Shown piece after piece: positions 1-64,000 of a stretch of 64,000 nucleotides of DNA (its first letter is position 1; each line of letters opens with the position of its first letter). This DNA comes from Patescibacteria group bacterium UBA6017 (GTDB taxonomy: Bacteria; Patescibacteriota; Saccharimonadia; UBA4664), in the NCBI GenBank assembly GCA_002429485.1, contig DIZX01000015.1, positions 325,488 through 389,487 on the forward strand. Reading direction: 5' to 3'. The notes beneath the pieces are model-generated. The model did no database searches. It was not told the DNA's origin and was given only the letters and a program-made list of their open reading frames with translations. Both the position numbers and the translations under genes were made by a program.

Positions 1-1027
1 CCTTAGTTTGGGCTTTGGTGAAGCCTACATGGACGGTTCGCTCGAGATTCAGGGAGATATCCTTAAGGTCAGCCAGCTGGCGGCCAAGAATCAATCGACC
101 TTCAAGCCGCTAGCAAAACTGTCTAGCCTGAGGCCCCGCCAACCCAACAAGCTGAGGCGCCAACGCAGTCAGATTGCCCATCATTACGATCTGGGCAACG
201 ATTTTTATAAGCTTTGGCTCGATGAGTCCATGACCTACTCCTGCGCCTATTTTCGACATGAATCTGATAGTCTTGAACTTGCCCAGAATCAAAAAGTTGA
301 TCACGTTTTGCGCAAGCTGCAGCTCCAGAAGGGGCAGTCGCTCCTTGATATCGGTTGCGGATGGGGTAAATTACTGATTGCCGCGGCCAAGCAGTACGGA
401 GTACGCGGCCACGGCATTACTCTGAGCGATGAGCAATTTAAGCTTGCTCAGACGCGCGTGGCTGAGGCGGGGCTTTCGGACCAGATCACCATTGAGTTGC
501 TCAATTACCAGGATCTGGCCCGCCGCGACATCACGTTCGATCGTATTGTATCTGTCGGTATGTATGAGCATGTCGGCCGGGGCAATCACGCGACTTACTT
601 TCGAGCCATCGACAAGCTGCTTGCCCCCGGGGGATTGAGTGTGCTTCACACCATTACGAATTCTCAGGCGGAATCCAACGATGCCTGGGTCGACAAGTAT
701 ATCTTCCCGGGCGGCTACATCCCGGCCGCCGCCGCGACTTTGCACGTGCTCGAAGCGCACGGCTTCGAGCTATGGGATTACGAAAACCTGCGCTTCCACT
801 ATGCCCTCACTCTCGAAGAATGGCTCAGGCGTTATGAGGGCCACAAGACCGAAGTGATTCAACGCTACGATGAGCAGTTTTACCGCATGTGGCGGCTGTA
901 TTTGGCCAATTCAGCCACCTCATTTCGTTATGGCAGCCTCAGCTTGTCACAGTTCACCTTCTCCCGTGATGCCCAGCCCGGCCTACCGCTCACCCGCGAG
1001 CATTTGTATGGCAGAAGTCCTAACTAG
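1..1027 (+). CDS. cfa: cyclopropane-fatty-acyl-phospholipid synthase family SAM-dependent methyltransferase (5' partial, runs off window start)
   Basis: CFA-synthase-like motifs (LDIGCGWG SAM-binding loop, YEHVG, YIFPGGYIP). The reading frame is open to position 2. Confidence 0.8.
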   Translation, partial: LSLGFGEAYMDGSLEIQGDILKVSQLAAKNQSTFKPLAKLSSLRPRQPNKLRRQRSQIAHHYDLGNDFYKLWLDESMTYSCAYFRHESDSLELAQNQKVDHVLRKLQLQKGQSLLDIGCGWGKLLIAAAKQYGVRGHGITLSDEQFKLAQTRVAEAGLSDQITIELLNYQDLARRDITFDRIVSVGMYEHVGRGNHATYFRAIDKLLAPGGLSVLHTITNSQAESNDAWVDKYIFPGGYIPAAAATLHVLEAHGFELWDYENLRFHYALTLEEWLRRYEGHKTEVIQRYDEQFYRMWRLYLANSATSFRYGSLSLSQFTFSRDAQPGLPLTREHLYGRSPN

Positions 1028-1084
1028 TGGCGCCGCGCTACCAGATTCAGCGTATTCTCAGCGAAATCGGACTAGAATTAGACT

Positions 1085-1768
1085 ATGAGAATTTTAGTTG
1101 TGGAAGATGAGCATAAAATTGCGGCGGCCATAAAGCGCGGCCTTGAGCAGGAGTCCTACGCCGTGGACGCTGTCTACGACGGCGACGAAGGCCTTTCGAG
1201 CGCGCTAACCGACGAATACGACGTGATCGTGCTCGATCGAATGCTCCCCGGCCTCCTCGATGGCGCCGATATCTGCAAGGAAGTTCGCGCCAACGGCATT
1301 CGTACCCCCATCCTGATGCTGACCGCCAAAGACAAAATTTCCGACCGGGTTGAGGGTCTCAATTCCGGCGCCGATGATTACCTCGTGAAGCCGTTTGCCT
1401 TCGAGGAGCTCCTCGCCCGCATCCGTGCCTTGCTGCGCCGCCCTCAGGATCATCTCGGCAACGTCCTCGCCCTCGATGATCTCTCCCTCGATGTAGCTAC
1501 TTATGAGGTTCGCCGTTCCGGTCGGAGCGTGAAGTTGTCTCAACGCGAATACGCCTTGCTTGAATACCTCCTACGCAACCAAAACCGCATTCTCTCCAAG
1601 GCGAACATTATCAGCCACGTTTGGGACTACGATGCGGACATTTTGCCCAATACGCTTGAAGTTTATATCGGCTATCTACGGGCAAAAATTGAACGCCCCT
1701 TCAAAGGGCCTGAACTGATCCATACCGTCCGGGGATTTGGGTATAAGCTCTCGACCTCAAATGATTAA
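1085..1768 (+). CDS. OmpR-family response regulator (receiver + winged-helix)
   Basis: MRILVVEDE...D...LTAKD receiver motifs; C-terminal winged helix (VKLSQREYALLEYL...GYRL). Confidence 0.9.
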   Translation: MRILVVEDEHKIAAAIKRGLEQESYAVDAVYDGDEGLSSALTDEYDVIVLDRMLPGLLDGADICKEVRANGIRTPILMLTAKDKISDRVEGLNSGADDYLVKPFAFEELLARIRALLRRPQDHLGNVLALDDLSLDVATYEVRRSGRSVKLSQREYALLEYLLRNQNRILSKANIISHVWDYDADILPNTLEVYIGYLRAKIERPFKGPELIHTVRGFGYKLSTSND

Positions 1769-2798
1769 GTCAGCCGCCTTCAAGCTCACGCTCTGGTACC
1801 TGGGCATCATTTTGGTGTTGTGTGGGCTTTTCAGCGTAGCCCTGTACCGTGAATCAGCCATGCAGCTCGACGAAAACGCCGCTCATCAACGAATAGCGAT
1901 TTCTCGCCTGCCACTCCCGGATATATTTGAATCCCGCCGCACTGAATTCCTCCAAAATATGGACAATCAGCTCGATGATGACCATCGCCGGTTAGTGCTG
2001 AGGTTGGTCGTGTTGAATCTCGCAACGCTTCTACTCGGCGGCGTGGCGGCCTACGCCCTGGCCCGCCGCACCCTTCGCCCAATTCAGAGGTCCATGGAAG
2101 CTCAGGGGCGCTTCACCGCCGATGCCTCGCACGAGCTGCGCACCCCGCTGACGGCCATGCGTACCGAAATCGAGGTTGCCTTGCGCGAGAAACAGCTCAG
2201 TACCGCTGAGGCGCGCGGTCTTTTGGCCAGTAACCTCGAGGAGATCGCCAAGCTCGAGAGCTTATCGGCTGGCTTACTCCGGTTGGCTAGATTCGATAGC
2301 GGCCTGAATCCGGCCGCTATCAGCCAGATCCCCGTCAGAGAGCTGTTCGACGAGGCCGTTCACCGCTTTCAGTCTCGAATTACGCAGCGCAAGGTCAAGC
2401 TAGACATTCAGTCCGGCGACGAAACCGTGGCGGGGGACCGTGATAGTTTGATCGAGCTTATTGCGATTTTGCTCGACAATGCCATTAAATATAGCGCGTC
2501 AGGCTCCAAGATTACGTTGGGTAGCAGCGCCGCCGGACATAGCGTGGGGATGAGCGTGTCCGACGAAGGCAGCGGCATCAAACCCGCCGATATACCTCAC
2601 ATTTTCGACCGCTTCTACCGCGCCGACAGTTCTCGCTCAAAAGGGCACATCGATGGCTACGGCCTCGGGCTGTCTATCGCCAAGCGTATCGCCGACATTC
2701 ATCACGGGCACATTGCCGTCGAGAGCGTACCAGACAAAGGTACGACCTTCCGCATCAAAATCCCAGTGCATTACGTCCCCAAAAAGAGCCTGTTTTAG
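1761..2798 (+). CDS. sensor histidine kinase (HAMP-HisKA-HATPase_c)
   Basis: H-box SHELRTPLTAMR; N and G boxes (LLDNAIKYS, GYGLGLSIAKRI); two N-terminal TM helices. ATG 1761 overlaps the RR stop (ATGATTAA); the track start at 1737 is the alternative. Confidence 0.85.
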   Translation: MIKSAAFKLTLWYLGIILVLCGLFSVALYRESAMQLDENAAHQRIAISRLPLPDIFESRRTEFLQNMDNQLDDDHRRLVLRLVVLNLATLLLGGVAAYALARRTLRPIQRSMEAQGRFTADASHELRTPLTAMRTEIEVALREKQLSTAEARGLLASNLEEIAKLESLSAGLLRLARFDSGLNPAAISQIPVRELFDEAVHRFQSRITQRKVKLDIQSGDETVAGDRDSLIELIAILLDNAIKYSASGSKITLGSSAAGHSVGMSVSDEGSGIKPADIPHIFDRFYRADSSRSKGHIDGYGLGLSIAKRIADIHHGHIAVESVPDKGTTFRIKIPVHYVPKKSLF

Positions 2799-2813
2799 AG
2801 CTACCCTAGCAAC

Positions 2814-2923
2814 GCCGTTAAGGGCACGCGCGAGTGGTGCAGCGAGCGCCCGACAAGACAACGCATCACTTAGCAAAGGGGTAGAGTTAGTGAGCAAGCC
2901 AATCGCGCGTGCCTGTACGGCTT
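2814..2923 (+). repeat. copy A of a conserved structured intergenic element (candidate ncRNA/cis-leader)
   Basis: About 85% identical to 5545-5654 and shares its core with 45560-45645. Closing stem ggcacgcgcg/cgcgcgtgcc and inner hairpin ggtgc-agcga-gcgcc. Confidence 0.6.
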
Positions 2924-3007
2924 AAGCTAATAATCCCTCCCTCTAAGCAATTCCTCAGACCACAGCGCCTAAGATTGGTCCAACGACACAATTAAGGAGT
3001 TCAAATA

Positions 3008-4348
3008 ATGAGTACAGTCTCCCGCGGGGTGCGCAATGCCTTTCGCAATCCCATCCGCACCGGCGGCGTCACGATAATCCTCGGCCTCAGTGTAGGTCTA
3101 GCTCTCGTGATGTTGTTGTCACTTAAAGCCGTTCAGGGCCGCATCGATACCGTGAAGTCTTCCATCGGCAACACAATCACCGTGTCTCCGGCCGGCGCGC
3201 GCGGTTTCGATGGCGGAGGTGAGCCGCTCACGCAAGCCCAGCTCGACAGCCTCAAGTCGCTGCCCAACGTCACTGCCGTCACCGGTACCCTCAATGACCG
3301 GCTTACGCCCGTCACCGATACGTCCTTGGCCTCAGCTATCGATCCCGGTACCCTGGGTAATCGCGCCCGCCGCGCCACCAACCCCGACTCCGCCAATGCT
3401 CCTACCGGTGGCCCCCAGCGGACCTTCAGCTTGCCGGTCATGGTCACCGGCGTCGGCGCGGTCACTCCGGCCGCCGTGAATGCTACCAGCCTCAAGCTTG
3501 TATCTGGGACAACCCTCGATGCCGCCGGCACCACCAATACGGCCGAAGTCGGCCAGGCCCTGGCCACCAAGAATAATCTTGTGGTTGGATCTACCTTCAC
3601 CGCCTACACCGGCACCAAGATCACCGTGGTCGGGATATTTGATGCCGGCAATCAGTTTACCAACGCCGGTCTGATGATGCCCATTAAGAGCCTCCAAGCC
3701 TTGTCGGCCCAGCCCGGGCAGGTGAGCTCCGGCACGGTCACCGTAAATTCCGTGACAAACCTCGAGAGCGCTGTCATCGCTATCAAGGCCAAGCTCGGTA
3801 CCGCCGCCGATGTCGTCAGTCAGCAGGATAGCGCCACGAACGCCATCGCCCCCCTCGAAAGCATCAAGACCGTCTCTACATACAGCCTCATCGGAGCGCT
3901 CGCGGCCGGATCGGTTATCACCTTCCTGACCATGCTCATGATCGTCCGTGAACGCCGCCGCGAGATCGGTGTGCTCAAGGCCATCGGTGCTTCGAACATC
4001 AAGATCACCACTCAGTTTGTAAGCGAAGCCTTCACCCTCACCGCCATGGGCGCTGTACTGGGCGTCATCGGCGGTCTCGTTCTGGCCAACCCGATCCTCA
4101 AGGTCCTCGTGACCAGCAATACCGCCACATCGACCGGCGGTAGCTTCGGCGGTGGCGGGGGACGTGGCTTCGGCCGGGCCTTCGGCGCCATCGGCGGCAA
4201 TACTCTTACCACCCTCCAGACCACCATCGGCTTCGATATCCTAGCCTACGGCCTACTCGCCGCGCTCATCATTGCCTTCCTGGGCAGCGCTCTGCCCGCC
4301 TGGTTGATCGCCAAAGTCCGCCCCGCTGAAGTTATGAGAGGAGAATAA
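3008..4348 (+). CDS. ABC transporter permease, FtsX/MacB-like (N-terminal TM, large extracytoplasmic domain, C-terminal FtsX 3-TM bundle)
   Basis: N-terminal TM helix, roughly 250-aa extracytoplasmic region, C-terminal FtsX-type helices with a Gly-rich loop. Immediately followed by its ATPase. Confidence 0.75.
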   Translation: MSTVSRGVRNAFRNPIRTGGVTIILGLSVGLALVMLLSLKAVQGRIDTVKSSIGNTITVSPAGARGFDGGGEPLTQAQLDSLKSLPNVTAVTGTLNDRLTPVTDTSLASAIDPGTLGNRARRATNPDSANAPTGGPQRTFSLPVMVTGVGAVTPAAVNATSLKLVSGTTLDAAGTTNTAEVGQALATKNNLVVGSTFTAYTGTKITVVGIFDAGNQFTNAGLMMPIKSLQALSAQPGQVSSGTVTVNSVTNLESAVIAIKAKLGTAADVVSQQDSATNAIAPLESIKTVSTYSLIGALAAGSVITFLTMLMIVRERRREIGVLKAIGASNIKITTQFVSEAFTLTAMGAVLGVIGGLVLANPILKVLVTSNTATSTGGSFGGGGGRGFGRAFGAIGGNTLTTLQTTIGFDILAYGLLAALIIAFLGSALPAWLIAKVRPAEVMRGE

Positions 4349-4350
4349 TC

Positions 4351-5079
4351 ATGCTTACCGTCACTAAGTTACACAAAACGTTCAATTCCCACGGCAATCT
4401 GGTCACTGCAGTCGACAACGTCAGCTTCACTGTACCCGACGGCATCTTTGCCGCCATCATCGGCAAGAGCGGTTCGGGCAAAAGTACTCTGCTTTCGCTC
4501 CTAGGTGCCCTGGATATCCCAACTTCCGGCAAGGTCGAAGTGGACGGCCAGGACATCACTAAGCTCAGCGACCGCAAGCTCATCCGCTACCGGTTGACCC
4601 AGATCGGCTTTGTATTCCAAGGCTACAACCTTATCCCCAATCTTAGCGCCATTGAGAACGTGATGCTGCCGATGGAATTCGCCGGCGTCTCCACCAAACA
4701 GCGCCGTACTCGCGCCGAAGATCTGCTCGAACAAGTCGGCCTCACCGCCGACAAGCTCTCGCGCAAACCCAGTCGCCTCTCCGGCGGCGAGCAGCAGCGC
4801 GTGGCTATTGCCCGCGCTCTCGCCAACCGACCTAAACTCATTCTGGCCGATGAACCCACCGGCAACCTGGATAGCGCCACGGGTAAACTCATCGTCGACC
4901 TGCTCCACCATCTGGCAAAGAAGCAAAATACTACCATAATCGCGGTCACCCACGATCTGGAAATTGCCCGTCAAACCGACCTTACTCTTAAGTTAGCCGA
5001 CGGTAAGATGACCGTCGCCAGTAGTTCAGCCGCAGTTCCTGAGCCGGCCGTGCACGCTGCCAAAGCGGTTCACGCATGA
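4351..5079 (+). CDS. ABC transporter ATP-binding protein (MacB/LolD-like)
   Basis: Walker [10 protein letters not shown]; signature [15 protein letters not shown]; Walker [13 protein letters not shown]; H-loop. Confidence 0.9.
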
Positions 5080-5522
5080 AACGCTCCGATATTGCCATCC
5101 TAGTGACGGCCGTAGCCCTAGTAACGGGTCTGGCTGGTTTCGGTATCGGTCGTGCCACTGCTGGCAAGGCTCAGGTTGCCACGCCCGGTTTTAGCGATGC
5201 TGGTAGTCAATCGGGCTTCGGCGTCGGCATGCGCCGAGGCGGTCGGCCTACCTTTGGTAGCATCAGTAGCCTATCGGGAAATGCGCTAGTTATTACCGAT
5301 TCGGCCGGGACAACACATAACGTGACGCTTACGAGCACTACCGCTTACACCTCAGGTGACGGCTCGGCCGCCGCACAGTCTGATCTCACCACCGGCACTA
5401 GCGTAGCCGCTTTCGGAACGGCTGCCGCCGACGGCACCGTTACTGCCACTCGTGTCATCATCAATCCGTCCGCCCCTGGCGGCGGCTCCGCACCCCCAGC
5501 CGGCAGCACCCAGGCGAACTAG
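5076..5522 (+). CDS. hypothetical secreted/membrane-anchored Gly/Ser/Thr-rich protein
   Basis: N-terminal TM/signal sequence. ATG overlaps the ABC ATPase stop (ATGA). Low-complexity G/S/T/A composition. Confidence 0.45.
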   Translation: MKRSDIAILVTAVALVTGLAGFGIGRATAGKAQVATPGFSDAGSQSGFGVGMRRGGRPTFGSISSLSGNALVITDSAGTTHNVTLTSTTAYTSGDGSAAAQSDLTTGTSVAAFGTAAADGTVTATRVIINPSAPGGGSAPPAGSTQAN

Positions 5523-5544
5523 CCCCAGCTTTCTCCGTTTTGAC

Positions 5545-5654
5545 GCCATTAATGGCACACGCGAGTGGCGCAGTGAGCGCCCGACAGGACAACGCGTGGC
5601 AAAGCAAAGGGCTCGAGTTCGTGAGCAAGCCAATCGTGCGTGCCTGTATGGCTT
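5545..5654 (+). repeat. copy B of the conserved structured intergenic element
   Basis: Aligns with 2814-2923. Closing stem ggcacacgcg/cgtgcgtgcc (one mismatch, one wobble) and inner hairpin ggcgc-agtga-gcgcc. Confidence 0.6.
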
Positions 5655-5728
5655 GCTCGCATGGTTAGGTCCGCAGACAAACCGAATGTGCGCACCGAAG
5701 TGGCCAATTTTAATGTAATATACTTCTC

Positions 5729-6877
5729 ATGATCAAAAACCAAACCGCCAACCCCATCGAACGCCACCGCCAACTTCATGGCAAAATTCAGACTCAATCC
5801 AAAGCGGAACTCACGCCTCAGAGCCTGGCGGTATACTATACGCCCGGCGTCGGCGAAGTTTCCACGCATCTATCCGCCCACCCCGAAGCGGCGGGGGAGT
5901 TGACCGTCAAAGGCAATAGCTTGGCCGTGGTGTCCGACGGTTCGGCGGTCCTCGGCCTTGGCAACATCGGACCTTACGGCGCCCTGCCGGTGATGGAGGG
6001 TAAGGCTATGCTTTTCAAGGATCTCGGCGGCATTGACGCCTGGCCGCTCGTGCTCGATACCCAGGATACCGAGGCCATTATTGCGACCGTCAAAGCCGTC
6101 GCGCCCAATTTTGGTGCGATCAACCTCGAAGATATCTCAGCTCCGAGGTGCTACGAGATCGAAGAGCGCCTCCAGGCCGAACTAGATATCCCCGTAATGC
6201 ACGACGACCAACACGCCACCGCCATCATCGCCCTAGCCGGCCTCATCAACGCCTTTAAGGTTGTCGGCAAAGACATCTCCAGCTCCTCGATTGTGGTCAT
6301 TGGTGCCGGTGCGGCCGGAAGTGCGATCGCCCGGCTGTTAGTCGACTATGGCGTGGCCAATGTGGTTCTCACCGACTCCCGCGGCATCCTGGGCCCGGAT
6401 CGTACCGACCTCGATCAATACAAGCAGGCCTGGGCCAAAATCACCAATCCTCGCGGCCTCAGCGGTTCCGTGGCCGACGCCATCGCTGGTGCTGATGCGG
6501 TAGTGGCCGTCTCGGTTCCCGGATCTCTCACCCCCGAGCATATTCGGTCGATGGCCCCGCACCCGATAGTTTTTGCCCTCTCCAATCCAACTCCCGAGGT
6601 TGATCCTGCCGAGGCTCATGCCGCCGGAGCAGCCGTAGTGGCCACTGGCCGATCTGATTTTCCCAACCAGATCAATAACGTCCTGGTCTTTCCGGGAATT
6701 TTTCGTGGCATGCTCGACGAGGGCGTGAATAAGGTTACTACCGAGATCAAACTTAGAGTCGCTAAGGCATTAGCCGCCCTTGTCGTCAGTCCTACCGCCG
6801 ATCGAATAGTCCCCTCGGTCTTCGATGAGGGCGTGGCAGCGGCGGTCGCCGGTGCGGTGAGGCGATCCCAGGGTTAG
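5729..6877 (+). CDS. maeA: NAD(P)-dependent malic enzyme (short bacterial type)
   Basis: YTPGVGEV, VVSDGSAVLGLGNIGP, VIGAGAAGSAIARLL Rossmann motif, ALSNPTPE - characteristic malic enzyme blocks. Confidence 0.85.
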   Translation: MIKNQTANPIERHRQLHGKIQTQSKAELTPQSLAVYYTPGVGEVSTHLSAHPEAAGELTVKGNSLAVVSDGSAVLGLGNIGPYGALPVMEGKAMLFKDLGGIDAWPLVLDTQDTEAIIATVKAVAPNFGAINLEDISAPRCYEIEERLQAELDIPVMHDDQHATAIIALAGLINAFKVVGKDISSSSIVVIGAGAAGSAIARLLVDYGVANVVLTDSRGILGPDRTDLDQYKQAWAKITNPRGLSGSVADAIAGADAVVAVSVPGSLTPEHIRSMAPHPIVFALSNPTPEVDPAEAHAAGAAVVATGRSDFPNQINNVLVFPGIFRGMLDEGVNKVTTEIKLRVAKALAALVVSPTADRIVPSVFDEGVAAAVAGAVRRSQG

Positions 6878-6902
6878 TTACTAAGTTAGGTAGATTGAGG
6901 GT

Positions 6903-7460
6903 GTGTCGCTGGGTTATACTATGAGCATGTCTAAGCGTATCCTTTTTGCTATTGCCGCTATATTGCTGGCCGGCGCTGGTATTTTCTTCCGGGCATCTAG
7001 TATGCACACCGCTCGAGATTCAGCCGATAAAATCGTACAGTCCGACGCGGCGTCTGGCAGCGTTTCGGCCGATATTGCCTCCCTCAAGGACTTCGTAAAA
7101 GCTCACATGGGAGCATCGGTTAGCTTTACCCTCAAAGCAGCCTACGATCGCGCGCAGGCCGCAGCCACCGCTGCATCGGCTACCAACTCCAACTCCCAGA
7201 TATATGCCGACGCGCAGAAAGCTTGCTCCGGCAAGAATGACTCCATCACTCTGGCCCGGTGCAACCAACAATATCTGGCACAGCATTTGGCCAGTGCGCC
7301 CGCCCCCGTAGTTGTGCCCGTTCCTTTGCTATCCTACTACCAATACAAACTGGCGTCCCCGGTCTGGACGCCCGATTTGGCAGGAGCATTATTGCTTGGC
7401 GCCATTGTCTCTCTGGGCTTTGCCCTCCCGCTCGGCCGCAAGAAGTCCAGGCGCTCATGA
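6903..7460 (+). CDS. hypothetical membrane protein (N- and C-terminal TM helices)
   Basis: ORF with N-terminal TM, Ala/Ser-rich middle, C-terminal TM and a basic tail. Confidence 0.45.
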   Translation: MSLGYTMSMSKRILFAIAAILLAGAGIFFRASSMHTARDSADKIVQSDAASGSVSADIASLKDFVKAHMGASVSFTLKAAYDRAQAAATAASATNSNSQIYADAQKACSGKNDSITLARCNQQYLAQHLASAPAPVVVPVPLLSYYQYKLASPVWTPDLAGALLLGAIVSLGFALPLGRKKSRRS

Positions 7461-8071
7461 GCTCTCAGTTCTCATTTCGACGGCGCCTCTCACTGGTACT
7501 AATCCCAACTCCGGCTCAGGTACTTTATTGTATTCTGGCGTCCGCAGTCATCATCATTGGCGCCCGCGCCCAGGAGGCGCTCGCTTTGATCGGCATCGAC
7601 AATGCGGCCCTAGACGTGTCCCGGATCGCATTCCATGGCCGGTTCGAAACGTTATTAAATTCGCCGATCTCGCAAACCGCGGCTCTCATAACCTTTTGGT
7701 CTGGGGTAGGGATAATTATATATTTGATCTGCTGGTTAGGGCTCAGCCTATTTAGTCAGGCTAGAAATGAATTAACCCTCACCACCGAGTACGCCAACCG
7801 CGGTCATTGGAGGGGGCCATACGAGACCCTCGCACTCAAAGCCATTGGCGCCGCCGCTCTGGTTACATGTGTAGCCCTGCTCAAGCCGGGCTTAGCATTC
7901 TGGCTCGCAATTGTCGTCGACTATATCGCAGCTCCGAGCACCGGCAAAGGGCTATTTGCGCTCGCCGCTATGCTCGGTTTTGCCGTCCAACTGTATCTGA
8001 TACTGGCGTTTGCATTGGTCACATTTACCCCATGGTACAGGCCCGAAGCATTTACAGAGCGCGAAAAATAG
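7457..8071 (+). CDS. hypothetical polytopic membrane protein
   Basis: ATG overlaps the upstream stop (ATGA). About 5 predicted TM helices. The track start at 7259 is rejected because it overlaps the upstream gene in another frame. Confidence 0.45.
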   Translation: MSSQFSFRRRLSLVLIPTPAQVLYCILASAVIIIGARAQEALALIGIDNAALDVSRIAFHGRFETLLNSPISQTAALITFWSGVGIIIYLICWLGLSLFSQARNELTLTTEYANRGHWRGPYETLALKAIGAAALVTCVALLKPGLAFWLAIVVDYIAAPSTGKGLFALAAMLGFAVQLYLILAFALVTFTPWYRPEAFTEREK

Positions 8072-8163
8072 GCTATAATGGCTGCGTTAAAGTAAAATCG
8101 CCCCGAAGGCGAAATTATCGTCTCAGCCCAGGCTTGGCGATAGCATAAGCGGAGCCAAGTAAA

Positions 8164-8442
8164 GTGGCCAAGAAATTGTTCGTCGGCAACCTGCCGTATA
8201 CAACAACCAACGAAGATCTCGCAGAGTTCTTTGCTAAGTACGGAGAAGTTCTCTCCGCAGCTGTCATCATGGACCGGGCGACCGGCCGCTCGAAAGGCTT
8301 CGGTTTTGTCGAGATGACTAATGACCCCGAGGCTGATGCCGCCATCTCCCAAGGTGATGGCGGTGAGTTCGAAGGACGCAAGCTGACCGTCAGCGAAGCC
8401 CGCCCCAAGACCGAAAGCCCCCGCCCCGAAATGTCACGCTAA
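8164..8442 (+). CDS. RNA-binding protein, RRM domain
   Basis: RNP2 KLFVGNL and RNP1 KGFGFVEM motifs. GTG start. Confidence 0.85.
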   Translation: MAKKLFVGNLPYTTTNEDLAEFFAKYGEVLSAAVIMDRATGRSKGFGFVEMTNDPEADAAISQGDGGEFEGRKLTVSEARPKTESPRPEMSR

Positions 8443-8460
8443 CTAGCACGCGTTTCGTGA

Positions 8461-8492
8461 ATTAAAAAAGAGCCCATCGGGCTCTTTTTTAA
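8461..8492. terminator. bidirectional intrinsic terminator between convergent genes
   Basis: aaaaaagagcccatcgggctctttttta: GC stem flanked by A-run and T-run. Confidence 0.8.
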
Positions 8493-8510
8493 TTGGGCTG
8501 GGCTTGGGAA

Positions 8511-9023
8511 TTACTTCTGGCCGCTGGCCTTGTAGTCTGAGATTGCCTTGGCGACTTTGCCGTCGGTCTTGAGGTTTTCCCAGAAGAGAACCTGCTGTCG
8601 GCTGACGTACATTACGTCCTCGGGTCCGTGAAGTTCACCGCCGAGCTTAGCCAGTGATACCTGCTGGTTGTTGTTGGCGGCGGCTGCGCTGCTGTCCTTG
8701 GGCTGAACGGTCTGCTGTACTTGCAGGTAGTAAATGTCAGTCACTTTTACGTAGCTGCTATCGACGTGTGATACCTTGCCGAAGTAGACCTGACCGTTGG
8801 TGAGGAACACTGCCTGGTACTGCTTGCTCTTAACTGCGCTATCGGCCGTAAGGCTGCCCCAAGCCATCTGGGTGAACCAGGCTAGAATTACTACCGAAAC
8901 TGCTACTAGTAGTCCGGCGAGGAGTTTGCTCAGCTTTCCGCTGTTGCTGCCAGAAACATTCGAGCGTGATGCTCCTGGGATTTCGGCCATTCCACCGTCA
9001 GTTGCTTGTCTGCGTACGTCCAT
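8511..9023 (-). CDS. hypothetical membrane-anchored protein
   Basis: Single N-terminal TM (LLAGLLVAVSVVILAWF) then a soluble domain. Start chosen at MDVRRQ; the track extends to 9077. Confidence 0.45.
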   Translation of the reverse strand: MDVRRQATDGGMAEIPGASRSNVSGSNSGKLSKLLAGLLVAVSVVILAWFTQMAWGSLTADSAVKSKQYQAVFLTNGQVYFGKVSHVDSSYVKVTDIYYLQVQQTVQPKDSSAAAANNNQQVSLAKLGGELHGPEDVMYVSRQQVLFWENLKTDGKVAKAISDYKASGQK

Positions 9024-9194
9024 ACGAAATAGTTCTCCACGTAATCTTATCGTTAGGCTTATGTTACATGAGCACATTACGAGTGTCCAGTGCGCATAAT
9101 ATTGTAAAAAAAATTGAACTCAGCTTGGCTATCATTGATAGAAGCTATATAATCATAACCAGTATAGAGGTGAGATAGGGAGAGCAATTCGCTC

Positions 9195-10013
9195 ATGATT
9201 CTGCTCAAAAGATCCGGCTTGGCGATGGCGGCGATGCTAGCCCTGTTTGCTGCTGCACCGGCATTAGCCAGCCTGTCGCAAGGCTTTGCTACCAGCTCTC
9301 CCGTTGCTACGGGCAGTTTGGTGGCGCTCGACCAAAAATCTAGCGGCAGCGTGGCTGTTGCCGACCTCAATAATGCCGCCCGGCTCTTCGGTGTCGTCGT
9401 ACCGCCGTCATCTGCTTCGATATCGCTTTCGGGTACCGGTACCGGCCAGGTGCAGGTAGTAACCACCGGCAGCGCTCAGGTGCTCGTTTCCACCGCCGGC
9501 GGCGACATTCACGTGGGTGACTATATTTCGGTTTCTTCAGTTGCCGGAGTCGGCCAGAAGGTCGGGGCTTCGAGTACTCGCGTGGTCGGCACTGCACAGG
9601 CAGATTTCAACGGGTCGGGCGATGGCGCCACCAAGCGCACTATCGATGACGGCACGACCAAAAAAGAAGTCTCCATCGGTGAGATTCCGGTCGTGATATC
9701 GGTGTCTAGCTACACCGCTACCGACGGCCTGCAGTCGTACGTGGTGCCCAACTGGTTGCAGAATATGTCCAACACCCTCGCGGGTAAGGCCGTAGCGCCT
9801 ATCAGGATCATTGTGGCCGGACTTATTCTGGTCGTGGCCATGATAAGCATTTCAGTACTGCTCTACTCCGCTGTGCGCAATGGCATCATCTCAATCGGGC
9901 GCAATCCTCTGTCCAAAAACGGCGTTCTTCAGGGCGTGCTTACTGTCGGCGGGGTGGCCCTTGGTATCCTCGCCATTACTGCCGTAGCCATGTACTTGGT
10001 GATATCGAAATGA
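9195..10013 (+). CDS. secreted Gly/Ser/Thr/Val-rich protein with a C-terminal 2-TM hairpin resembling an F-ATPase c-subunit but lacking the carboxylate; first gene of the atp operon
   Basis: Signal peptide. C-terminal TM1, loop SIGRNP (compare ARQP), TM2 VLQGVLTVGGVALGILAITAVA (compare c-subunit [20 protein letters not shown]) with no D/E. Its stop overlaps the atpF ATG (ATGA). Confidence 0.55.
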   Translation: MILLKRSGLAMAAMLALFAAAPALASLSQGFATSSPVATGSLVALDQKSSGSVAVADLNNAARLFGVVVPPSSASISLSGTGTGQVQVVTTGSAQVLVSTAGGDIHVGDYISVSSVAGVGQKVGASSTRVVGTAQADFNGSGDGATKRTIDDGTTKKEVSIGEIPVVISVSSYTATDGLQSYVVPNWLQNMSNTLAGKAVAPIRIIVAGLILVVAMISISVLLYSAVRNGIISIGRNPLSKNGVLQGVLTVGGVALGILAITAVAMYLVISK

Positions 10014-10606
10014 ACCTGCAAGTACTCATGTTATCGGGTATTGTCGTAATGCTTCTGCTCGTGGTGGTGGTGCAGAGTTTTCAGCTGCGGCGCGGCGCCA
10101 AACAGCGAATCCAGGCATCGGCTGCACCCACTCCGGTGCGCGTCTCCGAGCCCACCGCCGTCGAGCTCGAGTCTAAGCTCAAGGCCGCCTATGAAGCCAA
10201 AATCGGCGAAGCCACCGTCACCTTCGGCACCGATCTCCAAGCCACCTCAACACGTTTGAGCGAGCAAGTGTCGCGCCTCACCACTACCGTTATCGAGGAG
10301 GAGCTGGAAGCCTACCAGAAGACCCTCGAAGAGGTTCGCCACGTCGCCATTCAGGCTATGGAGCAAATCCACCAGGCCGTTGAGCACCAGCGTGTCGAGC
10401 TGCGCGACGGCATGGAGGTAGAGCTGGCCGCCGAAAAGAAATTATTGGCCGACAAGTTCGACGCCAAGATGGGCGACGTTGTCTCTAGCTATATCTCGGA
10501 GTCACTCGGAAGCGGGGTCGATTTGGGCGCCCAGATGCAATTCATTCTCACCAGTCTCGAGGCCCACAAAGAAGAAATCCGAAAGGACCTTCTCAATGGC
10601 GTCTAA
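10010..10606 (+). CDS. atpF: F0F1 ATP synthase subunit b (peripheral stalk)
   Basis: N-terminal TM helix followed by a long charged coiled-coil. Sits immediately upstream of atpH-atpA. Confidence 0.65.
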   Translation: MNLQVLMLSGIVVMLLLVVVVQSFQLRRGAKQRIQASAAPTPVRVSEPTAVELESKLKAAYEAKIGEATVTFGTDLQATSTRLSEQVSRLTTTVIEEELEAYQKTLEEVRHVAIQAMEQIHQAVEHQRVELRDGMEVELAAEKKLLADKFDAKMGDVVSSYISESLGSGVDLGAQMQFILTSLEAHKEEIRKDLLNGV

Positions 10607-11081
10607 AGCTTTTCAGCTACCCCCGGCCGTCTATAGCCCCGCACTCGTCGAGTCGGTTATCTATGATATCCAGTTCTATCTGGATTGGGTCCGTCAAAAC
10701 CAAATTCGCAAAACCGTCGGCGCCAAAGTCAAAGAGGAGCCAACTCACTCTGCCGAAACGGTTATTGTGATCCAGACCTGGCTAGCCGGTAAACCTGCCA
10801 GCGTTGAATCGCTCGAGGCGCTTCTGCTTACCTTGCGCGGGCTCAAGCTTCCCGAGGTACACATCATGCTGGCCGCTCTGCCAAATCAGACCCAGCGCGA
10901 AGTGCTGGTGAACTGGTTTCGGACCAATGTCTCGCCTTCACTCCTGCTATCATTCGTGGCCGACCGCAACCTGGGCGGCGGGCTGGTAGTGCGGACGCCG
11001 AACCGAGTTTTTGACTACACCTGGAAGCAGCAGCTGATCGCCGGGCGAACCAAATTGGCGGAGATCTTAAAACGTGTTTGA
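10596..11081 (+). CDS. atpH: F0F1 ATP synthase subunit delta (OSCP)
   Basis: C-terminal delta signature ...DRNLGGGLVVRTPNRVFDYT (compare GGLIVRVGDKVIDGS). ATG 10596 is in frame with track ORF 10479. Confidence 0.75.
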   Translation: MASKAFQLPPAVYSPALVESVIYDIQFYLDWVRQNQIRKTVGAKVKEEPTHSAETVIVIQTWLAGKPASVESLEALLLTLRGLKLPEVHIMLAALPNQTQREVLVNWFRTNVSPSLLLSFVADRNLGGGLVVRTPNRVFDYTWKQQLIAGRTKLAEILKRV

Positions 11082-12566
11082 TAACCCAAAATTCGCCAAA
11101 CTCGTCGCCGACGGCCGAGCTACCGGTGAGGTAGTCGGAGTTGATCGCTTTCTGGTGACCGTTCAGGGTCTCGGAAATGTGGCGGTGAACGCCCTCATCT
11201 ACTTCGACAACGGCCATCAGGGCCTTGTGCGCGAGGTTCGGTCCGAAACCGTAATGATATTGAATATGAGCGCCGAAACTATCGGCATCGGCACTCTGGC
11301 GGTGATAGAGGCCGAAGAATTGGTCACCGGAGTGGGGGAGGCGGTATTGGGGCGCGTGCTCTCGGTCACCGGACAGCCGCTCGACGGCAAGGGCCCAATC
11401 ACTTTCAGCCGTTACGATCCCGTGTTTAAGGTGGCGCCCGGCATTATCGAGCGCAAGCAGCTCACCGATCCGCTTCCTACCGGCGTCGGCATCGCCGATC
11501 AGCTCTTTCCGCTAGTGAAGGGTCAGCGTATTGCCGTGCTCGGCGACAATAAGACGGGTAAATCGGCCTTCACCATGCAGCTCACGCTGGCTCAGGCTGG
11601 GACCGGCCGGTTTGTGGTCCACGTTCTCATCGCCAAACGCAAATCCGATGTCGACCGCCTTATTGCTAAACTCAATGAAACCGGCGCCATCAAATACTGC
11701 GTGGTAATCGTGGCTTCGGTCTTTGATTCGCTGACGCAGTCTTATCTGGCTCCTTACATCGGCGCCAGTATTGCGGAGTATCTTTGGCACGGCGGCCAGG
11801 ACGGGATTATTGTTTACGACGACCTCTCGAACCACGCCAAAGTCTATCGCGAATTATCTCTCCTGCTCAAAGTCAGTCCGGGCCGCGCTTCCTATCCGGG
11901 CGATATGTTTTACGCTCACTCGTCGCTCCTCGAGCGGGCCGGGCGCCTGGCCAAAAACGGCGCCAGCCTAGCCTCCATTCCGGTCGTTCTTACACCCAAT
12001 AACGACATTACCGCCCCTCTGCCTACCTCCATCATGTCCATTACCGACGGCCAGCTTATTTTCGACACCGAGGCATTTCGTGCCGGTATTCGTCCGGCGG
12101 TGTCGGTTGGTTTGTCGGTGTCTCGCGTTGGTGGTGTTGGCCAAACCAAGCGTCAAAAGAAGCTCACCGCTTCACTGTTCAAAAAGCTTGCCGCCTACCG
12201 CCAAGCGGCCGAATTTTCTCACTTCGGTTCTGAGCTTGCAGTTGAGAGTCGCGCCGATCTCGAGCTCGGCAAGAAAATCTACGAAGCCCTTAAGCAGCCG
12301 CCGGACGTTATCATGACCAGCAATGAGCAGGACCTCATCCTCGGCACCGTCATGAAGACCGAGGGCAAAATCAGTATCAATATCGACAGTCTCAAACGAA
12401 AATCCAAGGAGTTGGGGCCCACCATGACCCCTGATAGCGACTGGGAGGGGATTGTTGCCAAGCTACTGGCCGAGGTCACGGTACAGGCCGCCGCGCCGCC
12501 TCCCGCTGTAGTGCAGAGTGCTCCCACTCCGCCCGCACCAGCAGCGGCTCCCGCAGAGGCAGTAAA

Positions 12567-12570
<4 letters not shown>
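11074..12570 (+). CDS. atpA: F0F1 ATP synthase subunit alpha (divergent, Pro/Ala-rich C-terminal tail)
   Basis: P-loop GDNKTGKS (canonical GDRQTGKT). Block VYDDLSNHAKVYRELSLLLKVSPGRASYPGDMFYAHSSLLERA matches the alpha consensus. Confidence 0.9.
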
Positions 12571-14754
<2,184 letters not shown>

Positions 14755-14755
<1 letters not shown>

Positions 14756-15012
14756 TGGATAAGAACCAAAAACGCTTCAAAGTTAGGATCTTCAGCCCTT
14801 ACCAGACGTATTATCAGGGCGAAGCCGTCTCGGTGAGCGCCGCCAACCGCACCGGCCCATTCGATATTCTTCCCGGCCACATCAACTTTTTCTCGCTACT
14901 CACCGGCGGTACCGTCGTCGTAAACACCGGTTTTCAGCAGCTCGAATTTCAAATCGGCCGCGGCGTTGTGCGCGTCAACCGTGACGACGTCACGCTGTTT
15001 GCCGACGTTTAA
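14755..15012 (+). CDS. atpC: F0F1 ATP synthase subunit epsilon (N-terminal beta-sandwich only; C-terminal helical hairpin absent)
   Basis: DILPGHINFFSLLTGGTVVV matches the epsilon PGHAPL...L.PG block. Only 85 aa. Confidence 0.7.
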
Positions 15013-15146
15013 GTCGGATCCTTCACGGCAGTAACCACCCATTCTAGCATTAGAACTTTCAACTTACTGTGATCTCGATACCCAGGATATTTTGGCTCAA
15101 AGAACAGATTTTACCCTCAGAATGGCTTACACTTCACATAATACCG

Positions 15147-15176
15147 TTGACAACAGATACAGCATAAGCATAATAT
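15147..15176 (+). promoter_or_regulatory. sigma70-like promoter (TTGACA-18-TAATAT) in an AT-rich spacer
   Basis: ccgTTGACAacagatacagcataagcaTAATATtact upstream of the small ORF at 15189. Confidence 0.5.
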
Positions 15177-15188
15177 TACTAATCAGGA

Positions 15189-15392
15189 ATGCATATGGCT
15201 TATTCCCAAATCAACACAAAGGGTCAGCAGTACTATCTGCACATGAAGGATGTCACCCTCAAGGGCGGTCGTCTTCAGCGGATTTACTTCTTTGCTCGAG
15301 ATGTTCGTGCGGACGCCGTCGACGCTATGCCTAGTGGCTATGTTTCGGTCGAAAATCCTCGCACCGGCTTGCTCGTTCTGAAGAAAGGCTAA
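15189..15392 (+). CDS. hypothetical small protein (about 65 aa) in an AT-rich island
   Basis: ORF MAYSQINTKGQQYYLHMKDVTLKGGRLQRIYFFARDV... with its own promoter. Function unknown. Confidence 0.4.
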   Translation: MHMAYSQINTKGQQYYLHMKDVTLKGGRLQRIYFFARDVRADAVDAMPSGYVSVENPRTGLLVLKKG

Positions 15393-15621
15393 TCTTACGC
15401 CCATTGGCGCACGGTTAGTCGACTTCTCGAAATAAATGACCTCCGCAAAACTTACACCAGTGGTTTCGAAAGCAACAATGGTGTAAGTTTTGCCGTTAAG
15501 GCAGGTCGACTCTTTGGGATCCTCGGACCTGACTTGATTGGTATGACTATCTGGGGCATCATTATGTTCAAGGTAGCCGTGTGGGTGTACCGCTGGGAAT
15601 AATAATCGTAGGAGTACTTTA

Positions 15622-16260
15622 GTGTCGAAAGAAGCCAAAATTCTGAGTGCCATCCTGGTAGCCGTAGTCGGCGGCATGGTCGCTTTGTTCATGATTGCCA
15701 ATAAGAGTACTGATACGCCCGCTCCCGTCGGCGACAAAACCAAGATTATCCGTGACGTCAGCCACAAGACCGGTACCGGCACCGTCCAGGTCGTCGAGTT
15801 TGGCGACTTCCAGTGTCCCGCTTGCGGCGCAACCGAGCCCGCCGTCGAGCAGCTCCTCAAGGACTATGGCGGCAAAGTTACGGTCTACTTCCGCAACTTC
15901 CCGCTCCCTCAACACCAGAATGCTCAAATTAGCGCCCAGGCTGCCGAAGCCGCCGGGGATCAGGGCAAATATTGGGAAATGCACAATAAACTGTATGCCA
16001 CTCAAAAAGATTGGGAAAAAACTGCTGACCCCACCGGTACTTACGTTGGCTACGCTAAGGAGCTGGGTCTCGACACCGATAAGTTCAAGACCGCCCTCAC
16101 CGACAAGAAATTCCAGTCTGTTATCGACCAGGACACCGCCGATGCTACCGCTCTAAACGTCAACGCCACGCCCACGTTCTACTTCAACGGCGAGAAGTAC
16201 GCCGGCGGTTCTAGCTACGCCGAGCTCAGTGCCAAAGTTGAGTCTTTGCTCAAAAAGTAG
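15622..16260 (+). CDS. DsbA-family thiol:disulfide oxidoreductase, membrane-anchored
   Basis: N-terminal TM; thioredoxin-fold CxxC (FQCPACG); DsbA-like length. GTG start. Confidence 0.8.
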   Translation: MSKEAKILSAILVAVVGGMVALFMIANKSTDTPAPVGDKTKIIRDVSHKTGTGTVQVVEFGDFQCPACGATEPAVEQLLKDYGGKVTVYFRNFPLPQHQNAQISAQAAEAAGDQGKYWEMHNKLYATQKDWEKTADPTGTYVGYAKELGLDTDKFKTALTDKKFQSVIDQDTADATALNVNATPTFYFNGEKYAGGSSYAELSAKVESLLKK

Positions 16261-16981
16261 CGCGAGTTACCAAGAAAATTAGTAGCGCCCCGGCGAACGT
16301 CAGTACCATCGTCACGCGCGACGGGTGCTTGGCGTGCGCCTGGGGAAGAATATCCGATGCCCCGATGTAGAGTAGGAACCCTGCAAAGAAGCCCAAATAC
16401 ACCAATAGCTGTTCGCTCGACAGATGGAAGAATAGGGTAGAGGCCACTCCCAGCACCGGCGCAATCGCATCGAGCGCCAGCAGTAGTAGCGCCCGTTTCG
16501 GAGTGTTGCGATGCGATAGCATGAGCGTGACGGTATTGAGTCCGTCCGCAAAATCGTGCGAAATGACTGCCAGCGCCACGGCTACACCTACGGCCGGATT
16601 CACCTGGAAGGCCAGCCCGATACCAACCCCGTCAAAAAATGAATGCGCCGCCAGCGCCAACGCCGATACCAGCCCTACGTTCGGATGGCGATGGCCAGGT
16701 ACATATTCATCCTCGTGCACGCTGTGAATCACTGTCAGTTTTTCGACAACATGGAATATCAGAAAACCCGCTACCAGAGCCACCATCGGTACGACCGAGT
16801 CGATGCCGGTTGACTGAATTAGCTTAAATATTTCCGGCAATAAATCAAACGCCACCACCCCCAGTAGAACACCGGCAGTAAACCCCAGTATCCAATGCAG
16901 TCGGTCGCGGTTACGCAGCGCAAAAAGGCCACCGAGCATGGTGGAGATAAAAGTCAGAGCAGCGAAGAGTACTACGTACAT
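16250..16981 (-). CDS. zupT: ZIP-family zinc/metal transporter ZupT
   Basis: ZIP motifs HSFFDGVGIGLAF and HDFADGL. Start chosen at MYVVLFAALTFIS; the track extends to 17032 across the operator region. Confidence 0.85.
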   Translation of the reverse strand: MYVVLFAALTFISTMLGGLFALRNRDRLHWILGFTAGVLLGVVAFDLLPEIFKLIQSTGIDSVVPMVALVAGFLIFHVVEKLTVIHSVHEDEYVPGHRHPNVGLVSALALAAHSFFDGVGIGLAFQVNPAVGVAVALAVISHDFADGLNTVTLMLSHRNTPKRALLLLALDAIAPVLGVASTLFFHLSSEQLLVYLGFFAGFLLYIGASDILPQAHAKHPSRVTMVLTFAGALLIFLVTRATF

Positions 16982-17018
16982 AAATTCATTCCTTATTGCA
17001 GGGAGTATCGGCCGTTTC

Positions 17019-17070
17019 GATAAAAATTGCAAATTTTTTGCAAAAATACGCTATAATACCAAAAACGGAC
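17019..17070. promoter_or_regulatory. candidate Zur operator plus -10 in the zur/zupT divergent intergenic region
   Basis: AT-rich near-palindrome aaaattgcaaattttttgcaaaaat (two TTGCAAA elements around a TTGCAA palindromic core), followed by TATAAT. Confidence 0.4.
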
Positions 17071-17077
17071 ATAAATT

Positions 17078-17485
17078 ATGGTATCTATCGAAAAACTGCA
17101 CACTCATTTGGCCGGAGCTGGCCATAGCCGCACCGCGGTGCGGAATCAGGTGTATCTCGCCCTAGATTCCATCGGACCTTGCACCAAGCACGACCTCGCA
17201 GTTCATCTCTCCGGTGCTATCGATCAGTCATCCGTTTATCGTACGGTCAACTTATTTGTTGAAATTGGCGTTGCCGACATGATTCGGTTCCATCTCATCG
17301 AGCTCAGCGACCGGTTCAAGCAGCATCATCATCACTTCGTTTGTAATTCCTGCGGCCGCGAGGTTGGGTTCAACGACGAACGGCTCGAACAGCTTCTGGC
17401 GCAACTAGCCTCGGCTCGTAACCTTCAGCTCACCGACCATCAGGTTGAGCTGGCAGGGCTTTGTCAGGCTTGCTCTTCGTCCTGA
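17078..17485 (+). CDS. zur: Fur-family metalloregulator, probably Zur
   Basis: Winged-helix N-terminus; HHHHFVCNSCGRE...C...C metal-site motifs. Divergent from zupT. Confidence 0.85.
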   Translation: MVSIEKLHTHLAGAGHSRTAVRNQVYLALDSIGPCTKHDLAVHLSGAIDQSSVYRTVNLFVEIGVADMIRFHLIELSDRFKQHHHHFVCNSCGREVGFNDERLEQLLAQLASARNLQLTDHQVELAGLCQACSSS

Positions 17486-18138
17486 AGTTCAACCTCACCC
17501 GTTTCGCGAGCTACGTTCTGGGATGAAATTTCGTAAGTCAGTTTAGTGCCGGGCTCGGTGTGTAGGTGGACCAATTGGTTCACCAGCACGGCTCCATCGT
17601 TTGGCCCAAGATCGGAAAACTCCGCAACCAATTTGTGGGCCGTAATTTTGACCCGGCTTCGCGAAAAACTATTCAGGCTCGGCCAAGAGAATTTCGAGGT
17701 CTTACCCCGCCCGTCGAGCCGATCCGGCCGCTCCGGCGCCTTACGGTCCTCATCGATGCGCCCATCCTTCACCTGCAGCTCAATATTGACCCGTGAGTCA
17801 CCCATGTCGGTCGTGTTATGCACGACGAATTTTACCGGCAGCACTCCGTCATCCACAGCTCTTTGGTATTTTGTTAACTGCCGCTCGTAGCGCTCCAGAT
17901 CCTGAGCATACTTCCTCCAGGCATCGCGGTGATAAAAACCCAACGCAGGTAGCGACCAATCTCTGAACAGACTATTGTGGTGTTCGGCGATCTTGCGTTC
18001 GGCAAAGGCCACTTCGGCCTCCACAAACTTACGCTCGGCTTCGTACTTGGGTTCGCTGAGCTTCAGCATCACCCAGTAGTGCGGCTTTTCGGCTGCCGGA
18101 TTATTTTTATGCATAACCATTATGCTTCTATCGTACAC
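17464..18138 (-). CDS. hypothetical protein (charged, about 220 aa, no recognised domain)
   Basis: Long ORF with protein-like composition. An alternative start MVMHKNNP lies 18 nt in. Confidence 0.45.
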   Translation of the reverse strand: MYDRSIMVMHKNNPAAEKPHYWVMLKLSEPKYEAERKFVEAEVAFAERKIAEHHNSLFRDWSLPALGFYHRDAWRKYAQDLERYERQLTKYQRAVDDGVLPVKFVVHNTTDMGDSRVNIELQVKDGRIDEDRKAPERPDRLDGRGKTSKFSWPSLNSFSRSRVKITAHKLVAEFSDLGPNDGAVLVNQLVHLHTEPGTKLTYEISSQNVARETGEVELQDEEQA

Positions 18139-18184
18139 TATCCAGGCCGTGGCGAGGGATGAAATGGGGGAGAAATAATTTCTT

Positions 18185-18260
18185 TGGTGGGCCCGGCAGG
18201 ATTTGAACCTGCGACCAAGCGGTTATGAGCCGCCTGCTCTAACCACTGAGCTACGGGCCC
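18185..18260 (-). tRNA. tRNA(CAU), probably tRNA-Ile2 (lysidine) given C4-G69/C5-G68 and near-identity to canonical Ile2
   Basis: Reverse complement gggcccgtagctcagtggttagagcaggcggctCATaaccgcttggtcgcaggttcaaatcctgccgggcccacca: cloverleaf with CAU anticodon. Confidence 0.8.
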
Positions 18261-18306
18261 GTATCCGGAATGCGGAATAGAGCTAGTATATATTATACTT
18301 AGTCCA

Positions 18307-18690
18307 ATGAAACTTCCAAAAATAAACCTCAACGCCAATAGTGCGCTCAATTTTGTTGGCGCGGTCATAATATTCTATCTGGTGGCCGTCCTGGGCCAGA
18401 CCGTAAAACACAATTATGACCTCGGCCGGCAGATCGATGATTTGAGGACTCAAATCATCGATCTGCAGGGTCAGAAAGAGCAGCTCGTCTACAGCATTGC
18501 ATATTACAATACCGACGCTTTTCGCGACCGCGAAGCTCGGGCCAGGCTTGGATTACAGCTCCCGGGTGAAAACGTGGTCATCATTCCCCACGCCAGCCCC
18601 GCTCCGAGTGCATCGACGCAGAGCAGTAAAACCTCCGTCAAGCACTCGAACCCTCAGCAGTGGTTTGATTTCCTAACCGGCCGAATCTAG
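18307..18690 (+). CDS. FtsB/DivIC-like septum formation initiator (TM + coiled coil)
   Basis: N-terminal TM followed by a heptad-like coiled coil (LGRQIDDLRTQIIDLQGQKEQL). Confidence 0.5.
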   Translation: MKLPKINLNANSALNFVGAVIIFYLVAVLGQTVKHNYDLGRQIDDLRTQIIDLQGQKEQLVYSIAYYNTDAFRDREARARLGLQLPGENVVIIPHASPAPSASTQSSKTSVKHSNPQQWFDFLTGRI

Positions 18691-19826
18691 CTCAGCGCTC
18701 GTGCGCGATTAGCCGCAATAACCATGCCGCCGATTGCCCAGATTGCCGTCGACAGGCCGAAAAATCCGCCAATCAAGGGCAGCCACGCCGCTAGCGCGAC
18801 TATCGGCACTCCAGCCAGGGCGGCGAGCGCCAGTCCGCGGCGATCATCATCCACTTGCTGCAGAATTAACCTGCCCACCGTCACTCCCGCAAACCCGGCC
18901 GAGGTCACCAGCGCCAGCACCCACAATGTACCAAGCACCAATGCTATCGGCAGGCCCACCACGGTTATCGCCAGAAATACCAAAACCATCGGGCCGGCGA
19001 TTACCGTCAGCGCTCCCCAGCCGATGCTAGCCGACCAGCGCGTGCGCATTGTGCCCGCCACACTGCCTATCAGCCTCGGCGCCAACCATATTGCCACCAG
19101 TACGCCCAGTAAGGTCGCCACTATCGAGTACAGCAGCGTGCCTAGCCGGTCGGCTACGGTCGTGCTCCGAGTTGCCGCCCGGACTGGTGCGTGCCTAGCT
19201 ACTTGCCCCTGAATTTTCGACTTATCGAGAGCAAATGTATTGTCGCTAGTGTAGTCCAGATTGCCCGTCACGGCAGCACCGCCTCCGAGGGTCAGAGTCT
19301 GCGCCTCCGCCGTAACGCTCCCGCCAACCGTAGAGTTGATCGCCAGTGTTCCGGCACCAGCATACACCGCTTGCCCCACAGAGCCGTTTAGAGTGGCCGT
19401 CTGCGCCCCCACAGCCACATCTCCGCCAACCTTAGCGTTGCTCCCCAATACAAGGTTCTGCGCCCCCACAGTGACGTTACGAGCCACATTGCCGTTGATG
19501 CTCACGATCTGGCCTCCTGCCCGGACACTCCCGCCTACCGGGCCGTTCACGGTCAGCGTCTGTGCGCCGCACAGTACGTCGCCGCCGACAGAGCCGTTAA
19601 TTACCACCGACTGTCCGGCGCACACCACGTCGCCAGTAACATTGCCGTCGACCGTAATCGTTTGCCCGGCTACGTAGTAATTTCCGGTCCGGTTGTCGCC
19701 CTTCGCCAGGGTTACATCCGTCGCGGCGCTCTGTGTGGCTGCTAACGCCACGGCCGGAACCGCCAGAGCCATAATTAAACCTAATAGAATACCGATTCTT
19801 CTCATTGCAGCTCTCCTTTTCGTCAA
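18687..19826 (-). CDS. secreted beta-helix-repeat (bactofilin/DUF583-like) protein with a C-terminal polytopic membrane anchor
   Basis: Signal peptide; more than 10 tandem roughly 18-aa repeats GxVxGDV/VxINGxV; 4-5 C-terminal TM helices. Confidence 0.55.
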   Translation of the reverse strand: MTKRRAAMRRIGILLGLIMALAVPAVALAATQSAATDVTLAKGDNRTGNYYVAGQTITVDGNVTGDVVCAGQSVVINGSVGGDVLCGAQTLTVNGPVGGSVRAGGQIVSINGNVARNVTVGAQNLVLGSNAKVGGDVAVGAQTATLNGSVGQAVYAGAGTLAINSTVGGSVTAEAQTLTLGGGAAVTGNLDYTSDNTFALDKSKIQGQVARHAPVRAATRSTTVADRLGTLLYSIVATLLGVLVAIWLAPRLIGSVAGTMRTRWSASIGWGALTVIAGPMVLVFLAITVVGLPIALVLGTLWVLALVTSAGFAGVTVGRLILQQVDDDRRGLALAALAGVPIVALAAWLPLIGGFFGLSTAIWAIGGMVIAANRARALS

Positions 19827-19900
19827 CCTATTATACGCCCTTTTATAGCTTCCATCATTGACCGGTCCGCCTCAATCTGGTATGTTATACGCTGTTACAC

Positions 19901-19976
19901 CGCGGGGTGGAGCAGCTGGCAGCTCGTTGGGCTCATAACCCAAAGGTCGTAGGTTCGAATCCTACCCCCGCTACCA
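19901..19976 (+). tRNA. initiator tRNA-fMet (CAU)
   Basis: cgcggggtggagcagc...ttgggctCATaacccaa...: C1 mismatch, three consecutive G-C pairs in the anticodon stem; near-identical to the canonical bacterial initiator. Confidence 0.85.
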
Positions 19977-20084
19977 AGAACTAATCCAAAATTGAGACGA
20001 GCGCTCCAGTGTGGGCGCCGTTTTAATTTATAGGTAGTAATTCTTGCCTTTTCTACCTCAAACTCTTACAATTTGTACTCGTAT

Positions 20085-20159
20085 GGCTGCGTAGCTCAGT
20101 GGTAGAGCAGGAGACTCATAAGCTCTTGGTCGGTAGTTCGAATCTACCCGTAGCCACCA
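20085..20159 (+). tRNA. elongator tRNA-Met (CAU)
   Basis: ggctgcgtagctcagtggtagagcaggagactCATaagctcttggtcggtagttcgaatctacccgtagccacca. Assigned as elongator Met because it lacks the C4/C5 TilS determinants; assignment versus Ile2 is inferential. Confidence 0.75.
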
Positions 20160-20164
20160 ATGAA

Positions 20165-20191
20165 AACACCCGACTTTCGTCGGGTTTTTTC
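20165..20191 (+). terminator. intrinsic terminator after the tRNA cluster
   Basis: acccgac-tttc-gtcgggt followed by tttttt. Confidence 0.8.
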
Positions 20192-20207
20192 ATTGCTAGG
20201 TTATGAG

Positions 20208-20282
20208 CCGGGTAGATGAGAACAGGTTAGTTCGGCGCAGCGGAGCGGAGAAGGCGCAGCCGCTATCTACCCGTAGCCACCA
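20208..20282 (+). repeat. duplicated 3' end of tRNA-Met (18/18 nt atctacccgtagccacca) within a long hairpin
   Basis: 20265-20282 is identical to tRNA-Met 20142-20159. ccgggtagat (20208-17) pairs with atctacccg, enclosing a 48-nt insert. att-site-like footprint. Confidence 0.6.
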
Positions 20283-20295
20283 TGCATTTATTAAT

Positions 20296-20325
20296 AAAGC
20301 ACCCGCCAGCTGGCGGGTGCTTTAT
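20296..20325. terminator. hairpin terminator downstream of the minus-strand gene 20343-20762
   Basis: gcacccgcc-agct-ggcgggtgc with flanking A/T runs. Confidence 0.6.
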
Positions 20326-20342
20326 ATCTTCGCGCAAATATA

Positions 20343-20762
20343 CTAGCGGTAACGGATATCGGTCATGCCGACAACGTACTTGAAGTCTACTCCGGTATTA
20401 TTCGGGCCGGTGAATGTCACCATCACGCCGCCGGTGATGTTCTTCCCGACAGCAGTCCAGCCGGGGTCGGTGCAAATACCGCGCAGGGTGATCGAAGCGA
20501 GGGGGCCGTTTGTCGTGATCAACATTCGGACATGTCCGGCAGTAGGTAGTGGGTAGGTCTGCTCCTGCCCCCCAATAACGTCAGCGAAAATCCAGTCGGT
20601 GGCGCAGGGACCAATGTCGTTGACGTAGCTAGTAGCATTACTGCCGCCCGATGCCGACACCGTGCCGACGTTCAACGCCAACGGAGCCGCCAGCATGACC
20701 GATGCCAAGAGGGTTAATTTAATTCTAGATACGATATTGGTATGCAAGGTGCACGCCTCCAT
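20343..20762 (-). CDS. hypothetical secreted protein (139 aa)
   Basis: Clear signal peptide (LTLLASVMLAAPLALNVGTVSA), then Gly/Thr-rich beta-type composition. Confidence 0.5.
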   Translation of the reverse strand: MEACTLHTNIVSRIKLTLLASVMLAAPLALNVGTVSASGGSNATSYVNDIGPCATDWIFADVIGGQEQTYPLPTAGHVRMLITTNGPLASITLRGICTDPGWTAVGKNITGGVMVTFTGPNNTGVDFKYVVGMTDIRYR

Positions 20763-20832
20763 TAGTGTTTTATATCTGTACAGTGTGTAACGGACGAGGG
20801 AGGGGATTCGTTACAAAAGCGCAATTATTTAA

Positions 20833-20864
20833 CACAAAAACGGCCCCAAATAGGGCCGTTTTTG
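20833..20864. terminator. bidirectional intrinsic terminator
   Basis: aaaaacggcccc-aaatag-gggccgtttttg. Confidence 0.75.
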
Positions 20865-20988
20865 TGTCTTTATAAATGGGGGCTCTGCCTCAGCCAACCA
20901 GCCGGTGGTTGTTTAGCTAGGGTAGGGGTGGGGGTGGTAGCCGAAACTACCACCCCCGGGAACTGCTTGTGATGCCCGCGGGCGTCGG

Positions 20989-21954
20989 TCAGGCCGCGAT
21001 GAGGGCCATGAGTGATGTCAGCTTGATGGCTCCGTAGGCCTCGAGGACCTGTGGGCGGGGCCCGATGAGCCGAACCGTTGTGCCCGACGGCACGTACGAG
21101 AGCAGGCCGCCCTGACTCATCATCCACAACGACATGTTGTCGATCGCCGAGATGGAGTTGGCCTGCACCGACAGCGTGCTGAAGCGGTCCTGGTCGGCGA
21201 CGTAGCCGATCGTGCGGCCGATGAGCTGTGCCATCAGTCGACCGACCTCGACGGCGAACGGATCGCCGCTCTTGGCCAGAGTGCACAGGCGGGATACGAG
21301 CACCCTCCTGAGATGGCGGTCAGACGGGTGGTTGACCGCCGCCTCCATCATCATCGAAGTGCGCACATCCGGCGTGAGTCCGACTTCAGCGTTCGTCGCC
21401 TCGATGAACTGAGCAGCGTTGAGCCAGCCGAGGTTGCCGAGCAGCTCGATGGAGCTGTTGTTGGCCGGCGAGCCCACGAAGTTGGCGAACTCGGACGTCC
21501 GCGGGCTGAATCCAGCGATGACGTCCGCTTCCACGAACCGGTGTGTTCTGAGATCCCCGTCAACGGCCCAGCTAGTCCACTTGGGACCAATCTTGAGCAA
21601 CGCCTGAGGGAGCCCGCCGTCGTTGACGCCGCGCTGGATCAGAACCTGGGACTTGTCGCCCACGAGCTGGTATCCGGCGAGCGTTGCAGCCGTCGGGGAT
21701 ACAGCCTGAAGGTTCATGCCCTTGGGCACGGTGACCCGGTCGATGGTGTAGCCGTTGTGGTGCGAGATGCCGATGACTCGAGTTGAGAATCCAACCCATG
21801 GAAGGATCTCGTTCTCGATCGTGCCGATGACGGAGTTGTCCGGCAGGATGACGCCTGAGCGCTCCCGAGGTGCGCCGCGCGGGGGGATGACCACCGCGTG
21901 GTACTTCTCGTCACACACAGCAACGCCGACGCCGTGAAACTTGTTCTCAAGCAT
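20989..21954 (-). CDS. hypothetical protein (321 aa), higher GC than its surroundings; monocistronic with its own AT-rich promoter and terminators
   Basis: Long ORF of about 65% GC against about 58% locally. A perfect 11-bp hairpin (20930-20957) follows the stop. No recognisable motif. Confidence 0.5.
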   Translation of the reverse strand: MLENKFHGVGVAVCDEKYHAVVIPPRGAPRERSGVILPDNSVIGTIENEILPWVGFSTRVIGISHHNGYTIDRVTVPKGMNLQAVSPTAATLAGYQLVGDKSQVLIQRGVNDGGLPQALLKIGPKWTSWAVDGDLRTHRFVEADVIAGFSPRTSEFANFVGSPANNSSIELLGNLGWLNAAQFIEATNAEVGLTPDVRTSMMMEAAVNHPSDRHLRRVLVSRLCTLAKSGDPFAVEVGRLMAQLIGRTIGYVADQDRFSTLSVQANSISAIDNMSLWMMSQGGLLSYVPSGTTVRLIGPRPQVLEAYGAIKLTSLMALIAA

Positions 21955-22191
21955 GTGTCCTCCTAGGACTGGTTTTCGAACTGGTGGGTGCGGCGGATTG
22001 CCGCGTTCACAAGCAGATTGTCAAACTTCAGAATTATGGACTTCAGTTCATGAAGTTTGAATTAAGATTTCTAAATTATACTCATGTTTACTGGGTTGTC
22101 AATACTAATTATATGTGGTCTAGTAGTAATTTGGTGCTCCCTCAGTCTTCTTGCGACATCCTGACTAAGAATATCCGCTACAATATACGGC

Positions 22192-23109
22192 ATGGAAGAG
22201 CTCGATATTAATTGGCCGGCACCGGGAAAATACATCATCGCCGTCTCCGGCGGCGCCGATTCTATGGTGCTGCTCGATATATTTGCCTGTGCCAGCGCTC
22301 GCCGGTACGAGCTCATCGCCGCGCACGTGGACCACGGCCTGCGCCCCGAGTCTGCGTCCGATTCGGAATTTGTAGCTGCGGCCGCCGAACATTACGGCCT
22401 GCCGTTCGAACAGCTTTCGGCCGGACTCGGGCAGGCTAGCGAGGCCTCGGCACGAGCGGTGCGCCATGATTGGCTCGAGCAAACCCGCCAAAAATTCGGT
22501 GCCATCGCCGTACTCACCGCTCATCATCAGGACGACCTGCTCGAAACAAGCCTGCTAAACCTGGCCCGCGGCAGCGGACGGCTCGGTTTGGCCCCGATGG
22601 CCAGCAGCCCCACCATCCTCCGGCCCCTCATTAACCTCACCCGCGATGACCTCCGCCGCTACGCTTCCGAACACCAAATTGCGTGGCGCGAGGACCTCAC
22701 CAACGCCGATATCAGCAATCCCCGTAACTTTTTGCGCCACCAGCTCCTGCCCCGCGCCGACGCCAACTGGAGGGCTTCCTATCTGGAAAATGTCTCTCAG
22801 TTAGCAAAATTGAACAAAAAAGTTGATCAAAGCATAAGCACAATTCTGGAATCTGCTTACGTCCCGCCAAACACCTATTCATTTCCCGTTAATTACGTCC
22901 GCAACATGAATGACGGAGAGTTCGAGGAGATCATTCTCGCCGCGTCGAGACGCCTGCGTCCGGGAGTCCAGCTAGACAGGCGTCTCATTGTTGAGGCGGC
23001 CAATTTTGCGAAAACCGGCCTTCCCCGCAAATTTCGGCCACTCCGCCAAGACATCGTGATTAATATCGAATCAGACAGTATTTACCTCACTACAAATACC
23101 CCTCGGTAG
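22192..23109 (+). CDS. tilS: tRNA(Ile)-lysidine synthetase
   Basis: PP-loop SGGADS (IIAVSGGADSMVLLD); sits immediately upstream of ftsH as in many bacteria. Confidence 0.85.
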   Translation: MEELDINWPAPGKYIIAVSGGADSMVLLDIFACASARRYELIAAHVDHGLRPESASDSEFVAAAAEHYGLPFEQLSAGLGQASEASARAVRHDWLEQTRQKFGAIAVLTAHHQDDLLETSLLNLARGSGRLGLAPMASSPTILRPLINLTRDDLRRYASEHQIAWREDLTNADISNPRNFLRHQLLPRADANWRASYLENVSQLAKLNKKVDQSISTILESAYVPPNTYSFPVNYVRNMNDGEFEEIILAASRRLRPGVQLDRRLIVEAANFAKTGLPRKFRPLRQDIVINIESDSIYLTTNTPR

Positions 23110-23197
23110 CGTATAATAAATAGGTATTTCGGCACGCTTTCGTGAATCTCGGGCGCCGAAATGTTATATTCATACAGCTAATGAAAGTGGGTCATAT

Positions 23198-25093
23198 ATG
23201 AAATCGAAGAAAAGCACCCGTAGTTTCTTCTTCCTAGTCGGTGCTATTTTGGTGGCCGCAGTTCTGGTAGTGATATCGTTGCCAACCGTTCGTACCGAAA
23301 CCGTGCCTTTATCTCAGTTTATTAACGAGGCTAAGACCGGTCAGGTTGATAGTATTGACGTTGACGGCAACAAGCTCACGGCCACGCTCAAAGACCCAAC
23401 TGCGCCGAAGCACGTCACGAATAAAGAGAGTTCCGCCACGCTTAAGGACTACGGTATCGATGACTCCAAGCTCACCGTACGCGTGAAGGGCACCGATACC
23501 GGCACCTCCAGCATCTGGTTCCAGCTACTCATTACGGTCGGCCCAATCGCGCTGATTATTGCCTTCTTCTACTTCATGATGCGCCAGGCTCAGGGCCAGG
23601 GTAATCAGGCGATGAACTTCGGCAAGAGCCGAGCCAAGCTTTATGGCACGGACAAAAAGAAGGTGACCTTCAAAGAAGTTGCCGGCGCCGACGAAGCCAA
23701 GCAGGAACTCACTGAAGTCGTCGAATTCCTCAAGTACCCCGCTAAATTCGAAGCCTTGGGCGCCAAAATCCCCAAGGGTGTCTTGCTCTTCGGTCCTCCC
23801 GGAACCGGCAAAACCCTTCTCGCCCGCGCCGTAGCCGGGGAGGCAGGCGTGCCTTTCTTCTCGATTGCCGGTTCGGATTTCGTGGAAATGTTCGTTGGCG
23901 TGGGTGCAAGCCGCGTCCGTGACCTGTTTATGAAGGCCAAGAAAAACGCTCCCTGCATCATCTTCATCGATGAAATCGACGCCGTCGGCCGCCAGCGCGG
24001 CACCGGCATGGGTGGGGGACACGACGAGCGCGAGCAGACCCTCAACCAGATCCTCGTCGAAATGGATGGCTTCGAACAGGGTGCCAATGTTATCGTTATC
24101 GCTGCTACCAACCGCCCCGACGTACTCGACCCAGCCTTGCTGCGTCCCGGCCGCTTCGACCGCCGCGTCACCCTCGATGCACCGGACCTCAAGAGCCGCA
24201 TCGCTATCCTGGAAGTCCACTCCGCCGGCAAGCCCCTCGAGAAGACCGTGGAGCTCGAAGAGATCGGCAAGAAGACCCCCGGTTTCTCCGGTGCCGACCT
24301 CGAAAACCTCATGAATGAAGCCGCTATTTTGGCCGCTCGTCTCGACCAGAAAAAGATCACTCAAAAAGATCTCAACTCCAGCGTCGAAAAAGTCCTCATG
24401 GGACCTGAGCGCAAGACTCACGTGATGAACGTGAAGGAAAAAGAGATCACCGCCTACCACGAGGCCGGACACGCCATCGTGGCCCACATGCTTGCCTTTG
24501 CTCACCCCGTGAACAAAGTCTCGATCATCTCCCGTGGCCGTGCCGGCGGATTCACTTGGCAGCTGCCCGATGAAGATCGCCACCTCAATTCAGTTTCCGA
24601 TTTTAAAGATGATATGGCCGTCATGCTCGGCGGTCGCTTGTCCGAAGAGATCGTCTTCGGCGATATCACCAACGGCGCCTCCAATGATCTCCAGAAGGCT
24701 ACTCAATTGGCCCGCCACATGATCATGGACAATGGGATGAGCAAGAAGCTACCCAACCGCGTCTTTGGCTCGCAAAGTGACAACGTGTTTCTCGGCCGCG
24801 ACTTCGGCTCCAGCAAAGATTACTCCGAAGAGGTCGCCAAAATTATCGACGAGGAAGTCGCCAATCTCATCGATGAAGCTGCCAAGCGCGCCGGTGAAGT
24901 CATTCGCACTCACCGCGATAAGGTCAACAAGATTGCTGCTAAGTTGATGAAGGACGAAGTCATCGACAAGGACGAGTTTATCGCCCTCATCGGGGCGCGA
25001 CCACACCACCCCAAGCCCGATGATCCCCGCGAGCCAGGTGCTGAGCCGCAAGACGTCGCTCCCGATAGCTCTGCTTCACCCGCGGCCGTCTAG
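23198..25093 (+). CDS. ftsH: ATP-dependent zinc metalloprotease FtsH
   Basis: Two TM helices; AAA Walker A GPPGTGKT; SRH; zinc site HEAGHAIV. Confidence 0.95.
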
Positions 25094-25218
25094 CTTTACA
25101 ACACAACCTAGAGTCAAGCCGACGAATTACCATTCGTGTTCCAAATATCAAAAGCAAAAGTATGCTCCTCCAGCCGGGGCGGGTATAATAACCAAAGCAT
25201 GAAATCAACCGCAAACAA

Positions 25219-26808
25219 ATGGTAGATCAAGCCAGACGTCTCCTTACCAGAGCCAATGCCGATCATACCGTAGCCGGCGCTACGCTCATCATCTCCGGCG
25301 CCTACCTGCTTAGCCGCCTGCTTGGCCTGCTTCGTGACCGTTTGCTGGTGTCACATTTCGGCGTCGGGCCCGACCTTAGCGCCTATTACGCTGCCTTCCG
25401 GATCCCCGAGATGCTCTTTACGCTGCTGGTCTCCGGCGCCTTCGCGGTGGCGTTTATTCCGGTTCTCTCGCAGTATCTGCAAAAAGATCAGCAGGATGAA
25501 GCCTGGAAGGTCACCTCGAGTCTGCTCAACCTGCTCGTCCTGGCTACCGCGATCGGCGGTGTAATTATAATCATATTCGCCGATCCGCTTACTCGCCTCA
25601 TCAGCCCTGGCTTTAATCAATCCACCCACGATCTCACGGTGCAGCTCACCCGCATCATGGCCGTCACGCCGATACTTTTTGCTATCTCGAGTGTTCTCGG
25701 CAGCGTCCAGCAATCTTTTAATCGGTTCGTGATTTTTGCCCTCGCGAGCGTGCTCTATAATCTCGGGATTATCATCGGCATCGTTATGCTGGTCGGCCAT
25801 ATGGGCATCTACGGCGCAGCTTGGGGCGTAGTACTAGGTGTCGTTTTGCAGGCTTTATTGCAGTGGTTGGGGCTGTACGGCCTCGGTTTTAAATATCGTC
25901 CGATTATTACGTTCAAGCTCAAAGGCGTTATAACTACCCTCAAATTAATGTTGCCCCGGAGTATCGACCAGGGCATTGATCAAATAAATTATTCAGTCGA
26001 AACCATTATCGGATCGACTATCAGCCCGAACGCCATCGCCCAGTTCGCTATCGCCAACAACCTCAAGAACGTACCGCTCATGCTCATCGGCGGCTCCATT
26101 ACCACTGCTATATTTCCGCGCTTGGCTGCCCGCGCCTCCGCCGGCCAGCGAGATCAGCTCATCGAGGCCTACGCTCAGACTGCCCGAATTATCCTCTTTC
26201 TGGCCATCCCCTCGGCTTTGTTCGCGCTTGTCGCCCGCGGCTACATCGTTCGTCTGGTCTACGGTTTCGGCGACGTTGCCACCGCGAATACCCTTGGCTG
26301 GTTTGCCGGCACCATCGTTTTTACGAGCCTGTTTATGCTCGTTAGCCGGGTTTATTATGCCATGCAAGACACCCGAACGCCCCTGTATCTCAGCCTCGCC
26401 AGCATTCCGCTCAACATTCTCCTCAGCTTCATGTTTTCGCGCCAATACGGTGTAGTCGGACTCGCCATGAGCGCCTCCTTGGTATCATCCCTTGAGACTC
26501 TTGGCTTACTGGTGATTCTGCGGCTGCGCTTCGGGAGTTTCGGTGAGGCCCAGATCTGGCGGGGCGCCTGGCGCATGCTGATCTCCGGCGCCATTATGGT
26601 TGGAGCCATCTACCCGTTAATTTCTCAAGTTATACCGCTCTTCGCGAACGACCGTGGCTTTTTAACCTTAATGCCGAAGTTTCTCGCTATCTTGGGCGTG
26701 GCCGGTGTTGCCTACCTCGTACCTTGCTACCTTTTGCGCCTCAATGAGGCCAAGCACCTCGCCCGCCGTGGCCGTGAGCTCCTGTTGCGCCAGCTCAACC
26801 TGACTTAG
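25219..26808 (+). CDS. murJ: lipid II flippase MurJ (MviN)
   Basis: 14-TM protein. The N-terminal block LLSRLLGLLRDRLLVSHFG...AFRIPEMLFTLLVSGAF is typical of MurJ. Confidence 0.85.
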   Translation: MVDQARRLLTRANADHTVAGATLIISGAYLLSRLLGLLRDRLLVSHFGVGPDLSAYYAAFRIPEMLFTLLVSGAFAVAFIPVLSQYLQKDQQDEAWKVTSSLLNLLVLATAIGGVIIIIFADPLTRLISPGFNQSTHDLTVQLTRIMAVTPILFAISSVLGSVQQSFNRFVIFALASVLYNLGIIIGIVMLVGHMGIYGAAWGVVLGVVLQALLQWLGLYGLGFKYRPIITFKLKGVITTLKLMLPRSIDQGIDQINYSVETIIGSTISPNAIAQFAIANNLKNVPLMLIGGSITTAIFPRLAARASAGQRDQLIEAYAQTARIILFLAIPSALFALVARGYIVRLVYGFGDVATANTLGWFAGTIVFTSLFMLVSRVYYAMQDTRTPLYLSLASIPLNILLSFMFSRQYGVVGLAMSASLVSSLETLGLLVILRLRFGSFGEAQIWRGAWRMLISGAIMVGAIYPLISQVIPLFANDRGFLTLMPKFLAILGVAGVAYLVPCYLLRLNEAKHLARRGRELLLRQLNLT

Positions 26809-26813
26809 GGCGT

Positions 26814-26843
26814 ATTTACAATTAACTCGCTGTAATTGTAAAT
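26814..26843. promoter_or_regulatory. perfect 11-bp inverted repeat (atttacaatta-N8-taattgtaaat) between murJ and ddl
   Basis: Perfect AT-rich palindrome with no downstream U-run, so more operator-like than terminator-like. A possible -10 (tatgct) follows. Confidence 0.4.
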
Positions 26844-26871
26844 TACCGCTCAATCATGTTATGCTCGGCGC

Positions 26872-28026
26872 ATGAAAACAGTAGCAGTTATTTTTGGCGG
26901 CCGATCCGCCGAGCACGACGTATCCATCATTTCCGCCCTCACCAGCGTTATAAAACCGCTCGAACTGACCGGGCAGTACCGCGTCGAGGCCATTTACATT
27001 GCCAAAGACGGCTCGTGGTACTGGGATGACAGGCTAAAGGATATCGCTCTGTATCAATCGGGCATTGAAGACTTCTGCCAAAAAGCCCCGAAGGTTCATC
27101 TGCTATTCGAGGATGGTCTCACTCTGGTCAAATCGAGTCAGTTTGCGGGACGAAAGATGTATCGTCATATCGATGTCGCCTTCCCCGTGATGCACGGGAC
27201 CTACGGCGAGGACGGGTCGCTGATGGGGCTGCTCGAGATGGCTGGGGTCCCGTACGTCGGTTGCGGGGTTTCGGCCGCGGCTGTTGCCATGGACAAGGTC
27301 CTATGCAAACAGGTTACAGGGGCACAGAATATTCCCACCGCGCCATGGGTGTGGTTCTTGGCTTCGGAGTTGGAACGCAATTCCAAGCCTATATTGGCTG
27401 AGATTGCCGCCCTGAAGTATCCACTGTTTGTGAAGCCGGCTCGGCTAGGATCCAGTATTGGCATCACCCGGGTCACCGATTCGGCTCAGCTTATGAATGC
27501 CCTCGAGGTTGCTGCCCATTTCGACGACAAAATAATCGTGGAGCAGGCTGTGGCCAATCTGTTCGAGGTCACCGTGCCGATCATGGGCAATGATCAGCCC
27601 GTGGCCGCCCTTGTGGAGCAGCCCCTCACCAAACCCGATGATTTCTTTGACTTTGACGCTAAATACCTCCAGGGCGGCAAAAAAGGCAGTAGTGCCAAGA
27701 CCGGCTCCCAGGGCTACAGCAACATTCCGGCCGACCTGCCGAAGGCGCTTTATGAACAGGCCCAGTCGCTGGCCCTGCAGGTATATCGCGCGGTTGGCTG
27801 CAGCGGCACCGCCCGAGTCGATCTGTTGATTGATACGCAGACCGAGGTTGTCTATTTTAACGAGGTCAACCCGATGCCCGGCAGTCTCTATGCCCACAAT
27901 TGGCGCCAAAAAGGCATCAGCGGGCATCAGCTGGTCACCGAGCTCATCCGACTGGCGTTCGAACGGCATGCCGCCCGTCAGCGCCTTGAGACCACCTTTC
28001 AGACTAATTTTCTCAAGCAGTTCTAG
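26872..28026 (+). CDS. ddl: D-alanine--D-alanine ligase
   Basis: MKTVAVIFGGRSAEHDVS N-terminus; ATP-grasp motifs; conserved C-terminal NEVNPMPG. Confidence 0.9.
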   Translation: MKTVAVIFGGRSAEHDVSIISALTSVIKPLELTGQYRVEAIYIAKDGSWYWDDRLKDIALYQSGIEDFCQKAPKVHLLFEDGLTLVKSSQFAGRKMYRHIDVAFPVMHGTYGEDGSLMGLLEMAGVPYVGCGVSAAAVAMDKVLCKQVTGAQNIPTAPWVWFLASELERNSKPILAEIAALKYPLFVKPARLGSSIGITRVTDSAQLMNALEVAAHFDDKIIVEQAVANLFEVTVPIMGNDQPVAALVEQPLTKPDDFFDFDAKYLQGGKKGSSAKTGSQGYSNIPADLPKALYEQAQSLALQVYRAVGCSGTARVDLLIDTQTEVVYFNEVNPMPGSLYAHNWRQKGISGHQLVTELIRLAFERHAARQRLETTFQTNFLKQF

Positions 28027-28028
28027 TC

Positions 28029-28793
28029 ATGAATTTGGTTATCCAAGGCCTTTTAACCCAGTATCTGGACGAAGGCGACCGGCGTAGCCCCGTGGTGCTT
28101 ATACTCCATGGGTGGGGTACTGACGCCAAAAACTTTGATTCCCTGGCGGCCTATCTGGCTGGGGATTTTCGAGTCTTGCGCCTCGATCTGCCCGGTTTTG
28201 GGGGCACCGAGGCACCCGCCGGCGCCTGGCGTGTCCGTGATTATGCGGAATTTGTCGCCCGCTTCCTGGAAAAACTCAATATTATTGAACTCCGCGGTGT
28301 CATTGGGCACTCATTTGGCGGTCGGATAGTCATCAAGGGTCTGGCCGAGGGTATTCTAAGCGCCCGTCAGGCGGTATTGATTGATTCGGCCGGCATTACC
28401 CACCCCAAGACCATGCGTGTTCAGGTTTATGGGCTGGTGGCTCGGATTGGCAAACGGTTGCTGGCGCTTCCGGGTATTAGCAAGTTCGCTCCCGGCCTGC
28501 GTCGTCGACTCTACCGGTCAGCCGGCAGCACCGATTATCTGGAGTCCGGGAACTTGCGCCGCACCTTCCTGAACGTCATCAATGAAAATCTCGCCCCGGC
28601 CGCTGCTCGCATTACCGTCCCAACCTTTATCGTTTGGGGTGCCGATGATCTGGACACCCCACCGTCCGACGGCCGAATCCTCGCCAACCTGATCCCAAAT
28701 TCCAGCTACTCCCTAATCGCCGGCGCCGGGCATTTCGCCCATAACGATGCCCCCGACCGGGTTAACCCCTTAGTCAAAGAGTTCTTACGATGA
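28029..28793 (+). CDS. alpha/beta-fold hydrolase
   Basis: Nucleophile elbow GHSFGG; HGWG oxyanion region; C-terminal His. Confidence 0.7.
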   Translation: MNLVIQGLLTQYLDEGDRRSPVVLILHGWGTDAKNFDSLAAYLAGDFRVLRLDLPGFGGTEAPAGAWRVRDYAEFVARFLEKLNIIELRGVIGHSFGGRIVIKGLAEGILSARQAVLIDSAGITHPKTMRVQVYGLVARIGKRLLALPGISKFAPGLRRRLYRSAGSTDYLESGNLRRTFLNVINENLAPAAARITVPTFIVWGADDLDTPPSDGRILANLIPNSSYSLIAGAGHFAHNDAPDRVNPLVKEFLR

Positions 28794-30220
28794 AAAAGTT
28801 TCTTAGTAGTTTTGACCCCAAGTTTGCCGCCTCGCTCGTTTATATGCTCCAGGCCAGCGAATACGACGCTCGCGAATATCTGGGTTGGTTCTGGCGAGCC
28901 AAGGATTTTCGGACCGTCGCCAGCCGGGGCCAGCTTGATCGCACGCTCAAAGCCAGATTGCTCTTGGGCTTTACCTATTTCGCCATGTTATCTGAGGCGC
29001 TCGCACTGGCCTTCGCGCTCATTCAAGCTTTCGCCCAACCCGTCTGGCTCATCGCCGCCGCCATCCTGATCTGTCTTTCGCCGCTGATATCGGCGTACTC
29101 GCTGGTGGCGGTACTCTGGCTTGGCCGCATCACCGTTCAGTCTCGCCGTGAACGGGCAGCTATCGCTCGGGCTCGGGCAACCCTCGGTCACCACCCCGGG
29201 ACGCGAATTGCTATCGCCGGGAGCTATGGCAAAACTACCTTCAAGGAAATTCTTCGGACCATCCTTGCTGAAGCCAAAAATGTGGCCGCCACACCCGGCA
29301 ATATGAATACACCCCTCGGCATCAGCCGGTTCATTACCGATCTGAAGGGGGACGAAGATGTCTTAATTTTCGAGCTTGGTGAATACTATCCGGGGGATAT
29401 TGCTTCTCTGTGCGAACTCGTACGACCGCAAATGGGGATTATTACCGGCATCAACGAAGCCCATTTGAGCAAATTCAAAACCCTTGAGCGTACTGCCGCC
29501 GCCATCTTTGAACTCGCCGATTACCTCGGTGAGCTGCCCGTGTATAAGAACGGTGACAACCCCCTGGTTCGAGCCAAAATCGTCATCGACGACCCGTTGG
29601 CCTATACTGCCGGCGGCGTCAACGGCTGGGAGGTCAGGGATGTCGTCGTCGCCGTGAATTCCACCTCGTTTACGGTCCAAAAAGATGAAGTTACTTTGGC
29701 CGTTCAATCCCAGCTCCTTGGCCGTCAAAACATTGGTCCGCTGGTTGCGGCCATCGATATTGCCCACAATATGGGCTTAACAGCAAAACAGATTATTTCC
29801 GGTATCGCCAGCACCAAACCTTACGAACACCGGATGCAGCCTCGGCGGCTCGCTGGGGCGTGGGTGATCGACGATACGTATAACGGTAATAGTGACGGTG
29901 TCAGGGCCGGATTGACCTGGCTTGCTACGATCAAGGCTGAGAGGCGCATATATGTGACGCCCGGTCTGGTAGAGCAGGGGAGCCAAACCGCCGAAGTTCA
30001 CCGCGGGATCGGCGCACAGATAGCCCCAGTCGCAGATATGGTAGTGCTGATCAAAAACTCGGTCACCAAATATATTCAGGAGGGCCTGGCGGACAGGCAC
30101 TATGCCGGCGAGCTTATTATCGTGGATGATCCGATGAATTTTTATCTGAATCTCGAACACTTTGTGGCTGCCGGAGATGTGGTGCTGATGCAAAATGATT
30201 GGACCGATAACTACGCCTAA
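28790..30220 (+). CDS. murF: Mur ligase family protein (MurF-like) with an unusual N-terminal roughly 130-aa transmembrane region
   Basis: P-loop IAIAGSYGKTTFKE and Mur ligase middle/C domains. The N-terminus has 2-3 TM helices instead of the usual N-domain. Follows ddl. Confidence 0.65.
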   Translation: MKKFLSSFDPKFAASLVYMLQASEYDAREYLGWFWRAKDFRTVASRGQLDRTLKARLLLGFTYFAMLSEALALAFALIQAFAQPVWLIAAAILICLSPLISAYSLVAVLWLGRITVQSRRERAAIARARATLGHHPGTRIAIAGSYGKTTFKEILRTILAEAKNVAATPGNMNTPLGISRFITDLKGDEDVLIFELGEYYPGDIASLCELVRPQMGIITGINEAHLSKFKTLERTAAAIFELADYLGELPVYKNGDNPLVRAKIVIDDPLAYTAGGVNGWEVRDVVVAVNSTSFTVQKDEVTLAVQSQLLGRQNIGPLVAAIDIAHNMGLTAKQIISGIASTKPYEHRMQPRRLAGAWVIDDTYNGNSDGVRAGLTWLATIKAERRIYVTPGLVEQGSQTAEVHRGIGAQIAPVADMVVLIKNSVTKYIQEGLADRHYAGELIIVDDPMNFYLNLEHFVAAGDVVLMQNDWTDNYA

Positions 30221-30291
30221 TTACGCTTAAGCTTATTGACTTTAACGCCCGTTTTAGCCATTGTTAAGTTACTAAGTGGAAATTTCTCAGG

Positions 30292-32055
30292 ATGCAACTT
30301 CGCGCCCATCATCTTGTCGTATCTTTGTTTACCGGTGCGGTTGTACTCGGATCTCTCGCCGTCCTCACAGTAAATCCGCGGACTGCACAGGCTGCCTGCG
30401 CGACCGGCTCGAGCGTCCTTATCACCAGCCCTGCCAATACCGTCACCGGCACCACTCAAACAGGCGTCATTAATCTCTCGGCCTATTCCACCCCCATTGC
30501 GGCCAGCAGCCTCAGCTTTGTATTACTGCCATCTACCGCCACAACCACCCAGCAACCCATTGGTATGGCTACTTTGAACGGGTCTCAGTGGGTTTTGAGC
30601 TGGGACTCCCGCAACCAGCCAAATGGCACGTATCAGCTTATGGCGGTGGCACATTTCGGCACTTCTACCACTCAGGACTGTGCCAGCTCGTTGGTCCCTC
30701 TTAGTGTCTACAACCTCGCTACCCAGGCGCCACTGCTCGAAGGAGCCATTACCCCCAATACTTGGCAGGGGCCATTGGGCTCGAGCGCTCCGTTTAGCCT
30801 CGATGCCTTGTATACCGACCAATACGGCCGCAAGTCCCACGTTAGCCCAGCAAGTGTAAATTGGCATTCTCCGTTTGGTGCAACTTTGCCAGTTAGCGCC
30901 AACCCTACCGTCTTCACAGCCGGCGCAGTCGGTTCAGGCCCGCTCACGGTGGCTTTCTCTTATAATAGTTTGGCGGCTACCGCGATTGCCCAGGTGAAGG
31001 TAAGTGCACCCACAACAACAGCCACCGCTTCCCCGACCCCAACCCCGACTCCGAAGCCTAGCTCCTCCCCCTCGACTGTAAACACAGCCTCCACTGAGCC
31101 AACTCCAACCCCTTCGCCGGTGAGCGCCGCCGACGCCACGCGCCTGGCCGCCATGCCAACCATTTTTCGTCCCACCGCTCCTACCAACTCCGATCCGGTA
31201 GTGAACATCCCAACCCTGAGCTGTCTTGAGATCGCCTTGGGCAAAGTCCGTTTTAGCGAAATCTCTGGCGGCAAGAGCCAGCCGACCGCGGCTGAACGCA
31301 AGCTTGCTGCGGCCTGTTTCTCCGGCGCCGAGCCCATCCCGTCGGTCTTGGCGCCAATCGCGCCCGCCAATCTTACCGAGTTGGATTCTACTACCGATAT
31401 TGTGTCGCTCACCAGTATCGATAATCACACCACGACCGCCAAGAACGGCAAAACGGTCAAAGGTCTGCTGCTTAGCGGCAAGGGTTCTCCAAACTCGAAT
31501 ATTTTCATCTACGTCTTCTCCGACCCGTTAGTGCTCAGGGCCGAAACAGACAGCCAGGGCTCCTGGAAGTACGTTCTCGAAACCCCTCTCAAGGCAGGCC
31601 ATCACGAAGTCTATGCCGTAGCGGAAAAAGACGCCGGCAACTTTGTTCGCACCTCAGCCGTGCCCATCACGATCGCTGCGGCTGCCCAGGGTAGTCAGGA
31701 CGGCAACCTTGTCGTGGAGGGCAAGTGGTCCACCGCCCAGATCGGCTTCGCGGCCGGCGCCGGCGTCCTCGTTCTGGCTGCCTTTGGCGTGCTGTTTACA
31801 ATCATGCGCCGCCGACGGCCAGCCGCCCTCGTTGCTGCCGACACCGTTCACTCGGTTTCAAGCGCCGCCTCGGCACCGGGACCGCTTCCCGGGCTTATCC
31901 AGCCCAATGCGCCCGCAGCTGCCCCGGCCGCCGAGGTCGTTCCCGCGCCGCCAGTCCCTACTCCGCCCGCCACTCCCGCCGCCCCCGCTACCATCGATCC
32001 CGCAGCCGGTCCTAGTCAGCCCACCGAGCCGACCTCCCATGACGCTCAAGTTTAA
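30292..32055 (+). CDS. cell-surface protein: signal peptide, Thr/Pro-rich linker, C-terminal TM anchor and Pro/Ala-rich cytoplasmic tail
   Basis: Signal peptide; TPTPTPKPSSSPS linker; TM segment GFAAGAGVLVLAAFGVLFTIM followed by RRRRP. Confidence 0.5.
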   Translation: MQLRAHHLVVSLFTGAVVLGSLAVLTVNPRTAQAACATGSSVLITSPANTVTGTTQTGVINLSAYSTPIAASSLSFVLLPSTATTTQQPIGMATLNGSQWVLSWDSRNQPNGTYQLMAVAHFGTSTTQDCASSLVPLSVYNLATQAPLLEGAITPNTWQGPLGSSAPFSLDALYTDQYGRKSHVSPASVNWHSPFGATLPVSANPTVFTAGAVGSGPLTVAFSYNSLAATAIAQVKVSAPTTTATASPTPTPTPKPSSSPSTVNTASTEPTPTPSPVSAADATRLAAMPTIFRPTAPTNSDPVVNIPTLSCLEIALGKVRFSEISGGKSQPTAAERKLAAACFSGAEPIPSVLAPIAPANLTELDSTTDIVSLTSIDNHTTTAKNGKTVKGLLLSGKGSPNSNIFIYVFSDPLVLRAETDSQGSWKYVLETPLKAGHHEVYAVAEKDAGNFVRTSAVPITIAAAAQGSQDGNLVVEGKWSTAQIGFAAGAGVLVLAAFGVLFTIMRRRRPAALVAADTVHSVSSAASAPGPLPGLIQPNAPAAAPAAEVVPAPPVPTPPATPAAPATIDPAAGPSQPTEPTSHDAQV

Positions 32056-33406
32056 TCAGCAGCGCCTCGAAGTCGCTTATTCGATATTTTTGGTAATCCT
32101 GATACCGGCCGTCATCGTGGCCGGCACGGTCTGGCTCACCAGCCAAATCAAGAGTGATTTTGATCTCGAATTGCGCCGCAAAGCCAACCTAGCCAATGAG
32201 GTCTTCGGCATTTCGGCGACCAATATCATGAACGCCAACAGTCCCAGCCAAGCGGCAATATTACTGCAGCAACTCGTCGATCAGGCTCGTTCCCAGGCGC
32301 CCGAGATCGATCAGCTCAGCATCGTCAGCTCGAGCGGTACGGGCTTTCGTACCCTAGCTAGCTCGGATACCGCCAAGGTCGGTCAGACCGACACCACCAT
32401 CCAGACTCAGCTCGCTTGGTCAAAAGGGCAATCCATCGCCAGCTTGATTGCCTCGGGCGAGGGCAATGACCGTGAATGGCTCGTAGCAACCCCGCTTATC
32501 GGCTCCGGTGGTCAGCCGTCCGCCATTTCAATCATGCGCGTATCGTTGCACTCTTCCGATGAACTCATTGGTACCACTCTGCGCAATTCCTTTATCGGCC
32601 TCAGTATTATGGTAATAATCATTATCCTGCTGCTTCTCAACCATTTCCGCTTCGTCCAGTACGCCGAGCTCTTCCGCGCCCAAAAAGACCTCAACCAAAT
32701 GAAGGACGACTTTATCAGTATTGCCACCCATGAGCTAAAAGCGCCTATGAGTGTCATCAAGGGTTACCTTTCTATGGTTCTTGAGGAAGATGATCTATCC
32801 AAAACCGCCCGTGAAATGACTACTATTGCCCAGGACCAAACCAACCGCCTGACGCGGCTGGTCACCGACCTACTCGATGTTTCCCGGTTGGAGCAAGGCA
32901 AAACCAAGTATCATCTCAGTCCGGTTAATCTGGCTGCCACTATCGGACCGATGATTAATACTTACGAGGCAAAGGCCAAATCAAAAGGGCTAGCCCTCGT
33001 CTATCAACCGCCCGCCGAGCTGGCATCCGTTATGGCCGATCCGGACCGTGTTAGTGAAATTTTCACCAATCTCATCGACAACGCCATTAAATATTCCCGT
33101 ACCGGCACTGTCACCATCAGTCACGCCACCGCCCCGGGTGTGCTCGCCACCACAGTTAAAGATACCGGCATTGGGCTTACCCCGGATGAAGTCTCGCATT
33201 TGTTCGCCCGCTTCTATCGGGCTAAAAACCTCGATACTCGGGACATCGAGGGTACCGGCCTCGGGTTGTGGATCATCAAGCAGTACATCGAGAAAATGGG
33301 CGGTACCATCGCCGTGGAAAGTGAAAAGGGGGTAGGCTCACAATTTATTGTCACCCTGCCAGTTGCGCCCACGCTCAACGCGTCATCAGCCCAATCCTTG
33401 ACTTAA
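32039..33406 (+). CDS. sensor histidine kinase (orphan; no cognate RR adjacent)
   Basis: TM helix; H-box ATHELKAPMSVIKGY; HATPase N/G boxes (IDNAIKYS, GTGLGLWIIK). ATG 32039 overlaps the upstream stop; the track 5' extension to 31643 is rejected. Confidence 0.8.
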   Translation: MTLKFNQQRLEVAYSIFLVILIPAVIVAGTVWLTSQIKSDFDLELRRKANLANEVFGISATNIMNANSPSQAAILLQQLVDQARSQAPEIDQLSIVSSSGTGFRTLASSDTAKVGQTDTTIQTQLAWSKGQSIASLIASGEGNDREWLVATPLIGSGGQPSAISIMRVSLHSSDELIGTTLRNSFIGLSIMVIIIILLLLNHFRFVQYAELFRAQKDLNQMKDDFISIATHELKAPMSVIKGYLSMVLEEDDLSKTAREMTTIAQDQTNRLTRLVTDLLDVSRLEQGKTKYHLSPVNLAATIGPMINTYEAKAKSKGLALVYQPPAELASVMADPDRVSEIFTNLIDNAIKYSRTGTVTISHATAPGVLATTVKDTGIGLTPDEVSHLFARFYRAKNLDTRDIEGTGLGLWIIKQYIEKMGGTIAVESEKGVGSQFIVTLPVAPTLNASSAQSLT

Positions 33407-33909
33407 ATTCAATAATATGCTACTCTGCAAAATACTCTTTAACAACAAAGCCTTTGCGTAGCGGTAATTAGCCTCGACCTGCGAGCCTAGCTACTGCTAC
33501 GTAACGTAGCGATTAATTTGTGCGCGGTTCTCGTTCGTTCGCCCCCTCGGACGATACTTGAGCTGTGCCTGCGGTAGCAGTGTTGACCCTGAAGTGCAGA
33601 CTTTTTGTACGGATGGTGACCACTGTCACGCACCTTGCTGGGGTGTGGGACGGCGCTTTTGCGGGCGCCTCTACGACAGCCAGGACGGGATTAGCCACTT
33701 GTTTGCTTGCGAAATTCTCGTGAGTAAACAGCTAATTTTTCGAGACTCACCTCTCGGAATACGCCGCTTGAGGCGTTCCCAACCTGAAGTGATCTGAGAG
33801 GATACCGCCGCTGGGGTTGCTCCCGGACGCGGTGTCTGTGCCCCTCCCAGATTATCTAGACTCGACCGCACATCGAGGCAGTGCACGGATCTCCGACTGT
33901 TCAGTAAGT

Positions 33910-34259
33910 GGAGATTAACTCGGGTAAGTGCGGCACCGTGAACATACGGTGCCAGCTAACTCAATATAATCAGGATTTGGTCCGCAAACCACTTTCTGAG
34001 GGCAATCGGCTTGTCCGGACTGGTCATTTTGACAGGAACTATAGCCGATGAGGAGCTGCTGTAATGTGTCCCCGAGGACACGAAGCTCCAATAACCAAAC
34101 CAGGATGGGCTGGTTCGCTTCAAAAGTCGCGAGACTTTAGTCGACGAGGGCTACTGCCCTAGCGGACATTCGTCCGTGTCGATTCTCGTTTTCAGGGTCG
34201 GGCTCCCATCAGCCCCCACCTTTCCTTCTATCCGGCGGTCACCGCCGGATCCGAGCCCC
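33910..34259 (+). ncRNA. candidate structured ncRNA (tmRNA-like features; unverified) ending AAGCUCCACCA
   Basis: No coding potential. The 3' end aagctccacca is followed immediately by an intrinsic terminator (34260-34280). A short ORF-like stretch ends in UAA (34062-34064) just ahead of a hairpin (gtgtcc-ccga-ggacac). The 5' boundary is uncertain. Confidence 0.25.
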
Positions 34260-34280
34260 AAGCTCCACCAGAGCCTAGGG
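34260..34280 (+). terminator. intrinsic terminator
   Basis: agagcc-tag-ggctct followed by ttttc. Confidence 0.7.
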
Positions 34281-34923
34281 CTCTTTTTCTTTGATTTTTC
34301 TTCCCCAGCCGGGAAGATCTCCGGTACGCATGGACATGAAAAAGCGGACCGAATCTTCGGTCCGCCAGGGCGGATGGGGCTGAGCCATGCGGCCCAGCCC
34401 CCAACTTTCTTGATGTTTCCAGTGCCTCCTAGTCTAGTTCGCCGGGCCTCGGAATCTGCTTCGGGTTTGGGTGGGTGCGCCTCCACGCAGCCCGTTTTCG
34501 TTCTCGATCAACAGCCGCAGCCATCTGCTCCGGCGTACGGGCTTTGCGTGGAGGGGATTTTCTTGGGTGGTTAGGATCTGTTGTCAGCATCCTGAGGGAG
34601 GGCAGGTAAAAAGGCATCGCATACCTCTTTCTTGGAGTGCGGGTCGTTTCTTCGGTCCGCCGCTAGAAACGCACATCTGGCGGTGGGACCAGCTGTCCTG
34701 GGTGGGTGCGGAACCATTCCTCTCGCCGATTTGCGGACTTCTTGTCCGCGGCTCGTTGCTCTGGCGTACGGTTGTCGGGTGGCGGAGCAACGACCGGGTC
34801 GCCGTCACATCTCGACCAATCACCGGAATAGCGTGTGCCAATGACCATTTCATCCCTCCATAAGGTGCGGGCCGGCCGGGTTGGCCAACATAAACGCAAT
34901 CTTAAAAATCTTTTCGAGATTTG

Positions 34924-34952
34924 TCAAGCCCGTACTCCGCCTGTATAATCAA
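34924..34952 (+). promoter_or_regulatory. sigma70 consensus promoter for lepA (TTGTCA-17-TATAAT)
   Basis: atTTGTCAagcccgtactccgcctgTATAATcaac, 6 nt upstream of the lepA GTG. Confidence 0.7.
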
Positions 34953-34957
34953 CTACT

Positions 34958-36742
34958 GTGAACCAACCCCATACCCGAAATTTTTGTATCATCGCGCATA
35001 TCGACCATGGTAAGTCTACCTTGGCCGATCGCATGCTCGAGCTCACCGGCACCGTCCACAAGCGAGACATGCAGGCCCAACTCCTCGATTCTATGGATCT
35101 CGAGCGCGAAAAAGGCATTACCATCAAGCTCCAGCCCGTGCGCATGGCCTGGAAAGAACATCGTCTCAACCTCATCGACACCCCCGGACACGTCGACTTC
35201 AGCTATGAGGTCTCGCGTAGCCTCGCCGCCTGCGAGGGCGCTGTGCTGGTGGTGGACGCCTCGCAGGGCATCCAGGCACAAACCCTGGCCAACGTCTACC
35301 TCGCCATCGAGGCCGGCCTTACTATCATCCCTGTACTCAACAAAATCGACCTGCCTGCTGCCGATCCGGAGCGCGTGGCCGGCGAAGTGGCCAGCCTCCT
35401 CGGCGTCGACCCCGATACCATCCTGCGCGTCTCCGGCAAAACCGGCGCCGGCGTGCCTGAGCTCCTCGATATGATTGTCGAAAAAGTCCCGCCTCCGTCC
35501 GGCGATCCCGAAGCCCCGTTGCGCGCCCTCGTTTTCGACAGCGTCTTCGACGACTACCGTGGCGTCATCCTATTTGTGCGCATCGTCGACGGCCAGCTCA
35601 AGCGCCACGACACCCTGAGGCTCATCAACGCCGCCACCGACGGCCTGGCCGTGGAAACTGGCATGTTCGCGCCCAAGCAAACCGCCGTTCCATTGCTCGA
35701 AACTGGCCAAATCGGTTATGTGGTCACCAACCTCAAATCCATCGCCGAAGCCCGGGTGGGGGACACCGTCACGCTCAGCGCCAACCGCGCCGCTGAAGCT
35801 CTTCATGGTTACCGCCAAGTCAAACCCTTTGTTTTCGCCGGCTTTTTCCCTACCAGTAACGAGCAATACCCCGCCCTCAAAGACGCTCTCGAAAAACTCA
35901 AGCTCAACGACGCCGCCCTCATCTACGAGCCCGAATCTTCCCAGGTGCTCGGCTTCGGCTACCGCGTTGGCTTCCTCGGTCTGCTGCATCTCGACATCAT
36001 CAAGGAGCGCCTCGAGCGCGAATACGGCCTCGATATGGTAGTCACCAGCCCCAGTACCGACTACATCGTGCGTAGCCACGACGGCACCGAACGCACCATC
36101 CGCTCCGCCGCTGACCTTCCCGATCCCAGCTACATCGAAGAAGTCCGAGAGCCCTGGATCACTGGTGAAGTCGTGGTCCCCGGCGACTACATCGGCGGCG
36201 TCATTCAGCTCGTCAACCGTATCCGCGGTATCCAGAAAAACCTTACCTACGTCGACGAAAAACTCGCCCTCATCGCCTTCGACGCCCCTCTCGCCAATGT
36301 CCTCACCGACTTCTATGACTCACTCAAATCCATTACCAGCGGCTACGGCAGCTTCAACTATGAGCTCGCCGCCTATCGCCGCGAAGAATTAGTCCGCCTC
36401 GACATCCTCGTCGGCGGCGATATGGTCGACGCGCTCTCCCTGATCGCCCACAAAGACGAGGCCTACCGCGCCGGCAAGCAGATCGTCGAAAAGCTCAAAA
36501 CCCTCATTCCCAAGCAAAACTTCGAAGTTTCCCTCCAAGCCGCCATCGGGGGCAAAATCATTGCCCGCGAAGACGTGAAAGCCGTGCGTAAAGACGTTAT
36601 CGCCGGCCTCTACGGCGGCGACGTAACCCGCAAAAATAAGCTCCTCGATAAACAGAAAAAAGGCAAAAAGCGCATGAAACGCGTCGGTAAATTCGACATC
36701 CCCGCCGAAGCCTTCATGATCCTCGTCAGCAAGGATAGCTAA
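34958..36742 (+). CDS. lepA: elongation factor 4 (LepA)
   Basis: IRNFCIIAHIDHGKSTLADR G1 motif, DTPGHVDF, and the conserved LepA C-terminal domain. GTG start. Confidence 0.95.
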   Translation: MNQPHTRNFCIIAHIDHGKSTLADRMLELTGTVHKRDMQAQLLDSMDLEREKGITIKLQPVRMAWKEHRLNLIDTPGHVDFSYEVSRSLAACEGAVLVVDASQGIQAQTLANVYLAIEAGLTIIPVLNKIDLPAADPERVAGEVASLLGVDPDTILRVSGKTGAGVPELLDMIVEKVPPPSGDPEAPLRALVFDSVFDDYRGVILFVRIVDGQLKRHDTLRLINAATDGLAVETGMFAPKQTAVPLLETGQIGYVVTNLKSIAEARVGDTVTLSANRAAEALHGYRQVKPFVFAGFFPTSNEQYPALKDALEKLKLNDAALIYEPESSQVLGFGYRVGFLGLLHLDIIKERLEREYGLDMVVTSPSTDYIVRSHDGTERTIRSAADLPDPSYIEEVREPWITGEVVVPGDYIGGVIQLVNRIRGIQKNLTYVDEKLALIAFDAPLANVLTDFYDSLKSITSGYGSFNYELAAYRREELVRLDILVGGDMVDALSLIAHKDEAYRAGKQIVEKLKTLIPKQNFEVSLQAAIGGKIIAREDVKAVRKDVIAGLYGGDVTRKNKLLDKQKKGKKRMKRVGKFDIPAEAFMILVSKDS

Positions 36743-36851
36743 TTCTGCCGCTCGAGCAGCACTCTCAAAACCGTATCAGGTAGGATAGACAGCGATCAAG
36801 CCATCCATCCTACCCGATAAGTGAGCCAACCATCTCAGAGACATGGTTGGT

Positions 36852-37062
<211 letters not shown>

Positions 37063-37101
37063 TTATATAAATTCACAATAAAAATATTTAACAAGACCTA
37101 T

Positions 37102-37527
37102 TCACCGCGCCTCAAAATCCTGCAAAATCTGTACCGAATGCCCCTTCGGCGTCACCTTGGGGTACTCTTTGGCTATCATTCCGTCCGGATTTATCAGAAA
37201 TGTCATTCGTTTTGTGCCTATCAGCCCCTTTGCACCATAAGCTTCAATCGTTTCTCCCGCCACATCTGCCAATATCGGGAAGTTGAGCTGGTACTTGGCG
37301 GCAAACTTGGCATGGCTAGCCACCGAGTCGTGCGATACACCGAGTACTTGCAGGCCTTTTTGTTGTATCAGCGCATAATCATCCCGAAATGCACACGCCT
37401 CGGTGGTGCACCCGGGAGTGTCGTCCTGAGGGTAAAAGTACAAAATCAACCACCTCCCGGAATAATCCGAGAGGCTATGATTTGTGCCGGTTTGGTCGGG
37501 CAAGGTGAAGTCAGTCGCTTTTTCCAA
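37102..37527 (-). CDS. bcp: peroxiredoxin Bcp (thiol peroxidase)
   Basis: Peroxidatic-Cys motif DDTPGCTTEACAFRD; AhpC/TSA fold, about 140 aa. Confidence 0.85.
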   Translation of the reverse strand: MEKATDFTLPDQTGTNHSLSDYSGRWLILYFYPQDDTPGCTTEACAFRDDYALIQQKGLQVLGVSHDSVASHAKFAAKYQLNFPILADVAGETIEAYGAKGLIGTKRMTFLINPDGMIAKEYPKVTPKGHSVQILQDFEAR

Positions 37528-37531
37528 CAGC

Positions 37532-37684
37532 CTACACTCCGCCCTTGCGGCGTCCGGCGATCATATTGTAGATAAACACGATCACGGCCACCACGAGCAA
37601 GACGTGAATTAACCCGCCCCCAATGTTGCCGATCAGCCCGAGCAACCAGAGCACCAGTAGAATACCAATTATTGTGTAAATCAT
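37532..37684 (-). CDS. lmo0937-family small membrane protein (50 aa), paralog of 36852-37002
   Basis: MIYTIIGILLVLWLLGLIGNIGGGLIHVLLVVAVIVFIYNMIAGRRKGGV. Confidence 0.6.
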   Translation of the reverse strand: MIYTIIGILLVLWLLGLIGNIGGGLIHVLLVVAVIVFIYNMIAGRRKGGV

Positions 37685-37819
37685 AAAAATTCCTTTATCT
37701 AACGTATAAAGTCTGATCTAACCTACCGAAACTTCCTTTGGCTAAACTCACAAACATCAACTCCAAGATTTGCCCGTCTTATGATTATGCCCACATTGAG
37801 TTCTGTGGTTTTATCGCGG

Positions 37820-37846
37820 TTAGCACTCTTGACGTTAGAGTGCTAA
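37820..37846. promoter_or_regulatory. CIRCE operator (HrcA binding site), perfect
   Basis: TTAGCACTC-ttgacgtta-GAGTGCTAA. The spacer contains a TTGAC -35-like hexamer. About 20 nt upstream of hrcA. Confidence 0.9.
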
Positions 37847-37863
37847 CCACCTAGAATAACCTT

Positions 37864-38559
37864 ATGACACCGCGCCAGGAACAAATCTTAAACGCCATCG
37901 TAGAGACCTATGCCAAGACCGCCGAGCCGATCGGGTCTATGGCGTTGTGCGAACAGTTCGACACTTCCAGTGCCACCATCCGTGCCGAGATGGCTGCCCT
38001 TGAGGCTAACGGTTACATCATGCAGCCGCACATCTCGGCCGGCCGCGTGCCCACCGACAAGGGCTACCGCGCCTATGTGAACGCCCTCGTCGAGCAGCCC
38101 TCCCACGACGGCCGTCACGAGCAGGCCATGGCTCGCCAGATCAAATCGGCCGGCGAAATGGAGCGCACCATCAAAAATGCGGTCGAATCGCTGGCCCACG
38201 TCACCAGCAACCTCGGGCTCGGCACTATCTCCGGCAACCTGTACCTTTCCGGCATGGCCAGCCTGTTTCAGCAGCCCGAATTTTTCGGCGGCACTCAGGC
38301 CTATGAGGTTGCCCGCTTGCTCGACAGTCTCGAAGAGTGGCTCGCCGAAGCCGCCCCCAATGACCCGATTAGCGTCTACATCGGCCGCGAAAATCCTATC
38401 GGTCGCGCTAGCGGTGCTACCCTTATTATTAGTCGGTTCGAATCACCGTTTAGCTCGCGCAGTTACATCGGCGTCCTCGGACCCACCCGCCAAAATTACG
38501 GCCCCGTGATTGGCCTCGTTCAATACACCGGTCAGTTGCTCGAAGAAGCGTTGAATTAG
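37864..38559 (+). CDS. hrcA: heat-inducible transcription repressor HrcA (short form, 231 aa)
   Basis: N-terminal winged-helix block RQEQILNAIVETYAKTAEPIGS...GYI. Preceded by CIRCE. Shorter than the typical roughly 340 aa. Confidence 0.75.
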   Translation: MTPRQEQILNAIVETYAKTAEPIGSMALCEQFDTSSATIRAEMAALEANGYIMQPHISAGRVPTDKGYRAYVNALVEQPSHDGRHEQAMARQIKSAGEMERTIKNAVESLAHVTSNLGLGTISGNLYLSGMASLFQQPEFFGGTQAYEVARLLDSLEEWLAEAAPNDPISVYIGRENPIGRASGATLIISRFESPFSSRSYIGVLGPTRQNYGPVIGLVQYTGQLLEEALN

Positions 38560-38567
38560 GAGAAATT

Positions 38568-39125
38568 ATGTCGAAATTAGATGACGCCCAGAAAAAAGCC
38601 AAAAAAATCCTCGAAGATATGGAGGGTATTTCGCATACTGAAGTAAACGTCGAAACTAACTCCGAGCAAACCGTCACCAGCGGTTCAGTTAGTTCTGACC
38701 CAGATGAGCGCGTCAACGAGCTCACCGCTGACCTCCAGCGCGTGCAGGCCGAATTTCAGAACTACAAGCGCCGCACCGAGGGTGAAAAAACCGAAGTTTT
38801 CGATTTTGCCAAAAATCGCGTTGTTCGAGAATTTCTCTCCACCCGCGATAGTTTTGACCAGGAGCTGGCGCATCGTCCGGCCGACGTCGACCCCAAATGG
38901 GCCGCCAGCATCGACGCCATCCGCGCCCAATTCGACAAGGTCCTCAGTAACCTCGGCGTTGAGCGCTTCGAATCCGTCGGCCAACCCTTCGACCCGCACC
39001 TGCACGAAGCCATCTCGATGGACGGCGGGGATGAAGTGGTGATCGAAGAGCTGCAAGCCGGTTATAAACTCGGACCCGCTATTTTGCGCCACGCCATGGT
39101 AAAAGTCGGTCCGGCCAGCCATTGA
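38568..39125 (+). CDS. grpE: nucleotide exchange factor GrpE
   Basis: Coiled-coil N-terminus (LQRVQAEFQNYKRRTEGE) and C-terminal beta domain (HEAISM...V...V); operon position. Confidence 0.85.
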   Translation: MSKLDDAQKKAKKILEDMEGISHTEVNVETNSEQTVTSGSVSSDPDERVNELTADLQRVQAEFQNYKRRTEGEKTEVFDFAKNRVVREFLSTRDSFDQELAHRPADVDPKWAASIDAIRAQFDKVLSNLGVERFESVGQPFDPHLHEAISMDGGDEVVIEELQAGYKLGPAILRHAMVKVGPASH

Positions 39126-39185
39126 CGCTTGTGCTTACGAATGCTTAACTTAAGCTGAGTATTACCCAAACAAGGACCATCATTC

Positions 39186-39698
39186 ATGTACAACACAGCA
39201 GCATCAGCTCCGACCACCACGACGGACCCCGCAGCAGCAGCCGCTGTGCTCGGCATCGCCCTCGCCGGGGTTCTCATATCAATCTTATTCTTCGCCATTC
39301 CACTACTGGTCGCCGAATGGAAATTATTCGAGAAAGCCGGCAAACCAGGTTGGGCTGCCATTGTCCCGTTTTATAATTTCTGGGTCATGAAAGAAATTGG
39401 CGGCATCGAAGATTGGAAATTCTGGGTCTTTCTCGGCGGAAGCCTTGCCGGCGCTATTCCGTTTTTTGGCATAATCTTCAGCATCGTCGCTTTAGTGATG
39501 GAAATCATGATCATCATTGGCTTCGCTAAGCGCTTCGACCGTGATGCCGGATTCTGGGTCCTGCTTTATCTCCTGCCAATCGTCGGTGTCTTCATGGTCA
39601 ACAAGGCCAATTACATTGGTACCGCCAGCGTTGATGCTCCTCCGGCCGTACCACCCGTCGCTCCGGTCGCACCAACACCGCCCGCCCCTACGGCGTAG
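39186..39698 (+). CDS. hypothetical polytopic membrane protein with a Pro/Ala-rich tail
   Basis: Four TM helices; FYNFWVMKEIGG motif; C-terminal PPAVPPVAPVAPTPPAPTA. Confidence 0.45.
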   Translation: MYNTAASAPTTTTDPAAAAAVLGIALAGVLISILFFAIPLLVAEWKLFEKAGKPGWAAIVPFYNFWVMKEIGGIEDWKFWVFLGGSLAGAIPFFGIIFSIVALVMEIMIIIGFAKRFDRDAGFWVLLYLLPIVGVFMVNKANYIGTASVDAPPAVPPVAPVAPTPPAPTA

Positions 39699-39735
39699 CT
39701 CCTAGCCGTTCGCACAATTTAAGCCCCAAACGCAA

Positions 39736-39762
39736 TTAGCACTCTTGACATGAGAGTGCTAA
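39736..39762. promoter_or_regulatory. second perfect CIRCE operator, upstream of dnaK
   Basis: TTAGCACTC-ttgacatga-GAGTGCTAA at about -75 from the dnaK ATG. A half-site-like gagtgctaa recurs at about 39800. Confidence 0.9.
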
Positions 39763-39834
39763 TTTCTTACAATATCGTCATATCAGCACCCCATCATACT
39801 GAGTGCTAACTTAAGCAATAGGAGAAACTGCTAC

Positions 39835-41775
39835 ATGGGAAAAATCATCGGAATCGATCTGGGAACCACCAACTCGGCTATGGCCGTAATGGAAGGTGGC
39901 CAGCCCACTATCATCGCCAACGCTGAGGGCGGACGCACTACGCCGTCGATGGTCGCGGTGTCCAAAAACGGCGAGCGTCTAGTGGGCCAAGTCGCCAAGC
40001 GCCAGTCGGTGATCAACGGCGATAACACCATCTACAGCGTTAAGCGCCTCATCGGCCGCAAGTTTGAAGACCCGGAAGTGCAGCGCGACATCAAGCTCAT
40101 GGCCTACAAGATCGTCAAATCCGGCGACGCCGTGAAGGTCAAGATGGGCGACAAGGAGTACACTTCCGAAGAAGTCTCCGCCATGATCCTCAGTAAGCTC
40201 AAGGCCGACGCCGAAGCCTTCCTGGGCTCGACCGTTACCGAAGCCGTCATTACCGTGCCGGCCTACTTCAGCGACGCTCAGCGCCAGGCCACCAAAGATG
40301 CCGGTAAAATTGCCGGTCTTGAGGTCAAACGCATCATCAACGAGCCCACCGCCGCCGCTCTGGCCTACGGTCTCGAGAAGAAAAAAGAAGAGAAGATCAT
40401 CGTTTACGACCTCGGTGGCGGTACCTTCGACGTTTCCGTGCTCGAGCTCGGCGACGGCGTCTTTGAGGTCAAGTCCACCAACGGCAATACCCACCTCGGT
40501 GGCGATGATTTCGACCTCGTCATAATGAACTTCCTGGTGGATGAATTTAAGCGCGAGCAGGGAATTGACCTCAAGGAAGACAAAGCCGCCGTCCAGCGCC
40601 TCAAAGAAGCTGCCGAAAAGGCCAAGATTGAGCTTTCGACCACCAACGAGTCCGAGATCAACCTGCCCTTCATCACCGCCGACGCATCTGGCCCCAAGCA
40701 CTTCACCTACACCATGACCCGCGCCAAGCTCGAGAGCCTGGTGGGTGATCTGGTCGACAAAACTGGCGCCCCTTGCCTGGCTGCCCTCAAAGACGCCGGC
40801 CTGAGCAAATCCGATATCAACGAAATTGTCCTCGTCGGCGGCATGACCCGCATGCCCGCCGTCCAGGCCAAGGTCGAAGAACTCTTCGGCAAGAAGCCTC
40901 TCCAAGGCGTTAACCCCGACGAAGTTGTGGCCATCGGTGCCGCTGTTCAGGGTGGTGTGCTCGCCGGTGACGTCAAGGACGTCCTCCTGCTCGACGTTAC
41001 TCCGCTCTCGCTCTCCATCGAAACCATGGGCGGCGTCGCCACCCGCATGATCGAGCGCAACACCACCATTCCTACCAGTAAATCTCAGGTCTACTCCACC
41101 GCCGCCGATTCTCAGACTCAGGTCGAAATCAACGTCCTCCAGGGTGAGCGCGAGTTTGCCGCCGACAACAAGTCTCTCGGCCGTTTCGTGCTCGACGGCA
41201 TCCCGCCTGCTCCCCGCGGCATTCCTCAGATCGAAGTCACCTTTAATATCGACGCCAACGGTATTGTGAACGTCAAAGCTTCCGACAAGGGTAGCGGCAA
41301 AGAGCAGCACGTGACCATTCAAAACTCCGGCAACCTCAGTGAGGACGAAGTGAAGCACATGCAGCAAGAGGCCGAGGCCAACGCCGAGACCGACAAGGCT
41401 CGCAAGGCCCTTATTGAGGCCCGCAACCACCTCGACAGCCTCATCTATACTGCCGAGAAGACCGTCAAAGATGCTGGCGACAAAGCTCCCGAGGACGACA
41501 AGAAGGCCGTCGAAGAGGCCGTCACCGTCTCCAAGGAACTCCTCGCCAAAGAGGGCGTCGAAAAAGACGAGCTCGAGAAGCAGGCCATGGACCTGTCCGA
41601 GAAAATGCAAAAAGTCGGCGCTGCCATGTACGCCGCCGGCGGTCCGTCCGAAGCAGGTGAGCCCGGCACCGAAGGGGCTCCAGAAGAAGTCGAATCTCAC
41701 GAAACTGAAGGCCGCACCGACGAGCCAGTTGAAGGCGAAGTGGTCGATGAGGGCGGCAAAGACAAAGCTAAATAG
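39835..41775 (+). CDS. dnaK: molecular chaperone DnaK (Hsp70)
   Basis: [17 protein letters not shown], and other Hsp70 signatures. 646 aa. Confidence 0.97.
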
Positions 41776-41917
41776 GTAAGCGCGCCGGGTCTTTCCGGCC
41801 GCCCAACTATTACTTCAAAATTACTCTCCTGAAAAGAGTAATTTCGCGGGGGTAAATCTCTCCTTATGACAGCGTTGACATTCTCGCTCAAACTTAGTAA
41901 TCTGAACTCAAGTCACC

Positions 41918-41950
41918 CCGCTTGGAGTCCAGCCTCGCGGGGCTTTTGTT
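41918..41950 (+). terminator. intrinsic terminator after dnaK
   Basis: ccccgc-ttggagtccagcct-gcgggg followed by cttttgtttg. An additional perfect 8-bp hairpin sits at 41818-41846. Confidence 0.65.
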
Positions 41951-41984
41951 TGAGGGGGCCCCGAAGTGGTAAGGTATAACAACT

Positions 41985-42602
41985 ATGATAATTTATCTCG
42001 ATGGCGAAAACGTTGTTCACCAGATCATGGATGTACTCCGACGCTCCGGCCGCTTCCAGACCCGCGACGATTTACTCAAGGTCAACCTAGTGGAGCTCAT
42101 TAAGCAGCTCGTGGGCCCGGTAGATTTCAAAGTGAAGTATTACACCACCACCCTCCAGCTCGTCAAAACCGACGAGGATATGGAAAAGCGCAGCGCCGAC
42201 ATGATCGCCTGGACCGCCAAGTGGGTCAATCACCTCACCGATCAGGGCATCGAAGTCATCAAAGCCGGTAAGCTAATGGCCCGTGATGGCATTACTTGCA
42301 AGAACTGCGGTCACCGTGAGCCGGTATTCCGGGAAAAAGGGGTTGATGTTCGTCTGGCGGTTGATCTGGTGGTAGATTCCGACACCGACAAAACCCTGGT
42401 CATCTGGAGCTCCGACGGCGATTTGCTGCCCGCGATTGAAGTTGCCAAAAGCCGCGGCGCCCGGGTGAAGAATCTAGCCCACAAGGATCAGCTCAACTGG
42501 GGCCTCGCCCGTCAGGCCGGCGAGTGGCAGACCTACAAGGACGGCCAGTTGATCAAGATATTCGATAAAATGAATGAGACTACCGATGCCAACCAAGCGT
42601 GA
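41985..42602 (+). CDS. NYN-domain (LabA-like) protein with an embedded CxxC zinc-ribbon insert
   Basis: MIIYLDGENV...LVIWSSDGDLLPAIEVAKSRGARV is the NYN/LabA PIN-like pattern. CKNCGH insert. Lies between dnaK and dnaJ. Confidence 0.65.
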   Translation: MIIYLDGENVVHQIMDVLRRSGRFQTRDDLLKVNLVELIKQLVGPVDFKVKYYTTTLQLVKTDEDMEKRSADMIAWTAKWVNHLTDQGIEVIKAGKLMARDGITCKNCGHREPVFREKGVDVRLAVDLVVDSDTDKTLVIWSSDGDLLPAIEVAKSRGARVKNLAHKDQLNWGLARQAGEWQTYKDGQLIKIFDKMNETTDANQA

Positions 42603-43686
42603 TTATTACGATATTTTAGGAGTTTCCAAGTCCGCCACGCCGGACGAGATCAAGCGCGCCTACCGCAAGCAGGCCATGGAGCACCATCCCGACAAGCACG
42701 GCGGCGACGATGCCAACTTCAAGGAGCTCGGCGAGGCCTACGAAACGCTCAAAGACCCGCAGAAGCGCGCCGGATACGATCAATACGGCCAGGCCGGAGC
42801 GCAGGGTAATCCATTTGGCGGCGGGGGAGCCGGCCAGGCGGGCGGTTTCGATTTCAACGGCGCCGGCTTCGATTTTTCCGATATTCTCAACCAGTTTATG
42901 GGCGGCAGCGGCGGCCAAGCTCACCGTGGACCGGCCCAAGGCCGCGACCTGGAAGTCAGTATCACCATCGAGTTCATCGATGCCGTTTTCGGTACCGAAT
43001 CAGACATCACCCTCAGCCTCGACGACGCCTGCGAGCACTGCAAGGGCAACGGCGCCGAGCCCGGCTCCAGGCTCAAGACCTGCGCCACCTGTAAGGGCCA
43101 CGGGCAGGTCACGCGCGTACAGCAGACTATCCTCGGTGCGATGCAGCAAACGGGCGTCTGCCCCACGTGTTCCGGCCGCGGGCAAGTCCCCGAGAAGCCC
43201 TGTACCGTCTGTCACGGCGCGGGCGTGATGCGCCGCAGCAAAACTATCGGCATCAAGATTCCGGCCGGCGTCGATGACGGCGCCACTATGCGCCTCAGCG
43301 GCAAGGGCGCCGCACCCAAGGGTGGGGGAGCCAAGGGTGATCTGTACGTCCAAATCCGCGTGCGCCCCGACCGCCGCTTTGTCCGCAGCGGCCGCGACAT
43401 CCATTCCGAAGCCAAAATTGCCATGGCCGACGCCGCCCTCGGCACTGAGATTGAGGTCGAAACCGTCGACGGCAATGTTACGCTCAAAATTCCAGCCGGC
43501 ACCCAGAGCGGCAAAGTTCTACGACTCACCGGCCGCGGCGTGCCCGTGCTCGGTCGCACCAATCGCGGCGACCATCTGGTGAAAGTGAACGTCGATATTC
43601 CCACCAAGCTATCCGCCAAACAACGCCAGCTGCTCGAAGAGTTCGCGGCCGAATCCGGCTCCAAAAAGAGCTTCTTTAAGCGCTAA
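42586..43686 (+). CDS. dnaJ: molecular chaperone DnaJ
   Basis: J-domain YYDILGV...HPDK; Gly-rich linker; four CxxCxGxG zinc-finger repeats. ATG 42586 is preferred over the track start at 42574. Confidence 0.9.
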   Translation: MPTKRDYYDILGVSKSATPDEIKRAYRKQAMEHHPDKHGGDDANFKELGEAYETLKDPQKRAGYDQYGQAGAQGNPFGGGGAGQAGGFDFNGAGFDFSDILNQFMGGSGGQAHRGPAQGRDLEVSITIEFIDAVFGTESDITLSLDDACEHCKGNGAEPGSRLKTCATCKGHGQVTRVQQTILGAMQQTGVCPTCSGRGQVPEKPCTVCHGAGVMRRSKTIGIKIPAGVDDGATMRLSGKGAAPKGGGAKGDLYVQIRVRPDRRFVRSGRDIHSEAKIAMADAALGTEIEVETVDGNVTLKIPAGTQSGKVLRLTGRGVPVLGRTNRGDHLVKVNVDIPTKLSAKQRQLLEEFAAESGSKKSFFKR

Positions 43687-43707
43687 CCGTACAGTAATCC
43701 AGATTAA

Positions 43708-44265
43708 TTACTGCGTAATACCGAGCGCATACCAGTCGGTGGGGTCCACTCCGGTCACGGTACCGCCTGCAGCCACAACTACGACCTCATTTTGGCCGTG
43801 CAATCCCATAGCACAGTCCGTCTTTGCACCGCACGTAACATACTTGTTGTAGTAGGCTTTGTACGAAGTCTTGTAGTCACCCTGCGGCGCTTTGAGGCTA
43901 GCGTATACCGTGTATGATCCGGCCGGTACCGTCAACTGATACCCCAGAGCATTCCCGGCAGCGTGGTCGACACAATATTTCGTTGCTGTATCGATAGTAC
44001 TGACTGCGCATACGGTTTGAGCAGGTGCCGTTCCAGCCGGATAGCCAACATTACCGGAGATTGTCCCCTTGGCAGCCGGAGTCGGTGTCGCCGCGCCCGC
44101 AGTCGGCGTTGGCATTCTCGCCCCCGTGGCCACCTGAGCGTTGACCCGGTCAAGCTCGCCCGTCTGCGACTGATATGCCACATACCAGGCTACGTTCGAT
44201 ACAATCAGCGCCAGTATCAAGATCGCGCCCATCAGCTTCGCCATACCAAATTTAAATCTATCCAT
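43708..44265 (-). CDS. hypothetical secreted protein (N-terminal TM/signal, Cys-containing)
   Basis: N-terminal hydrophobic anchor; Thr/Ala/Pro linker; C-terminal domain with 4 Cys. Confidence 0.45.
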   Translation of the reverse strand: MDRFKFGMAKLMGAILILALIVSNVAWYVAYQSQTGELDRVNAQVATGARMPTPTAGAATPTPAAKGTISGNVGYPAGTAPAQTVCAVSTIDTATKYCVDHAAGNALGYQLTVPAGSYTVYASLKAPQGDYKTSYKAYYNKYVTCGAKTDCAMGLHGQNEVVVVAAGGTVTGVDPTDWYALGITQ

Positions 44266-44331
44266 TTCAGTTCTCCCGTAGTGATACTCCGATTATACTG
44301 GGTGTTATACTAAAACAAACCATAAGCGCCA

Positions 44332-44814
44332 ATGCAAATGCCAGCCCTCAACGTTAATATCGTCATCATCGCCATCATGCTGGTGATGATGATGTATGGC
44401 TTTTTAGCCGGTAAACAGCGTCTACGAATTCTCATCCTCAGCGTCTACGTGGGCATTGTTCTCGCCGAACAATTAGCCAGCACGGTGGCCCCTAAGCTGT
44501 CGATGCTCGGCTCCGATCAGGTCAGCTGGCTGCTGCTGGGCCTGCCCATCTTGATCTTCGGCTTCGTCGGCTCCTCTCATGGCAAATCCCACGCCAAGGG
44601 CGCGTTTATTGCCAACCTTCTCGTTGGCCTGCTCACCGGCGCGCTAATCGTCTCGAGCGCACTACATTTACTCCCCACGAGCCAGATGGCCGCCATCGAC
44701 AACGACTCATTCCTAGCCACTAATCTGCAACAGTTTCACATCTGGTTTTTGGGTCTCTTGCCCGTCGCCGCGCTGCTTATGGGCATGATGAAGGGCGAAA
44801 AGAAGGCCCACTAA
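44332..44814 (+). CDS. hypothetical membrane protein (4-5 TM)
   Basis: Hydrophobic ORF with a His-rich loop (SSHGKSHAKG). Confidence 0.45.
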   Translation: MQMPALNVNIVIIAIMLVMMMYGFLAGKQRLRILILSVYVGIVLAEQLASTVAPKLSMLGSDQVSWLLLGLPILIFGFVGSSHGKSHAKGAFIANLLVGLLTGALIVSSALHLLPTSQMAAIDNDSFLATNLQQFHIWFLGLLPVAALLMGMMKGEKKAH

Positions 44815-44889
44815 TACCGGCCGCACCCCACTTGCGTTGCTTATGTGCCCCAGATAAGCTATTATTTAGCGGTTCAAAACATCCCGTAT

Positions 44890-44966
44890 GGGCCCATAGC
44901 TCAGTTGGTTAGAGCAGCTGCCTTTTAAGCAGCGTGTCCTGGGTTCGAGTCCCAGTGGGCCCTCCA
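44890..44966 (+). tRNA. tRNA-Lys (UUU)
   Basis: gggcccatagctcagttggttagagcagctgcctTTTaagcagc...ggttcgagtcccagtgggccctcca: cloverleaf with anticodon UUU. Confidence 0.85.
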
Positions 44967-44968
44967 TA

Positions 44969-45000
44969 ATAAACGCCTCACGCAAGTGGGGCGTTTATTT
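44969..45000 (+). terminator. intrinsic terminator after tRNA-Lys
   Basis: aaacgcc-tcacgcaagtg-gggcgttt followed by atttag. Confidence 0.7.
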
Positions 45001-45052
45001 AGTCTGCCAGAGGTACTCTTTTTCTCCCGTAAGCTGATATTATGGTTATGAA

Positions 45053-45562
45053 ATGCAATTCAAGGCCACAACCAAACTAGATAAAGCTTTTGAGATAGGT
45101 ATTATGCTCAAGGGTCTCGACGGTATTCTCGAGACCATCGGCGGACTTATCCTGCTTTTTATCAAGCCCGAATTTATCGGCAAAGTTGGCGTCTATCTGA
45201 CGGAACACGAATTATCCAATGATCCGCACGATTTTGTTGCTTCGCATATCTTGCATTCAACTCAAAATATCGGTCGCGGGGTTCTAATATTCGCGGCCGT
45301 TTATCTGTTGTCCCACGGCATTACCAAAATAATTCTAGTGGTAGAAATTCTGCGCAATCGGCTCTGGGCCTACCTGGGCCTAATTTATTTAACGGTCGGC
45401 TTCATTATTTATCAATCCTACCGCTATATTTTTTCACCCTCCTGGGGATTGGCCCTCTTTACGATTTACGACGTAATTGTGGTGGCATTAACGGTCCTCG
45501 AATATCGCAAACGCAAACTTGATCAGAAAAGCCCGGAACCAAAAGCGGCGCCTCAAGGGTGA
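45053..45562 (+). CDS. DUF2127-like membrane protein
   Basis: 4-TM protein with the LKGLDGILE...GGL N-terminal pattern typical of DUF2127. Lower GC than its neighbours. Confidence 0.55.
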   Translation: MQFKATTKLDKAFEIGIMLKGLDGILETIGGLILLFIKPEFIGKVGVYLTEHELSNDPHDFVASHILHSTQNIGRGVLIFAAVYLLSHGITKIILVVEILRNRLWAYLGLIYLTVGFIIYQSYRYIFSPSWGLALFTIYDVIVVALTVLEYRKRKLDQKSPEPKAAPQG

Positions 45563-45645
45563 ACTCCCGGGCGCCAGCGAGCGCCAGACAAGACAACGCG
45601 CTGATGAGCAAAGAGGTCGAGTTCGTGAGCCAGACCGGGAGTTTG
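45560..45645 (+). repeat. copy C of the conserved structured intergenic element (divergent closing stem, core conserved)
   Basis: The core cagcgagcgcc(a)gacaagacaacgc...gagcaaagaggtcgagttcgtgagc matches copies A and B. Closing stem aactcccggg/ccgggagtt is different sequence, same pairing. Confidence 0.55.
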
Positions 45646-45713
45646 CCCGCAAAAGCATAATTCTATATCCGCTTGAGCTTGTTTTTCAGGCTTGGCATGG
45701 CCATAATCGGCGC

Positions 45714-47138
45714 ATGCGCCGCACCACCCAGCTCAGCCTAATCTTTGGAGCCCTGATCGGCGGCGTGGCGTTGGGACGCTTCGGGCTCGCCGCCGGACCC
45801 GTCCCTCTCGTTGTGGCACTGCTGGCCTCACTTATACTCCGCCGGACCCGGCTGCTCACAACCTGCCTACTTCTCGCGGCCGCGGCTCTGGGCCTTTGGC
45901 GCGCCACAGCCTGGACGAGCGACCAGCATCGTCTCAGCGTCCTGATTGGCCAAACCGTCACCCTCACCGGCACCCTGGCCGACGATCCTAGTACCGGTGC
46001 GACCGGGCAAGTCGATTTTAAACTGGGCAACCTGCGTCTGGGCGGCCAGGCCCTTCCCGGCACCATCAGCGTGCACGAGTATCCCGTGCGGCTGCAGCGC
46101 GGCTACCACGTCCAGGTTGTTGGCAAAGTGGGGCCGGGATTCGGCAACGCCGTGGCCGAAATCGGTTTTCCCAAGCTAGAGGTACTGTCTACCTATCAGG
46201 ATCCGCTCGAACGCCTCCGTCAGCGCTTCTTCGTGGGCGTCAAAACCGCTCTGCCCGAGCCTATTGCCTCGTTTGGCCTGGGGCTGCTGGTCGGCATTCG
46301 GGCGCTCATCCCCAAAGATATGCAGACAGAACTCACGTTGGTCGGCCTGTCGCACCTGGTGGCCGTTTCCGGCTATAACCTCACTATCATCGTGGCAGCC
46401 GTCGACCGGGCGCTCAAACGTGCCGGCCGCGGGGTGGCACTGGCTATCTCGCTCTGGCTGATAGTCGGGTTCCTGATCGTCACTGGCGCCAGCGCCTCGA
46501 TTGTGCGTGCCAGTCTGGTGAGCGTGCTTTCTCTCCTCGCTAGTTTCTACGGCTTGCGCTTCAATCCGCTCACCCTGATCCTCCTCGTCGCCGGCGTCAC
46601 GGCTGCTGCCGAGCCAAGCTATCTCACCGATCTGGGCTGGTTGTTGTCATTCTTGGCGTTCTTCGGGATTTTGGTCGTGGCGCCGGCGGTCGAAGCCCGG
46701 CTGGGTAATCCCAAATCAATTCTTGTTAAGCTATTCATTGAGTCATTTACCGCCCAAATCCTCACGTTGCCATTGATTCTCTTCATGTTTGGGCAATTAT
46801 CGATTGTGGCGCCATTTAGTAACCTGGTGATCCTGCCGCTGGTGCCGCTCGCCATGGCCGTTAGTTTCGTCGCCGGTCTAGCCGGGATGCTCGTCCCCGC
46901 ATTTGCCGGTTGGTTCGCCTGGCCGGCCATGCTCGTGCTCGGTTTTATCAAGGCCGTCATCGACCAGTTCGCCGGTCTGCCCTGGGCCGGCCGTACCGAT
47001 CACATCACTCTCGGGGTAATGCTCGTCATGTACGTCATCATTCTGGCCGGCACGGTCGCCATCAAGCGGGCTAACTCCCGGGGCAACCGCACGGAGGCTC
47101 CCAGCTCTCATTTACTCGAACCCGTCAAAATTACCTAG
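45714..47138 (+). CDS. comEC: ComEC/Rec2-family DNA internalisation channel protein
   Basis: Polytopic membrane protein with competence-domain blocks (LVGLSHLVAVSGYNLTII, SASIVRASLVSVL). ATG 45714; the track 5' extension to 45519 overlaps copy C and the upstream gene. Confidence 0.75.
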   Translation: MRRTTQLSLIFGALIGGVALGRFGLAAGPVPLVVALLASLILRRTRLLTTCLLLAAAALGLWRATAWTSDQHRLSVLIGQTVTLTGTLADDPSTGATGQVDFKLGNLRLGGQALPGTISVHEYPVRLQRGYHVQVVGKVGPGFGNAVAEIGFPKLEVLSTYQDPLERLRQRFFVGVKTALPEPIASFGLGLLVGIRALIPKDMQTELTLVGLSHLVAVSGYNLTIIVAAVDRALKRAGRGVALAISLWLIVGFLIVTGASASIVRASLVSVLSLLASFYGLRFNPLTLILLVAGVTAAAEPSYLTDLGWLLSFLAFFGILVVAPAVEARLGNPKSILVKLFIESFTAQILTLPLILFMFGQLSIVAPFSNLVILPLVPLAMAVSFVAGLAGMLVPAFAGWFAWPAMLVLGFIKAVIDQFAGLPWAGRTDHITLGVMLVMYVIILAGTVAIKRANSRGNRTEAPSSHLLEPVKIT

Positions 47139-47229
47139 CAGATCATCCCGCGTTAGTGCTTAAGCCTGCAAATGAGCTCAATACTGCTATAATTGCCGTA
47201 ATATATATCCTTAAACGAGAGGATCCGCC

Positions 47230-47970
47230 ATGTCCGGTCACTCCAAATGGGCCTCAATTAAGCATCAAAAAGGCGTCAAAGACGCCCGCCGCGGCGTCAG
47301 CTTTACCAAATTTGCCAACCTTATCTCCGTCGCTGCTCGTGCTGGCGCTGATCCCGACACCAACTTCAAACTCCGTCTCGCCCTCGATCAGGCCCGCAAA
47401 TCCGGCGTCCCCAACGCCAACATCGATCGCGCCATCAAGCGCGGCTCTGGTCAGGACGGCTCCACGACCTTCGAAGAGATCATCTATGAAGGTTACGGGC
47501 CCGGCGGAGTAGCCGTGATCGTGGAGGCCGCCACCGACAATCGCAACCGCACCGCCCCCGAAGTCCGAGCCGCTTTCGGTAAGCACGGGGGCTCGCTCGG
47601 TGTTTCCGGCTCCGTATTATTCCAGTTTACCCAGCACGGCGTTATCGTGACCCCCGCTACTGACATGGACGCGGCCACTATGGATGCCATTGAGGCCGGC
47701 GCTCAGGACGTTGAAGAGGCCGAAGGTCATCTTATCGTCTACACCCTGCCTACCGACCTCGATCATGTGCGTAAGGCCCTCGTGGCCGCCAAACACCAGA
47801 TCGACAAGGCTGAGCTCTCATTCGAGCCCAACACCCACGTCGAAGTCACCGACGAGGCCACCGCCCGCAAACTTTTGAAAATGATGGACGCCATCGATGA
47901 ACTCGACGACGTCACCGGCACCTACTCCAATTTCGACATTTCGCCAGAGTTAATGGAAAAACTCGACTAA
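47230..47970 (+). CDS. yebC: YebC/PmpR-family DNA-binding regulator
   Basis: MSGHSKWASIKHQKG...NIDRAIKRG hallmark N-terminus. Confidence 0.9.
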   Translation: MSGHSKWASIKHQKGVKDARRGVSFTKFANLISVAARAGADPDTNFKLRLALDQARKSGVPNANIDRAIKRGSGQDGSTTFEEIIYEGYGPGGVAVIVEAATDNRNRTAPEVRAAFGKHGGSLGVSGSVLFQFTQHGVIVTPATDMDAATMDAIEAGAQDVEEAEGHLIVYTLPTDLDHVRKALVAAKHQIDKAELSFEPNTHVEVTDEATARKLLKMMDAIDELDDVTGTYSNFDISPELMEKLD

Positions 47971-47992
47971 TTCGCAGTGCTAAGATAGCACC

Positions 47993-48490
47993 ATGAGAAT
48001 TATCGGCGTAGACCCCGGCACCGCCACTACCGGCTTTGGCATTATTGAGCACAATCATGGCCGGTTCGTCTTTGTGGATGCGGGCGTGATTACCACACCG
48101 GCGGGTCAGCCCATGCCCGAACGCCTCATCACTCTGCATACCGAGCTGGCGCAGGTCATCCGCGAGACTTCGCCGGAGCAGGCCGCGGTCGAATCGCTCT
48201 TCTTTGCCACCAATGTCACCACGGCCATTACCGTCGGTCAGGCTAGGGGAGTCATCCTGCTCACGCTCGCCGAAGCCGGTTTAATTGCCTTCGACTACAC
48301 CCCCATGCAGATCAAGCAGGCCGTTACCGGCTGGGGCGGTGCCAAAAAGCCTCAAATCCAGGAAATGGTCAAAACCTTGCTCAAGCTATCGCATATTCCC
48401 AGGCCCGACGACGCCGCCGACGGCCTGGCTATCGCCATTACTCATGCCAACCAAATGGTCGTCAGCGCACGGCCGGATCGTACAGTTTAG
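47993..48490 (+). CDS. ruvC: Holliday junction resolvase RuvC
   Basis: MRIIGVDPGTATTGFG catalytic Asp motif. 165 aa. Confidence 0.9.
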   Translation: MRIIGVDPGTATTGFGIIEHNHGRFVFVDAGVITTPAGQPMPERLITLHTELAQVIRETSPEQAAVESLFFATNVTTAITVGQARGVILLTLAEAGLIAFDYTPMQIKQAVTGWGGAKKPQIQEMVKTLLKLSHIPRPDDAADGLAIAITHANQMVVSARPDRTV

Positions 48491-50096
48491 CGTAGTAGTC
48501 ATCGAGCATTCTCGTGGCTGTAAAATTATTCAAAATCAGCTCAATATTCGCCCGCATCATGGCTATCCAATCTTCGGGTATTCCGTCAGCGTTCCGGGTG
48601 TAATATAGCGGCGCAACGGTGTGTTCGAGCGTGTCATAAAGCGCCTCAGCCGGATTATGCTCGGGCACTTCCCAGCCGATTTGACCTATATTAACCTCGT
48701 CCAACCATCCATCTGAGGTCGAAAATTGCAGAGCTCCATTCAGACTGGCTTTCATCCCTGAGGTTCCGCAGGCCTCGTATCCGCGAATCGGAGTATTTAG
48801 CCATAAATCTGCTCCCCCGACCAACATTTTCGCGCTCACCGGATTGTAGTTTGGCAGATACGCAAACCGTGGCTCCAAGCCCGGGCTCTTGGATGCGGCG
48901 ATCACCCTATTCATCAAGTCTGCCCCGACGGTATCCGTGGGGTTGGCCCTCCCCGCCACCACAAACTGAACGGGCCGCGAGGCATGATGGGCTAATTTAC
49001 CCAAGCGCTTCAGGTCATTTATGAGCAGCTCGGGGCGCTTATACGACGCCATGCGCCGGGCCCATACCACGGTCAACGCATCGGGGTCGAGCCGATCGCC
49101 GGTCCGAGCCTCAATCAATTCCAGCAACGCCCGTTTATTATCGATATGTTTGGCCCACATTTCCGCGTCCGATAGTGCTAGCGGTGATTCATTCCAGTTC
49201 TTCGCTGCCCAGCGCCCCCGGAACACCCCGTTGGTAATAGCCACCAGCTTACTCGTAGGATGATCGTGCAGCTCAGCCTCAACATGGATCTTCGACACTC
49301 CGTTCGCCCGCCGCACTATCTCCATCAACAGCTTGGTATCAGAGTAATCTCCGCTGGGCAGATTGGCGAACTCTTTTAGCTCGTCAAAGGCCGCGCCGTG
49401 AGACTCGAGCAATGGGCCCAGTTGGTGATAAACGCTTCCCCAATCGAGCAAAATTCCCGCGCCTGATAATATTGTGTGCTTGGTGCCCACTAATCGCTCG
49501 CGTACGGCCTCTAGTGCTTGTTTTAGCGACAGCTCCGGCCGAGCTGTCTTCTCCCGTAACGCTACCGCCAACCCGGCCATTGCCGCGTGCCCCTCGTTCA
49601 GGTGATATACATTCGGCTTCACTTCGAGCTCATCGAGCATCGCCGTACCGCCGAAGCCCAGGCAGATCTCTTGCGCCAATTGCAGGCTCGGATCTGAGGC
49701 ATATAGCCGGTCGCAGATCGCCCGGTCGACGGGGGCATTCTTCGCCAGGTTCGTATCTAGCAGAATCAACCGAGTATTGCCCCAGGTCTTCACCCATGCC
49801 TGCATCACCACCGTGCGCTTCGAGATCAAAACACTCGCCAAAATAGGCTTTCCTAAAGCATTTTTCGCAATCTCAAATCCGTTAACTTTCAAGCGTTTTG
49901 TCATCGGCCGCTGGTCCGGATCGTCGCCGGTAAACGCCAGATGATATATCAGGCCAACGGCGTTGAATGAGCGATTTTGCTCCGCCGCCTCCAGTACCAA
50001 ATCGGCAGCCAGAACCCCCAGCCCGCCGGCATAGATCGGCATATCATCGGCAATGGCATACTCTGCCGAAAAATAGGCAACGGTCGGCTGGTTCAT
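48462..50096 (-). CDS. glgP: alpha-glucan family phosphorylase (short GT35-type)
   Basis: N-terminal YFSAEY...GGLG(V)LA block and the pyridoxal-phosphate Lys region; about 545 aa like the Thermotoga/archaeal short phosphorylases. Converges on ruvC with a 29-nt overlap. Confidence 0.75.
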   Translation of the reverse strand: MNQPTVAYFSAEYAIADDMPIYAGGLGVLAADLVLEAAEQNRSFNAVGLIYHLAFTGDDPDQRPMTKRLKVNGFEIAKNALGKPILASVLISKRTVVMQAWVKTWGNTRLILLDTNLAKNAPVDRAICDRLYASDPSLQLAQEICLGFGGTAMLDELEVKPNVYHLNEGHAAMAGLAVALREKTARPELSLKQALEAVRERLVGTKHTILSGAGILLDWGSVYHQLGPLLESHGAAFDELKEFANLPSGDYSDTKLLMEIVRRANGVSKIHVEAELHDHPTSKLVAITNGVFRGRWAAKNWNESPLALSDAEMWAKHIDNKRALLELIEARTGDRLDPDALTVVWARRMASYKRPELLINDLKRLGKLAHHASRPVQFVVAGRANPTDTVGADLMNRVIAASKSPGLEPRFAYLPNYNPVSAKMLVGGADLWLNTPIRGYEACGTSGMKASLNGALQFSTSDGWLDEVNIGQIGWEVPEHNPAEALYDTLEHTVAPLYYTRNADGIPEDWIAMMRANIELILNNFTATRMLDDYYAKLYDPAVR

Positions 50097-50143
50097 AAGG
50101 TTCCTTTTATCTTCATACCAATATCATAACGTAATCTGGTAAG

Positions 50144-50944
50144 ATGGAAGCTATGTTAAAAGTTTTCAAATTGCATCGATCGGTTCATTCCACTCTTCTT
50201 TCAAGTAGAGTAACGGGTGTAATACGTAACCACGGCGCAAAAACCAATCTCGAGTCACTCAAGCGCCTTCAGAAGTCCGATCCGTATGTCACCTTCGGCA
50301 TTAAGGCCGTTGAAACCGCCGCAAAAAAACATGCCTTCACCATCCCTAAGCTAATCGAGATCGTATCGGCTTCGCTTGGCATTTCGGCGGACCGGTTTAA
50401 GCAGGACGGACCCGGATTCATCGATACCAGTCTCACCGGGGAGCGCCTCAGCCAGATGATGTCTATCATTGAGGACACCATCGCCCATGGCGGCAAGATC
50501 GTCCTTGCTACGGCACATCCGGGGTCTATGCTGGCCTATTACTTGCGGTTGGCCCAACTTATCGTTAGTCGCGGCGGCGAGCTGGCTACCACATCGGCGC
50601 CGGTTATGATTGCCCCGTATCGTTGGATCGATTCGATTGACGGAGTTCACGTGCTCACCGATGAGGGTGGTCTCCTGCACACTCACGATTCGGCCGGCTT
50701 CGAGCATTTTCTATCAGAGTTGCCCAGTGTTCCCGCGCTTGTCGTTGCCGACCATGGCTACGCCGGCGCCGCAATCAACCGCGGCATCAAGACCGTCGCC
50801 ATCCACGACGTTGATGATCCCGGGATCCCAGTGGCAGCCTATCTGGGCTGCGATATCTTGGCTATACCTATGAATGACAATCAACTAAATCAGCCAACCG
50901 CTACCGTCATCGACGCTGTGCTTGCTGCTCCAGATAACCATTGA
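50144..50944 (+). CDS. hypothetical protein (266 aa)
   Basis: ORF of soluble composition with no recognised motif. Its stop overlaps the next gene's start (ATGA). Confidence 0.45.
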   Translation: MEAMLKVFKLHRSVHSTLLSSRVTGVIRNHGAKTNLESLKRLQKSDPYVTFGIKAVETAAKKHAFTIPKLIEIVSASLGISADRFKQDGPGFIDTSLTGERLSQMMSIIEDTIAHGGKIVLATAHPGSMLAYYLRLAQLIVSRGGELATTSAPVMIAPYRWIDSIDGVHVLTDEGGLLHTHDSAGFEHFLSELPSVPALVVADHGYAGAAINRGIKTVAIHDVDDPGIPVAAYLGCDILAIPMNDNQLNQPTATVIDAVLAAPDNH

Positions 50945-51918
50945 TTGAGCTCGATTACAACTTCCTCGAGGAGCTCGAACACCGCCTGCTCCCGCTATTA
51001 ACTCGCTTCGGTATTGCCGTCGAGCAGATTCAGCCCATCGGCATTATCGGCCGCGGTGCCAGTTCCACGGTATTTTCCCTGCTTATTAATGGCAAATACC
51101 ACGTTCTCAAAGTTTATTACTCACACACCTCATTTCTGCGCGAACAGCGCAATCGGCGCCGCCTCATCTGGCCGCCCCGAATCGTGCTCGCCAGTCGGCA
51201 AAACGAGAATAGCCTCGGCTACGATCTGGTAATTACCGAGGTTCCGGAGGGGTCTAGTTTCAATTCGGATAACCTACTCGATTGGGTTCAGGAGAAAATG
51301 GGTCGGCACTTGCTCGAGCTGCACCGTCTCAGGCGCTCTCGCAAAGTAACCATATCCAGCTTGCGTCATGCCCTGGATGACGTTGAGGAGGGTGCACTCA
51401 AGGCCGGTGACATCTATGGCGAGTCCGGTCCGGGAATTATCTCTGCAGTTATCGACGACGTTCGAATTTGGCTAACCCAAAATTCCAAAATCATGCGCGT
51501 CGGCAGTTCGGTGCTTCATAACGATTTGTGGTGGGACAATATCATTGTCGCCAAGGATGATGTATTTCTGATCGACTGGGAGTCGATGAAAACCGGTGAT
51601 TATGCCGAAGATCTTGCCTTCAGCCGCGTAATGATGGATTATACCTCGCCGCATTATCGGCAGAATAAATTTTGGCGAACCGAGCGCAATGAGGCTGTGG
51701 CTGACCGATTTTGGGGCGGCATCGTGGAGATGTACGTCCACGAGTTCGAAGATGAAACTCTATCCGAGCGTCTGAAATTTTACCTTGTACTTCAAACCCT
51801 GCGCCGGTTAAGCGATATAGCTTATAGCGACTTGCCGCCGAACATAGAATTGCTCCATATCTGGATCGATCAGCTCCCCGGTTTCTGGCAGCGCGGGATC
51901 GATCGCACCGAAGTCTAA
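50941..51918 (+). CDS. APH/ChoK-fold phosphotransferase (possible sugar/maltose kinase)
   Basis: Brenner motif HNDLWWDNIIV and the downstream IDWE (Mg-binding Asp). Kinase-like length and N-lobe. Confidence 0.6.
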   Translation: MIELDYNFLEELEHRLLPLLTRFGIAVEQIQPIGIIGRGASSTVFSLLINGKYHVLKVYYSHTSFLREQRNRRRLIWPPRIVLASRQNENSLGYDLVITEVPEGSSFNSDNLLDWVQEKMGRHLLELHRLRRSRKVTISSLRHALDDVEEGALKAGDIYGESGPGIISAVIDDVRIWLTQNSKIMRVGSSVLHNDLWWDNIIVAKDDVFLIDWESMKTGDYAEDLAFSRVMMDYTSPHYRQNKFWRTERNEAVADRFWGGIVEMYVHEFEDETLSERLKFYLVLQTLRRLSDIAYSDLPPNIELLHIWIDQLPGFWQRGIDRTEV

Positions 51919-52001
51919 CCTTGCAATTTACCCGAAACTAGGGTATAGTATCTGTTAGGTTTCTCTACAACCCGCACCTCGACCCCAGAAAGAGGCCCGT
52001 C

Positions 52002-52754
52002 ATGGACTTCCCAACCCTTGGACGCTTTCCGGACGCTGTTCGGTGGCTCGGCGTTGATTTCTTCAACACCCTCTGCCGCATCGGTTTCATCGATGGCCCC
52101 AAAACCGCCTGGGAGGTTCTTCGCTCCTTCGGCATTGACGTCAACATCAATGACCTCTGGCCGTCATATCGCAAACACGAGATCGATGATCAAACGGGCC
52201 GGATCACCACCAACGAGAAGTATGCGCGTCTGCTCGCAGACCTGCATCTCTTCAGCAATACCGACCCGTACGCCAACCAGCAGTTGATTTTGGCTCTCCG
52301 CGCCGCGGAGAAGCGAGACCTCATGGCAAACGGCGGCGTCCTCGAGGGTGCGGAAGAATTTCTTCAGTGGGCATTGTCCCGCAACATCACCCTCATCTTG
52401 GTCTCCAACGTCACGGAGGTCGGCACCGAAGTTCAGAGAGAATCTGGGCTCATGCCTTACTTCGATAGATTGGCCACTTCTCGCAATCTCGGTGCTGTCA
52501 AAAGTCCCGAGGAAATGACGCTCAACCTCTTTGAGGCCTTCTGCTGGACCTACGACCTCGACCCGACCGCCGGCGTCATCGTCGACGATGAAGAGCGCTG
52601 GCTGGAGGTCGCCCATCTAGCCGGACTCTGTACGGCACTTCTGACCTTGGCCTGGGCGACAGATCGCACCATGACCATGCAGGAGACGTTCGTGCCAGGC
52701 ATCGTGGCTAAGGACTTCCTGGCTCTTCAGCTGGAACTCGAAGCCGTAGTATAG
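52002..52754 (+). CDS. HAD-superfamily-like hydrolase with a degenerate motif I
   Basis: Motif I-like LGVDFFNTL (second Asp replaced by Phe); motif IV-like GVIVDDEE. Confidence 0.45.
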   Translation: MDFPTLGRFPDAVRWLGVDFFNTLCRIGFIDGPKTAWEVLRSFGIDVNINDLWPSYRKHEIDDQTGRITTNEKYARLLADLHLFSNTDPYANQQLILALRAAEKRDLMANGGVLEGAEEFLQWALSRNITLILVSNVTEVGTEVQRESGLMPYFDRLATSRNLGAVKSPEEMTLNLFEAFCWTYDLDPTAGVIVDDEERWLEVAHLAGLCTALLTLAWATDRTMTMQETFVPGIVAKDFLALQLELEAVV

Positions 52755-52795
52755 CCCGCCCGTGTCCGTCGGCTCATCGCCCGCAGACCAACCCC

Positions 52796-52838
52796 TGCCC
52801 CGTGCAGTGACAAGGCCCCCAGCCTTCACCGCTCGGGG
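52796..52838. terminator. bidirectional terminator with an 11-bp perfect stem between convergent genes
   Basis: gacaaggcccc-cagccttcaccgctc-ggggccttgtc. Confidence 0.65.
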
Positions 52839-52859
52839 CCTTGTCATGCCTGCTGCTGA

Positions 52860-54356
52860 TTAGTTGGACCTTTGCTCCACCTGGCCGCCGCGGATATGGT
52901 CGTATTTGGCTTTATATTCGGCAATCACTTCCTCGACATGCTTATTGGGCAGCCTCGATTTGAGCAGGTCGGTCACATACCAGGCGTCGTATATGTCGAG
53001 TTTGTGTTCGAGTTTATACATCCCGTCGCGCCAGAGTATCGCTGCTTCATAATCTCCGCGCTTTGCGGCCGCCTTCTCCTCGGTGCTCATCAGGTGAATG
53101 TAGGCGTCCCAGGTAGCGGCGTCCACTCCGCCCTTCTCGAGCGTGCCCGTGCGCAGTGGGATTCGTATCTTTTTGTCTTGGCCCGAAGATATCACGGCAT
53201 CCACCTTGCCCGTGCGCTGCCAGTCATAACTCATCCACATAATTTGATGGTACAAATCAAGCCCCTTCGAAATGTCCGCCGCGCTCACGCCCGGCACATG
53301 CTGCAACGTATCGAGCAGATAATACGCGCCGCCTTCGATATGTTCGATCATCCACCAGGGCTTAGCCGTAGCCCAAAAAAACTGATCCGAGGCCAGTGCC
53401 GGATCCAGTTTGTTGCGGGCAATTTCGTATCCGGCGGCAGACTTGTCCGCGGCGTGCACCGTTCGCATCACCAGGTTCATGAGCTCCCATTGTAGCTGGT
53501 GGATGGTATTGCTCGGATCATCCCACGACACAAACTCCGTGCCGTGCTCGATGTCATACTCACTCGAGGCCCAGGTACAGGCCACCGTCTTTACTTCTTC
53601 GGTCTTCGGAAACTCCTCAAGCAGATCGCTCACCCGCACCATGTTGATTTCCGGATTCTTAAACATCCCGAATAATAATTGCTCGTGACCCACTCGGTGG
53701 TGACCGAACGTCTCTCCGTCCATAGCCGTCACGATCATTCGTCTCTCGTGCAGCGCCGTACCCGCCGCGTCTTTCAGCGCCTGAGTATCGCGCGGACCGG
53801 CACTCATGATGGTCGCACTTAACCGGTGCTCGCGAAAAATTGCTCGCAATTTAGTGCCTTCGATGATGTATTGCTTCGTGTAGTCCACCGTCCCCATCTT
53901 GCCGCTGTGCGCCAGTTCATCCACCATCACCCAGTCAAAGCCGGCCTTTTCGAGCAGTGGCGCTAGCTTCGGATGATAAGCCATTTCGGGCAAGAATATG
54001 CCTCGCCTGCGGTAGGCATCGCCCAGATGGCGCCGGTTGGCCTCATCATTGATCTCGATCTGCCTTAGGGCTTCCGCTGCCGGCAGAAGGGGGAGTGTAG
54101 TGTGATACTTGGCCGAGCCCACGAATTCCACCTGTCCGCGCCGTGCGGCCTCGGCATACATTTCGATAACGTCGCCGTAGCCATACTCCGCCAGCTGATC
54201 CAGCAGCACGCCCGTAAAGTTAATCGTGATCCGCGCGTCGGGGTTCGCCAAAATCCCCTCTGCCACTGGTCGGTAGCACTGGGCCGCTATGGCATCAATA
54301 ATCTCCCGCTTTTGGCGGTATGGTTGGTAGAAATGTAGTAAATTAGCCCAAAACAT
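52860..54356 (-). CDS. glycoside hydrolase family 57 enzyme (GH57-type alpha-glucan branching enzyme / 4-alpha-glucanotransferase)
   Basis: N-terminal HFYQPYRQ and GH57 catalytic-region blocks; about 500 aa; glgA neighbour. Confidence 0.75.
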   Translation of the reverse strand: MFWANLLHFYQPYRQKREIIDAIAAQCYRPVAEGILANPDARITINFTGVLLDQLAEYGYGDVIEMYAEAARRGQVEFVGSAKYHTTLPLLPAAEALRQIEINDEANRRHLGDAYRRRGIFLPEMAYHPKLAPLLEKAGFDWVMVDELAHSGKMGTVDYTKQYIIEGTKLRAIFREHRLSATIMSAGPRDTQALKDAAGTALHERRMIVTAMDGETFGHHRVGHEQLLFGMFKNPEINMVRVSDLLEEFPKTEEVKTVACTWASSEYDIEHGTEFVSWDDPSNTIHQLQWELMNLVMRTVHAADKSAAGYEIARNKLDPALASDQFFWATAKPWWMIEHIEGGAYYLLDTLQHVPGVSAADISKGLDLYHQIMWMSYDWQRTGKVDAVISSGQDKKIRIPLRTGTLEKGGVDAATWDAYIHLMSTEEKAAAKRGDYEAAILWRDGMYKLEHKLDIYDAWYVTDLLKSRLPNKHVEEVIAEYKAKYDHIRGGQVEQRSN

Positions 54357-54384
54357 TATTGAGTGGTCCCCTTATCGTTACTGC

Positions 54385-55857
54385 CTACCATCGTTTCGGA
54401 ATCGACCAGGTCACGCCGGCCTTCTCTTTGATCGCCGCTTTATATATTCGAACGTACTTTTTGGCCGGGATCTCCCATGAGTAGGATAGCGCCATACTTT
54501 TTGACATCAAATTCCACCACAGGTCCTTGCGCCCCCACAGGTCGAGTGCACGCTTAATGGCTTCGGCCAATGCTTCGCCGGTGTATTCGTCAAACACGAA
54601 TCCGTTGCCCGTATGGTTGTGCTGGTTGTAATCGCTGATCGTGTCGGCCAACCCGCCCGTACGCCGGACCACCGGAATCGTACCATACCTCAAGCTCACC
54701 AGCTGGCCCAGTCCCGAGGGTTCAAACAGGCTCGGCATCAAAAATATATCCGATCCCGCGTAAACTAAGCTTCCGAGCGCTTCCGAGTATGGCCGAAATG
54801 CCACTTGGTTGGGAAACAGCTTCATCTTGTCGGTCAAAAATTCGGTAAATGATCCTGAAGTCGAATCGCCCACCACTACCAGCTGTATACCGGTTTTCAT
54901 TAATTCATCGAAGATTTCGAACACTAGGCTGAAACCTTTTTGCTCAGTTATACGTGAATTCATGCTCAGAATTGGAACGTCGAGTATCGGCAGGTTCAGC
55001 CGGTGCTGCAGCGCCCTCTTATTGTCATATTTGCGGTGCATAATTTCAAAGTCGTAATTTACCGGCAAGTTGGTATCGAACATCGGGTTCCAGTAGGAGT
55101 AATCCACCCCGTTGCGAATCCCAAAAAACGTCCTGGACCTGGGAATTAATGCGTCGCTCAGCCCGTGGCTGGTCTTGGGCTGAAGCAGTTCTTTGGCATA
55201 CTGTTCGCTTACCGTCGTCACGATATCGGCGTTCACGATCCCGCGTTTGAGGAAGTTGATGTTTTGCACCTTGTTGATATCTGTCGGCGGCACGCCCTCG
55301 CCGCAATCGCGGTCTTCCTCGGGTATGGCCCACTGGTCGGCAATCGATACATAGGCGCTATTATGAATTGTTTCCACGGTCGCAATCTGAGCGAAGCGTG
55401 AAGTCGGCGGCAGATATTTGATAATATTCGGAATTAATCCTGCGTGCCAGTCGTGCACATGAATAATGTCGGGTATCCAGTCCAGTGTGTCCAGCAGCCG
55501 AAATACGCTCAAATTGAAGGCGTAAAACGGCAAATTGCCCCGTTTCGGGTCGTAGATCGCCGCCTGTGTGCTGGGAAAGTAGAAGGGCGAATCAAGAAAG
55601 TAAATCGGCACTTCTTGCGCCAAAATGCTAGCCCCGAAGCTCACTGGTGTCCGCTCGCCGCCCACGTTAAGGCTGATTGTCTTTCCGATTGGCACCAATG
55701 GGTACTTTTGCGGGTCAATCGCTCCGTAGCGCGGCATGAACACCCGCACATCGTGGCCCAACCGACGCACCGCCTTGGGCAGGGCGGCCATCACTTCGCC
55801 CAGTCCACCGGTTTTGGCATACGGTGCCACTTCTCCGGCTATCATGAGAATATTCAT
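54385..55857 (-). CDS. glgA: glycogen (starch) synthase
   Basis: MNILMIAGEVAPYAKTGGLGEV (KTGGL motif); GT-B fold; 490 aa. Confidence 0.85.
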   Translation of the reverse strand: MNILMIAGEVAPYAKTGGLGEVMAALPKAVRRLGHDVRVFMPRYGAIDPQKYPLVPIGKTISLNVGGERTPVSFGASILAQEVPIYFLDSPFYFPSTQAAIYDPKRGNLPFYAFNLSVFRLLDTLDWIPDIIHVHDWHAGLIPNIIKYLPPTSRFAQIATVETIHNSAYVSIADQWAIPEEDRDCGEGVPPTDINKVQNINFLKRGIVNADIVTTVSEQYAKELLQPKTSHGLSDALIPRSRTFFGIRNGVDYSYWNPMFDTNLPVNYDFEIMHRKYDNKRALQHRLNLPILDVPILSMNSRITEQKGFSLVFEIFDELMKTGIQLVVVGDSTSGSFTEFLTDKMKLFPNQVAFRPYSEALGSLVYAGSDIFLMPSLFEPSGLGQLVSLRYGTIPVVRRTGGLADTISDYNQHNHTGNGFVFDEYTGEALAEAIKRALDLWGRKDLWWNLMSKSMALSYSWEIPAKKYVRIYKAAIKEKAGVTWSIPKRW

Positions 55858-55970
55858 ACGTGGTCACCTTGATTAGAAAATGGGTTGATTGAGCCCCTTG
55901 TACCCTATTTTAATCCCTGGAGCCCCTGCCCCGCAAATCGCAAATCCCGTCTACCTGCTACAATTGCCCT

Positions 55971-56528
55971 ATGATTGCTAGCCTGCGCGGAATTCCAGTT
56001 GAAAAACTCGACAGTACTATCATCCTCGAGGTGTCTGGTGTGGGCTATGAACTCGCGCTAACGACCGAGGAATGGGGTGCGGCCAAGCTTGGCACCGAGG
56101 CTCACTACTATGTCTACGAGCAGATACGCGAAGATACCCATAATCTATACGGTTTCTCCACGCTAGGTTCCAAACAGCTGTTTGCGCAGCTGCTCGGCAT
56201 TAGCGGCGTGGGGCCAAAAATGGCCATGCAGATCCTCTCCAGCGCGGGGGAGTCCAGATTGCGCCAGGCTATTGCCTCGGGCGATCCTGATCTGCTCAAG
56301 GGCATCACCGGCGTCGGCCCCAAGACCGCCCAGCGCGTCATCGTGGAGCTGCGCGGCAAAGTGGAAGCGGGCGCTGCCGGCCTCGCCCCAGTGACCGATC
56401 CGACCTATCAGGCCCTCATTGCGCTCGGCTACACCCCGCCCCAGGCCACCACGGCCGTCGGCCAGATTCCTGACACCATCACCGGCGATCAGGAGCGTCT
56501 CAAGGCTGCTCTCAAGGGAGTGAAATAG
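55971..56528 (+). CDS. ruvA: Holliday junction branch migration protein RuvA
   Basis: OB-fold N-terminus MIASLRG...; two HhH motifs (GIGPKTA-like: ISGVGPKMA, ITGVGPKTA). Confidence 0.9.
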   Translation: MIASLRGIPVEKLDSTIILEVSGVGYELALTTEEWGAAKLGTEAHYYVYEQIREDTHNLYGFSTLGSKQLFAQLLGISGVGPKMAMQILSSAGESRLRQAIASGDPDLLKGITGVGPKTAQRVIVELRGKVEAGAAGLAPVTDPTYQALIALGYTPPQATTAVGQIPDTITGDQERLKAALKGVK

Positions 56529-56960
56529 GTGAAACCACCCGTCCTCCAGGTGGCAGCCAAGGCCGTCATTGTTGACGGTGCCGGTCGACTACTCCTGGTC
56601 CGCGAAAGTCGCAAAGCGACCAATACACAGGAAGGGCTCTACGGCCTCGTCGGCGGTCGCCTCAATCCCGGCGAAGGCTTTTTCGATGCCCTGCACAGGG
56701 AGGTCAAAGAGGAGACCGGACTCAACGTTACTCCCATAAAGCCGCTCTTTCTCGGTGAGTGGCGGCCCAAAATTCTCGGCGTCGACTACCACATCGTGGC
56801 GACGTTTTTCTGGTGTCACACCGATACCACCGAGGTCACTCTTAGCGATGAGCATGACCACTTCATTTGGATTGATCCGTCCGATTACCCCGAGTACTCC
56901 ATGATGAAGCCCGACGATTTTGCAATTGATCAGTTAATCAAAGAATTGAGGCATCAATGA
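56529..56960 (+). CDS. NUDIX hydrolase
   Basis: Nudix box GGRLNPGEGFFDALHREVKEETGL. GTG start directly after the ruvA stop. Confidence 0.75.
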   Translation: MKPPVLQVAAKAVIVDGAGRLLLVRESRKATNTQEGLYGLVGGRLNPGEGFFDALHREVKEETGLNVTPIKPLFLGEWRPKILGVDYHIVATFFWCHTDTTEVTLSDEHDHFIWIDPSDYPEYSMMKPDDFAIDQLIKELRHQ

Positions 56961-57769
56961 ACCCGCTTAAACTTAGTTCCGGCACCACAATACCCGCCAT
57001 CGGCTTCGGCCTCTGGCTGAATAAGGACCGCGAAACCTGCATCGCATCGGTCGATGCCGCCCTCAAGGCCGGCTACCGGCATTTTGATACGGCCCAATAT
57101 TACAAAAACGAAGCCTTTCTGGGCTGGGCGCTTGCCAGCTCAAATATTCCGCGCGAGGAGTTATTTATTACCACAAAAATCTCCAATGAGAATCAACACT
57201 GGACCGACCTCACCCCGAGTTTCGAAGAGTCACTCAAACACTTACAGACCGATTACGTTGATCTGCTTTTGCTCCATTTTCCCGTTACCGAACTCCGCCG
57301 CCCAGCCTGGCGCAAGATGGAGGAAATCTACGAAGCCGGTCACGCTAAGGCTATCGGCGTCAGTAATTACACCATTACCCATCTGACGGAACTATTGGCC
57401 GAGTGCACCGTTCCTCCGGCGGTGAACCAAGTGGAGCTGCATGTATTTCTGCAGCAGCCCGAGCTCGTAAAATACTGCCAGGATCACAATATTGTCGTCG
57501 AAGCCTACTCGCCGCTAGCTCATGGTGAGGGTCTCGATAATCCTGTGCTCGCCGAAATCGCCAAAAAACACACCAAAACCCCGGCTCAGATTATGATTCG
57601 CTGGTGTCTCCAGATTGGTACCGTACCATTGCCAAAATCCGAAACTCCGGAGCGTATCAGGCAAAACCTCGAGGTCTTCGACTTTGAGCTTGATACCGAC
57701 GACCTGGCGAAAATCAAAACTCTCGAGTCAAATCTCCGCACCGCCTGGGACCCCACGCACGTCGCCTGA
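56957..57769 (+). CDS. aldo/keto reductase
   Basis: AKR catalytic tetrad context (DTAQYY, ...K..., IGVSNY...H) and a TIM-barrel-length protein. Confidence 0.85.
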   Translation: MNPLKLSSGTTIPAIGFGLWLNKDRETCIASVDAALKAGYRHFDTAQYYKNEAFLGWALASSNIPREELFITTKISNENQHWTDLTPSFEESLKHLQTDYVDLLLLHFPVTELRRPAWRKMEEIYEAGHAKAIGVSNYTITHLTELLAECTVPPAVNQVELHVFLQQPELVKYCQDHNIVVEAYSPLAHGEGLDNPVLAEIAKKHTKTPAQIMIRWCLQIGTVPLPKSETPERIRQNLEVFDFELDTDDLAKIKTLESNLRTAWDPTHVA

Positions 57770-57781
57770 TACAATAGCAGT

Positions 57782-58807
57782 ATGATCGAACGCATCGTCA
57801 ACCCAGAAGCCACCGAGACCCCCGCCGAAGCCACCGAAGAGCTGGTCCTCGGCGAAACTCTGCGTCCCAAGACCTTCGCCGCCTACGTCGGCCAGAAGCT
57901 GCTCAAGCAAAACCTTTCGCTTGCCATCGACGCCGCCAAGCACCGCGGCGAGCCGGTTGACCACATCCTGCTCTATGGACCGCCCGGGCTGGGCAAGACC
58001 ACCATGGCTGGGGTTATTGCTACCGAGCTCGGTACGAGCCTCCGTGTGACTTCAGGGCCCGCCATAGAGCGGGCGGGGGACTTAGCCAGTCTGCTCACCA
58101 ATCTCGCCGACGGCGACGTGCTGTTTATCGACGAAATTCATCGCCTGCCCAAAACAGTTGAGGAGGTCATGTACCCGGCCATGGAAGACTTCGGGCTCGA
58201 CGTCATGCTTGGCAAGGGCCCATCGGCTAAATCCATCCGCCTCGACCTGCCGAGGTTCACCATCATCGGCGCCACCACCCGCGCCGGGGCCATCAGCGCC
58301 CCCTTACGTGATCGCTTTGGGCACGTTCACCGTCTGGAATTTTACTCTCCGGCTGAAATGATCGAAATAATCGAGCGTGCCGCCGGCATTCTTGGCGTCA
58401 AGCTCGACCGCAGCGCCGCCGAAGAAATCTCGATGCGCGCCCGCCTCACCCCCCGCATCGCCAACCGCCTGCTCAAGCGCGTCCGTGACTTCGCCCAGGT
58501 GCATCAGGTCGACACTATCACCCGCAAAGACGCCCGCGCGGCCCTGCATTTGCTCGAAATCGACGACCTCGGCCTCGATACCTCCGATCGCCAACTGCTC
58601 ACTGCCATCATCAATCATTACGCCGGCGGACCGGTGGGCCTCACCACGCTGGCCGCCCTTTGCTCCGAAGAAACCACCACCATCGAGGACGTCTACGAGC
58701 CCTATCTCATGCAAATCGGTATGCTCGAGCGTACGCCCCGCGGCCGTTGTGTCACCCCCAAAGCCTACGCCCATCTAGGTCTCACTCCGCCAAAAGTCGA
58801 AAAATAA
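57782..58807 (+). CDS. ruvB: Holliday junction branch migration ATPase RuvB
   Basis: Walker [10 protein letters not shown]; Walker B FIDEIHRL; sensor and winged-helix C-terminus. Confidence 0.95.
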
Positions 58808-59013
58808 TGAACCAGATTCCTGCCGAGAGCCATACAGATAACCTGGCCCGAGACCTCCGTCAGGCCGAAGTAATCAAGCAAAACATGGCCGAGCTTATGA
58901 GCCAGCTCGAGACGAAAGCCACCGGTAAAACCATTCCGAAACCCGGCGGTTGGCGCCATCATCCCTTGGATTGGGCCGAGCAGAATCCATCCCAAAATCT
59001 ACCTATAAACTAG
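58807..59013 (+). CDS. hypothetical small protein (68 aa)
   Basis: ATG overlaps the ruvB stop (TAATG). Charged composition; low confidence. Confidence 0.3.
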   Translation: MNQIPAESHTDNLARDLRQAEVIKQNMAELMSQLETKATGKTIPKPGGWRHHPLDWAEQNPSQNLPIN

Positions 59014-59015
59014 CC

Positions 59016-59300
59016 CTATCTAAACGGGTCGCTTTTGCCGAGATCGCCGATCGGCACGTTGCCCTGAACCACATCCAGTTTCTTTACCGCTTCTATGGTT
59101 GCCTTGTCGAAGCTGATTTTGGCGGCCGGATCTGCAGCCACCGGCGCGGTCACGTCGGCCTTCACGTTGAGTGCCGTATTCACGATTAAGGCCGTATAGC
59201 CAAAAACCCCGATCAGAACCGCGCCAAAAACGTATGGCTGAAGTTGCCGCAGAATCGGCAGGATTTTTTTGTAATCAAGATTGAGTTTCATATTATTCAT
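59016..59300 (-). CDS. small membrane-anchored protein, last gene of the pilMNO operon (PilP-like position; C-terminal GKSDPF)
   Basis: Start overlaps the pilO stop. N-terminal TM, then a short periplasmic domain ending IGDLGKSDPFR. Confidence 0.45.
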   Translation of the reverse strand: MNNMKLNLDYKKILPILRQLQPYVFGAVLIGVFGYTALIVNTALNVKADVTAPVAADPAAKISFDKATIEAVKKLDVVQGNVPIGDLGKSDPFR

Positions 59301-59851
59301 GGCTTTATATAGGCATTAAGTGCGATCGAATACACAATCGGCTTGGTTTTATCTGGGCGGCTAATGGCAAGATTGGTGACGTTCGTAAACCGGTTTAGGC
59401 TTTCAACTTTAGCGGTAAATTGCTGTAATTGATCGTAATTACCCGAAAGCTGGAAGCTGATCGGCATTGCCAGTACCGTGCCCGATTTTATCGTCTGCGA
59501 CACCGAAGTCGGTAGGCCAACCGGGCTTGGCATGCTCAGGCTGGTGATTTGGAGGCCTACCTGAGAAGCAATACTCTGGAGCTGAGCCAGTACTTCGGTC
59601 TGTTTTTTATCACGAGGCAGGGCTTCATCCAAGAGCGGCAAAATCGGCGTAATCTCTCGGTCGTACAGCCGTTTTAACCGGCTGAGGTTCTCGATTTGGT
59701 TATCGGCCGCTACTTGGGAGGCCAGACCGGTTGATAATACTGCTGAATCGGCCGAAAGCTGTTTCATCCCCAGGTAGTAGCCGCCACCCGCGAGCAGAAC
59801 TGTTGCTGTAAAAACGCCTAGCAACACCAGGAAAAATTGCTTCGGTTTCAT
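59297..59851 (-). CDS. pilO: type IV pilus assembly protein PilO
   Basis: N-terminal TM, coiled coil, and a C-terminal PilO-like domain. Translationally coupled to pilN. Confidence 0.65.
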   Translation of the reverse strand: MKPKQFFLVLLGVFTATVLLAGGGYYLGMKQLSADSAVLSTGLASQVAADNQIENLSRLKRLYDREITPILPLLDEALPRDKKQTEVLAQLQSIASQVGLQITSLSMPSPVGLPTSVSQTIKSGTVLAMPISFQLSGNYDQLQQFTAKVESLNRFTNVTNLAISRPDKTKPIVYSIALNAYIKP

Positions 59852-60393
59852 TTTGCCATCCCCGGCTTAAATGCCACCACTACGCTGGTTTCGAAGGAAG
59901 AGCCGTTGCTGGAGGATATAGTTTCAAGATCCGCGCCGGATATGCGCGGGGAGGTGATCAGGGCGTTACGAAAGGCCAGCGCACCGGAGTAGCTCGAGGC
60001 AGTTACGGCTATTCTCACTGGTGCTGCATCGTTGCCGGTGAGTGTCATTGAATTGATTGACACTCCCTGCGGCACCACCTTGGCTATGTCGGCTATTACC
60101 GCCGAAAACCTAGTCTGCGTAGCCAGAACGTACTTAATCGCGCTTAGCCGGTCGCTGGCATCCCTGGCCTTAGGGGTAAATGTCTTGTTGAGAGCCGCAA
60201 TCACCGCCTGTTTTTCGGCCACGTCGGCCGCCACATTCTTCGTCTGCACTCCTAGGTAGTAGATGCTAACGCCGAATATCACCCCAAGTACCGCGACTAC
60301 TGCTACCGATACGCGGACATAGCCTATCGCCAGGCGATTTAACTTGGCGAAACGAATCTGATCTTTGATTTCGGGAGGCAGTAGGTTAATCAC
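59848..60393 (-). CDS. pilN: type IV pilus assembly protein PilN
   Basis: MINLLPPE conserved N-terminus (INLLP motif) followed by a TM helix. Confidence 0.75.
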   Translation of the reverse strand: MINLLPPEIKDQIRFAKLNRLAIGYVRVSVAVVAVLGVIFGVSIYYLGVQTKNVAADVAEKQAVIAALNKTFTPKARDASDRLSAIKYVLATQTRFSAVIADIAKVVPQGVSINSMTLTGNDAAPVRIAVTASSYSGALAFRNALITSPRISGADLETISSSNGSSFETSVVVAFKPGMAK

Positions 60394-61442
60394 AGCTTAC
60401 CCTCCATGCGGGCAAGCCCGATAGCGGTGGTATACATCGGAGCATCGTACTTGGACACCTTCTCGATGTGTTTCAGGTCGAGCCCCGCCCATGGATCGGC
60501 CAGCACCACCGGCAAGTTGATTTGAGCCGCCATGTACTCCAGGAAACCCGGCATGCTGGCACTGCCCCCGCCCACGATGATTGCCTCAATTTTGCGCTTC
60601 TGAACTCCACGGTCTTGATAAAACTTTATTACCCGGCGCATTTCGGCGCACATTTTATTGAGCGGACCGCCCAACGAGTCCATTACCTTTGGCTGCAGCC
60701 CAGACGGTCCCAGGCCAAACTTGTACTTAATCTCGTTGGCCTGCTCGAAGCCCACTCCCAGATCTTTCACGAGTTGTTTGGTGAGGCTGTCGCCGCCCAT
60801 CGCGATGGTATCGGTGAGGCGGATTACCTTATCGTGCACACTCAGATCGATCGAAGTGGAACCGATATCGGCAACTAGGGTGGTTTTGTTGAGTTGAGTC
60901 GAGGCCACAATCGCGCGCGTGGCGGCTGCCATGCTGGAATCAATCATCGCTACTTCCAGGCCCAGCATATCGAAGAGTTTAATATAACTGTCGGCAATAG
61001 CCCGCGGCGCCGCCACCATCAATACTTCATTTCGTTCGGGGCCAGTTTCGATAATTTCGTAATCGATATATAGGTCCGGCAGCGGCACCGGTATGTATTG
61101 CTCAGCTTCCAGACGGACTGCTTGACCCAGATCGGCCGGGTTCATCGGTGGCAGCTCGAGCACGCGGGTAAACACCTTCGCCACCGGCAGTGCTGCAGCT
61201 ACCCGCTTGGCGGTGATCTCGCCAAAACTCATCTTCTTCATCAGCGGCTTCAGGGCTTTCACAATCTCTTGGGGGTCTACGATAATTCCCTCCACGATGG
61301 CATCATCCGGGAACATGGCGTAGCCGTAGCCGAGGACCTCCATGTTCTTGCCATTAGGCCGCAACTGGATCATTTTGGCCGTGCGGGTACCCAGGTCAAA
61401 CCCAAATAGCGGCCGCTCTTTATATACCAGAGGTATCTTCAT
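60390..61442 (-). CDS. pilM: type IV pilus assembly ATPase-fold protein PilM
   Basis: Actin-like/FtsA-fold blocks (GFDLGTRTAKMIQL, DIGSTSIDLSV, IVGGGSASMPG). Confidence 0.85.
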   Translation of the reverse strand: MKIPLVYKERPLFGFDLGTRTAKMIQLRPNGKNMEVLGYGYAMFPDDAIVEGIIVDPQEIVKALKPLMKKMSFGEITAKRVAAALPVAKVFTRVLELPPMNPADLGQAVRLEAEQYIPVPLPDLYIDYEIIETGPERNEVLMVAAPRAIADSYIKLFDMLGLEVAMIDSSMAAATRAIVASTQLNKTTLVADIGSTSIDLSVHDKVIRLTDTIAMGGDSLTKQLVKDLGVGFEQANEIKYKFGLGPSGLQPKVMDSLGGPLNKMCAEMRRVIKFYQDRGVQKRKIEAIIVGGGSASMPGFLEYMAAQINLPVVLADPWAGLDLKHIEKVSKYDAPMYTTAIGLARMEGKL

Positions 61443-61494
61443 TATGCGTTATATAACCATAGCCATTATGCTCATTGTATCACCTCATCTGCGC

Positions 61495-62859
61495 TTACGG
61501 GTTATACAGTTGTTCTCGCCAGTTCAGCACCGCGAACGATCCGGTGGTGGGGTAGCAGGGGGGCGGACCATATGTGAGGTGGGTGTCGAAGGTATTTGTA
61601 TCTGTAGCGTAGCCGGAAGTTACCGTGCCAAAGCCATTCACCCAACTCCAGGTCCAGTAGTCATAACTGTCGATCGACCCGTAAAACGTTAGTTTAGTTT
61701 TTGCTCCGCCGTTGTTTGGGAACCAAACATGACCTTTCTGCGATAACATTGCGGCATCGATTTCTATGGTATTCGGTGCATACACCGCTACTCGTACATC
61801 ACTCTGCGCAATTAACCCGACTACCGCCGTGCCATCCTTTGCCGCGTACGTGAGGTTGCCGACAATCGTTATCGAAGTGTTGGTCGCGGGGTTGTCGGGC
61901 AGGCGCCCGCTCATTATATTGATTCTCCCCGGGAAGTTCGTGCCTTCCACCCAGACATTATCTTGGACGTATAGGATTCCGTTAGCCGGTGGAGCCAGAT
62001 TTGCGATCGGCGAACTAGTGGTGGTGGAGAACCCGCTCGAGGTCTCGTTTTTGATGAGATATTCGTCGATGGTGCCGTCAGCCTTGAGCTTCAGGTAGTA
62101 GCCCTGCTTGTTTGTCTGGGCTAAGTAAATTCCTCCGGACTGAGCCTGGGCGATGCACGAGTTATAGTCGGCGGTCACCTTGGTGAAGTCAATCGCCGGC
62201 ACCGGGAACTGCCACTGCGAGGTTGGTCCGCCCGTTCCCCATACCCCGTTATGTACCGCGCCGTCGCCGCCAAATCCCGGCGTCGGCTTGTAGCTCGCAC
62301 TAGCTGATGTTACCGGGCCATTATTTACGCCGTCGAAGTGCACGCCGACGTTCGAGTGCACGGCCCCGGTCGAACTCTCCCCAACCCCAAACCACACTTC
62401 GGTACCTGTGAGTAGGGCGTAATCGGCGAACGACGGCTGCCCAAGCTGTGCCAAGACGGTCCGCGTTCCGGAGAAGTGGGGGACTTGTCCGATCGATTTC
62501 ACGGTAATGATCGTGGAGCCGCTGACGGGCGGGGTAATGTAGAGCGTATACGTACCCAGAAGGTTGCCGTCAGAATCATAATAATTATGAGCATATGGTC
62601 CGTAGGGAGCGGTATTGGGCGTCGAGCCACCGTCTTTGTAGTCGCTTGAGTTGTGCGACATATGCCACAGGTAGTAGTTTATTCCGGCCTCGGCCACATT
62701 TAAGGCTTCGGCGCTCCTCGTCTCGTATTGCGAGAATCGGGCATTAGAAATGGTCAGCTGGGCGGCTATTATCGCCAGTGAAGACAGTATAAGGGCCATA
62801 ATTAGCACCGTTAGCATGATGAATCCAGGCTGCTGTTTCGAGTTCAATGTAGGTCTCAC
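61495..62859 (-). CDS. PilX-N-domain minor pilin-like protein (454 aa)
   Basis: N-terminal hydrophobic helix then SNARFSQYETRSAEALNVAEAGINYY, which has a PilX_N-like pattern. Large Gly/Thr-rich C-terminal domain. Confidence 0.55.
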   Translation of the reverse strand: MRPTLNSKQQPGFIMLTVLIMALILSSLAIIAAQLTISNARFSQYETRSAEALNVAEAGINYYLWHMSHNSSDYKDGGSTPNTAPYGPYAHNYYDSDGNLLGTYTLYITPPVSGSTIITVKSIGQVPHFSGTRTVLAQLGQPSFADYALLTGTEVWFGVGESSTGAVHSNVGVHFDGVNNGPVTSASASYKPTPGFGGDGAVHNGVWGTGGPTSQWQFPVPAIDFTKVTADYNSCIAQAQSGGIYLAQTNKQGYYLKLKADGTIDEYLIKNETSSGFSTTTSSPIANLAPPANGILYVQDNVWVEGTNFPGRINIMSGRLPDNPATNTSITIVGNLTYAAKDGTAVVGLIAQSDVRVAVYAPNTIEIDAAMLSQKGHVWFPNNGGAKTKLTFYGSIDSYDYWTWSWVNGFGTVTSGYATDTNTFDTHLTYGPPPCYPTTGSFAVLNWREQLYNP

Positions 62860-63446
62860 AAATTCGTCTTAAAGTTACGTAGCGTGACGCGCGTGCTTAC
62901 CGCAATCGGGACACTGAGCTGTTTAGTCCTGGGGTTTGCTGCCACGTATAATCCAATCGATTTCACCTGCCCCACAGTAAATCCGTTCGGCAATACATTG
63001 CCCGAGTCATCGTAGTAGGTGAAGAGGTTGTTTGCCCCCATCACCAGGTCTACCCGTGTCGTTGTAATCACTTCGTCGGCAGCGTTATAGGTATAGTTTG
63101 GTGCGGTCCCGCTCGGGGGCGTCACGCCAATGTTCAGGTTCGTTCCCGAGATAAAGTAGCGGATTTTCTTGACGGTAGCATCCTGTGGTGAAAAGTAACC
63201 GTATATCGTCAGCGTATTATTGCTTGCTATCAGCACACCCGTAGTGCCGCGGATGACCTTCCCCATTCTCGCAGATAGAGTTGATAGCTCGAGCGAGGTA
63301 TTGGACTGAGCCTGGAGGAATTCATACGATGACAGCCCTTTGTACGAGAATATGATCAATGGCACCGCCAGCATACTGGTAAGCGTTATCACTACCAACA
63401 GTTCGACCAAACTGTAGCCGGCCTGCCGGTTGCTACGGTGTGACAT
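62856..63446 (-). CDS. prepilin-type N-terminal cleavage/methylation-domain minor pilin
   Basis: QAGYSLVELLVVITL has the class III signal peptide G|YSLVE with E5. Start at MSHRSN; the track extends to 63479. Confidence 0.7.
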   Translation of the reverse strand: MSHRSNRQAGYSLVELLVVITLTSMLAVPLIIFSYKGLSSYEFLQAQSNTSLELSTLSARMGKVIRGTTGVLIASNNTLTIYGYFSPQDATVKKIRYFISGTNLNIGVTPPSGTAPNYTYNAADEVITTTRVDLVMGANNLFTYYDDSGNVLPNGFTVGQVKSIGLYVAANPRTKQLSVPIAVSTRVTLRNFKTNL

Positions 63447-64000
63447 TGAAGCCTCCCGTTTGCGTGGCCGTATTCCCACTGTTTGTGACCGACAAATCCC
63501 ATAGCCCGGTGGCCGCGCCAGTCAGATTTACGATGCAGGTTAGGGTCATAGCGGGGTTTGTGCCGGCGCCGTTGCAGCCCGTGGCATTAATGCTCGTTTG
63601 TCCGGCGAGACTAAGGGTGAGTGTGTTGCCGCCGCTGAAGTTGCTCCCGGTCACCGCCACGCTGGTTGAGGCCGTTCCGGTTTGAGCCGAGGCAGGGAAG
63701 ACGCTAACGATTCGCGGGTAACTGCTCGAATTTGATACGACCAGATTAGCCGTCAGTGATCCGTTCGGATTGAGCGCCACGGGTGAATATGGTGAGCTCG
63801 ACACTAGGTAGTAGCCGCTCGGCAGGGTGAAGCTGTAGGCGTCCCACTCCATTCCGGTCAGGGTAATATCGCCGGTCCCGTTGGTCGTGGAAGCTTGTGA
63901 ATATTTGAATACATCGGTGTTGGTCATTATTTTTTTTGCACCCGTAACGGTGACAGCAAAGCTCGATTTCGCCGCTCCGCTCGTATCTGTCACGTGAACG
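63433..64000 (-). CDS. pilus-associated surface protein, C-terminal part (5' end beyond the window)
   Basis: The open frame continues to the window edge. Thr/Ser/Gly/Asn-rich beta-type composition. Confidence 0.4.
   Translation of the reverse strand, partial: VHVTDTSGAAKSSFAVTVTGAKKIMTNTDVFKYSQASTTNGTGDITLTGMEWDAYSFTLPSGYYLVSSSPYSPVALNPNGSLTANLVVSNSSSYPRIVSVFPASAQTGTASTSVAVTGSNFSGGNTLTLSLAGQTSINATGCNGAGTNPAMTLTCIVNLTGAATGLWDLSVTNSGNTATQTGGFNVTP

What the first reader, a model, noticed from the sequence alone, without database searches (positions are those of the whole stretch)
34300..34900. Degenerate tandem duplication with two paralogous Arg/Pro-rich mini-ORFs on the minus strand
Within the non-coding gap two segments share ordered motifs: ttcttcggtccgcc at 34355 and 34637; gggtgggtgcg at 34463 and 34700; and tgctcYggcgtacgg at 34527 and 34758. 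The minus-strand ORFs 34663-34899 (78 aa) and 34429-34617 (62 aa) encode similar peptides: ...PPPDNRTPEQRAADKKSANRREEWFRTHPGQLVPPP against ...SPPRKARTPEQMAAAVDRERKRAAWRRTHPNPKQIPRP. The shared skeleton is RTPEQ-AA-(10)-W-RTHP-(4)-P-P. Peptide-level conservation with synonymous-type divergence points to real (or recently real) small protein genes in tandem. They could be remnants of an integrated element next to the candidate ssrA-like RNA, or a small basic protein family such as a nucleic-acid-binding factor.
Basis: seen in the sequence. Interest (0 to 1): 0.55.

Follow-up and report, generated by a model that had tools for sequence, protein, structure and literature searches.

The report
Tandem pair of tiny orphan genes
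Two neighbouring, distantly related genes for ~60-residue proline/arginine-rich proteins, found only in one narrow lineage of Saccharibacteria, look like real but fast-evolving accessory genes of unknown role; this is a modest curiosity, not a new kind of system.

Summary
The repeat and the two minus-strand mini-ORFs are real. They form one compact transcription unit. It has a sigma-70-like promoter (34927-34899), ORF B (34848-34663, 61 aa, SD GGAGGG), a decayed internal hairpin, ORF A (34617-34429, 62 aa, SD AGAGG), a conserved 3' hairpin and an intrinsic terminator (34366-34339).

The window comes from a Saccharibacteria (TM7) genome. A related species carries one homologue (58 aa) at the same locus, between lepA and a histidine kinase. 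That comparison supports coding:
- only the proposed frame is open in all three copies;
- all indels are multiples of three;
- third-position differences are in excess (P=0.01);
- dN/dS is about 0.2.

Copy A is more diverged, and its current function is less certain.

Searches of 1.8-5.8 billion proteins, Pfam, PHROGs, NCBIfam, PADLOC, the PDB and viral collections found no other relatives. No tmRNA lies nearby. AlphaFold predicts one TPEQ-capped helix between polyproline segments.

The locus varies between relatives. One lacks it, another carries an extra orphan 205-aa gene, and 4 of 5 substitutions against a near-identical strain fall inside ORF B. The function is inferred only: a small helical binder, possibly of RNA.

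The parts
34899..34927 (-). Sigma-70-like promoter of the mini-ORF unit (TTGACA-17-TAAGAT). Its -35 hexamer overlaps the -35 hexamer (TTGTCA, 34921-34926) of the divergent lepA promoter.
   Evidence: 10 of 12 matches. The -35 hexamer is identical in L082 and the -10 there is TAAACT. This is a consensus match only; no transcript data exist.
34860..34898 (-). 5' untranslated leader. It is about 92% identical to L082, far more conserved than the coding sequences.
   Evidence: alignment. In L082 the same leader and SD precede a different first gene (205 aa).
34854..34859 (-). Shine-Dalgarno GGAGGG of ORF B, 5 nt before the ATG.
   Evidence: Read from the sequence and the alignment.
34663..34848 (-). 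Mini-ORF B: 61 aa plus stop. MVIGTRYSGDWSRCDGDPVVAPPPDNRTPEQRAADKKSANRREEWFRTHPGQLVPPPDVRF
   Evidence: called as a gene on L001. (homologue P0002, 55% identity). (frame-specific conservation, dN/dS about 0.2 against the L082 copy). (helix 29-48).
34639..34661 (-). Degenerate copy of the terminator hairpin, directly after the stop of B. It has no T-run and weak folding, so read-through into A is expected.
   Evidence: family D2, 83% identical to the real terminator. (-12.8 kcal/mol, z = -0.67).
34624..34628 (-). Shine-Dalgarno AGAGG of ORF A, 6 nt before the ATG.
   Evidence: Read from the sequence. It aligns with the SD/ATG region of B.
34429..34617 (-). Mini-ORF A: 62 aa plus stop. It is the more diverged paralogue and has lost both PPP motifs. 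MPFYLPSLRMLTTDPNHPRKSPPRKARTPEQMAAAVDRERKRAAWRRTHPNPKQIPRPGELD
   Evidence: A and its downstream flank are collinear with the L082 gene and its flank. A keeps 18 of 31 residues shared by B and the L082 copy, against 7 of 25 at variable columns (P = 0.023). A was never called as a gene on L001.
34376..34401 (-). 3'-UTR hairpin (11-bp stem, GCAU loop). It is identical to L082 at 26 of 26 positions.
34339..34366 (-). Intrinsic terminator (10-bp GC-rich stem plus UUUUU) that ends the unit.
   Evidence: It is conserved in L082, where the stem is kept and the loop is changed.

Best explanation
The segment is a short two-gene transcription unit on the minus strand of a Saccharibacteria genome. It encodes two paralogous orphan proteins of about 7 kDa that arose by tandem duplication of a whole cassette (SD, ORF, 3' UTR, terminator). 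The internal terminator has decayed, so one promoter and one terminator now serve both genes.

Each protein is predicted to be soluble and mostly extended. It has a single charged alpha-helix of about 20 residues. The helix starts at a TPEQ capping box, carries invariant Arg, Trp and His, ends at HP, and is flanked by proline-rich segments (PPP in B and in the related species' copy).

The family is confined to one narrow lineage. It sits in a variable islet between a histidine kinase gene and lepA, and it evolves fast.

Shown: the anatomy, the homology and the coding-type constraint. Inferred: the proteins act as small binding or adaptor factors through the helix. The most plausible partner is RNA or another acidic partner, in the manner of arginine-rich-motif peptides. 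Their role is accessory (strain-variable), not housekeeping. Copy B is the better-supported functional gene. Copy A is either a diverging functional paralogue or in early decay.

The confidence given (0.75) applies to 'real tandem small protein genes in one transcription unit'. The binding mechanism alone would rate about 0.25.
For: **Organism and synteny**
- The lepA loci of the closest relatives are Saccharimonadia/Saccharibacteria MAGs.
- The syntenic locus L082/L083 (lepA about 87% nt identity, kinase 78%) carries one 58-aa homologue.

**Expression signals**
- There is a promoter and a terminator, and an SD plus ATG for each ORF.
- The L082 copy has AAGGAGG 7 nt before its ATG.

**Coding constraint**
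- The gene frame is the only one of six open in A, B and the L082 copy. It gives the highest similarity scores: 80, 149 and 106.
- Peptide similarity is 9-20 sd above shuffles. The DNA similarity was reached by 3 of 1000 shuffles.
- In DNA-only MAFFT alignments every indel is a multiple of 3. B against the L082 copy shows 18/17/32 differences at codon positions 1/2/3 (P = 0.010).
- Nei-Gojobori dN/dS for B against the L082 copy is about 0.19-0.26.
- A preferentially retains the residues conserved between B and the L082 copy (P = 0.023).

**Duplication of a whole cassette**
- SD/ATG, the core and the hairpin repeat in the same order.
- The internal hairpin is degenerate.

**Structure**
- AlphaFold2 gives a helix at 29-48 with pLDDT about 87. 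The N-terminus is disordered.

**Accessory and fast-evolving character**
- L002 (lepA 96% aa identity) lacks the region.
- L082 has an extra orphan 205-aa gene and only one mini-ORF.
- 4 of 5 substitutions over 6.4 kb against the near-identical contig L001 fall inside ORF B (P about 3e-6). Three of them are non-synonymous.
Against: - Codon usage of all three mini-ORFs scores like spurious off-frame ORFs and below 99% of real-gene windows of this genome. Part of this reflects the odd Arg/Pro-rich composition.
- Only three sequences exist, dS is saturated, and the dN/dS values are rough.
- For A against B and A against the L082 copy, the codon-position bias is not significant (P = 0.37 and 0.16).
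- A was not called by the gene finder on L001.
- The UTR elements are more conserved than the coding regions, so part of the selection may act on the RNA.
- Conserved residues do not cluster significantly on one helix face (P about 0.25).
- There is no expression or proteomic evidence.
- The binding function is pure inference. B is nearly neutral (pI 8.0).
Confidence: 0.75

Rival explanations
1. Only ORF B is a functional gene. ORF A is a decaying duplicate (a young pseudogene) that happens still to be open.
For: - A has lost both PPP motifs and both termini differ from B and the L082 copy.
- Differences involving A are spread evenly over codon positions: 29/33/34 and 23/23/30.
- A was not called as a gene on L001.
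- A 62-codon open frame has roughly a 10% chance of staying open at this GC content (my estimate).
- A's codon-usage score is the lowest of the three.
Against: - A keeps its SD and ATG.
- All indels against B and the L082 copy are in frame.
- A retains the B/L082-conserved residues preferentially (18 of 31 against 7 of 25, P = 0.023).
- The internal terminator has decayed in a way that allows A to be co-transcribed.
Confidence: 0.3
2. The repeat is functional at the RNA or DNA level only (duplicated regulatory or terminator module, or sRNA). The ORFs are by-products of GC-rich sequence.
For: - The 5' leader and the 3' hairpins are much better conserved than the ORFs.
- Codon usage is indistinguishable from that of spurious ORFs.
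- Arg/Pro-rich off-frame ORFs give spurious matches: the ruvA off-frame hit at E = 4e-5.
- The transcript folds somewhat better than shuffles (z = -3.3).
Against: - Peptide-level similarity far exceeds DNA-level similarity.
- Only one frame is open in all three copies.
- All indels are multiples of three and third positions carry the excess of change.
- dN/dS is about 0.2.
- Each ORF has its own SD at the correct spacing.
Confidence: 0.1
3. The ORFs are regulatory stalling peptides. Their polyproline runs pause ribosomes (EF-P dependence) near the ORF end. This controls the folding of the downstream hairpins or terminator, or the translation of the next cistron. The peptide product itself is irrelevant.
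For: - PPP is rare in this genome's proteins (6 in 13,380 aa). It occurs twice in B and two to three times in the L082 copy, at conserved places; the second lies 4 codons before the stop.
- Hairpins follow each stop codon.
- The unit shares its -35 region with lepA, a translation factor gene.
Against: - Nothing lies downstream to regulate. The unit ends at a terminator and meets a convergent transcript.
- The conserved residues lie mainly in the helix (RTPEQ, W, R, H), not only in the Pro runs.
- A has lost both PPP motifs.
- Sixty codons is long for a leader peptide.
Confidence: 0.08
4. The unit is a remnant or cargo of a mobile element, or a conflict module (toxin-antitoxin, anti-phage defence or anti-defence).
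For: - Presence or absence varies among close relatives.
- The genes are orphans, including the 205-aa partner.
- There is a substitution hot spot.
- A small two-gene layout is typical of such modules.
Against: - There are no hits in PADLOC, PHROGs, Pfam or NCBIfam.
- There are no viral or phage homologues.
- There is no integrase, transposase, tRNA or tmRNA at the borders.
- The proteins have no hydrophobic segment, so they are not a type I toxin (GRAVY -1.1 to -1.9).
- The two genes are paralogues of each other, not a toxin/antidote pair.
Confidence: 0.12

Closest known systems
Lineage-restricted small ORF-encoded proteins (orphan sORFs) in accessory islets of bacterial genomes
   Same: - They are about 60 aa with no detectable homologues outside a narrow clade.
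- They have their own SD and promoter.
- They are strain-variable and fast evolving.
- Their codon usage is atypical.
   Different: Here there is a tandem paralogous pair with a clearly conserved motif: P-P-x(2-4)-RTPEQ-x-[AD]-A-x(7)-R-x(2)-W-x-R-x-H-P...Q-x(0-1)-[IV]-P-x-P. The flanking UTR elements are unusually conserved.
Arginine-rich-motif (ARM) RNA-binding peptides such as phage lambda/P22 N (from my own knowledge, not tested)
   Same: Both have a short Arg-rich alpha-helix with a conserved Trp (compare RERKRAAW and RRRQAW here). Stable RNA hairpins lie on the same transcript.
   Different: There is no sequence homology. The net charge is much lower (B about +1). The helix is embedded between polyproline segments. 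No antitermination context or nut-like site has been identified. Binding is untested.
Polyproline (PPP) EF-P-dependent stalling sequences and leader peptides
   Same: Two strong PPP(D) motifs occur within 61 residues, are conserved between species, and one lies close to the stop codon.
   Different: There is no downstream gene to regulate. The paralogue A lacks PPP. The helix residues are conserved too.
NDUFB8 N-terminal segment (weak PDB profile hits)
   Same: A short RTPEE-RAAA-like stretch is shared (E = 0.04-0.4, 14-18 bits).
   Different: The hits are not significant and come from a eukaryotic mitochondrial complex I accessory subunit. I regard this as a chance, low-complexity resemblance.

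Membership tests
Any curated protein family (Pfam-A, NCBIfam, PHROGs, PADLOC) | Profile match at or near the curated threshold | tested here: not met
   The best hits have E >= 0.076 and 11-14 bits, far below the cut-offs.
   ARAGORN finds 4 tRNAs, none within 10 kb, and no tmRNA. Rfam gives no hit at E <= 1 in 32500-36000 and only tRNAs at the gathering threshold.
Protein-coding gene (generic) | The reading frame is preserved across homologues: open frame, in-frame indels, excess third-position change, dN/dS below 1 | tested here: met
   The result is strong for B against the L082 copy and weaker for A.
Protein-coding gene (generic) | Codon usage typical of the host genome | tested here: not met
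   Per-codon scores are -0.15 to -0.26, against a mean of 0.35 for real genes. This lies inside the distribution of spurious ORFs.
Bacterial sigma-70 transcription unit | -35/-10 hexamers upstream, and a GC-rich hairpin with a T-run downstream | tested here: met
   (10 of 12 promoter match; 10-bp stem plus TTTTT). Both are conserved in L082. These are consensus matches only; transcription has not been observed.
Arginine-rich-motif RNA-binding peptides | A short, strongly basic helix that binds a cognate RNA hairpin | not testable with these tools
   A helix is predicted. Basicity is moderate (pI 8.0-11.4).
Toxin-antitoxin or defence two-gene module | Two different partner proteins with recognisable toxin/antitoxin or defence domains | tested here: not met
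   The two genes are paralogues of each other. There are no PADLOC or Pfam hits.
Diversity-generating retroelement target (considered because of the substitution hot spot) | A template/variable repeat pair differing at adenines only | tested here: not met
   The repeats are only about 50-60% identical. The four strain differences on the coding strand are C>A, A>C, A>C and C>T, and none match copy A. I did not search for a reverse transcriptase.

The most novel reading that the evidence does not exclude
The cassette is an RNA-protein device, not just two orphan genes. In this reading, the Arg/Trp helix of the mini-proteins binds the perfectly conserved hairpin in their own 3' UTR, or the adjacent highly structured, unannotated ~780-nt RNA candidate that converges on it. 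Polyproline-dependent ribosome pausing tunes the cassette's output. It is wired back-to-back with the lepA promoter, so it would report or modulate translational status in a genome-reduced episymbiont.
Probability: 0.06. Interest if true: 0.6.

Novelty: new member of a known kind. Interest (0 to 1): 0.3.

Why it matters
Saccharibacteria have tiny genomes and live on other bacteria. Their strain-variable orphan genes are candidates for host interaction or conflict functions, and almost none are characterised.

This locus offers a clean, small example. It is a real, duplicated, fast-evolving mini-protein gene with defined expression signals and a simple predicted structure. It could be synthesised and tested directly.

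In itself it is an ordinary kind of finding: a lineage-specific small-protein family. It does not open a long-standing question.

The more intriguing elements are by-products:
- the strongly conserved UTR hairpins;
- the neighbouring structured non-coding region;
- the substitution hot spot inside ORF B.

Tried and rejected
**Searches for more homologues**
- Searches run: two word-index searches, one exhaustive HMMER search of 1.84 billion representatives, a metagenome contig scan, a viral contig scan, a phage tblastn, and six-frame hmmsearch of all 84 fetched loci. They returned only P0001 (same species), P0002 (L082/L083) and one doubtful locus.
- The doubtful locus, L084, carries DARTPEQRAAD in a 195-aa phage-like protein. 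It scores only 22.7 bits against the family profile, which would be E of about 10 in the large library. The pattern scan forced that match, so I rejected it as a homologue.

**The 205-aa gene that precedes the mini-ORF in L082**
- It has no Pfam, PHROG, NCBIfam or PADLOC hit and no homologue other than itself.
- It left no remnant in the window and shows no similarity to the mini-proteins.
- The AlphaFold model is unusable (pLDDT 39), so I ran no fold search.

**Ideas tested and dropped**
- Fold search of the mini-protein model was not run. A single helix would give meaningless matches.
- Conservation on one face of the helix is not significant.
- Gene conversion or mis-assembly from copy A does not explain the hot spot: none of the four variant bases matches A.
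- The neighbouring ORF-free region is not a decayed copy of the L002 genes (MarR-like, membrane protein): tblastn gives no hits.
- The plus-strand ORFs across the repeat (34471-34863 and 34176-34574) are not conserved in L082 and carry stops in the homologous frames, so I treat them as spurious.
- A literature search for related Saccharibacteria small proteins returned nothing relevant.

Full report
**1. The observation**

The region lies in a 1.55-kb stretch without long ORFs. It sits between a histidine-kinase gene (ending at 33406, + strand) and lepA (34958-36742, + strand).

The two minus-strand ORFs exist. Their peptides align at 44% identity over 36 residues (E = 5e-7).

In shuffling tests the DNA local alignment is only moderately unusual: 3 of 1000 dinucleotide shuffles reach it. 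The peptide alignment is about 9.7 standard deviations above composition-preserving shuffles, with 0 of 5000 reaching it.

One caution applies. Peptide A also matched an out-of-frame stretch of ruvA at E = 4e-5 when composition correction was off. Pairwise scores for Arg/Pro-rich ORFs are therefore inflated and needed independent support.

**2. Anatomy**

Read on the minus strand, the unit runs as follows.

| Element | Coordinates | Notes |
|---|---|---|
| Promoter | 34927-34899 | TTGACA-17-TAAGAT; its -35 overlaps the -35 of the divergent lepA promoter (TTGTCA-17-TATAAT, 34921-34949) |
| Leader | about 34898-34860 | about 40 nt |
| SD of B | 34859-34854 | GGAGGG |
| ORF B | 34848-34663 | 61 aa |
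| Hairpin remnant | 34661-34639 | 83% identical to the real terminator; no T-run; folds no better than shuffles |
| SD of A | 34628-34624 | AGAGG |
| ORF A | 34617-34429 | 62 aa |
| 3' hairpin | 34401-34376 | strong 11-bp stem |
| Terminator | 34366-34339 | canonical intrinsic terminator |

The 78-aa reading of B begins at a TTG inside the -10 hexamer and is therefore unlikely. A gene caller also chose the 61-aa form.

SD, ATG, core and hairpin all repeat in the same order. The simplest history is therefore tandem duplication of a complete cassette, followed by decay of the internal terminator. The result is a bicistronic unit.

**3. Organism and relatives**

The lepA loci fetched from reference genomes place the window in Saccharibacteria (Saccharimonadia, Patescibacteria/CPR). 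The best match is a MAG at 96% LepA identity, followed by 70-79% matches to Saccharimonadales MAGs.

Four comparisons are informative.

- **(a) L001.** This JGI metagenome contig is 99.7% identical to the window over 6.4 kb. Its differences are 13 single-base indels, probably sequencing errors, and 5 substitutions. Four of the five substitutions lie inside ORF B; three change the protein and one is silent. The chance of that clustering is about 3e-6. None of the variant bases matches copy A, so gene conversion or paralogue mis-assembly does not explain it.
- **(b) L082/L083.** These contigs come from a related species (lepA about 87% nt identity, kinase about 78%) and carry the same locus. The conserved promoter, leader and SD are followed there by an orphan 205-aa gene. 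Next comes a single 58-aa homologue (P0002), with AAGGAGG 7 nt before its ATG. After it lie the same two 3' hairpins.
- **(c) L002.** Its LepA is 96% identical, but homology to the window starts only 15 nt before lepA. A MarR-like gene and a small membrane-protein gene occupy the place instead.
- **(d) L003 and L004.** In these more distant relatives, lepA follows the homologue of window genes at about 25.3-26.5 kb. About 8.5 kb, including this locus, is therefore lineage-specific.

**4. Is it coding?**

Evidence for coding:
- Across A, B and the L082 copy (C), the proposed frame is the only one of six without stops in all three. It also gives the highest similarity scores: 80, 149 and 106. 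The codon-mirrored antisense frame comes second but is full of stops.
- MAFFT alignments made on DNA alone place every indel as a multiple of three: 12, 6 and 3; 6, 12 and 6; and 3. All aligned bases stay in the same frame.
- For B against C, differences fall 18/17/32 on codon positions 1/2/3 (P = 0.010).
- Nei-Gojobori gives pN = 0.31 and pS = 0.71, so dN/dS is about 0.19. dS is saturated, so the ratio is rough.
- A keeps 18 of the 31 residues that B and C share, but matches either of them at only 7 of 25 variable columns (P = 0.023). A has therefore been under the same constraints for at least much of its history.

Evidence against coding:
- Codon usage of all three ORFs looks like that of spurious ORFs of this genome.
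- Comparisons involving A show no significant codon-position bias.
- A was not called as a gene on L001.

My reading is that B and C are genuine genes. A is a diverged paralogue whose present function is uncertain.

**5. What the protein looks like**

The invariant skeleton is P-x3-PP-x(2-4)-RTPEQ-x2-A-x7-R-x2-W-x-R-x-H-(x0-2)-P-x-Q-x(0-1)-[IV]-P-x-P.

AlphaFold2, run on the four-sequence alignment, predicts one helix at residues 29-48 with pLDDT of about 87. The N-terminus is disordered and the flanks have no regular structure. TPEQ is a typical helix N-cap, and HP terminates the helix; both statements rest on my own knowledge.

There is no hydrophobic segment (GRAVY -1.1 to -1.9). The pI values are 8.0 (B), 9.7 (C) and 11.4 (A).

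PPP runs are rare in this genome's proteins: 6 in 13,380 residues. Three of those six lie in the histidine-kinase ORF as listed from its TTG at 31643; that part may be an untranslated N-terminal extension. By contrast, PPP occurs twice in B and two to three times in C at conserved positions, and not at all in A.

Conserved residues do not cluster significantly on one helix face.

**6. Relation to known families**

Nothing matched in Pfam, NCBIfam, PHROGs or PADLOC. The PDB profile search gave only insignificant hits to the NDUFB8 N-terminus.

The following searches found only the same-species protein, the L082 copy and one pattern-forced, non-significant phage-like match (L084, 22.7 bits):
- two searches of 5.8 billion clustered proteins;
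- one exhaustive HMMER search of 1.84 billion representatives;
- a metagenome scan;
- a viral scan;
- a phage tblastn.

There is no tmRNA or tRNA next to the locus, so the 'ssrA-linked integrated element' idea is not supported.

The 205-aa partner gene in L082 is itself an orphan with an unusable structure model.

**7. How it most likely works**

Shown: a conserved transcription unit, duplicated small genes under coding constraint, a single-helix architecture, presence/absence variation between relatives, and a local substitution hot spot.

Inferred: the products are small cytoplasmic binding factors. An Arg/Trp/His-bearing helix presented between stiff polyproline arms is the kind of element that docks onto RNA or onto an acidic protein surface. 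Arginine-rich-motif peptides are the nearest functional analogy. This is an analogy only, with no homology and no test.

The unit's UTRs are better conserved than its coding parts. The leader is about 92% identical to L082, and the 3' hairpin is identical at 26 of 26 positions. The transcript itself, or the DNA as part of the lepA upstream region and as a convergent-transcription insulator, is therefore also under selection.

The rivals are set out with their tests in the Rival explanations section: A as a pseudogene, an RNA-only function, a polyproline stalling leader, or a mobile/conflict module.

**8. Verdict**

The family is new in the sense of being unannotated and without relatives. It belongs, however, to a familiar category: lineage-specific, fast-evolving small orphan proteins in a variable islet. 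Interest is modest at 0.3. The neighbouring ORF-free, strongly structured region and the conserved UTR hairpins may deserve a look of their own.

Noticed in passing
window 33512-34292 (+): This ~780-nt ORF-free stretch lies between the kinase terminator and a + strand intrinsic terminator (34270-34284). It folds far better than shuffles (MFE -332.8 kcal/mol, z = -7.1 on +, -5.1 on -). It has no Rfam hit at E <= 1 and no tmRNA by ARAGORN. It is partly conserved in L082 (about 63% identity over 34554-33910, which also spans part of ORF A and its 3' UTR; 75% over 33525-33397).
   Followed up: partly
window 34663-34848 versus L001 374-559: Four of the five substitutions between the window and a 99.7%-identical metagenome contig (6.4 kb) fall inside ORF B: T5K, D25A, E44D and one silent change. 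P is about 3e-6. Copy A does not explain them. This may reflect diversifying selection, a recombined allele or population heterogeneity in the assembly.
   Followed up: partly
window 34921-34949 (+) and 34927-34899 (-): The lepA promoter and the mini-ORF promoter are back to back and share overlapping -35 hexamers (TTGTCAA). RNA polymerase binding at one may therefore exclude the other. The -35 and the leader are conserved in L082.
   Followed up: partly
window 34376-34401 (-) and L082 2197-2222: The 3'-UTR hairpin GGGGCUGGGCC-GCAU-GGCUCAGCCCC is identical at 26 of 26 positions between species, while the adjacent ORFs are only about 60% identical. It may be a functional RNA element or the core of a 3'-UTR-derived sRNA.
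   Followed up: partly
L082 1327-1944 (+): An orphan 205-aa gene sits between the conserved leader/SD and the mini-ORF in the related species. It has no homologues in 5.8 billion proteins and no family hits, and the AlphaFold model has pLDDT 39. It is absent from the window without any remnant.
   Followed up: yes
L002 821-2071: The closest reference MAG (LepA 96% identical) has a short fused stub here. The stub joins the N-terminus of the surface protein to a C-terminal kinase motif. It is followed by a 126-aa membrane protein and a MarR-like regulator, in place of the window's 30.4-34.9 kb segment. This could be a deletion or replacement, or an assembly chimera.
   Followed up: no
window 28762-35219 versus L001: All 13 indel differences are single extra bases in L001. 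They split its kinase gene into two called genes, which points to homopolymer-type sequencing errors in that metagenome contig, not real variation.
   Followed up: no
window 30292-32055 and 31643-33406 (+): Two ORFs, each listed at 587 aa, overlap by about 400 nt. The kinase ORF's TTG start at 31643 is probably an artefact of the first-start rule. The real start is likely near 32060, after the surface-protein gene.
   Followed up: no
window 34531-34544 and 34926-34939: A 14-nt inverted repeat (93% complementary) links the RTPEQ-coding core of ORF A with the spacer of the lepA promoter. It is probably chance.
   Followed up: no
window 18185-20159: Three tRNA-Met (CAT) genes lie within 2 kb, one on the opposite strand.
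   Followed up: no
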